64,000 nucleotides of DNA from positions 49,724,001 to 49,788,000 of the forward strand of contig OZ320317.1 in NCBI GenBank assembly GCA_976226885.1. Direction: 5' to 3'. Both the position numbers and the translations under genes were made by a program. The stretch comes from Iphione sp. A-MEVVRFRX5. Lineage: Eukaryota. Shown one piece after another: positions 1-64,000 of this stretch (positions are counted from its first letter, which is position 1; every line of letters starts with the position of its first letter). The notes beneath the pieces were generated by a model. The model saw only the letters and a program-made list of their open reading frames with translations, was not told the DNA's origin and ran no database searches.

Positions 1-13540: not shown

Positions 13541-13954
13541 TTAAAAATATCCTTTTTGCTATGGTCATAATTATTTGCTTGCAGTCAGAACGTTCGTATA
13601 CATCTATATGATAATGGTAACACCGTCACACGTGACTGTAATAATTCCATTGATAAATGACAACAAACAGAAATATTTATCAGCACTTCCTAGTTTGGTT
13701 TTTACGTGAAACGAACTCAGGGCGACGATTGAAGCTTTTTTGGCATGACATATACATACACGTACATGTATTTAAAAGCATGTCTACATACATGTATATC
13801 GTACACTAATATATTCTATTCGATGGATCTTAGCACTTGTTGCCCCTCCAGGTCAAAGCGATTAGGTCGCAAGATAAGAAAGCATATCACTAGGGTGATT
13901 TTCATGTAAATCCACAAGGGGTCTCTCCAGCTGGGGGCCACTTGTGGCGCCGCG

Positions 13955-14756
13955 TTACGGCCAACTGCAAGTACCAGACTCTTGATAGGGGATCTGGCCA
14001 TTGACCGGCACTGGGCTGGCCACATCTTGGCATGAGGTGTTGAAGCCCTCCTTGCCGAAGTTCTCCGCGTTCTCCTGTTCGGGCGACTTGTGACCAGGAC
14101 CCGTGTGGTGTAGAGGCCTTAGGGAAGGGACAGGTGGTCGGGGAGGGTAGGCCACACCGCCGGCGCCGCCGCCGTTCAGCAGCGGCGAGTGGATGGGCCC
14201 GAAGTCCTCGGAGGGCGGCGGAGGTGGTGGGAGCGGCATGCCATCGGGGTCGAGCTCGAAGTAATGCGGGCCGACACTTCCGTTCTCGCTCGGTGCAGTG
14301 AAATAGGTGTGGTCGTAGCTAGGGATGTGGGCGCTGTCGGGAGGGCCAAGCGGGCTGTGCGGCCCGGCGTGGTGATAGGCACCCTCACCATGAGGCCCAA
14401 ACATGGGTACTCCGCCCGATGGCACGATCATAGCCATCGTAGTGGTGTGCGACGACGATGATGAGGGGCCGGATGTAGTGGTAGGCGCCAACACGGCGTC
14501 GTCGGCTTCATTGACATTGGGAATCGACGGAAGCGGACGTAGTTCCATGTTTAGGTTATAGGCGTACTCGTTCTCTTGCTGTCGCAGATGGCTACCAGGA
14601 GAGAACTTTTTGTCCTTGTACTGGGCGTATTTTTTCTGCTCCATGGTGGAGAAGCCACTAGACCGCATGGTGGAATGACCTTCCTTGTAGTAAAGGTCGG
14701 ACGAAGGGGTTGCTGGATGTAGAGGACGGTCGCACGGTTGCTGCTGGCGACGCCTG
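13955..14756 (-). CDS. Terminal exon: cytoplasmic tail, Tyr- and Pro-rich
   Basis: Acceptor tctcttttcgtgtttttag|C AGG, phase 2, in frame with the 237-aa ORF 13955..14668. GC-rich coding-like composition. The end at TAA 13955 is less certain (see alternative terminal exon finding). Confidence 0.85.
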
Positions 14757-17700
14757 CTAAAAACACGAAAAGAGAAAACGCATCAGGGAAGTATCCGCCA
14801 TGTGGGACAATTCCACTAGCGACGCAGACGATATCTTCACAAACACATTATTTGACAATATGCATGGGGAAATACATGTACCACTGATGTAGCAAACTGT
14901 CGTTGAGTTACAATGCAAATGAAATTCTCGTTTCGTGAAACATGGTCATTTGTAAGTATGAGGCACAGGTACAAGAAAACGCGGTCTCAACAGGGAAATG
15001 CTTTGAGTTACATTTATATATTGTACTCTTCAGTGAACCATAGTACCAACAACACATGAGAATCATGACTAAAAACATTCTTGAGATTCATATTGAAACT
15101 ATTTCCTTGCATACGGGAATACATTAGACATTTATAGTATGATCTTAACTGTATTAAAAACCACCGATTCCGGGTGTTTCATATACACGCGTCATTATAA
15201 GCATGTATTTATGACATTTTACGACTATGATAAGTGTCATTCGTGTTTTCTTAAAACTTATGTTTATGTACAATAAGTTTATATATCAAGGAATCGTAGA
15301 TTTTCATGAAGCTTCCAGAGTAGGTGACGACAAGTATATGTGTTAACTCAGCCTCTGGTTGACGGTATTCTGCCCGATGCATGGTACCGTTTTTGTATAC
15401 TACTTTGATGAGTCCCCAAGTCGTATCCTCTTGACACATAGGTAAGTAGCTTAACCAATTGGACATTTTACTCTGGTATTTGACTCGGGGATGTCACTGA
15501 CTACCGATTCCTGTAACTATTGCTGCAAATCAAATCAGTCTCAGTCTGTTTATGTAAACCACGATGATGAAGATGATGAAAGCGATGACTAAGCATTCAT
15601 CCATTCATCCTCCTGTCATCAGCTATTCTGTGAAAATACTGTTAACATTTCATAGCCGGATATATTTCACAAACAACTACCTATATCAGCTAGCATATTC
15701 AGACATCAATACCATAACGTTACGCACATATCTCATTATGCAGATTGCAATTAAGACGATATAACCGATATGCTTAAATCACTTCCGCTTAATTCATAGC
15801 ATAACTCTTTTAATCAAATACTTTCACGTTTATAATTTAGAACGACATACATCCTCATTTATTGAAAATGACCAGTGCTCCCGGAAGGACACTTCCATAT
15901 CCTCAAGTATTCGAAAACCATATAGTGTATATTTATATATTTTAAGATACGCCTGTGAACTTTTCTTGTACATACCGCTTAATCATGACTAGTCCGACCG
16001 TCAGGATGAGGACACCTATCACCATGGCAATGGCTAATATGATGGTTATCAGGATTCCTGGCAGAAAAGAAAACGTTTGTAATATGTCATGTCTTATCTG
16101 AGCATATCGAAAGAGTTATTGGGATGTCCAGTTGGACGGTGCGAAATTTTTTGAGTCATATAGTGTATAAACAAGTCTGAGTCATAAAAAAACATGGCTT
16201 CAATTGCGATCAACTTAAATACTGATTTTCTACTGTGTTGTCAGTAATATATAGTATATTTCTAAACCGTTGAATGGTAATGGGCAGGAATTGTCAAGAT
16301 TGTTGAAAGTATTAAGAAACACGCACACATCTATAGCTCAACGTTTACAATTATATAACCCCTCTCCATTTATTATTCAACGCGTTATGATACTAACCAA
16401 CAGGTAGTGAAGGCGCGTCTTCCGAACTGGACGGGTACGCCACATCATCAGGCGCTGAAGTGTTTAAGTCAGGAAATTGTACGGATTAACCAGGATATCT
16501 ACTACAATATTTCAACTTCAAGAGAAAAAAACGTGACGTTGCTACAAATCCCCTTTAGGCTATGGGTAAAAGAACACGAGACGGCGCTCAATGATGTGAG
16601 TATCTATGGCGCCAAGAAGCTCAAGTTGCCCCATTCATCTTGCGCTAGGCAGCTAGCTTGAATACAGTGGCGCCATCTGTCGTTTGGATCACGTACAAAA
16701 TGTCATTTTCACTAAATGCAGTGCACGCATCGCTTAAGCGTATGTTATTTGCATGTGAAAGCTCAAGTGCATTTGCCCATATAAGCACATGTGTGTTCTA
16801 ATTGATCCGAATACTCCATTAGCTCGAAATCTTGTACATACACAATATACGCATGCGTGCATGTGTGTGTGGTGTCTGTGAATAAAGCATTTGTAGACCA
16901 GAACGGAAATATTAAGGGATATTGTTTTGTTTTATTCCATAGATTCAACAAAACTACTTTAAATTACACCTGGACTAAACTACTGGTAATCTCATTGAAA
17001 TTTATGAATTCCCGAAGGTTATATTCTATCTACCGTCTCCGAAGTTACCAATTCCTATTAGCAAAATACATAATGCATGTATGTGACTCACGGTGAGGAC
17101 AGGTGCCGACGTCGCCCGTCCACGCACTCTCTCGGCACGTGACCTCCCAAGTCTCGCCGGTAGCTACACAGCCGATGGTGAGTACCTGACCATTGCGCTT
17201 CATCCACGTGTTGATCGGTGGCTCAAACTCCGAACAACCGATCACTAGGAGAACACATGAGGATAAGTTAAGTTCAGACCCAGTCTTTACATATTCGCCG
17301 TCTTAGGCTATATTATGTGCTTTGGAGAGTATGTTTGGTATGTCAAAAAAGCAATAATTTGTATACTGAATGCAATGGAAGTTATAAAGGTTTTCGACAC
17401 ACACTGGGAAAGATGAACGGATAGAAAGGAATACCAGTACGTGTGTTATGAGCATATTATGAGCTGTATCTCCATAACTACATGTTATTGTATCCACTAA
17501 ATCTCCCTATAAGCTGAGAGACTTTGGGCTACAATCTGAATAAAAGTTTTTTTCTGCATTTGTATCAAAGAAAGTGCTCTAGCCGAAAAAAAAGTTTGAT
17601 TTTGTTGCTATTATAATCATACACGGATAAGCTTCCAATAAGTGGCTACTGTAAATCGTCCGGGAAGTCATTAGTTATCTTCGTGTATCGAACTAAATTG

Positions 17701-20127
17701 AGTTCGATATTATCTTTCTGGTTATACATACTTTCGTACATCAGCAGAAAGTAGCCGAAGTTGCCGCCCCTCTTGCCCTCGGCCACCTCAATCTGCACTT
17801 CGTTCGAGTCGGACACGTAGGCCGTGCTGAGTCGATCTCGACTCCCACACACGGCGAACGGCTTGTCTTTGCCTGGTTCCCGCAGGGTGGCGTATGTGTA
17901 GCACACCTCGGGCAGACCCAGGTGGGCCGTGGCGCTGCTACCCGCCGTTCCGCCGCTGAGGCCGCCGCCGGCGCCCGACGGCTGGTTGCGATGGCGGGTG
18001 GAGAGGGCGAAGTCGAGCAAGGTGATGTTGAGGCGTTGACCTGGTCGCGCTCGTAGAACCCACGGGCAGCTCTTGCGGCCACAGCCGGTCTCCTCCGTTA
18101 GTACGCTGGCGATGTAGCCACCCCGGGACTCGGCCTGGATATAGGTGGCATTGCGGCACGTTCGACATGTCGGGGTGTGCACTGAGAAAAAACCGCAAGC
18201 AGTTGGGCATTCATGCTATGAACAATTAGAAAGTTTTGTATAGGACCTGCGTTCGTATATCATGATGACATCGGTGAGACTGTGTAACACGGATGGGATT
18301 AACAGCATTAACTTTTTTTAAAACAAAGAAATTGGAATAATATCAATGTAAAACAGTCCGGGTACATATTGAGGACACACCAGTATTTCACACACCTCCA
18401 CAACATAGTACATGTATATGTTTACACGATTTAGTATTTCAAATTTATACTATCACCAGGAAAATTATCCAGAACTTGCTGAGGCTGTGAATGATTTTGG
18501 TAATAGCATAATCACAAAGCAGAGAAACGGGAATTACCATCATTTTTATGTGGCCAAATTGAACAATGAGTATTTAGAATTGTTTTTTCACATTTATATG
18601 ATATTATACAGCCCAAGGAAAGTGTTTGTGTAATGAAAATGATTGTCTTTACCACCAGCATTGTAGCCTATGGATGGAAAACCATAAAATAGGAACACTA
18701 TCCACTCATTAGTCTAATCAAAACATAGTTTATTTGCTTCCCATTTTCAATAATTGAGACTAAAGGAAGACCTACACTTCGGCCCGGTTTCCATACCTGC
18801 GGTGCTGTCCGTGTGCATTGACATGCGGTGAATTAGGTACTTATTGGTCTATAGGCAATCAGTGAGAGGTGTTCCATACCTGCGGCAATGTCTGTGTGCG
18901 TTGATGTGCGTTGATGTGTGTTGCTTGTTTTCAAACCCTGCCCGATAATTTCCCGCACACGCACACCAACGCACAGGAAACGCACGCAGAGCTCCACCGC
19001 ACCTCGCCGCATACCAACGCATGTAAGGAAACCGGGCCTTCTACTTCGTGCACTTTTACTTCTAGCCATGTTCTCATTTAGCGATTATGCCAAACTGCGC
19101 CACCTACCGGCGTCATTCTCGCATGACAAGATTAGTGCAATCAGTGTCACGAATACAACTCTTTATTTTCTCTGACCTTGATTCTTTTTCTCAGCCGAAC
19201 GGAATCTCATTATACAAGAATAGTAATATTTCCCGACGGTAACTGCGATAAAGCACTATGTCAAGCACGATGGTGATAGATCTACCTAATTCGCTTATAT
19301 AATATGGATATTTACACTACACATATAAAACGTTGCCTGAAAGTAGCACGGCCATGGGGAGGACTTCTCAGGGGTGTGAGATAGTTTTCAAGTGATATAA
19401 TTTCCATCCTTCCAAATGTTAATGTGAATACTTTTCAGATCTACTCATAACTGCATATATATTCAAAAGAGAACAAAAGAGAATACAAAGGAAAACATAC
19501 AAAAAACATGGCCCTACTTTTTAAAGAGCTGAATAGGAATATCTAATGCCTGCACTGAGGGTTGTCAGCCACTCTATACTTTGACCCCTCCCTCTGACTG
19601 GGGGAGGGGAGGGGTGGTGGTTTGGGGAGGAGTAGGATAGTCTGTGTGTGCATATGTGTGTGTGTGTGCCAAAGGCCTGAGGTCAGTCATGCAGAACCGA
19701 GGTTGTAAACCATCAGGGGTTGCAATCGCCAAAGGCGCTTGTTAAATCAAGAAAAAATCAATTCATGTAAACCTCTAAGATGGAACGTTTAATATTCATG
19801 TGAGTGGTTTTATCAGCAAAAATGTAGGAGGACATATGTTACCTGGAATGCATCCGTAGGAGGCCTTCAGATAGGTCTTAAAATCCTTGGGGCAGGGGTT
19901 GGCTCTGTCCAGCGTACTGTCGGGGATGCGTATCTCACACTTCCGGCGCCCAGAACAGCGGCTATCAAGATGCGGCAGCACGTCGGCCTCGCAGCCCACA
20001 TAACCGTAGTCACGTATGACGCAGCGGCCCAGCTCCATGCGGCCATACCTGGCCCTGTCCATGACGACCACCTCGTTGATGGAACAAGAGGCTCGGAATG
20101 TCTCCGCTTCGCAATATTCCTTGTCCC
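13955..20127 (-). CDS. Multi-exon gene (5'-incomplete): type I membrane receptor with SUEL-type lectin + CUB-like + sushi/CCP-like domains, TM helix and long Tyr/Pro-rich cytoplasmic tail. join(complement(19843..20127,17732..18181,17092..17244,16398..16454,15976..16057,13955..14756))
   Basis: All six exons have GT-AG boundaries, and the phases match (1-1,1-1,1-1,1-1,1-2,2-stop). Total 1829 nt = 2 nt + 609 codons including the stop, with no internal stop. Domain order is coherent for a cell-surface receptor. Domain names come from motif recognition, not from a database search. Confidence 0.88.
15976..16057 (-). CDS. Exon: transmembrane helix (GILITIILAIAMVIGVLILTVGLVMIKR)
   Basis: Acceptor ttttcttttctgccag|GA, donor AAG CG|gtatgt, 82 nt. 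About 25 uncharged hydrophobic residues followed by a basic stop-transfer KRRRR after splicing. Confidence 0.87.
16398..16454 (-). CDS. Exon: juxtamembrane stalk (PPDDVAYPSSSEDAPSLPVG)
   Basis: Acceptor acacttcag|CG, donor GTT G|gttagt, 57 nt, phase 1-1. Joins the sushi and TM exons in frame. Too short to appear in the ORF track. Confidence 0.75.
17092..17244 (-). CDS. Exon: sushi/CCP-like 4-Cys module
   Basis: Acceptor gtgttctcctag|TG ATC, donor CAC C|gtgagt, 153 nt. GCSEFEPP...TIGC...WEVTCRESAWTGDVGTCPH has four Cys and a Trp before the last Cys. Confidence 0.85.
17732..18181 (-). CDS. Exon: divergent CUB-like domain
   Basis: Acceptor ttttttctcag|TG CAC, donor GAA A|gtatgt, 450 nt. Contains GYIASVLTEETGCGRKSCPWVLRARPGQRLNITLLDF (CUB C-x-W-x-I-x-A-x-x-G-x-R-I-x-L/I pattern), VCGSRDR and a terminal FLLMYE strand. 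N-glycosylation sequons NAT and NIT. Confidence 0.9.
18781..19038. mobile_element. PIF/Harbinger-type MITE (258 bp) in the lectin-CUB intron
   Basis: TIRs GGCCCGGTTTCC...GGAAACCGGGCC and an identical 3-bp TSD (TTC) on both sides. Confidence 0.85.
19843..20127 (-). CDS. Exon: SUEL/galactose-rhamnose-binding lectin-like domain
   Basis: Acceptor ttttctttaaag|GG GAC, donor CCA G|gtaaca, 285 nt. Translation (G)DKEYCEAETFRASC...RARYGRMELGRC...GC...SRCSGRRKC...NPCPKDFKTYLKASYGCIP has the 8-Cys SUEL pattern with YGR and DPC/KYL-like motifs. Confidence 0.92.
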
Positions 20128-22697
20128 CTTTAAAGAAAAAAAAAACAATTTGGATTTTCTTAATTGAACGGTTAGTATGCATGAGTTGTGTATAACAACT
20201 CAAAGGAATTGACGTCTCAAACGTGTTTTTTTCATATACATGTAGGTATGCTTAGCGAATGCCAAGGTTCCTGAGTTGTAGTCCCTCTATTTCTAAATTT
20301 CTAAAAGTTTCTAAAAAACAGTATCTTCCATTTCATCTCATGTTAAATGCTTAATTAATACAGTTCTGGTTGCAGTTTTCAAATAAGGAATTCGCAAAAA
20401 AATGGAAAGTAACAATAGCATGAATTTTAATTATCTCTGAGATGTGAATCCTTCCAATAAAACAAGTTGTAAGGACAACCAAGCTGAGACTTTTGCAGTT
20501 ATCCAGGAGTTTTTTGTTATTCCCTTTAAAATAATTTTAAGGTGTGGTGCAATTGACTCTACCGTGATTTATCTTTGTTTATTCTATAAACATGAAATAT
20601 GGACGTAATTTCACAATTTCTCCTCATTACACCCCTCCCGTCTCTATAATTGCGAGTTCACACTACTGTTACGCGTAGAGAAAAGAATGACACAAGAAGT
20701 AGAAAAAAGTTTCTGCCTGATGAAGATCGCAATTTGCCTACACTACTCTCACCCTCTTGGCCGACAGAGCCCCGCTTCTTGTGCTCTTCGCCTAATGATA
20801 CGAACAGAGGTGCAGCCGACAATCCCACGTCACACAAAAACCTACTCAGCCAGTAACGAGCTACTCGCCTCTGTGTCTCAGCCGACCTCGAGCAGCCCAA
20901 GCCACAGGATGCGGCTCCGCAAGGCGCTCTGCTTGCTTGGAAACCCCCGAGTTCCTCCCCTCCAGCTACACCCAAAACGGCGCCTCTGTGGCGCCGCCTG
21001 TCTGATCAAAGCGACACCTCATGTTGACTGTGGAAACCGACACTGTGACGGCCCCTAGCGGATGATAGCGGCGGCAATTATTTCAAGCTTCGGATGTAAA
21101 GAACACGAACTCAGGTGGATGGCAGCATCGGCCCCTTTTAGAATGCATATGGACTAGGATCCTGCTTGATTCCGCATATATGTAACCATTTCTATAGTAA
21201 ATGTTTACACTCTGATTCAAGGGGAAATTCAAATAATCCATTTTCATGAAAGAACTGGCCACGACTGTTATATCGCCACTTTCGTTTCCTTTAACGAAGA
21301 AAAACTTACTTAAGACATCTACCGTAGGAAAATACCTATTATTCACTGCCTGTCACATGTGAGAACCCCTAACCGCAGTCGGTAGGGCACAAAAGACGGA
21401 ACCTTCTACCCATTGCCTTGCTTCCTTTTGAAGTCAATCTGGTCGGATAAGCAAGCATCTCTGGCACTCCTTCATGTACTGCTTCCAACAACACCTCAAC
21501 CCAGCTGACCGAGTTAATGCTCTGCATTGACACTAAGCTGCTCGCCAGCACCAATGCCAGGGGGGTGCGCTAGGTCGGCGCCGACCCAGGAGTCGCTCGC
21601 GACGAGATCAAACAAGCCGCCCCGGCCTTTGTTATCGATCTGGCGGGTGGGCCGATAGCCGGACAACCGAACGGCCAGCTTTCCGGTTAACTGTGAAAGG
21701 GGGGGGGGGGTTGGTAAGGCAGAGTTTCGGCCGAGCGTGTCAGGGCGGCCCACATCCTGGCTACTGGTCAGACTGTGTTTGCTAGCATTGACACCCACTG
21801 CCGAGGTGTCTGCACCGACCCGCTAGCAGTGGCGCCTCACGTACGTGCTAGACATACATAAGAAAGCAGCCCTTCGCTGAAGTCGGACAACCCGGCGTCG
21901 GCCGCCATCGAAGAAAAGCAGGAGAAATGCGATGCAAGTAGGATTACCGGGAATCATTGCCGACTATTTTACTGGACACGAGGGAACAGAAATAAATATT
22001 GTATTGGTGGCGATGTGATCAACAAGAAAGATCCTATATTTGTGCGGACTACACTCACCGTTTAAATTTGTCAACAATAAAAAACTGAAAACACTAAGTA
22101 CATGAAAAAGGTAACAAATACTAGTTCGATTTTTTTAAACAACATATGTCATGAAACACGTAAAGAGATAAAGTAGACTGTTGAACGTATTGATTTTCTC
22201 CTTTTTTTGCAGCCTATTGTTCTGGTCATCTCCGGCCACAGCGTTCCCCTCATACATATATACATGTACATGTACGTGCCTTATAATGTCCAACAGAAAC
22301 GAAAACACAATAATCAAGAGTGAAGGGAGGCCGTCTAATTTTCGCTGACGAATATCCTCGAGAATTGCTGTAGCCCTTTTTATACATACGGAGCGAATGT
22401 TCTTCTACGTGTTACGTTGGGCTTAACGCGACGATTTATTGGGTGCATCCAGCCAGGCGTTGCTAACAAGAAGTTTGTACCATGTTCATCGTCGTCGCAA
22501 CTAATTCTAGTTCAGCCTCATTATGTTTGTGTCCGCTCAGCAATAATAACCTAAGGGGTTGACCAACTAAATATGCCACATTTGTTTCACTCTACTTAGA
22601 GCTCTGGAACATTGCACCCTCGTCGAAGTGATAGAAGCGACGCCAACCCGTTTACTTATGCAGCGCCGGCAGACTTTGAGGCAGACGGGCGCCATAC

Positions 22698-22938
22698 TGG
22701 ATCCGGCTTGACTTCCGCTTCCGGCATGATATCGGCCGGGCGGCCGGGCGGCTGAGACGAGGGGCAATGTTTGCCGACAACAAAATGTCAGTTGATACGA
22801 CAAGGCGATGACGGTGGTCCGCGGCCCGGGAGACATTGGCCTAAGGGAAGTGGGGGACGTTCTGAAATCGACAGCACTGGCTACAGTGTCTCGGGTGATG
22901 CATGATGTGGCTAAGGCAAGGACTAAAGACAGCACCAT
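22698..22938 (-). CDS. Candidate first coding (signal peptide) exon of the receptor gene
   Basis: gccATGg Kozak context, then MVLSLVLALATSCITRDTVASA. Two phase-1 donors are compatible with the lectin exon: TCC A|gtatgg (exon end 22698) and ATA A|gtaaac (22656). Both donors are only moderate. Confidence 0.33.
22711..22724 (-). promoter_or_regulatory. Tandem ETS/GABP-like motif CCGGAAGCGGAAGT
   Basis: Direct consensus match inside the GC-rich candidate first-exon region. Confidence 0.3.
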
Positions 22939-25900
22939 GGCTTCTGAAGTTAATACGGCCCTACAAATATATTATGTGAATCCGGACGGATAAACAATTC
23001 CTGACCCCACACCATCTAATTACCGATATTATACAAGGGGTCCTATGCATCGATGGAGACTTGTCCTTGAAGCACTCTTGCTTCGGTTTTCGCATCTTCT
23101 AATCGTGTTTTGCCTGGGCAGGAGCTGGCACCGAGACACGACACGGCAGTGCGTGTAATTACAGGAGATAATAACGCTATCAACCAGCCCCATACGGTAC
23201 TGCCTATCTACTACCTATTTCGCAGAGTCCGATATACCTCTAGCTTCATGAGAGTTCCAGCGGTGCCAATTTCTAGGCCCCGACTAGTTGCCTGAGTCCC
23301 TATCATGTATGGAATTAACAAAAGTGGAGCATCGCAATAGATGACGTGTCCTTGAGGTAACAGGACATGGATGGACTTTCCCACATTATTAACTTATTGA
23401 TCAGCATGTGGGGATCCATATACCTGATATTTTTAACGAGCACGTGCTTATCGATCCGACAGCTATTGACCGAGGGACAAAGCCATTCTCTTAGGTGCTT
23501 ATATGCACGACGTATAATGAGATATGGGCAAAGCACCAATGCATAATCTGCTTACAGCTGATGCTATTCCATTACTATGTCTCCCAACTGATAACTATCT
23601 CCATTATACGCATAGACAATATTGTTCAGTAGAGGAGTGTCGGGAATATCATAATAGTTGCCATGTGTAGATATAAATGTAAACTGAAAGTAAACATGAA
23701 AATGTAAATTATCAATGTCAAAATCTAGGCTCAGACTTCAGAACATATATAAGCCATGGCAACAATATATATACTGTCTAGAGAACACCATGTTTTATAT
23801 TACTTGATAGGGGCCGCCCATATGACAGGATGGTTCATGAAGGAACTGGGTTCCGATTTCATGACTATCAATCTCTCCTCAGAGAACTGCAAATAATTAT
23901 GGCTGCGATGGACTGTCCAAAAGGAGTCGATCTACGGCGGTGTTTTCAGCTAAAGGCGATAAGACACGCTCTCCTTTCAGTCCCTAGCCCGATCTACAAG
24001 TTACCGTTGCCCACCCCCTTTAGCCACTAGCACCCGATCCTGATAGCACCCCTGCACCCCCCCCCCTCCAACCAGCCACCCCCGCTGCCTCTATTTACCG
24101 CGGTCACGTCCCTGCGCGACCCAACCGCCCCTACTCGCACTCTCTGTCAATTTCGGCGCGACAGCCAGCCGATATCTGAAGCCAGCGAGAGCAAAGAAAA
24201 ATCAACTTCTTTGATTTCCCTTGGTCCGGAGTCGTGTCACACGGGGGCTGCACTGGGATGCATCCTCCCCCCCCCCTCCCCCTGTCTCTCAACCCGAACC
24301 GCTTTATTTTTCTAAGGACTAGACGTCATGGCTGTGGTGCTGCCTGCACCACCACAGACCCTGCTTTCGGGTCGCGCTAGCCATAGTCACCTAGTTGTAA
24401 TCACACGGTTTCTGTGGCGCCTGACACGGGGAGAAAAGCTCCAGTCGCCTGCCGCCGGCGTGCCCGACGCTGCTAAACGTGAGCCTTTGAAGTCACGCCG
24501 GCGCGACCGGCCACAGATGGCCGGTGGTTGGGATGAGCTGTATGAAGAGACTGGTGCCGATGAAAGCCACTGCTTGAAGCCATTCATTTTTTACCGCTAG
24601 AGGCACAGTGGACGGACTACCAAGACGGGGGACAAGAGTGGGGTATGGTAGTGGTTGCAGCCCATTGATGTGACCATTTTAACTCGCCTGCCCATTGTGA
24701 CTGAGTCTTGTCAGCCCCCACCCAGTTGGTGGTGAGATGGGGGCCTTCATTCTATACGATCATGGAGGCCAGCTTTGCCAGTCTCACAAAGGTGATCACC
24801 GCCGACAGCTATCCTGCACTAGACGTCCGGACGACAAACATCTCATGGATCTGTCGTCTAAATCACGCGTGCCGACGATGGACGCTCGGTGGAGATCTCC
24901 GGTTGGCGTACACATTAGCCTTTGACCTTTTGCAACGAGGGCGATGGAGGCGGTGAAGGCGACCGGAAGGCGCGCATCGATAAGTTGTCATTTGGCCGTG
25001 CGGCGGACGCCGACACTGGCATCGCCCCGGCTCATTTGGCACGCGGACAATGGCGCTGAAAGGTCGTCGGACATGGGCGGCACAATAGCCACCAATGTCA
25101 GGTCGACGGCCCAGCCGCTACGGCTAGGTCTTGGCTTTTGAATACAGTCGCAAGGCCCGCATTGACAGAGTACCTAACCACGCCCATTTGTGGTCTGTAA
25201 CCTTCCTGGCTATTCACCTCCACAGCACTACTTGACGTGCGCTAACCCGGCGCTAGATCTTCGGGCAATAAACCTCACTGAGTGCACCGTCGATTTCATT
25301 CATATTGACATTGTGGCCTTTAGTATAAAATAACTGGGGCTTCAAGATTGACTCGACATAGCAGACTGGAAAAGGCGACACACAAAAAGTATGTGGAGCT
25401 GGCTGCACTCTGGGCTGAAACATGTGGGCCTTCGCGATTATCATACGCAGATAAATGTTTCACATCCCTGATGATATCAGTGGTCGATGTTATCGAGTTC
25501 AGTATATATCATTCAACACACCATATGCGGCCATCACAACGACTGGCAGTCAAATACAGGGGGGATAATGGACACTGGGCGCCTTAATAAATGGTAGAGA
25601 GGTCATTCAAGGGGCCTGGGGAGAGAGATGGCTGGTTAAGGTGAGTGACTTCTGGCAGAAAGTTCGCATAACGGATGCATGGGCACTTATACTGTCCGGA
25701 GGGATGGGCAGAGGAGGTAGCCTGTGTGAGAAAGACAATGCCACTGCATGCGAGGCCAACTGCCGATACAATCGCTGTGGCCATAACAAAGTCCGAGCCG
25801 TATCATATTTCCCGCCTGCTATCTGCTATCCGGTCTACATATGTCAACCAGCCTTCTCGGGTATGGCTAATACCACATCCGACCGCACAGCGGCAACCAG

Positions 25901-28681
25901 AGCCCGCCAATATGCCAGAGCCGCCGGCGTGTATGAAACCCACCAGCAGGACAGGATATCTTCATTATGGGAGCGGCCGCCTGCTAATCAGTTTGCACAC
26001 ATGTACAGTTTATCTCCCCCGTCTATGGTTGCCATGGAGAGTAGGGAACATATCACAAGAGGGTCGTGTTGCTTCTCCTGACTGGGAGATACGGTCAAGG
26101 CGCTCCATACAATATGTAATCTGGAAAATTCGGCCCTACTTGTTGATGCAGAATGTGAGCTGCGGGATCTACTGAGATGGACGGCTGCCGAGGATAAAAA
26201 TATCCCATAGAGCAATACAGCTTAGGCACGGCGTTTAAATCAACTCTAGAAGCCGACCGTCAATTTCAGTAGAAGGAAATGTGTCAGGGCAAAGGCATCA
26301 AAAATATATTGTCCCAACTGATGACCGTTGGATGCAACGCTATACATGTAAATGATTGTGTTCTCGAAAAATTCTTCTCCCGCGTAAATTAAGCGCGTTG
26401 TTTGAAAATGCACCCTGTAAAGGCTAATGGTGTCTGTAGGTACATAGGCAGCAGTCGAATAAAAATGATTCTATATATACAAGTAGTGGTTTTCCTTAAG
26501 AAGGCACTGTACAAAGATATTGGAAATAGATTTTCGCTTTATTGAATTCAAATCTAAAGAGTGTGTTGGAAAGGTGGGCGGAGAGGTGATTAAAGCAGGT
26601 AGTGGTTGTTTGAACTCATTAATGCAGCCGAAAACACTTTGCCTTGACCTGGTTGTCGATCGCTTTGGTGGGTTGCGGGGTCATTGAAGTGGCTGTGTGT
26701 GTGTGTGCGCGCGCGCGCGTTCACGTACATCTCTGTGTCTGCGTGCATCTCGACAACGGAGGTGGAGAGCTTTCAGGTAAGAAGAGTGCAAGACAGCAGC
26801 TGATGGGATTGGGTTCACAGGTGAGTCCAGCAGAGTGCATTTGTCCAAAGCATTCAACCGGCCCTGACCCTGGGAGTCATTCCGGTTTGATCCTGACTGT
26901 AGTCATGGTTAAACTTCCCATTGTTTATAATAGCACCCCGGGCAAGTTAGGAAGGAAGACGCACGCCAGAAACACAACATGTCTATGAATACAATAGAAG
27001 CGATGCAAAACATCATCACTGTTAAATATCTCAATCCCTAGTGCTTAATTAATTTCGATTAAAATATCCTTTGTATATCGATTGAGAATCCTTTGCTAAA
27101 ACCGACCAATCCTATTGTTATTGCATATTGGAGAGGAGAACGACGAGGAGGAGGACGAGGAGCAGGAGCAGGCGACGCGTTCGCCCAAGACACACTGATG
27201 CATTGAACGCTGCAAGGTGTGCGTCTATCCAACTCCAACTGACAGTCTACACTCTTTTCCATGATAATCCCTTCGTTCGTACAGAGCCTCTTAAACAGAT
27301 GACCGACAGAGACTGGGAGAACAGTAATCATACTTAAAGCAGGACATGTCCGACTAGGCATAATGAGGCGTGGGCTTGACTGGTGGGTCGCTGACTAAGC
27401 AACGACGCGAGGGAATGTGTGTAAGCGTCTTTCGTCCGCTGACCTCTATCAGCGAGCACTTAGCGCGTCTGTGCGCCAGGAGAATAATAACAGCCGGCGC
27501 GTTGGATGCCACTTTAGAGGACGTACCGGAGGGAGGGGGTATGCGTGGGTCAGAGGGAAAAGAGGAGAGCAGGTCAGCATGGCCACGCTGTTAATCTGCT
27601 TGTAATGAAATCAATAAGATCTGAGGAACCGCAGCTGCAGCTAATAGACCATACTGATCAGCTCAGGGGCTGACGGTGACTGGGGTGGACACGCTCTGTC
27701 ACCAGCTGCTTGAGCCATAAATCGCAACTCCAGTCATCTACCTATAAATCCCTGCACGATTCACTCGCCCAGTCACGGAAGCAGTCTCTTACCTATAAGT
27801 CGCCTCAATGGTGCCCTATTTATTGATCCCCACCAGTCAGTCACCTATAACTATTCCCCCAGTGTTGTCCCCACCAACTAACCTATAAAAATGGTTAATC
27901 TATGAGTCCATCGAGCAGTCCAGTATTTACTAATTCGCTCAGTAGTGACCCAATAATCCATTAACTGTTACTCGAGTTGTTGGTTCCCAAACATACCCAT
28001 CCATTTTGGTGCTATCACTACCTCTCTAACCAGTTATGTATAATACATGTGTTTTGATGCACCCCCACCACAAAAATACCATATATAGGTTCTTTCACTG
28101 CCAAACCACTGGTACATGGTAAATATATTTTAATGTAAGCCATAAAGTAACATTTCTTCACCATTTCGAAACACTGGTGGAACGAAAAGAAATAGGTGCG
28201 TCCACATACCCGTACATGCACTTACTTGTAACAAGTTAGCATTTTGGATTCGATTGCAACTGTTAGCGAATTCTGCGGAGTATGTAGAGTGTAGGAGAAT
28301 AAGAGCAAAGGAGATAGTTCTACTTTGATAGAAGGACGTGCGGCGGACCATCTACATTAAGTATGGATTCCGTGTCCTGTGTGCTTGTAGTGAGATATTT
28401 CCCTGCACAGCGGAGGAAATTCCCCAGCTGAATCAGGGCGCCAGCGCGGCGTGAAGCTCTGGCGCCGTCTCGATGACACATCCTCTCCAGATCAGGGCCC
28501 TCTGGCGGCCCTTCTCTCCTCTTTTAATAAATTATGTCCCCCTTAGGCGGAGCGCAATCGACCGCGCCACTCGGCGGCTCGGACAAACAAAGACTCCCAC
28601 TGGACACACAACCCCACCTTATACCCCCAATGCTCTTTACAACCCAGTCCACCTCAGATCCCTTTCGAGTGGCCCATCAGG

Positions 28682-28712
28682 ACAGGAAGTCAGAGCAATC
28701 TGCGCACGCGCA
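28682..28712. promoter_or_regulatory. ETS (ACAGGAAGT) plus NRF1-type (TGCGCACGCGCA) motifs in a CpG-rich island
   Basis: Adjacent consensus matches typical of TATA-less promoters. No TSS evidence. Confidence 0.3.
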
Positions 28713-29519
28713 GCGGGGCTTTCTGGGCGGGTCAGGCGACGGCGTGCCGGACTGAAGCGGCAGTTGCGTAAGCTCCGCGAAGGCCTTGCGTGGCGTGACA
28801 GCGTCCTGGCGGAGCGGCGGCGAGCCTCGCCTGGCCTGTAATTCTGATCAATTTTCCTAATAGCCGGATTTGTTACGCACCTACAACTGTCCATTTTGGA
28901 GGGGCAGCCGTTTGATCGGCGCCACCGATTAGTACATGGTGACGCCCCGTACTAGCGGTTGGAGACGGTTGGGCCAGGCGGCACGCCTGCTTGCCTGGCA
29001 CACCGCCATATCGGCGCATGTGCCAGATGTCGACTCACTGGTCCAAAAGACCCTGACATCGAGCTCGACGGGCAGGGAAAAACGAAATACAGTTGTCCAA
29101 GGATACGTTTTTCTACATTAGATATAAAGATTTGGCGGTCTTTTTTTCAGGATGACATCACATTATTAACAAGTTAGCGAAAACAAGAGCAGTAGTTGCC
29201 TAAAAATGTATTAGATTTAATTAAAATCCCTTAAGTTCTTTCTAATTGCTAAGGTTATATTTCGAGGATACCGTTATTTTATCAATAACTGAAATAGTGG
29301 GGGTTTCCGTCTATAATGGAACACGTTGGGGGCACAGGGTAGAGTCAAATGTTACTGCGATAAACATTTGTATAGGTCAATTCGCACATACACGGCTGAA
29401 TTTCCTTAGAGGTTTATATTCAGAGTGACTGTTTCTATGGGTGTGCCATTGAGGATAGGCTGACAAGTTTTCACGCTGAAACATACCATCTGCACCATAT
29501 ATTTACAGATGTGAAACAG

Positions 29520-29760
29520 GTAAATTCTATGGAAAAAAGGCAAAATTCATGCAAATTAGGACAAAAAAAAGCAAGATTCCTGCAAACTCAGCTGAAAACA
29601 TGAAGACAACAGAAAAATCCATGCAATTACGGTAGAAAACGGGAAAATTAATACGAATTTAATCAGGAAATGGCGACATTAATTTGTTTTTCACTGGACA
29701 GCACAGATTCAGTTAAAAACCGCAAAACTGGTGAACAGCAGTGAGTAAATGTGAGGAATT
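29520..29760 (+). repeat. Block of ~10-bp-phased A-tracts (probable TE interior)
   Basis: A-tracts at about 29522, 29533, 29542, 29553, 29563, 29584, 29595, 29613, 29625, 29636 and 29644. Confidence 0.6.
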
Positions 29761-32700
29761 ATGCTGTTTTGGCATAAAACATAGCTAAGAAAGCATTTTT
29801 AATCTCACTTTTTATACATGTACAGTGGGACATCCCGATTACAGACACCCTTGGTTCTTCTCCAAATCGTCCGCATTTCAGATGTGGCCGGTTTGAAGAT
29901 CTGTTTGTAGGATATGACTTGGGGGCCAAATTCACCCGAAAACACGTTGTCCACAGGGGTTATTCCCATCTACCTTTGAAAATGACATCTGACAAGGAAA
30001 CACTCCTGGCTATAAGTACTGTTAAAAACTGACAGAAGATCACGCCACCATGACTGTGAAAGAATAACTCTAAGGAAATTATGTCTTATTGCCTACAGCA
30101 CGTGGCATTTTTCTTATTCAAAACATCAAAACTAGACAGTACATCAGTGTTGTGTCCGTTCCAGAAACCTATGTATCAATTACGTGATCGTTTGGCTACC
30201 AGAAACGCTTGCAGTGCTGCCTTTATCAGCCCTATTTCCAATTCAAATATATATGTAAATTCATTTAGACATGAAGAAACATAGCGAAACCTGGTGGCAA
30301 ATGGTATTATCTTTATCAGCTGGATAGGCAAGAAAACCTTTCCTGCCGTGGACATTTTGAGCAACACGTAGTCGGTAAGTCCGGCCTTAAGACAATGAGC
30401 TTGCAAGCAACATCCATGTTATCATATGTGAATGCGCCACTCGCGCATCTGTGCGGATTTTCCCACGCGGTGAAACTGCAGGGAACCCACATGCTTTACC
30501 GTCAACCGCACACTATCTCTCACCGCCTACAACATTATCTTGTTGCCATGATCGATAATCCCAGAGATTTGTAATTTCAGACCCTGCTTGAAATTTATCC
30601 CTCGAACACAATGAACTGCATGTATTTTCTATGATTGACATCACCCTTGGCTCAAAAAAAAGGTCGGGGCGTAAGTACATATACCTGGCCCACGTAGATG
30701 TCTTTCCACACGAGCTGTTCTGCATAATCTCTGCTATTCTGTCGTGAAAGGCATATGCATACGAGCTATAGAGACAGTGTATTTGCAACCGGTAAGACAT
30801 TATCGAGTCACTGTCATATATGGCTCAAGAATAAGTTGCATCCATCCATCGTCACAAGAGCAACCTTTTTAAATCAGCGGTATACTAATTGGTGGGTGGA
30901 TGTAGATGTACCTTCAGACTATATCTCAACACAAAAGGACGCACTTACCTCCTCATGATTCTTTTATAATGAGCTTTACAGAAACATGCCGATTACTGAG
31001 GGAAATTTCTTGCATTACAAGCTGTTATCTGCAGTACGGAGGATGTGGCTGCATGCACTTTGCAGATCTGTTATCAAAATATCCGCCACAGATTTTGATC
31101 AACCTTTGCATAATAAAAAATGACATTCTTAAGTATTGACGCTTCACTGCAGGGTTGGTTATCGACCTATGTCTTATTTTATGTGCTTCGAAACATCCAT
31201 TCTAAAAAAGAAGTCTACTATTTCTATCAATATTAAACTTATTTCTATATCCAACATCGATACAAAGGATAATTCAGACCGCTAAATGGAAAGAAATGTT
31301 TCTTCAGAAACAAACATTGCTGTAACGCCAGTAATAGGAAAAGCAAACCGATTTCATTCTTGGGGTGCTCAGAGCTTAGAGTGCCAATATGTGGAGATCA
31401 GCATGCAATTTATGTGTTCATGCTGGTATTCAGTTACAATGCTGTATGAAGGCATTTGGCTCAGACATAGATACAACAATTGAACTTTTTTTAAACGTTT
31501 ATTTCCACTGGAAGTAAACAGGCACTGGGTCTTACATATCGAGTTATAGGTCCATTAGTATATGTCATCCTTGTGTCTATCCAGTAGGTCTTTCTATAGG
31601 CTCATAGTAGTCATTATAAATGCGTAAATATATGCTCACGTTAAGAAAAATAGGATGGCATGTACAGTTGAATCCCTATTTGCGACCACCGCTCTGGTCG
31701 AAGTACAAGTGGTTACTTTAGAGAATATGGTAAAAAATCGATTTTGTTGTAGATATCAATACTTTGTACAATCGAATAGAATATAGGGTATTGCAATGTT
31801 CCCAGATCTACTATGGTTATGGTCTTTGTAACATAGTATGAGTTCATATTCAACCAGTGATAATGGTTATTATAGGGGATCATTATAGGGGATTGGTCAG
31901 ATCTTAATGATGGGAATCGGCAAGAGAAAGGGGCAGTACGAGGTTCGCATTGTTGTTGGGACTCATTAAACCATATTAATCAATTATGGTACCCTCCAAT
32001 TCTCCTGAGCAATTTTTTGAGAAGCCAAATCGTTCATGTTGTCTCTTGATTACATGTACTTCATCTTTATGGAGTGGTCTAATTTTTAGATGTAAACTTC
32101 AAATAAAATAGTCTCCCGTAAATGTATATGCATCAATATGAATTATGGTAGAAACTTTAGCCCATTATTTAAAAGATGTATTGCCATATGATATTACTCT
32201 CTTCTACAATAATTGGAAAACAAAACGTTGTCTTGTAAATACGTGCAGACAAATCTCCCGATGTGGCATATAAATCATGAATCGCTGTCAGAGATCAATT
32301 TTCTTCTTCCAGCTGGAGAAACTCTCTTCTATGAGCTGCTCTCTTTCTAAGAACAGATCCGAGCTCTCTTTGGTAATCACATCACCTGAAGATAGAGGTA
32401 ATGTGCTGCACTAATTATGAAGGCACAGCAGGAATGACTCTGCGCGTGTGTTTACATCTGCATTGGTGATCTAATTATCACAGGCATTAGTGTCCGGTTT
32501 TCGGATGAGCATCTAGGAGTTGTTTGACCCAACTTGTGGTTCTTCGAAAGCACCAACAGGTGGCGGGCGAAAATTCCCGTACTGTGTTTTCTTATCAAAC
32601 ACGGATATCGCACTGGGAGAGCGGAGAGTGCTCCTAAGGTCGGTTCAGTGATTTACATCCGTGACAGTCATCAGTATGCTGTAGGAGACGTGAGGGGAAC

Positions 32701-34247
32701 GTGTAGGAAGGTGAGGGCAGGGAAGACGTGGCTGGCAGGGCAGAGAGGTGGAGTAGATTTTCGCACCATCTGCCAGATGGTAGCGTTCTGCCACTGATCA
32801 GTATCCAGACGGTCCGTACCCGACGTGGATACAGGAGGGCCTCTGCCACCTCCACCGAACGGCATGGAGTAGATGAGTACTGGCAGGCCGGGTTTAAGCT
32901 TACAGCAGTTGGGGTCAGTCCGGAGCACAGACTCCCGACGCCGGCCCCCTTTCCCATTGCACCTCGCCTCTCACTCGGCCCGTCGGCCGGCCCCCAAGAG
33001 GAAACAGACGCCGCCTTTGGTTTGTTTCCCATGCGAACGCGCGTGCAAAGGTCGTATGACTGGTGTCGCCATCAAGAGTGGCCGGATGTGGGGGTCCCGC
33101 CAGGCGGCCTTCCCCCCTGATTGGTGAATCTGTCAACATTCACGGGAGGACACGCTTCATGGGGGCGGGGCAGACGGACGGGGGCCGAGGTCGGACTGAG
33201 AGCCTGAATGGGTGGGCAGGAGCAGCTGCTAGTGCACGAAGGGCAACTACACGGGAGGAGGAAAGGGAACAGAAAGAGGGCGCGATAGGGTGGGAAGGCA
33301 GGACGTACCACGGTAGACGGCGGCGGCGGCAGTGACGGCAGCGGCGCCTCGGTAAATGGATGGGAGTTATGATGCGCCCCGGCTTGCAGAACGTGTCGTC
33401 GATTCATTGCCGGCGGCGGCCTCCACTCGGCCTCACGTGACACGCACTAATGGAGGCATTTCCCATTCGGGGCACGCGCGGCGGGAGCCGCATTCAGCGC
33501 ACCAATCCTGCCAGGTCAATTTCCTGGGGGACCCGGGGCATAATTTGAGAAGGCTTAATGGATACACTCGGCAGTGGACACTGAAGCGAGAAGGAAAACA
33601 CGGCGCTCATATTCGCCGCCACCCCGTCGTTACACGCCCAGCCCTACCCCAGCCCACTACCCCGTTCGAAGCCTCCAAACAAATAGTGCCACCGACGAGT
33701 CCGTCGGCGACCGTTTTGTCCCATTACATCCTGGTGAATAAAAATGTATCAGATCTGACGAGTTGCTCACACCTCCTCGTCGAGTACTCTAAATTGAGGA
33801 TGGCTGGCTGCCTTATCGGCGGCTTTTGCAAGGCGCCGGACACAGTGCCGCCAGTAGGATGCCTGATGAAAATCCCCAATTCTGTAGCCTACTAACGACG
33901 TGCGCCACTCCGACTGGTTGCTATTCCCTTCGCTTGGTAGTCAGCCGTTGGGAAGGAAAAGATCAGCTTTGAGTGTAAGGGTGCACCTGACCAGATGACC
34001 CCCGGACTGACAAGTTATTTTTATTAGGTGTGGTAGTATCGAGGCTCTAGCAAATGGAGGTGCAATACAGGTACAGAGTCTCTTCGACTAAGCAGGAATC
34101 AACGGTTTAGTCAGCAGTAAAAGAAACCTGCCTAGAATTATTGTGGGCGGGTCAACAATAATCTTATGACAATCACACGTAGAATGGGAAAGTGACAAAT
34201 ACATTGGCACAATTATAGAAAATGGGAAAAACAGTTGAAAGATCAGG

Positions 34248-34250
<3 letters not shown>

Positions 34251-34294
<44 letters not shown>
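34251..34294 (+). repeat. (AG)22 microsatellite
   Basis: Read directly from the sequence. Confidence 0.95.
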
Positions 34295-34296
<2 letters not shown>

Positions 34297-37201
34297 GTTA
34301 TTCGGTGGCCGCCATTTTTATCAATAATATAGAACTCTACCAGTGCAAACGGTCGAAACATTACAGCCCTTGGGTGTTATTGTTTGCCCCTGGCCCGAGA
34401 GGGAATGTGTAAAGGTAATCGCTTCATAAGCACCAACAGATAAATTACATCTTTAGGGCTGTGTCCCTCAGTTGGCCCGGAAAAGATGGTCGATCAGTAC
34501 GTAATTTGATAGTGTGCCAGCTGCTCTACCTTCATGATACACAGTTTCATACTAGACCAATTTTCCTCGGCCGGCACCAGAGAGAGGCGCTTCCAGGGTG
34601 GGAGTTGGGCTAAATGGAGGGCAGTGTGGTCTGTTATTGGGTTCTTGGGCCTGGTCGTACGGCTAGGCAATGAGCCATGGAAAGGTTTCCAGTTGTAAGA
34701 ACAGCCAACGAGTGCGCTCTCACAGGATAGGCTCGGCTCGTGTGACGAACATTAACCCATCTTCACGCCCACCTCAAAGGACAAGTGTCTCTGTGATCAC
34801 TTCTCCAGAGTATATTGCATTCCTCTCAGTGTCGCTTATGACACCCAGATGCCCCTTTCATCCACCAGGGAAAAAACAACACTCAGTACGACGATCGTAT
34901 CACCCAGATCTCTTCGTCTCCCACCCATATCATTCGACATCCTCCCCGCCCCCCGGCTTACCGGACTCCTTCAACCTTCCATCTCTACCCATCACAGGCG
35001 CTACATTGCATTTACTCAGGACAGTTGGCCGAGAAGAAGTAGACAAATCCATTCTCCTCCTCCAACTCCTCCACCTCCACTAGCCTGATGGGAAAGACAC
35101 ATTTTCCCAGGACACCCCCCCCCCCAAAATAGGTGTGTTTCTGGTTTACCCCCCACCCGCAATTAAGGAAAACCTCAACCTACCTAATTTCTCCCCTCAA
35201 AGAGTCCCTGATGCATAATTTAGGTAAGACAATAAGGAAGAGGGAAAATCCACAAAATAAGACTATAATCTTGAAATATAGTATTAGTAATATGAATTAT
35301 TGACACAGAGTACAAGTCATTTTTGTTAGCCTATTCTACACCAATGACCTATCTTTGCCGAGTGGAATCCTTATTGAATGGCTCTGCCATTGGCTGCTGT
35401 GATATTTATTACTATTGTGATGCAGAAAGGAGCAAATCTCTCTTGGAGAAGTACTAGTCTGTGTAACCTAAGTGCAAGATGTATAGTGATATTGGTATGA
35501 AAAAGCCGATGCAAGGCCTTATGGCCATAAAAAAATCAACCAATTCAGCTTCCAAATTAGAGCAGACCATTTACTTTGTTTTTAAGGGGCTAAAGCTTAA
35601 CAACTGCTGAAGTATCAACGACTGCAATGGGTGCTGCTGGGTATAGCCTCAGATCTAACACCTGAGGAGGATGTGAGGGTTGGACTGGGATAAGTAAGGA
35701 GGACCTCCATGGACAATGAAAACAATATCGTCAGATCTACCAACAGATGTGGATGGTGGGATTGCTGTTTTTGAACCAAACGTGCATTAGTTTGCTCTAT
35801 TGCTGCCAAATTTAGATGAGGTTTTTCTCATTTTTGGCATCATCTTAGAATTAAAACTGTTTTATATTTTTATTGTCTCCAATTTCTAAGAGGAATTGGG
35901 GACATAAGGAATGCTGCTGTCCAACCATCGGACCCTTATCATGACCTCATGGGTGTATTTCCTTCTAAGGAGAAACAAAAAAATTAACAACAAAAATATC
36001 CCCTTCTCCCGACTGGGTTTCATGCTGCTGGTAACCAGAAATACACCTTTTTTTACCCCTACAAAATGTCTCTGTCGTTATTAGTGTCCAGAGGAACGAA
36101 TCGTCAAAACAGTGTGAGTTTGGGTGGTTCAGACCGGGACTATTTGACTGCCAGCTTAACTGAAACCTGAAAGCGGGAATTAAAATATCACATGTGGGGG
36201 GAAAAGGGACTGCCTTTGGTTTTGTACACTCGGGGACGAAATGGGGCTGCGATGATAGATACGGCGTTGGACAACTGGGTAAAAATGAAAAGGGAGGTGT
36301 AAAGGGAGGTGTTACAGTAGTCATCGGGGTCAAAAAACGATAGCAGCGTAATGCATTGTATCTGATTGTAATCGCTGTGCGTGTGACAGATGACACGGGC
36401 ACGAAGACGACATGAAACTGAGACCAGAAGGGCAGAATTACGGGTAGAGACTGACTCGCCGGCTGACGACTCCTCCTTCTCCTCCGCCCAAGAGTGACAT
36501 TAAAACGACAGCGGCCCTCTCGGGTGCATGTAGGCAGTGGTAAGCTACTGAAGCAACAAAGAGGTTGCTGTGACATTGAGCCGATTGCCAGTCACCTCTG
36601 CACTAAAAGGTTTACATGCCTTAGCATATAGGTCATCGCTTGCACATCAGTTTTGATTCCAAGGCCATATCGATGCTGATTCTGAAGACAAGGCGAATAT
36701 ATTTGTTTGTGTTACAGCTTCTTGTTTCACTGTGTGAATCAAATCGATCTAATATCACTCTTCCACGTGTCTTCCAGCACTATGTGCATATCCTGCCCCT
36801 GCCCGCTAGTAGATTTCACAAGGTGTTGACGTAGGTCTGTGAGATGGACACTTAAGTAGATGTAAATGGAATTCGGTGTCGTTTTATTTTCCTTCTGGCT
36901 GCTGTAACCTCTAAAAGGAATAGCATCCGATCCAATAAAGCCTCACTGAATAAACAGCAAGAAAGAGGTTGCTCACTCAACTAATGCCAAACTTTGCTGT
37001 TGGCCGTCGCTGTCTCCTATTAAGTGATAGATGGGAGCTATTAAGAGTTAAATTACTTTTCCAGCCTCAAGAGCAGACAAGAAGAGTCGATCTAGACTTG
37101 ACTTCTATTCCAAACACTTCCTTTTCCTCTCGTTACAACTCTGCCTCTAATTTCATGCCTTCTTTTCCGGTCACTTTATTCCTTTCTTTCTTTATCTGTT
37201 T

Positions 37202-37203
<2 letters not shown>

Positions 37204-37232
<29 letters not shown>
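37204..37232 (+). repeat. (AT)n microsatellite
   Basis: Read directly from the sequence. Confidence 0.95.
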
Positions 37233-37235
<3 letters not shown>

Positions 37236-40200
37236 GCAGTTTTATATAATCAAGATCCAATATCCTTTCTGTCCCTGTCTAAATGGACGAGCACTCCGTT
37301 TTCGAATTGCAATACACATCATTTCTGGATGGTGTTTTTGGTAGTTCTATATCATTTATATGTTGAAGTTTTTTGGAAAGGCTATTATTACTATCATTCA
37401 TAATCGATATTTCGACCGCGTTTCACATCAGATTCATTTCCCCTCCTTCTATGTTGTGCTATTCCACTTTCAATGGCACACTTTTTCTAACCTGAAAATG
37501 CAATTTAGAGGAAAATAGGAGAACGAGGGAACGTTACTCATGTCAACCGTACGCTTGACTTTGCAAATGGGTTAAAAGAATGGCGCTTGCAATTCAAAAG
37601 ATATCGATTTGCCGACAATAATCACGCACATTGAAGCTAACCACTTTAATAAGCATTCTGTCAACGCAGCCGCGGGCAGGTTGGGTACGCCTAGCACAGA
37701 ATCAACTGAATGGTGTCTCGCATGCAACAGCGCAGGGAGGGCGGGGCAACTTGGAGCCTATTGGTGCGGTAGACACTACTCTCACCCCCTCCCCCTGGTG
37801 GCACTGCCCCCTGCCAACCCTTCCACCCCCCACCTTATGTAGGCAGAGGGAGCAATGTCGTAAAACAAATAGTTGGGTGCCGTAAACGTCCCTTGATTCG
37901 GCGCGAGCACGAAGGAGTGCGTCGGCGTGGCAGCCCATATCGCACGGCTAGCTGCTATAGGACCGGGCGCCTTGGGCAGCGATCTGTCAGCATTAGCCTC
38001 CCTAGTCCAAGCACATCGTTTGGTGCCCCCGCCCTCCCTCCCTCCGGCCCACCAGATTCACATCTCGCTACGTGTAACCGGCCTTTGCTGAGTTATGACA
38101 ATATGGAAAACACATCTAGTCACCGCCAGGCGGCGCCACACTTATGACGCTGGCGGGAACCAGATGTAGCTGACGGCTTGTAACGGGTAGCTGAATTAAT
38201 GGTGCGAGGCAGATTAAGGTTGTGACGGGTGATATGTTTCTCGTTCTTTCCACGCACTCTTTTATAGATGTCGGCCTCGAGTGCTAAGCGTCCATCTAGA
38301 TTATAGGGATAGAAATCGGGCAATAAGAATGGTGAATAATATCGCCAGTTGCGTCTGGCCCTAATAAATGTTCAAGACATACATTGATAGCACTATTACT
38401 GACAAAGACTAAATCTGACAGAAAATTTGATACGTTGTGGTATAGAGTTTATTTACAGAACCCTTTCGTTTAAAGACATGACAGTGAGGTTCCGACACAT
38501 TATGCCACATTTTTGTGTCCTATAAACTGATAAATGCTACACGGCTTTGGCTTTAGCGTGAGAGACATGTCCTAAAAGAACCTGAAGCAATAGCACGAAC
38601 CTACCTGGGTTTCGACAGATGCAGCCACGTAAGGTACCATGATATATACACCAGAGATGGAGAAGGCGACCAAGTAAAGGAGACAACAAGATAAAGGAGT
38701 TCCGCAAGGGAGAGGAAGAGACAGAAAGAAAGTGAATAGGGAGATGCAGATAAAAAGACAGTGAGAGACACGTTCCCAACCCACGTGGGACAGAGGGTCA
38801 GAGAGTATGAAAGAATAAAGAGGCAGAGATCAACAGATAGTAAGAGACAGAGAGTTAGTGATCAATTTGGACAGATTAGAAACAGTAGAAGGAGGCAGTA
38901 GACAGGCCCTGATGAGGGACCAATGAGTCGGCCTCCCAGAGGTAGAGAGCAGCTCCCGAGGTGACATGGGTCATCAAGGAGTAGTTCTATCCTCGAATGC
39001 CTTGCTGGCAAGGAGTAGTCGTACGACTGGCCCCGATGGGAAGTTGGGGGGGAGGGTTGTAGCAAGCCGACAGGCACGCAAGACCCGATCTTTTAGAGAG
39101 GACCGGGCGACAGATTCCTAGACCTCTACATATGTGCAGTTCATTCCCATTGTCCATCCTGTGATTCAGCATAATGGCCCATCATTTTGTCCCCTGGCGT
39201 TCTATCTTTGAAAAACTGTACATTCTAATAAGAGAATACACGTATTGTGGAGTTCAAGTTAAATTGATAATATCGGAAATGAACTAAGAGTTAGAAATCG
39301 CGATTTTGAATGCAATGACATTCTATACGGAAGGTCGTCACAGAGACCCTCTTTACAAAAGGACATCCTTTATCGGCAGAATTATTATCGACAATGGAGT
39401 CTAGCGCAATTTGCTTTCACGCAATTGAAAAAGAACTTTCGATTCTAATTATAGATGTGCACAAAAACAAAGGATAATACATGTATACATGTATATTTAA
39501 ATTCAATATTGCCAATAGGATAATTATTCCACATTGCCTTCAAACCTTTCTCTCTTGCATTCATTATTTAAAATATTCTGAATTCATAGCTCGAGCAACA
39601 ATAGCGGCTAATGGACCGCTAAAATCAGATGAAATGCCGGTATTTGTGTCTGATTGCAAGCTATATTTTTCATTGCAGTCCAAATTTGTGTGGATGTGAC
39701 TACGTGTATATGTTAGGACATAGATTCGGCTGCCTGCTATTTGTCCACAAACATGCATTAGTTGTTTAAGAGGGGCCCACCCACCCACCAAGCTGCGTCC
39801 CCGATAGGCTCACACATGTAGACGGTGATGGACCCTTTCCTGCCACTTCTCCAAAATTCTACTTATGTTCGCTTCCAATTACCCGGACCAGCGAATGCAG
39901 ATAGCAATCTTCAATCAGCTGTAAAATTGCACTTCTGTTTCGCGGCCGCTCGGGCCGCCTTTTTCCATTTTTTCATCATGATAGATCGGGATGCCAGTTG
40001 TTATTTCCTGCTTTGATGTGTTGCTTTCGCCATCCATCAGGTTGCCTCGCAAAACTAGCTCCATCAGATCACGTTGAATAATTGATATTTCTCGAAGCGT
40101 GGACGAAGGCAGCAGCGACGGCGCCAGTTGCGTTTGGAAGTGGCACACGGTGGCGCTCTTTTTCACCCAATCGAGGTGGCTCTGGGTACCTTTCAAATCC

Positions 40201-43200
40201 TCGAAGCCACTTTCGGTCGACTGGTTCGTTCGTTCAAGGCGCAGGGATGCGTCAGAGATTTGCTCTTTCCTCTTGGTTTCTCTAAAACCCAAAGCGCCGA
40301 GATTATTATCGAATCCGCCATATTGAATTTTATAACAAGACATTTGAGCCGGTTTGGTTCCACTGCAAAGCCCTTGTTAAGAAGTATCTTCATGATGCTC
40401 GAAAAAGTTGCAAATTCCTACTAATTGCAATGTGCTATTGAAATAAACTACAAACATTGTGCATTTAAGTCAAAGTTATCATTTGCTTTGCTCAATATAC
40501 AACAATTAAATATAATTATTTCACCGAGCAATAGACGTCATTGATTTGATCGGAGAGATAACGTCTTGATGCTCTTTCAAAGCTTTTCTGCTGTGTATAC
40601 AATCTCGTGGTTATATCGACATATTTCTCGTGCTGTACAAGGGGCGATTCGTGTTATCAGATTATGAATAGCTGACATGCTGTAGCAGCATGCAGAATTT
40701 TCTTCGATGCGTTTCTCCAAAATTCAATTTATAGACATTTAAACTACAGTCCAATTGGATTTTCTCAAGTGCATAGATACGTATATTCACAAACAGAAAA
40801 TGAATTCCTATGACCGACATAGAATCGGTATAAAGTTGGTAAATTTAATTATATTGATCTATCTGATGGCATGTGAATATGGTATTGAATACGTGGAGGA
40901 GATACCGGTACTTAATTTGAAATAAGGGTATAGCGCAGGTGTGCATCATAAACAGCACTGATAAAAAGACAATCCTTGAGATGGAGCGTCAGCTTAATCA
41001 ATGTCTCTTTCAGTAGGTTACGACTATCTCCCTCGGGACCGATACCTACGAATCTCTAACAAGATCAACACTATATCGCATTGACTGGTGGATGATAATA
41101 CATTGCAGCATGCCCTAAACTTTGGTTTTGTTTCGGATCTTTTACCGATGCCTCTATATCGCGTGTAGCAAATACGATGTAATTTTGTAACAGCACGCGA
41201 TTCTGACCACACAGAGACCCCATCTAACTTTTTGCTTGCGTGCCAACATAGAAAGCCATTCACATTTAATTCTTTAACCTCAAGCCAATAAGATCCGTAC
41301 CGGAAAGGCCAATTGCCCTTTCATGTCTTGTTTACTGAGAGACTGGTGTTTTACATTCTGATTTATCCTGTTAAATAGGGGAGCTTTTCTTATATCCCCG
41401 GCTCGAAATACTGTCACGAATTGCTCACCACACCGACACAATGTGTTGAGAAGTTAACTACAATGACTCCTTCATATTACTGCACGCATATTTGTTGGTA
41501 GATACACTCGTCCGATGTGAATTTACGTCCACCACTGAAGGCTATGAGAGGGCATACCTTTTTGCCTTTCCATGGCTCTCATTTAACGCTAGGGTTGGGT
41601 TTATGGCACGGACCCTGACCTTGGGACAGTAATGGAGGTCACGCCTTACTTTTTGTGACTTAAATTCTCTGTTGCTCTCTTGGCTGAGGCCGGAGGTACA
41701 AAACAACGGGTCCCGCGGGCATGGGGCCGCTGGGGACACGATCCGGCCGCTCCCGGGGCCCGCCTCCGGGGACCCTATCCAGCTCGGAGCGGCACGTATC
41801 AGCCCGGCCATGTGGCTTCCTCTAGACCCCATTGTCTACAACACACCTCCCCAACTAGGTCCCCCCTCTACCATTCTCTGCAGTAGCCCCATCCCCATCA
41901 AATGAAGTCTTCCTTATCGGCCAGCGAAGCCAACAACGGATCCAGTGGAACGCTAGAGGATTTACTTTCGTATTTAATGAGCAAAAGTTATTGTCCTTTT
42001 ATAGTTTCATCAGTTTCACTAGATAAGCTTCCCGTCTTATCTCGAACACAGTGGTATATAGGGACATGTTCAACGACTGGGGAGACAAATTTGTGCGGAG
42101 TATGGGCAGTATTCTTCAGATTTAATAAAAAGAATTGACCTTTTCACTAGACCCTTTGGAGGTGTGTGCAATGGTTAGTAACTGGGAGGTTCGCAAATCA
42201 CTAGACAGTGAATGGAAATAGCTTTCACCAAGATGAACTTCTATTGTGGAGAATTGCTTCTTTTAATTCGCGAAATTGAAAGCAAAAAGGATGCGTTAAA
42301 GCGGGCCTGGCCACGAAAACGACGTGTGTGGTCGACAGTCGATTCTGATTAGCTTTCCGTGGACAACATGTCAGCTAGGCCCCCAACTCTTTCTTATCAG
42401 GTTGGCGGACACAGTTGTGGACGCGCTGCGATTGAAATCAATAGGCGAGTGGCCCAGGAATAGAAGCGGATTAGAGGAGCGCAGTGTTGAATGAAGCCAA
42501 TAGGCCACCCGCGTCCATCATGTGTGGTTTTGAAGCTTTGATGAAAGAATGCTTTAATGAGAATAGCGAATAAACGCGCAGAGGGAGGGTCCGTGGCGTT
42601 ATCTTGCGAAAAAAAGCCAGATCACTAAAGGCCAAGATCGGGCCACCCAGGCGGTAATTAGAGTGAACCGTTAGCGAATCATCGTCGCGCGGCTTTTGGC
42701 AGCCGGCTTGATCTAAGGTCGGTCATTGAGCCGATCTTTAAATTCGGTTTAGTTCACAGGTCCTGTAACGGTCGTCAAGACAGTTGCTGGGATGGTACAC
42801 TGGTCCAAGTATACATTAATATTTATATTGATTGTAACCTATCGACATTCATACAAGAACCGAATGTCTCCCTCCATCCTTATCCGACATGGCGGGCAAG
42901 CTCTCCCCATATACAATGGCTGCTTCTGAGCTGTTATGAAAAGAATAATTCATTTGCTTGTGACGCCTATATTTCATACAGGTGAAGCGCGCTCAGATTT
43001 TATACGGTCTCTGTGTATATGGCTTCTTTTGACTGAACATTGACACGAATCATCGATTGTTGACAGAACCCTCTCATAGTCTCTGGATTAATTTCTCTTT
43101 CGTTTGAAATTCAGTTAACAGCATTGTATACAGAAAATATATTTGATATATAGTAGGACTTATACTACTATTCCTTCCATCAAAGCAGACTCATATGAAA

Positions 43201-44039
43201 ATATAACTGGATTCGTGATGACAAAGATTATATGCAGCTCCTGAAGAAAAGTATTTGATGATGTAATATCATAGACTCATGTCATTGTAGAATGTCTGCT
43301 AAAAGACAACTGGTGAATGGGTTTCCTTCAATGGCGTTTCCTTAATGACTAGGGAATCACCGTTATCTTCGGGTTAAGAGTTAAGGACAGAAGTGTGGTG
43401 GGCAATGAGTAAGCTCTGCTTTCGCTGGCCGATCTGTATTCCTGGGATAGATTGCCTGTCGGGGTCGTGCCTCCCTGGGGCCCTATTGGTCAGTCTCCGA
43501 GGTAAACGGCTGTCACATTCCCTGACCACTATATTCCATGGGGCAATAGAGTTGCACGACAGTAGGAATATTGCCGCGCGACCAAACAGAAAGACCAGTA
43601 TTGTCATGAAAATGAAAGAAAATGTGCAATATATTTGGCCATTAAATATGACTGATGAGTATGATTCTCTCTTCGACTCTTCTTCCTATGCTTCCTTTAA
43701 TTCGCCGCGTCGCTGGAATGTAATATGAAGGTAAAACTTATCAACATGGATGACATAAATAGTTGATGTGTTGATATCCGTTAGCTTTGGTATTCGACGT
43801 GGTAGTAAATATATTAATAACTTTTATGTAGTATTGTCTACAAGGGTGTGTGTTCCATGCCAGGCATAAAAGGACAATCGTCTCTTTAGATTACATTACA
43901 GGTTTTGCCCCATTAGGTTTCTATGCACGTGTGGTGTCGTGACGCACACATGTACACATGTTTGCAGTGTGATTTTTGGGAGCAATATTCATAGAAGGAC
44001 TGCCAAATATTCCTGGCATCACTGCAGATGTACTCATCA

Positions 44040-44280
44040 ATTCACCATTTTCGGCCTGATTTAAATGAAGTTCACTTTCTTCAGGCCGAGTTTTCAAAAC
44101 AATTTCTGTGTTTTGGCTATAACTTCATAAAAATTTCTGTTTTGGAGGCAGATTTTCATGAAATTCACCACTTTCCCTTGTTTTTGGCCAACTTTGCCTC
44201 ATATTTGCCTTGTTTCAGACATTTGCCCTTTTGGTGGCTTATTTCTGCTGCTTCCCACATTTCCATGGCAGAAAATCATA
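44040..44280 (+). repeat. Block of ~10-bp-phased T-tracts (probable TE interior)
   Basis: T-tracts recur roughly every 10-11 nt across ~240 bp. Confidence 0.6.
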
Positions 44281-44874
44281 GTATACGTGATACACTCTCA
44301 CCATGACTAGTGTTTGCACAGTAGTTTTAGAATTACCTTCCACGCCTACGAAAACACGCTCTGCGCTGGCACACATGCATACTACAGTTTGATTTCAACT
44401 TGTTCCTTTGTCAAAAACCTTCATGGAAAGACGATATAATCTACATGGCATATTTTGCCTACGACCTTCTCTCGCACACAGCATGCAACCTGCACACTTC
44501 CGTGTAGAAATGGAAAGGCAACCTAACATTAACAGATCTATTTACCTAACTAGCATCTTAAAAATTTGAAAGCAGCAGTGTGGGCTAATAAAGTGCGTTT
44601 GTACCTATGGTCAAATACATTTTCCTGTCTTCATATCTTACGACACTAACAGTATTCTTCATAACAGAGTATTAAATAAAAAAACATCCCTTCAATTTAG
44701 TAACCTGCCACCAATTATTTCTTGAGGGTACCCGGTCTGTCAGCAGTGAGCTCCCAATGTTGAAACTTTAACTGAAACTGAACACAGTGGTGATTTGTTC
44801 TGCTTAAATGTCCCTGTTTACTTCAGCAATCAATAGTAGGACTGTACTTTGAATAAGAATAGATATATTTCTTA

Positions 44875-45454
44875 ATGCCAGTTCCCATACCTGCATTGAT
44901 GTCCATGTGTTTCGGGTACGTTTTGGGCGTATTTAGGTCCACTTTTTATGACTACAAATTATTGATTTGAATGCAGAGAGTCATGCACATTCATGTGCAT
45001 TGTGATGTGTTAGGCATCCATTGACCAATAATTTCCCTACCCAATAATTTCATTCACACGGACCCCTTATGCACCAGTTGTATTCAGCAGATAACTTCTG
45101 TATCAGGTGGAAATAGGTACATGTCCTCACTTATATCAGTGGATTACACACAATAAGTCACATTTACCCACAAATCCATATTCTTCACGTCATTTTCCAT
45201 CATTATCACGGCTTTCTAGCATCACCTGTCCCTTTTTGTTATTTTCCCATCATTTTCCCAGCTTTTAGCATCAAATTCATCTTTTTTCATCCATCTTTCA
45301 TACACCATAGATTTCATGGAACATAAATGCACAGTCAATGGACTCCCCTGTGCATTTAGATGTATGACTGAAAAACGCATGAAAAACAGATGTTAACAAA
45401 TACAGATGGCAAGCTCAGCCTAACGCAGCTCAACACAGGTACGGGAACTCGCGC
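44875..45454. mobile_element. Diverged PIF/Harbinger-type MITE (580 bp)
   Basis: Left ATGCCAGTTCCCATACCTG versus reverse complement of the right end GCGCGAGTTCCCGTACCTG. TTA on both sides. Internal phased T-tracts. Confidence 0.6.
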
Positions 45455-48400
45455 TTATGCTCACTAAAAAAATAGCATGTGCTTGAAGCGTTGTACATAC
45501 TGTTTGTTTTAGGAAAGCAGTAATTCATACTATAGAAAAACATTCATCTCAGAGGCGATGTACTTTTACTATTGTCATCTGTCCGATGACATTATCGGTA
45601 TGGTAGCAGATGGTGCAATTCAACAATGCAATATTGGCCCGTCGCCTTGACAACACCCATCTTGTCTGTTTCTTTCCTTCAGTGCTTTCATCCTTTGTCA
45701 GCAGGTAAAATGCCAGGTGGGAGACGGGACCACGCCTAGTAATGGAGGCCCCTGGCATCTAGAGCGGGTGGGTTTTCGCTTGATAACAAGCTACTACCCC
45801 CACCCACCGACCCACGCCACCTACCCAGCCTTACTTTGCCCCAAATCGGGGAGAAAGGTATCTGATCTAGCTCATAGCGAATGTTGCTACGGGATACACG
45901 GATATGTAGTTCAGAATGGCCGCAAACTTCTGACGACAGTGTGTCTGACGTATAGTTAGATATGTTAAGAGCAGAGATTGTCATTGTCGAAATGCGAGGC
46001 CTTTATCAAAGGACAGCCGACATCAAACAGAGAAGTTTATGTTTTTGTGTTCGATGACGGCATCTGACGTCGGCAGTCGATTACACTGGCGTTTAAAAAA
46101 CAGGTTGAACCACACCCAGATCACGTGTACTGCTTGTTAGATGACTGGAACAAAACAGTTCAGAGTTAGTTACATCATCGTCATCTCATATATAATGTCA
46201 ATATTTGTGGTGACGATACATAGCGTCTTCACTCTGTTTCTTCTACTTGGGTGATCACCAACGAATTTTCTTGATCTGGGCTATCTAGGAGTGTACTAGG
46301 AACACGCATGTATACAGAAGTGCAGGCATATTTTTAAATATATAGGTTTATAACCTTCTTGTATGTTTCACCTGCCACATTAGATGTATGAATTTTCAAA
46401 GCTAATATTGGATTGCGAATTTAATGTGTGTGACAGACTTTCAATGGAACTGATAGAAAGCAATCGAGATGTGTAAGATTTCGCTGTCAAGCGAAACACA
46501 TTTGCCCGACGAAAAACGATCTTGGGCTGCCACAGTAGCTTTTTGCTACTTTCAAGGAAAATTCGTCGACCAGCATTGGATATTTTTGTGAAGTTAAGGT
46601 AAAGGACTTAGGAGAGCGGTATATTGAAAAACAAGTGTGATCGCACGACCATTAGTGCCGCCATTGCGGAAGTGTGTGGGCCATTGAGGCCAGCATCGTG
46701 TGTCGGGTCACCTTCAAAGACTTGCATGTCCAAGCCAGTCCGGGATTAGCTTAGGATGAGACCGTCTTTGATGTCTGGAGTCGAATGCGGTGGGGGTTGC
46801 TCCTTGGGAAAAAAGGGGGCACAGAAAGTGCTTGGCAGCTGCTGCTGGGGTGTTTGGTGGATGAGTGTGGCCCGGCTGCCCCGCCGGGTGCCGCAGGAGG
46901 TTAGGACGGGAGGAGCAAGGTCGGATTGACCACGCCGTAATGGGCTCTTGCGTCCGGCCGTGACCGCCGCCCCCGCTTCCACCAGACGCTGGTCATCTGC
47001 CTAATGGCGGCCTCCGGGCGGGGAGGGGGTGGGAGAGGGTGTTGGAGGAAGTCTGAAGGGTGGGCGAAGGGACCGGTCGGTGGATGCCAGCCAGTTGAGC
47101 GGATCTCCTCCACAAGATGTTTCCGAAACTCCACCCAATGAGTCATCGATCTGTGGGCGAGCTGGAGGCAAATACGGCTGCCATTCGGTCTCGCTACTTC
47201 AAAATCCAATTAGCATAAGTATGCTCAAACGCCTCGGGACGGATCTATATGACGGGCAAACCCTAACTCAGCAGTTCTAAGTAACTTGAGTTATTACATT
47301 GAGGAGGGCACATACTGATACAGCGATTAAACAGAAGATGGTTGAAATGCACGATATATATCCAAAATTGAACCAAATGAGCAAAATCTGCATTGGTTCA
47401 GAAATGTCATATTGTCAGATTATCGGGGAGAGCCACCTCAAGTAATGGAGGTTATTAATTACACTTGGTGAATAGGCGCACCTGATGGATTACTTCCATT
47501 GGGATTTTCTAGGCACAAATCGACTTTGCCCATGTGCCCACCCACCAACCTACCTAACCGTCATTACTCAGGGATCAGGTTGTACAGGCCAATAGAGGCT
47601 TTCATGGTCAACAGATTATACTCTCTCGCCATCCTTGTTCAAGAAACCGAGGCGCTTTGATCTCAGATTTACTCGGCTGGGAGGAGGCGCGCCGCCTGTG
47701 GCAACAATCCTGCTAATGGTTCCTTCCTTTGGCCGTGATTGTATATCACAGGTATCACCTGCCCCAGCCCATCCACTTCATGGCGCCTATAGCATGTCGG
47801 TTAATACGGTCACATGACTGCTGACGTCAGCAAGGGAGTGCTCAGGCAAACCTAGGCATCATATTGAGTGAGATCTTAACAAAACTAACCACTGAATATT
47901 TCTTTACGACAAGGAATTGACCCATCGCCTTTATACATCATTAGGATGCAAAATGATCTAAAATAATCGGTGCAACTGGTAGACAGCCTATGACAGACAT
48001 GCATCAGACTTCGACAGCTTCCACATGGTGCTGCTTAAAAATCAAGACAGGAGGTGTCTCACCAACCAAAAAAAGCACAGTTCTAATTGTCCAATTTTAA
48101 TAAAATTCATATATATTTATATAAAGCTAAGGTCCTCAGAAAGACAATGAGGTATAGCTTGTCTCTCTAGCTTAATTTAAAGAGAAGCTACAGCCCTGTA
48201 AAGTTTTACTGCGAACTCGTAATGTAAATGACAAATTTTACTGCGAGTGTAACAACGTCATTTTAACGTAAAATGACGTAAAACAGCGAACGGTTAATTG
48301 TGACATAGGGAAGAGTAAGCTTCATGGGCATGGGTTCTGCGATCGTTTGATACCACACCCAAATGTCGATGTGACTTCGGAAGGTCTTGCCTCGCCGTTT

Positions 48401-48899
48401 GCTCTTTGTTTTCTTTAGATTTCGGTGTAGGATTATTTGAGTTCATAACTGCTTGTGCACAAGTTTGATCAGTTGATGTGCACAATCCAAACTTAGGTAC
48501 ACAGGTGTGTGCACCTGATCACAAAGGCATCCACACCTAAAGGTCAGCGTAGCCACCACCGGTGATCCTTTCCTGCTTTCCCACGTGTAAAAGCCGGTCC
48601 AACGATCACTCTAATGGTGCCGTTGCCATGGAGAGAAAGAGCATCCCCCTCATGTCGTGTCGCGACGGCAGGTCAGCATGACGCCTTATCGACGATGCCA
48701 CCGGGGTGCCCGCTGGCCCCTCAGGGACCCAGGGGCAGCCCACCTTGGCGCCCGAGCAACTACTGGCGGTCTGCGTTGCTTCCCCCCCCCACACCCGCCA
48801 CCCATTACGACGACCGACAAGATGGAGCGCGTCGACTGTTGACAGTGGTTGTGATGGTGACAATACAAAAAGAAGATTGGGTGTTGGTGTGATGGTCAT

Positions 48900-49330
48900 C
48901 CTGCTGGCGGAGGATTTTGCTGGTGGTGTTGGTGGCGGTGGGGTGTTGGTGGTGGTGATGGTGGTGGTGGGGTGTTGGTAGTGGTGGTGCTGCTCCTGTT
49001 GCTGTTGCTGCTCCTGCTACTGCTGCTAGTGATTTAAATTTTAGTTGGTAGTAGTTCAGGTGTGTAATGATGAAAGGTATGGTAGATGGTGTTGTTAGTG
49101 ATAGTAGAGGTGGTGGGTAGAGCTGACGGTGGTGGCGGGTGATTGTGGTGGTTATGTGGGTGATTAAATTATTATGTGTAGTAATAGCGATGATAGCAGT
49201 GGTGGTTTTAGAGCTAGGAGAAGTTGTTGAAATGGCAGAGAAGTCGCATTAGTGAAAGCAAGGGTGGCAGGAAGTGGTAGTGGTGACTGTGGTGGCCGTT
49301 GGCACTGATGGTGGTGTTCGTCGATGGAGG
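48900..49330 (+). repeat. Low-complexity GGT/GTG/TAG-rich tract
   Basis: Degenerate trinucleotide runs (ggtggtg, gtagtg, gctgct). Similar in composition to 8100-8230. Confidence 0.7.
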
Positions 49331-50637
49331 TAACTGCAGCTACGCCTTGGATAAATACCCATACGGTCCACATGGTCAACAACACTGCCCAGCGAATTGC
49401 AAACACCTCCTACGCACAGACACGCAGCCCCAAGCTAACTCCACAACTTCATATCTTTGGTCAATGTTCATTGAATCACACTATATTAAAATTGAATTCA
49501 CAAGCTATGGTTTGAATTTTTTTTCTAAAACACTGTATGAAACGTGCAAATGTGTGCTAATCCCATCTACCTCTAACTATATTTGCTTCTAACATGGCTG
49601 GAAATATTTCCAATTCTGCCCAAGTCCGATTATTGCAAACATGAGCGTTATAGTTTTTGCCCCACTGTCACTGGTGCGAGAAGACAGCACCTAGGTATTG
49701 AAATGATTATTTTTTCATGGCAGGCGGCTCACAACGTCTCACAGCACTATAGTATAGTTGCAGACAAACACCATCTGGCATCGCAACACCGCGTATAAAT
49801 CATTTAGGCCGTCTCCCCTGTATTATCATCCAAGGCCGACTTGTCGCTCACAATTTGCAGAACGCTGTTGAATGAATATTTAATGTTAATATGTGCCCGT
49901 TGCCCGCGACCGTGCCATCAGGTTTCTCTCTGGTGGATGTTGAAGGGGGAAACATTATCATTTGGGGAGACACTAGTGTCCATCTAGCCCGTCCGCTCCG
50001 ACCTCCGACCTCTGCTTTGTTTCACAACATTAGTTCGCTGAGCGGCTTTGGGGCGAGACCGCCCCCTCGATGGCCATTTACAAAACCTTCACGTCCGCCG
50101 GCCGAATCAGCACCCTCTAGTGTCAGTTGCACGGCACCATTTGTCATGTGACGGCTCTTAGTCTTAAACTGGGCCCTCTGTCGACTAGAGAGGAAAGGCA
50201 ACCTTTCCCTTTAAGAACCGCCCCCTGTTTGCAGCTAGAAGCGTATAGCACTGCATGGAACGATACGAACACATGTGGTGATTGTAGTCTTCTAACCTCG
50301 GAGCCCTGTCCTTTACTCACTAGACAAACTGGAACGTCCTGACAGTCATATTTATACAGTAATTGATATATTACGAGACCAAAAGTAGAAATTTGCTGGC
50401 AGTTAGTCACATAAGCTACTGTTTGTCTGTCTGTGTGTTTCTGTCCATGTGCTTCTGTCAGCGACCTAAGTTGGGGGAGAGGAGAGCGACGACTAGGGGA
50501 CGATTATGCTGAAGGTCATCCTAGGGGTCGTGTCAAAGTGATCATGCCGCCGCACAAAGTGCATGCCTGATGACCCCTAACTTCCATTACTGCGACCTCC
50601 AGTCGGATTAATGTGGCGCTGACATTGCTCGACCATG

Positions 50638-50651
50638 CCGCCAGGGGGCGC
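50638..50651 (+). promoter_or_regulatory. CTCF core motif CCGCCAGGGGGCGC
   Basis: Full match to the bilaterian CTCF core consensus. Motif only. Confidence 0.45.
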
Positions 50652-51480
50652 CTTGGGGCCACGTGACCAGCCGGCAGCTAATCAAGGCCCGTCGATCACC
50701 CAGCGTCATCGAGATGGCGCGGCGAGCGTAATAAAGCGACACCGTCGGCGCAATTTGGCCGTGAATGACTGTCGGTGAGAACTAGGCAAACAGGATAGAC
50801 CAAGTTGACGCCTTTATCTCCGAGCATCATCATGTCACTTATCTCTTCCTTCCTTCCTCTTCGCCTGTCTTTGCGTTTCTATGTTGGACGCTATCATAAC
50901 TCTTATCTTTCCTCTTCGTTAGAGCGACTCGGCTGGTATATCGAGCATCCACCACCCCAACCTCAGAATACGGTGCTCGCATCAACTGGAGAGAGGCAGC
51001 TCATTAAAACTGGCTTGGATGCTCACACTCTGTAGTGGTGGGCGTGCATTCCCCGGAGGAGTAGGGCTCTTAAGCAAGTTTTTCGAGGAAAAAACGTTTG
51101 TAGCTCTATAAATAATGACCGAGTCTTGGAGGAGAGAACAGATATTGAGATTAGCGATAAAACTCACGAATTAGGGCCCACACCAAGACAAGTATCGTGC
51201 TTATGCCACATCCATATGGTATAGTTTTAACGACGTGCATTACATGACAATTCGTGAAGTATATGTATAACATGTATTTACACCGTGGCTTGAGATTTAA
51301 ATATGATTCTTGAGATGTATAACTTTTGTCATAGCCACGTTTGGACCACAATATCCATAAATAGAGAATGACTCAAGCTATGCGTCATGTCTGTTTCTCG
51401 ACTCAGTGTCCAGCCCTTACGCAATAGCGAAGGTCAATAAATGCCCTCGCTGCTTGCCCTGTTGGAGGGGACTCGCTTAA

Positions 51481-52120
51481 GGCCCGGTTTCCTTATCTGC
51501 GGAGAGCTGCGTGCGTTACAGTGCGGAAAACGCACCCATTTTACTGTCATGCTTATTCTAACCAGGGGTGTTCCTTATCTGCGGAGAGCTGCGGCTGCGG
51601 AGAGCTGCGGAGAGCTGCGGTGCCCGTTTTTGAACCCTTCCCGTAAATTCCACGCACACGGACTGCAACGCACCCCAACGCACTCCCATTTCCTTGATTT
51701 TGACTGACTTTGACTGAATTTGACTGTCTTTTGACTTATGATACTGCACATTTCTGCACATTTCCGCACAATGACGTTTTTTTCCTGAATTTTTCTGCAC
51801 ATTTTTGCCGTTTTTAGGCCTATTTTCCATGAAATATGCCGTTTTTCGGCCGACTTTCCATGTAATTTGACGTTTTTAGGCCTATTTTCCATGAATTTTG
51901 CCGTTTTTCGGCCCATTTTCCATGAAATGTGCGTAATTATAGTAGTTTTTTGCCGTTTTTCGTATATTTTCCGTGATCAACGCACACAAACGCACGCACA
52001 GATACGCACTGTTTGAGGACACCCCTCTGCGTTGCAGTGCGGAAACACCTGCTGTGCGTTTCCCGCACTGAAACGCACACGCATACCAACGCAGGTCGCC
52101 GCACATAAGGAAACCGGGCC
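51481..52120. mobile_element. PIF/Harbinger-type MITE (640 bp)
   Basis: Perfect 16-bp TIR GGCCCGGTTTCCTTAT...ATAAGGAAACCGGGCC and TAA TSD on both sides. Confidence 0.9.
51807..51930 (+). repeat. 31-bp tandem minisatellite (x4) inside the MITE
   Basis: Units resembling GCCGTTTTTAGGCCTATTTTCCATGAAATAT start at 51807, 51838, 51869 and 51900. Confidence 0.85.
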
Positions 52121-55100
52121 TAAAGGGATTGCATTAAACAGTCGCCAACCGGTCGAAACCGTGGGAGGGAGTGCACTCATTGAGTCGATATTCCTGCTTC
52201 CCTATTTAAGTCCCCTCCCGCTGCCTATCGCAATCTCTGACGACAGGAAGCTGGCACAAATTGAAAATGTCGAAAAAAGGCCGGGAAGTCTATTAGCGTG
52301 CAGCGGCCGTTGTGTGAAGTATAGTCTCCCAGTACCAATCGCGATGGTCGGTGATGACGGCAGCCGCTGAGTGAGCGTTTAAGGTAAAAGGCTACACTTG
52401 CTGAGAGCTCAGGCTGCGGTCCATCTAACCAGTCGAGCTTTCACCTGACCCGGCTTGGAAAAAAAATCATGTTAAGTCGTCGATAAGTTCACACACTTCA
52501 CCTTTGGAATGGGGTGGTCTTAACCGGCCGAACATAGAAATACTCTCCTGGACGTCGCTGCTAAGGACGCACTCCGGTAGGCCTTCTTTACCGGGTGTCC
52601 ATCAAATCGATCGCGCACGCTCAGAAAGGACAAGGGAGAAAAGAAGGGCTACCTATTAAAAAAACTGGCGCTAGGCCGGCCGGCCTTGGCCAAAGCCGAC
52701 CTGTCAGGCGTCTCATATGGTAATTGAGATGAGACGCTACAAGGCGGACGCGGGCGCTTAGGAAATACCAACATGACAGGCGGCGAACCGATGTCACTTT
52801 TGTGCTGTCAGATATTCATCCGCCGATAACCCTGGCCCTGTCTCACCATCCTCCTGGCACGAGGGAGAAAGGGACAGAGAGAGAGAGAATGAGTGTGTGA
52901 GAGAGAGAGGGAGGGAGGGAGGGCTCACGCGTGTGTATTTGATAGACAGACAGACAAACAGAGACATGGAAACAGAGAAAGGACCTGGCGACCGGTCCGA
53001 GAGAATGCTTGATGGACAGGCTGAAGGAGAGAAAAGGAACAGTGACATGGGGAAGTTTATTGGCGGTCGAGACGAGAAAAGGAGTGTGACTGTGGGCGAG
53101 AGGAAGGATATGGAGGCGAGGGGTGGGGCGCGACGAGTTTGCTGTTCCAGCACTGATGATATCGAACGCGAACTTCCAAGCGTAATTGGAGACGACCGGA
53201 AGCGAGGCAAATTGTCTTGCGCGTGAGGAGTGGCCGGTGCACAACAACGACGCCCGATAGTTAGGCGCAAGCGCCAACTAGAGCCAATATTACCGCTCAA
53301 AATGAGTCTTCCCTACCGATATTTCGAGCCCACAAGCGCCCAACCATGCCCCCCAGCGTCCTCCTCTGCCTCCATTAAAGTGCTGTTCTACGTGGCTTGT
53401 TCAACCGGGCCAATTAACGCCATTTGTGAATGGCTTCATCAAATGGTCGGAGCGGGGTAATATTCGCTTTGGTTGACAATTCTTTTCATGGCTACGGACA
53501 TACTAACTGGGAACCACCCCACCTTAAAATGGTCTTCACATTGCCCGTCTCTTAAAGTATCGATTGGGAGCCCTCTAAAAAGGTAACCGCAGCGGGCCAC
53601 TTTGAAAGGGCGTCTAGCAGTGAAAGGACATCGTTAAGTCTCTCCCAGCACCAGCTCAGGTCTACGGCATGTGGCTTAACCTTACATGCTGTTTATGCGT
53701 ACCTTCCTTTGTATTTTTACCCGGTAAAAAGAGACCATCTTGATTAATGTAAGCTACATTTACGGTAGACAGGCTATTATCCGATAAGATTGATTTACTG
53801 TACCGCCATATTCGGCGGTGTTGTGTTGATAAGAAATTAGGTTTCCCCCGAACTTTTATTCAAAGTTAAAAGTACCACACAAGGGAAGGAAATACATCAT
53901 CGCCCCTTGCTGTCCCTGCTGGTTCGGATATCTTTACGAAACGTGAAAGAAGTGTATTATTTCATCGGACAGGAAAACCCGATGAGAGGAATCACAGAAA
54001 GAAACTCCCTCGATGTATGTGTGCGTGCGTGCGTGCGCGCGTTCGTGTGTGTGTGTGCGCGCGCGCGCAGGCGGGCGTTAGTACGTGTGTGTTGGGGATG
54101 GGAGGACGACACCATGGCTACAACCTTGCGCTCGACAATGGTCCTTGTGGTAAAATTGTCAACGGTCTTGTCGGTTGATGAATGACTGCGATCCACAACC
54201 TGACACTCAAATTGGCGGCCTTTGTTAGTTCATGTGGCATTAATCGCGTCACTTTATACGGCCCGCTCCGTCTGCTCTTTAATCCCCCCCCCCCAACACT
54301 GATCTGGAAAAGTCGGTCGTCCTCGCCCGAATCGGTGTGCATGACGTCACGAAACACGTGAGGCCCGAGGACCAATGAGATTAGCACGCTGCATTACGCA
54401 CCTTGCCGGGATAATCCTCTCCGCCTTCCAATGCGAGGCGTTCGCACGCTTCAGGGTAATGTGTTTGATTTCTTCACCCGCCTAAATACCCGACAATTTC
54501 ATTCCTCCGCCCCCAACGCGTGCCTTCTTCATGATGACTGTCGACTCCTTGCTAATGGCAAACTTTGTTTCGGAATTGTACGTCTGGCTTGGGCCGCACG
54601 CCATGTTGAAGTGAATGCGGACAGCTGGGGTAGGAGGCGATCCGGGCGACATTGCACTATTGGACTAGGGCGCGGTGGGCATGCGCGTTGGTGAGGGATA
54701 TGAGGACGGATTCGGCGGAGCGTTCGTCGGCGGCCCACCCTGAGGCAGGCGCTATCATCGACAACCGAATCGGACCGGCGTCCGCCGTTACTTTAATACG
54801 GTTATCTAGGCTTTAAGTTGATGGGCCCGCTTTCCAACCCGGACAGAAAGCACCAATAAGAACCGACGGCCGCTTGAGGTAAACTTCTTGAGTTGGACCC
54901 GGTTCGCCCTTCTTGTCTTCCTAAATTCATTCTTTCAACCCACAGATTGGCCGGGGCGGCGAGTAATTCAAAGAGTCCATTTCGCGCTAACAGCGTTACG
55001 CCTGTGATTGAAGGGACAGCGGCGCACATGGGTCTGCTAGCAGCGGTCAAAGGATGATGGACTTAGTTCTGCATGACACCGCTGTCCGACAGTCCATACC

Positions 55101-56860
55101 GCCGTCCTTGAGATGAGATGTGGTCCTTAAGGAGAGCGAGCAGCGAGCAAATGATGTGGCATTACCACTAGAACCTTGGCTTTGCGATGGTGTGTCCTTC
55201 TAACACTGCCTCTACACCATGGCTTAGTCTTCAAAGCCGCAATGATTGCTGGCCATTCTATAAGCTGAATTAGACTTGTGTATTACTTGAGATTAACGAC
55301 ACTCTCGGTTACTATCGAGAACATCTCGATCGTACCGAGTTGAATGCCCCGGTAAAATATTAATCCCTACTTCGCAGCGCCTCCGTGGGCTGCAACAAGT
55401 TCAGGGACATAAAAGTTGTATGGGAAACAGTTTTGTGTTGTGAAGAATAATCCGCGGCTGTTTCCCACAACATCGATTCCCTTCTGACAATCGCTCTTTC
55501 AAACTCCCTATTCTTCTCGCGCCGGGAATAGCTACATCCTCCTATAGTCGCTCTTGTACGTGCTGTCTCATTCCCTCCTCTCTATATTTTCTGGCCTTCC
55601 CTCCATTCATCAAACCTTTAATTACCCCTGCCTTTATTCTCTTATGCGTCCTTCTCCTGTGTTTCCCCTATAGGACCTTGTATCATTTTTCAAACAGATA
55701 CACATACTGGAGTACGCTATCAGGGCTGAACATGACATGCTATCACTCAGTCTTCATATGAACAGAAGTCCTCTTTTAGCATTAGCCGATTATCGAATTA
55801 GCAGCCTAGGTTAATTGGCTGTATGGTCTCATTAGATGATGTAGTGCCTCCTTACCGGCATGGTCGGGGCGCCGATGCATCAGTCATTATCAGCGCACTG
55901 CTGCCTGTGTTGACGAGCTGCTCCAAGCATGACACAGAATTGCTCATAGACACACACAGTAAGACGACTCAGCCCACTCTAGATCCTTTTACAATGACTG
56001 TAGAAAGCTGCTTCAGTTGCAGGTGTTTGTTATCATAATAATCACCAATTAATCTGATACGACCAGGAAGGAATTTAGCATAATGCTGTGTGCATCATCC
56101 TTAATGAGAAAATAAAATACTCATGTATATTTACGCTGATAGCTCGGCAGTAATTATTTTCAGAAGTAAAAAATGAAATACGATCCTTTCTAATTACATG
56201 TACGTCCTTGCGATCCTGATTCTGAATACATCTTGCCTTCCTTCAGTAGCCCTGAAAAATTCTTTTCGTTTGCTTCGCGTTTCCTTCACCACGTTATCTA
56301 AGGAAGCTTAAAGCGCGGTTGGAAAGAGAGACAAGTGTGTCTTTTTTCGAAAGTTTTTATTGATAAATATGTGTCACATAATCATACGTGTTTTCAATAT
56401 GTACCACTCAGCATTGCCACTTTTCTTTATTTTAAGGCTGCATATAACTCATTTATACCAACTTGGGTTGAAGAAGTTTCTTAATCATAGCTCTTGGCTA
56501 ATTTTTCACTGCCTGTAGTAAGTCCTGAAGGAACATGTATCATCGAACCAGGCATACTTAGGAAAAGCTTATTGAATAAGGTTTTTAATGTTCTCGTCAA
56601 CCATGGGGCAAAAGATAGATCTTTATCCAGTTGTAGTCCACGAAATTTGAATTTTTCAACATTCGCTAAAATAGTACGATCAATCTGGAGATCTGTATAT
56701 ATCCCCTTGCATGACCCAAAATCATAGTTTAGATATATCCTTGTTTATTATTAAACATTACCTCGTGAATAAAAATACATTATTAAGTGTATGCTGCAAC
56801 TTTGGCTTCAAACTCCGAGTACTAAAACCCCAGGCAAGAATTGTCACATCATGCGCATAA

Positions 56861-57465
56861 GGCCCGGTTTCCTTACTTGCGGGAGAGTGCGGCGAGTTGT
56901 TGGAGGCATCTGTGTGTGTCAGTATGCATTTGAATTTTTCCACACTCTCCCACAGAGGGATGTCCTCATTGAGGCTATTGGAGCATGCAAGAAATCAGAG
57001 TAAAATGATGAAAATGGACAAATATGATGCTTAAACCTGCGAAAATGAGGGGAAAATGATGAAAAGGGACGAAAATGATGCGAAAAGCGTGGAAATGAGG
57101 GGGAAAAGTGTAAAAAAGGACACACATATGCGAAAATGTAGGGTTATGACAGCGGCAGTGAGGAAAAGTGAGTAGAAGTGAGTAAAAATGAGTAAATAAG
57201 ATGAAATAGCAGTGCATTGCTGTGCATTTGTGTGCATGTGCATGAAATTATCAGACCTGGTCTTATAAACCAACCTATTGTGAGTTGACACTGTAAGCTC
57301 AATAAACAAATTTCAATTCAATTCAATTCAACAGGCAATGCATATCAGTGCACATCGACACCAAATGCAGGTATGGAACACCCATCACTGATTGCCTATT
57401 GTCCAATGACAATGGGAATGAACAGAATCGCTCAGAGACATCACCTCATGTACGGAAACTGGGCC
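56861..57465. mobile_element. PIF/Harbinger-type MITE (605 bp) containing a nested retroposon tail
   Basis: Left GGCCCGGTTTCCTTAC, right GTACGGAAACTGGGCC, TAA TSD on both sides. Confidence 0.82.
57249..57331 (+). mobile_element. 5'-truncated 3' end of a non-LTR retroposon
   Basis: AATAAA at 57301 followed by (TTCAA)4. Microsatellite tails are typical of CR1/L2-group LINEs and their SINEs. The 5' boundary is approximate. Confidence 0.5.
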
Positions 57466-57499
57466 TAAGCCAGCAACCGACAGGGAAAAGAGACTGAGA

Positions 57500-59200
57500 A
57501 AATATCATTTATCATAATTATGGGCCTACAATACATGTACACTGGGTGACACCAGATTTAATCTCCAGAAAACTTGACAGAGAAACATTACATTTTACCT
57601 TTTGTTTCCTACCGTTCAAATAAGAGTTGAACCAACCCACAACATTACCACTGTAACCATAATTACGCAACTTGGTTAATAAACGATCATGATCAATTAA
57701 ATCGAAAACGTGTGTAATATACAAATAATAGGTAGGTATATAATTGCCCTTGTTTATGTGTTTATAAAACTCTTTCAGTAAAACCCCTCCAGTAATTATA
57801 GTTCCCTCCCCTCTCGGAAGGCAAACCGATTCTCATTAAAAAGATTATTGTTTAACATATACATATTAACCTGATTTGACAATAGAATTTTAATGAGCGC
57901 TGGTAATAGGTAGATTGGGCGAGAGTTCGATGGGTTAAGAGGAATACTCACTTTTATGTAAGAGAACAAGAATGGCTTCTTTGCAAGCACTGGGGACTAC
58001 ACCGTGCCGCAGTACATTTAAAGGTCCGCGAAATAATAGGCCTACAATGTCAGTTTAAGAGCATCTTTTACAAAACGCATGCTAAGTCCATCAATACGAG
58101 AAGGTTTATCAACCTCCTATCAGCTTGGCCACCTAGGAATAGTCTACTTCTGTAAAAGCCTTCATAGATTCAGAACATCAACTCTCATCTATTAATTTCG
58201 GTTCTCTTGTTTCCTGCAAATTTCTCACACTTTTCACAAAGGTTTTATCCATTATCTCGGACACTCTCTCCCCCTGAACTCTTGCATCATTCACATGCAG
58301 GTTTATTACATTCTTCTTTTTGGCTTTCCCCAAATCCATCTCATTCACTAATTGCCGCGTTTTCATCTTATTACCCCTACAATCAGCAAACTTATTTTTA
58401 AAACTCTCTCTTTTTGCATGCTTACTTGCATAATTTGCTAGATTTCTTTTTCAAATCAAGACTCCCTTTGTATCCAAGCTGCCCGTCATGAACCTTTGTT
58501 TTCAATAATAGTCACGCACAACTCTTAAGCACAATAGACTTTTTGTTAACCATTCTATATGGCCAAGATGAATTACTTTGGTGCAATATGGGGCAATCCT
58601 ATCAACAGCTTTTCTCACATTATTGATCTACAATTGCTATTTATCATCCACATTCAGCTCCTGTGATATCTGCCAATTTCACCCTCCACGACCTTCCTCG
58701 AGAGACTGAAAGGAATAAAATTTGTTATCCCGACATATAACTACCTTTTCTTTTGTTACCTGTCTAATCGTCTTACCATCTATATACACTACCACATAAT
58801 CACTATTCCCACAGTGGCAAACACCACTCCCCCTATAATTACTAGTCGAGCTATAGATATGGTCTAAGTAGGATTTATACTGGTGTGTAGATTGATTCAT
58901 CACCTGTTTGAAAGATAAACTGACTACACAGTTTTTGTGCATTATCTCTCTTTAACCGATGTACATTGAAATCTCCCATTATAGTAACCTGACATTGTCC
59001 CACGGAGTTGATCTTATTTATCTTAAAATAAAGATGGTCTAAAAATTCTTTTAATATACTGGCTTCTTTTCCAGAATCCTTTCTGTTCTCGCTAAAACGT
59101 CTCCCTAAACATTATCACAGACATACTGATAATCTTGTGTCAGCTACTACTTGGTATTTCTTGTGGCATACTGCGCAATATATCTTCGGACGTGTAGGTA
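57500..59200 (-). mobile_element. Decayed CR1/L2-group LINE ORF2 fragment (APE endonuclease + reverse transcriptase), with frameshifts and stops
   Basis: Colinear fragments: IMGDFNV (~58970); YLDHIYSS...SGV...SDY (58679-58942); KTRQLVNEMDLGK (58178-58366); SNSRPIYLLP...NRFAFREGR (57796-57990); FDLIDHDRLLTKLRNYG...WFNSYLNGRKQKV...SGVTQ...GP (57518-57724). Confidence 0.88.
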
Positions 59201-62200
59201 TCCATCAAAAGGACATGTACTTACAATTAGTTAGACATTAGCGCATTAAGAAATGATAGTCACCGAATCTAGCACTCACTGTCGATAGCTTACGCCTTCG
59301 CCTGATGAGACCAGACCATACAATACGTATGTGCGTCTACATGCAAACGTACTTGTAACATACAGAAGAGTGCCTCGTTTAGAAAGCAATCATTTTCGTG
59401 AATGTTGTCTACACAACAATTAAAACATTAATTTTGGATTCGAGATACGCTCCTGCACGTGAAGGGTTAAGACAGAATCCAAAAGCATCATATTCGTAGA
59501 TTCATATGGGAGGTTAATATGAATGTTGAAGTACGGGCCGACTCATAATTAACTAACGGAGCATTTAAGGAATACACGTCAAAACCACACTTTAAATTGG
59601 TCTATGAGCATGTATTCACTTTAGATAGGTGCTGCGATACTTTAGTTTTTGTATCTTTTACTAAAGTTTCGTTTTTCGCTAGCTCATTTTGGTGTAACGT
59701 ACACGCAGATGAACCGTATTTTGACAGAGGTGTGTCACAGTGGTGAATTTCTTTAGGTACATGCGAAACAAGCGCATTGCCTGCTCATTCTTCTGTAGAT
59801 ATACAAAGAACATTATTTCAGCTATTCTTTCCGCCGATCTCAGCCCAAATAATAGTACGAACTGTGTCTTGGATGTGCCACTGAATGTCTTTTTTTTCCA
59901 TGAACATGCATTGCGGTTACAGATGAAAGAAATATTTGTGATAAAGGAGAACGATCAAACCATTGCCTGACAAATACAATATATGGCTGCGTGTATCAAG
60001 TCTTCTTATTGCACAGACGGTTGGAGCGGCCTCGGGCTGATCCACATCAACCAGACCGGACCGCCGCATGTAAATTGCATGTATCGCTCATAGACCGCCG
60101 TAAATATTTCAGTAGCAATAATCGTCAGTCGTTTAGCCGGGCTGGGGATGACCACAACCACTCGCCGCCGAGTTGAGTAACTCGGCACCGCTGCAGCCTC
60201 CTCTGCTGCTCATCTCGAGAAGAAGGAGGATGAGGAGGAGGGGAGCAGGAGCAGGAAAATGTAGGGAACAGAAGAATAGAACAGGAGAGGGAGGGAGCTG
60301 CTCACGGATGGAGTCCTGACAAGTTTTGAGCTCACTGGACGGGGCAGGCGGCTGATGCCGGCCGACAAGACAGCGAGTGGCTGGCCTCCCGAGTTGTACG
60401 CCGGCATCCGTCATTTAGTGCCAACTCATCACATGGCCGCGCAGGCTCGTTACGGCACGCGCCTCGCCCTATGACACCCATTTGTCCGCGCGCGTACACA
60501 TTACTCTTGCATAACCCCCTGCTCCGCGCTGTCCCTTTTTCCACCATCGGTTCGGCCTTTCATTGCTGCTGCCTCCTACAACAAAGCTTTCATCCAGCCA
60601 CCCGCCCACCTTCCCATATCCAACACACCCGCCCCCATCCACCTTGTCAGAGCAGCACAACCGGTAGCTGGTAAGGGAAGGGGCAAAGCAATCCCCCCCT
60701 GCTCCCTAATATCTCTCACCCTGACCCGCCATCCTTCTACGTGAGGGTCCTCTACCGACTCCTTCCTTCGACCACCCTCCCCCTTGTTCAGCGCCGAATG
60801 TTGTGGGGTGGCGGCTGTCTACGAAGACGGAACCTCATCGTCGGCAAATTACGTCCATCAAAGACCCAGCGTCGGCCTATGCGCGCAACCCCGGGTCTAG
60901 CGAAAGCCAAGGCGGGGTCACGTGACGGGACAATTACAAAAAGGGAAACAGTATCCGGCACGCCAGCCACAGAGGCCCCTGTTGTGTGCGCGGCCCGACC
61001 GTCGTCGTCGTCATCGTCGTCCTGCCGCGTGCCGCCAGTCCGAGGCAGACCGGCCACCTCGTTAGCTGCCATTGCCGCTCGCCTCCACCAGCCACCGCCG
61101 GGTGGCGTGCCGGCGCCCGACATGCATTACCGACATTATGTACCAAGCCTTTCCAAGACAAGCAATTGCCTTCTTTTTTCATCTTTTTTTCTTTCCCTTT
61201 TCTAGCTCTCCCCCTTTTTCTCGTTTGGCTAGGCCTGGGTTGACTGGAGGCAGTGGAACATTTTACAAGAGGCTGCACATACAAAAGAGCAGAAAATTGT
61301 CGCGCCACCGCTACCGCAAGTCCACACGGAGTGGTAACCTCGATTAAAGGCCAAATGGTCAATCCGGATGAGGCAACTGACCAGCTTTATCCGGCTTACC
61401 GAATGACTTGGGGTTGGGGGGGGGAGAGTCTTCCAGCTGCGGTTTCAAGAAATAGTGATGGAAGGGAGGTGGAGGCAGTGGGAGGGCTGTATGTCAGAAC
61501 CGCCTCTCTGCCTCCTCCAGGCTGGGTGTTGGCTCACAGTCCGGATCCGGCCTAATAGAGCCCACAGGGATCTTTATAGGCGCCCATAGCCCCACTGGAA
61601 CTGATTAGCATAGGGAATAGTCGGAGGAGTACGCTCCACTCTCAGGCTGCCATTTTAGATCCATCATAAAAGTCTACACATTGAATTTGAACAGAAGCAG
61701 TGCGGCTTTGGATCTGGGAAGTCTAATGTAATGTCATTGTGTTCTGGAAACGTATCTTCTATAAGACCTCACATACCAATTTTTGCAGCCCCCTTTGAAC
61801 AAATAATGACTAAGTGGGCACGAGGTATTTATTATACACAGTGTATGACTCATCGGGTCCAGTCAGCCTTATACTTGCCGGCCAAGACCCGTCCTAACCT
61901 GCCCCGCCCGCGCCGCCCTTAACGACAGCGACCCCAACGTAAGCACGTATAATTGGCTGTCGCACGCCGATAATAATTACCGCTTTTACTGGGCTCTTCG
62001 CCTGAACTTGCTGAATGGGACTGCTTCGAATTCTATACATCTGACCGCACTATTTGTAGTGACATTCATCGTGCCTATTTCTCCCACTCAAGCCTTTTAT
62101 CAACCGGGAAATGAGGGTTGCTCTTATAATCTGGGTCCTCCGTACTTCTCCTTCCTTTATGCCCTGAATTGCCTTTCCTTTACACAGCCCAAGTATGTTT

Positions 62201-62804
62201 TAAAACTTGTACTGAGCACGTTTCCAGGTAATCACGGCTTTCATTAAATTGTATATGTACATTCATGTTATACATGTTATACACGCCCTGTTTTTCAGCA
62301 GGTTGACCGTATTGCCATTCTCACTTACATTTACAATAACTTATTTCCGTTATTTAATTATTTCCGTTATTTAAAGAAAAGACTTGCAGAACTACCCAAA
62401 TCCTCATTCTGTAATTATGAGTATATCTCGCGGTCCCTTCCACTTCCATTTCCTTCGTAGTCGTCGCTAATTTTATCTGACTTCCCCCAAGTTATTGGTA
62501 CTGCCATTAGATATTGTGTCAGCTTGCGGGCTCTAGAAGATCCTTTTGTGATCATGGCGACAAGGCGCGTCAGTCTCTGTCAACCCGGTCGCTTCACATC
62601 TAGAACCGACCCCGGAAAGTGGCCGTCCGAGCCCACTCCGGAGGCCATCCGCCACGGAGCAAACAGCTAGAAAGGAACGCCAAACTGTAATGAAAGTGAG
62701 CATAATTAGAGTTGGGAGTGGCTGCCTAGCCGCCGGTGCCATGTCAGAGGTGCTGCAATCGGAGGGTGGATGCTCACGTTTACTTCAGCATCCACAAGGA
62801 TGTT

Positions 62805-62829
62805 TTGTATTGTATTGTATTGTATTGTA
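62805..62829 (-). repeat. (TTGTA)5 pentanucleotide repeat, likely a retroposon 3' tail on the minus strand
   Basis: Five perfect units, read directly from the sequence. Confidence 0.75.
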
Positions 62830-64000
62830 TTGACTGACGTGGTAAACAGAGGAGCGAATACATTGCCTCTTCTTTTTTAAGTTATGTAGGTCGTCTTATT
62901 AGTTGTGGTTTGGAGGTGGCACGTGTATTTCCCTAATTTGGCAGGATTTTCAGTGCCACTTTGGATAGTAGTTTGAGGATATATTTTTTTAAATCTATAT
63001 TTTTACTGGAATAAATACAATCAGTGACTAGTTTTTTCCCACCAGTATGTGATTAGTAATAACTCCATTATGTTATATACATAAGATAACAATATCAATG
63101 AGATGTACTGGTGTTATCAATTAAATCTGTAGACTATCAATGACAGGCACGCAATGCATAACATATAGTTCAATATACGTTGTCTTCATGTTGGTATAAC
63201 TTTTTAATGTATTGTGGTTTCCAGGATAGCATCCTTTGTACCAATTTTTACAGATTAGATATTAATAGGGTATCACCCTTCATTTCTGTATTTTATATAT
63301 ATCCCATATAATACCAGACAATCCGTTTCATAACTTATGTTGATTAATTAAGGTACTCAAATGTTCAGCAGCAGCATGTCGTGATGTTTCTATGGAACTA
63401 AGAAGTCAGTTTCTTAATGCATTGCCTCCTTTTTTTCCAGCACTTTAATAAGAGACATATACTCATTTTGGAGAGGCCAAGCTTCATCTTTAGTTATTGA
63501 ACGTTTAAAACACACTGTTTTTGGTCTAGGCATTGTTTTTGTCTACGGATAGTCATTCAAATGTGCATTGTCCTATCTTCCTGCGCTGTCACCCTGACAG
63601 AGCAAGGTATATATCATAGCCCAGCCTGAGGACACATATTTCACAGATGTTTCTTGTCTTTTTGTGATTTTTTCTCTGGTTATTCTTCTTATCAAGGAAG
63701 CCTGATACAGTTTCCTTCTAAAGGTGATGTAGCGGTTAAAATTCTGGGATATTATTGTTGTTTCTATTATTATTTATAAACATTAAACCATGTTCAATAA
63801 TAGGGAAAATGATGGATCTTAAGATTATTTTATATACCAGGCGGATTTCTTCTTTTTATTTCATACATTCAGTCAGTGGATCTAAGTTTTTACAGGTAAT
63901 ATGAATGCTGTCAACACTCCATAGAATATGCGTTTGTAGTCTTTATTGAATCATAGTGTTAGAGATCCTGATATCTGTAGATATAAGCCTTTACTTTTGT
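62830..64000 (-). mobile_element. Possible highly decayed L1/Tx1-like LINE 3' portion
   Basis: AT-rich block with A-rich minus strand ending at the pentamer tail. Broken frames give ITNHILVGK, RRKLYQASLI and WAMIY, loosely like Tx1 ORF2 C-termini. Weak. Confidence 0.25.

What the first reader, a model, noticed from the sequence alone, without database searches (positions are those of the whole stretch)
13955..20127. Lectin-CUB-sushi single-pass receptor with no clear vertebrate or model-organism counterpart
The sequence shows SUEL + CUB-like + CCP-like + TM + a long signalling tail. SUEL domains occur in rhamnose-binding lectins, latrophilins and the Slit co-receptor EVA-1/EVA1C; CUB and CCP occur in complement-type and neuropilin-like proteins (established). 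I do not recognise this exact combination as a named, characterised gene. I recall similar hypothetical proteins from annelid-type genomes but cannot verify that. It is a candidate glycan-sensing receptor for neural wiring or microbial recognition (inference), and the best candidate for an undescribed system in this window.
Basis: partly seen in the sequence, partly recalled or inferred. Interest (0 to 1): 0.75.

Follow-up and report, generated by a model that had tools for sequence, protein, structure and literature searches.

The report
Annelid lectin-CUB-sushi membrane receptor gene
This is a real, well-conserved worm gene for a cell-surface receptor with a lectin, a CUB and a sushi domain; its family already has a name in GenBank (lugworm "Gal-binding and CUB domains containing receptors"), but I found no report of what any member does.

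Summary
On the minus strand, 13955-20127 carries six phase-compatible AG/GT exons: SUEL lectin, CUB, a four-cysteine sushi module, a 57-nt stalk mini-exon at 16454-16398 (found here by cross-species conservation), a transmembrane helix, and a 265-residue tail. The signal-peptide exon lies further upstream and is not resolved.

An orthologous locus from another species aligns only at these exons. dN/dS is 0.07-0.16, and the membrane helix is 26/26 identical. Transcript-length contigs from other species encode the same domain order without interruption.

The gene is not without relatives. Its CUB exon finds 312 protein clusters at E<=1e-10. Every named relative seen is annelid: five Capitella teleta hypothetical proteins and Arenicola marina "Gal-binding and CUB domains containing receptor 15". 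So this is a new member of a catalogued family of unknown function. No counterpart outside annelids was seen, but that was not tested exhaustively.

The tail keeps invariant short motifs across species (ENEYAY, RPLPSIP, HYFELDP, C-terminal SWP), which suggests adaptor-based signalling. Sugar binding is uncertain, because the sugar-binding loop is altered.

No RNA run was listed. First-reader notes of this scan report at least seven similar loci elsewhere in this genome; I did not check them.

The parts
19843..20127 (-). SUEL / rhamnose-binding-lectin exon (285 nt, phase 1-1, 8 Cys)
   Evidence: Pfam PF02140 scores 35.1 bits, above the 31.4 cut-off. PDB sequence hits to SUL-I, CSL3 and latrophilin Lec domains. 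AG/GT boundaries. 84% aa identity to the ortholog in L002.
17732..18181 (-). CUB exon (450 nt, phase 1-1)
   Evidence: Pfam CUB scores 14.8 bits, below its cut-off. Family profile versus cubilin CUB gives E=3.8e-5. AF2 pLDDT 83.3. Structural hits are nearly all CUB, Z up to 8.4. dN/dS 0.07-0.11 against L002.
17924..17982 (-). G/S/A-rich low-complexity loop inside the CUB exon; variable in length across the family
   Evidence: Low pLDDT (53-63) for residues 60-90 of the model. Not aligned by blastn between window and L002. In L002 and P0003 an intron sits at this point; in the window it is in-frame coding sequence.
17092..17244 (-). Sushi/CCP-like exon (153 nt, phase 1-1; 4 Cys + invariant Trp)
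   Evidence: No Pfam hit. 53% identity to P0030 and 37% to A. marina GCR15. In the P0030 ectodomain model, residues 105-292 align to C1s CUB2-CCP1 and MAP-1 CUB2-CCP1. dN/dS 0.16.
16398..16454 (-). Stalk mini-exon (57 nt, phase 1-1) ending ...PSLPV + G
   Evidence: tblastx block conserved and colinear with L006 14183-14221. AG and GT boundaries in both species. Its last base G restores the Gly before the TM helix that relatives have (SIPTG-ILI).
15976..16057 (-). Transmembrane exon (82 nt, phase 1-2)
   Evidence: 25 hydrophobic residues then K-R-R-R. 26/26 aa identical to L002 at 79% nt identity. 81% identity to P0030.
13955..14753 (-). Cytoplasmic tail exon with stop codon (13955-13957); tandem NAGNAG acceptor, alternative start 14756
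   Evidence: Orthologous tail ORFs P0174-P0177 at 31-66% identity, with invariant blocks. The L002 acceptor aligns with the 14753 start.
14519..14539 (-). RPLPSIP, matching the class I SH3-ligand pattern RxxPxxP; R, P, L, P, S and the last P are invariant in the 7 aligned tails
   Evidence: Alignment A4; coordinates checked. The reading as an SH3 ligand is inference from the established consensus.
14558..14575 (-). ENEYAY tyrosine motif (family-wide EN[DE]Y)
   Evidence: N and Y are invariant in A1 and A4; coordinates checked.
14246..14266 (-). HYFELDP tyrosine motif (YxxL; family-wide YFELD)
   Evidence: Y, F, L, D and P are invariant in A4. Present in most full-length family members.
13958..13966 (-). 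C-terminal SWP, the signature of this orthogroup
   Evidence: Invariant in 7 sequences, including transcript-derived P0030 and P0158.
22878..22938 (-). Tentative signal-peptide exon (ATG, 20 codons + 1 nt, phase-1 GT donor); unconfirmed
   Evidence: Right phase, hydrophobic core, and the same length to the first Cys as in P0158. Against it: a weak donor, no conservation in L006, and a position upstream of a conserved promoter-like block.
22686..22730 (.). Conserved non-coding block with CCGGAAGT (ETS-like) repeats; possible promoter element
   Evidence: tblastx and alignment with L006 4295-4339. The motif reading is inference.
21578..21640 (.). Conserved non-coding block upstream of the SUEL exon
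   Evidence: blastn 75% over 64 nt with L006 6155-6215, colinear. No conserved reading frame.

Best explanation
The region is an intact gene under purifying selection in an annelid genome. It encodes a type I membrane protein of about 630 residues, with 608 codons in the six exons mapped here plus an unmapped signal-peptide exon.

It belongs to the annelid family deposited as 'Gal-binding and CUB domains containing receptors' (GCR). Within that family it sits in a distinct orthogroup marked by a C-terminal SWP.

Shown:
- The ectodomain is one SUEL lectin domain, one CUB domain and one CCP/sushi module, followed by a short stalk.
- The membrane helix and short blocks of the tail are nearly invariant between species.

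Inferred:
- The SUEL-CUB-CCP unit binds an extracellular ligand. A protein partner is as likely as a sugar, or more so.
- Occupancy is passed on through the conserved tail, which offers a class I SH3 site (RPLPSIP), three conserved tyrosine motifs (ENEYAY, SYDHTYF, HYFELDP), a polyproline run and a fixed C-terminus. These would dock SH3/SH2-type adaptors or Src-type kinases.
- The invariant membrane helix suggests pairing with itself or with a partner protein in the membrane.
For: Gene model: six exons with AG/GT boundaries and matching phases.

Conservation:
- Only these exons align with the orthologous locus L002/L006; introns do not align.
- dN/dS is 0.07-0.16, with saturated synonymous sites and a 26/26-identical TM helix.
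- Contigs of 1.9-3.7 kb from other species encode the same domain order in one uninterrupted ORF (P0030, P0158).

Domains: SUEL by Pfam and PDB; CUB by profile and fold; CUB-CCP pair by the P0030 ectodomain model, pLDDT 84.7, pTM 0.82.

Family:
- 1433 clusters at E<=1e-3 and 312 at E<=1e-10.
- Named members are A. marina GCR15 and Capitella hypothetical proteins.
- On a quick CUB-exon tree the window groups with P0001, P0003, P0002, P0030 and P0158 at SH-aLRT 98.

Tail: invariant motif blocks across 7 sequences and family-wide EN[DE]Y, HIYESP and YFELD.
Against: - No expression data: no RNA run was listed for this DNA. The joins rest on homology and conservation, not on reads from this species.
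- The signal-peptide exon is not identified.
- No ligand, cell type or partner is known.
- All motif readings (SH3, SH2) come from consensus patterns only. YFEL also fits an endocytic YxxPhi signal.
- The sushi exon has no Pfam hit, and its fold was modelled only in a relative at 53% identity.
- What the source paper says about the GCR family could not be read.
Confidence: 0.6

Rival explanations
1. It is an endocytic or clearance lectin receptor. The SUEL domain binds rhamnose- or galactose-type glycans on microbes or glycoproteins, and the conserved YFEL(D) acts as a YxxPhi sorting signal that takes the cargo into the cell. Signalling is not its main job.
For: The window copy keeps the Glu after Cys1, the YGR tyrosine and a loop-2 lysine, which the latrophilin RBL study found necessary for sugar binding. 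YFELD is conserved family-wide. The named relative comes from A. marina; that the record derives from the lugworm coelomocyte immune-transcriptome paper cited is my inference.
Against: Loop 2 has a one-residue insertion and Gly117 is replaced in the window. P0158 and many family members have Arg at the lysine position, or Gln instead of Glu; the equivalent changes abolished or cut sugar binding about 80-fold in latrophilin. Strict conservation of an SH3-type site, several other tail blocks and the whole TM helix is more than a sorting signal needs.
Confidence: 0.2
2. It is a co-receptor or auxiliary subunit. Like neuropilin, Neto, EVA-1 or the latrophilin lectin domain, it binds a protein ligand or a neighbouring membrane protein and modulates another receptor or channel, for example in neural wiring.
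For: The TM helix is 100% identical between species and 81% identical to a distant relative. CUB single-pass proteins dominate the structural hits (Neto2, neuropilin, Kremen). The SUEL model superposes on latrophilin Lec domains that bind teneurin or TOL-1, at Z about 12 and rmsd 2.0-2.2 A. Vakonakis et al. argue that receptor-attached RBL domains often act in protein-protein contacts. One-to-one orthology with slow evolution fits a developmental role better than a fast-evolving immune role.
Against: No partner is known. The long tail with its own conserved docking motifs suggests that the protein signals by itself. The family is large and divergent (median tip length about 1 change per site), a pattern also seen in immune-type receptor expansions.
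Confidence: 0.15
3. It is not a working gene: a set of domain-like ORFs that are not spliced together, or a decaying copy.
For: No RNA evidence for this species. The first exon was not found. Pfam fails on the sushi exon and is below its cut-off on the CUB exon.
Against: All exons are open, in phase and bounded by AG/GT. Conservation with another species is restricted to exactly these exons, with dN/dS 0.07-0.16. Splice positions and phases are shared with L002. Uninterrupted ORFs on short contigs in other species show the same order.
Confidence: 0.03

Closest known systems
Gal-binding and CUB domains containing receptors (GCR) of Arenicola marina (e.g. GCR15, UCK81578.1), and Capitella teleta hypothetical proteins CAPTEDRAFT_222884, 204696, 221826, 208208, 217495
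   Same: Among the full-length members, the same order: signal peptide, one SUEL, one CUB, a 4-Cys sushi-like module, stalk, TM, and a tail with EN[DE]Y and YFEL motifs. Some Capitella entries are shorter or lack the sushi module. Identity to GCR15 is 54% in SUEL and 37% in sushi, and the CUB exon matches it at E=2.7e-15.
   Different: The window gene lies in another, well-supported orthogroup (with P0001, P0003, P0002, P0030, P0158). Its own tail signature is RPLPSIP, a PHGEG block, KSPEQENAEN and C-terminal SWP. It has SYDHTYF where GCR15-type members have EHIYESPKF. No function is reported for either, as far as I could read.
Latrophilin (ADGRL) lectin domain and C. elegans LAT-1
   Same: The SUEL/RBL fold. 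The relative's model superposes at Z 12.1-12.6, rmsd 2.0-2.2 A. The domain is attached to a receptor and may bind proteins rather than sugars.
   Different: Latrophilins continue with olfactomedin, hormone-binding and GAIN domains and seven membrane helices. This protein has CUB and CCP domains and one helix.
EVA-1 / EVA1C (Slit co-receptor)
   Same: A single-pass membrane protein with SUEL domains in the ectodomain.
   Different: EVA-1 has two SUEL domains and no CUB or CCP. Its tail family (FAM176) is not detected here.
C1r / C1s / MASP and MAP-1 CUB2-CCP1 module
   Same: A CUB immediately followed by a CCP. The relative's model (residues 105-292) aligns to C1s CUB2-CCP1 and MAP-1 CUB2-CCP1 with 146-149 residues aligned.
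   Different: No EGF domain, no protease domain, membrane-anchored. In the profile alignment to cubilin, a Glu of cubilin's CUB that I take (from general knowledge of Ca-binding CUB domains) to be a calcium ligand aligns with a non-acidic position of this family. This was read by eye and is not conclusive.
Secreted rhamnose-binding lectins (SUEL, CSL3, SUL-I)
   Same: The 8-Cys domain with the YGR motif and the ...PC...YL... loop. Sequence hits at E 8e-7 to 3e-5.
   Different: Those are soluble tandem-repeat lectins with the GTYKYL loop. Here there is one domain on a receptor, with KDFKTYL in that loop.
CUB single-pass receptors and auxiliary proteins (neuropilin, Neto, Kremen, DCBLD2, SEZ6)
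   Same: A CUB-containing type I membrane protein with a signalling or scaffolding tail. CUB fold matches at Z 7-8.
   Different: None of them combines SUEL with CUB and CCP. No sequence similarity outside the CUB fold.

Membership tests
GCR (Gal-binding and CUB domains containing receptors, annelids) | Single N-terminal SUEL / Gal-lectin domain | tested here: met
   Pfam PF02140 at 35.1 bits, above the 31.4 cut-off; PDB hits.
GCR (Gal-binding and CUB domains containing receptors, annelids) | CUB domain following the lectin | tested here: met
   Below the Pfam cut-off alone. Family profile hits cubilin CUB at E=3.8e-5. The AF2 model matches CUB folds at Z up to 8.4.
GCR (Gal-binding and CUB domains containing receptors, annelids) | Single-pass membrane anchor with a cytoplasmic tail | tested here: met
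   25-residue hydrophobic exon followed by KRRR and a 265-residue tail.
GCR (Gal-binding and CUB domains containing receptors, annelids) | Sequence homology to a named member along the ectodomain | tested here: met
   Versus GCR15 (P0071): SUEL 54%, E=1.5e-31; sushi E=1.5e-9; CUB E=2.7e-15.
GCR (Gal-binding and CUB domains containing receptors, annelids) | Expression in coelomocytes or an immune role (implied by the likely source study) | not testable with these tools
   No RNA run was listed. The source paper is not held.
Sushi / CCP domain (PF00084) | Four Cys in 1-3, 2-4 spacing, an invariant Trp, and the beta-sandwich fold | tested here: inconclusive
   The Cys/Trp pattern is present and invariant in the family. 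No Pfam hit. The fold is supported only through the relative's model aligned to C1s and MAP-1 CCP1.
Sugar-binding RBL / SUEL lectins | Glu at Cys1+1, Tyr of YGR, Gly and Lys of the GTYKYL loop (Vakonakis 2008) | tested here: inconclusive
   Glu, Tyr and a Lys align. Gly is replaced by Lys and one residue is inserted in the loop. Relatives vary K/R and E/Q.
EVA-1 / EVA1C | Two tandem SUEL domains and a FAM176-type tail | tested here: not met
   One SUEL exon only. No Pfam family in the tail.
Latrophilin / adhesion GPCR L | GAIN domain and seven membrane helices after the lectin domain | tested here: not met
   The gene ends after one membrane helix and a tail. Full-length relatives are 496-720 aa with one helix.
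C1r/C1s/MASP proteases | CUB-EGF-CUB-CCP-CCP-serine protease | tested here: not met
   Only a CUB-CCP pair is shared. No EGF or protease domain in the window gene or its relatives.

The most novel reading that the evidence does not exclude
The SWP-tail orthogroup is a slowly evolving receptor, seen so far only in annelids. Its SUEL-CUB-CCP head binds a protein ligand, as latrophilin binds teneurin, and it couples through a fixed SH3 site and three tyrosine motifs to Src/adaptor-type signalling. That would be an undescribed lineage-specific cell-communication pathway, with the wider GCR family as its diversified offshoots.
Probability: 0.3. Interest if true: 0.6.

Novelty: new member of a known kind. 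Interest (0 to 1): 0.38.

Why it matters
Annelids carry a large, divergent family of lectin-CUB-sushi receptors, and I found no reported function for it. Here 312 clusters at 50% identity match the CUB exon at E<=1e-10.

This locus gives a clean, cross-species-validated gene model for one slowly evolving member. It also gives a short list of invariant tail motifs and an invariant membrane helix, which turn 'unknown receptor' into testable hypotheses about partners. It further shows that first-stage 'no counterpart' calls in this genome can hit families that are already named in GenBank.

It does not open a long-standing question, and the domain kit itself is conventional.

Tried and rejected
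- RNA evidence: one search for sequencing runs listed none, so no reads could be laid.
- A 63-nt mini-exon at 16330-16268, which looked like the relatives' stalk (LPF.G), was rejected. It has poor splice signals and no conservation. The conserved stalk exon is at 16454-16398.
- Signal-peptide exon: candidates at 22938, 21957, 22145, 25784 and the in-frame MHTNRS... upstream of the SUEL exon were examined. None is conserved in L006. In L002 the upstream frame has a stop and no ATG, so an upstream exon is required.
- Weak tblastn matches at 43.5 kb and 45.6 kb (E about 1, wrong order for one gene) were taken as chance.
- Ten other long ORFs in the window have no Pfam family.
- The mir-466 match at 18893-18988 is far below its cut-off and sits on a TG-rich repeat.
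- Word-index homolog searches with GCR15 and with an 11-sequence alignment returned few proteins. They say little about range.
- The phrase 'Gal-binding and CUB' occurs in no held paper.
- The likely source, Stanovova, Gazizova and Gorbushin 2022 (doi 10.1002/jez.b.23135, cited), is not held.
- The joined spliced protein was not searched or folded, by instruction.
Full report
**What is in the sequence**

The window is eukaryotic, with no gaps and GC of about 45%.

Reading the frames against splice signals gives six exons, all bounded by AG and GT and all in compatible phase:
- SUEL, 20127-19843, phase 1-1.
- CUB, 18181-17732, phase 1-1.
- Sushi-like, 17244-17092, phase 1-1.
- Stalk, 16454-16398, phase 1-1.
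- Transmembrane, 16057-15976, phase 1-2.
- Tail, 14753-13958, with the stop codon at 13957-13955.

The tail acceptor is a tandem NAGNAG (14756 or 14753). The orthologous locus aligns with 14753. The six exons total 1823 nt, that is 608 codons once one base comes from an upstream exon.

**Domain checks**

- SUEL: the exon passes Pfam's own threshold (35.1 against 31.4 bits). It matches solved rhamnose-binding lectins and latrophilin lectin domains.
- CUB: the exon alone is below threshold (14.8 against 21.4 bits). A profile of 90 relatives hits cubilin, PCPE-1, TSG-6 and Neto2 CUB domains, best E=3.8e-5. The AlphaFold model of the window's own exon has pLDDT 83.3, with one low-confidence loop at residues 60-90. 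That model finds almost only CUB domains, with Foldseek probability about 1 and VIA Z 7-8.4 over about 100 residues.
- Sushi: the exon has no Pfam hit, but it has four Cys and a Trp that are invariant across the family.
- Whole ectodomain: a model of the full-length relative P0030 has pLDDT 84.7 and pTM 0.82. Its first domain superposes on latrophilin Lec at Z 12.6 and rmsd 2.0 A, and its second on CUB at Z 8.8. The second plus third domains align with C1s CUB2-CCP1 and MAP-1 CUB2-CCP1.
- Membrane helix: the TM exon encodes 25 hydrophobic residues followed by K-R-R-R, which gives a type I orientation.

**Evidence that it is a real, constrained gene**

No RNA run was listed for this DNA, so I used comparison between species.

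The tail exon finds orthologous ORFs in four other sources, at 31-66% identity. One of them lies on a 1.28-Mb ENA contig. I fetched that locus as L002, and L006 appears to be its second haplotype.

blastn and tblastx between the window and these loci align only the predicted exons, at 67-79% nucleotide identity. Introns do not align.

The same comparison revealed the 57-nt stalk exon. It ends ...PSLPV plus a G in both species, and it restores the Gly that relatives have before the membrane helix. A different candidate mini-exon at 16330-16268 was not conserved and was dropped.

dN/dS against L002 is 0.07-0.16 for the CUB and sushi exons, with synonymous sites saturated. The membrane helix is 26/26 identical at 79% nucleotide identity. 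Splice positions and phases match in L002.

L002 and P0003 have an extra intron inside the CUB exon, just after ...RHRNQ. The window instead has an in-frame G/S/A-rich loop there.

Contigs of 1.9 kb and 3.7 kb from other species carry uninterrupted ORFs (P0030, 522 aa; P0158, 631 aa) with the same order of parts. In those species the exons are therefore joined in RNA.

**The 5' end is open**

In L002 the frame upstream of the SUEL exon has a stop and no ATG, so a separate signal-peptide exon is needed.

The best candidate in the window is ATG 22938 to a phase-1 GT at 22878. It has the right length and a hydrophobic core. However, its donor is weak, it is not conserved, and it lies upstream of a conserved promoter-like block at 22730-22686 with CCGGAAGT repeats. 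I leave it as tentative.

**What family it is**

HMMER with the CUB exon against 1.84 billion representatives gives 1433 hits at E<=1e-3 and 312 at E<=1e-10. Most are exon-sized fragments. All eight hits of 496-651 aa that I scanned have an N-terminal SUEL match, and one of them passes Pfam's CUB cut-off.

One hit is NCBI UCK81578.1, 'Gal-binding and CUB domains containing receptor 15 [Arenicola marina]'. Others are Capitella teleta hypothetical proteins. All named relatives are annelid. Other follow-up reports of this scan also take this genome for an annelid.

The family therefore has a name. The number 15 implies a series. The likely source is the lugworm coelomocyte transcriptome paper cited. 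That link is my inference, and the paper is not held. I found no held paper that mentions the family.

A quick tree of CUB exons places the window with P0001, P0003, P0002, P0030 and P0158 at SH-aLRT 98, apart from GCR15 and the Capitella sequences. The careful tree search did not finish, so deeper branches should not be trusted.

**The tail**

Seven tails of this orthogroup share invariant blocks separated by variable linkers:
- ENEYAYN.NMELRPLPSIP
- a PHGEG block
- IPSYDHTYFTAPS
- GPHYFELDPDG.PLPP
- TGPGHKSPEQENAEN
- N.SCQD
- a C-terminal ...CSWP

Across the whole family EN[DE]Y, (E)HIYESP and YFELD recur.

RPLPSIP fits the class I SH3 pattern RxxPxxP. The tyrosine motifs could serve SH2 docking. 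YFEL also fits an endocytic YxxPhi signal. These readings come from established consensus patterns and are not shown here.

**Sugar or protein ligand?**

In mouse latrophilin-1 RBL, rhamnose is held by Glu42 (the residue after the first Cys), Tyr63, Gly117 and Lys120. E42D and E42Q weaken rhamnose binding about 80-fold, and K120R abolishes it (PMC2430599).

By HMMER alignment the window has the Glu, the Tyr and a Lys. However, Gly117 is Lys, and the loop carries one extra residue: KDFKTYL in place of GTYKYL. The L002 ortholog keeps the Gly. P0158 has Arg at the Lys position, and several family members have Gln for the Glu.

Sugar binding is thus possible in this copy but is not a conserved property. 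The authors of that study proposed protein-protein contacts for receptor-attached RBL domains.

**Mechanism and rivals**

I favour a ligand-binding receptor that signals through adaptor docking on its tail (0.6 for the whole statement; identity of the gene and family is much more certain than the mechanism). The rivals are:
- an endocytic lectin receptor (0.2);
- a co-receptor or auxiliary subunit, suggested by the invariant membrane helix (0.15);
- a non-functional locus (0.03).

**Novelty and score**

This is a new member of a catalogued but functionally unstudied family. The domain kit is conventional, and the combination is already on record for annelids.

What is new here is the validated gene model with the stalk exon, the definition of an SWP-tail orthogroup, and its invariant motifs. 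Interest is 0.38.

First-reader notes of this scan list at least seven further SUEL-CUB-(sushi or mucin)-TM loci on other pieces of this genome. I did not test them.

Whole-ectodomain statements rest on the natural relative P0030.

Noticed in passing
window 17924-17982 (minus); L002 3631-4088: Intron presence varies between species inside the CUB exon. L002 and P0003 have a GT...AG intron right after ...RHRNQ. The window and P0001 read straight through, and the window has a 19-residue G/S/A-rich loop there against 4-7 residues in relatives.
   Followed up: partly
window 22686-22730: Block conserved with L006 4295-4339. It contains repeated CCGGAAGT-type (ETS-like) motifs, and is possibly the core promoter of this gene or of a neighbour.
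   Followed up: partly
window 21578-21640: A 64-nt block at 75% identity to L006 6155-6215, with no conserved reading frame. It contains AACAAAG and TTTGAT motifs (SOX/TCF-like), so it is a possible enhancer or untranslated exon.
   Followed up: partly
window 24193-24220 and 25023-25079: Two further short blocks colinear with L006 (96.6% over 29 nt and 79.7% over 59 nt). The first holds a small palindrome, AAATCAAAGAAGTTGATTT, with a TCF-like ATCAAAG. No Rfam family matched.
   Followed up: partly
window 12742-12834 and 12202-12229: Blocks downstream of the stop codon, conserved with L006 19292-19380 and 20158-20185. They could be 3' UTR elements or part of a neighbouring gene.
   Followed up: no
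window 14753-14758: Tandem NAGNAG acceptor (TAG CAG) at the tail exon. Using the upstream AG would add one Arg to the juxtamembrane KRRR.
   Followed up: partly
L002 and L006 (ENA ERZ25767047, contigs ctg38551 and ctg38419): The same gene, with identical SUEL and tail ORFs, sits on two megabase contigs of one assembly. These are probably the two haplotypes. Intron lengths differ between them.
   Followed up: no
window 18893-18988: A TG/CA-rich stretch with a 10-nt tandem repeat gives a sub-threshold mir-466 match (37.6 against 85 bits). Taken as a composition artefact.
   Followed up: yes
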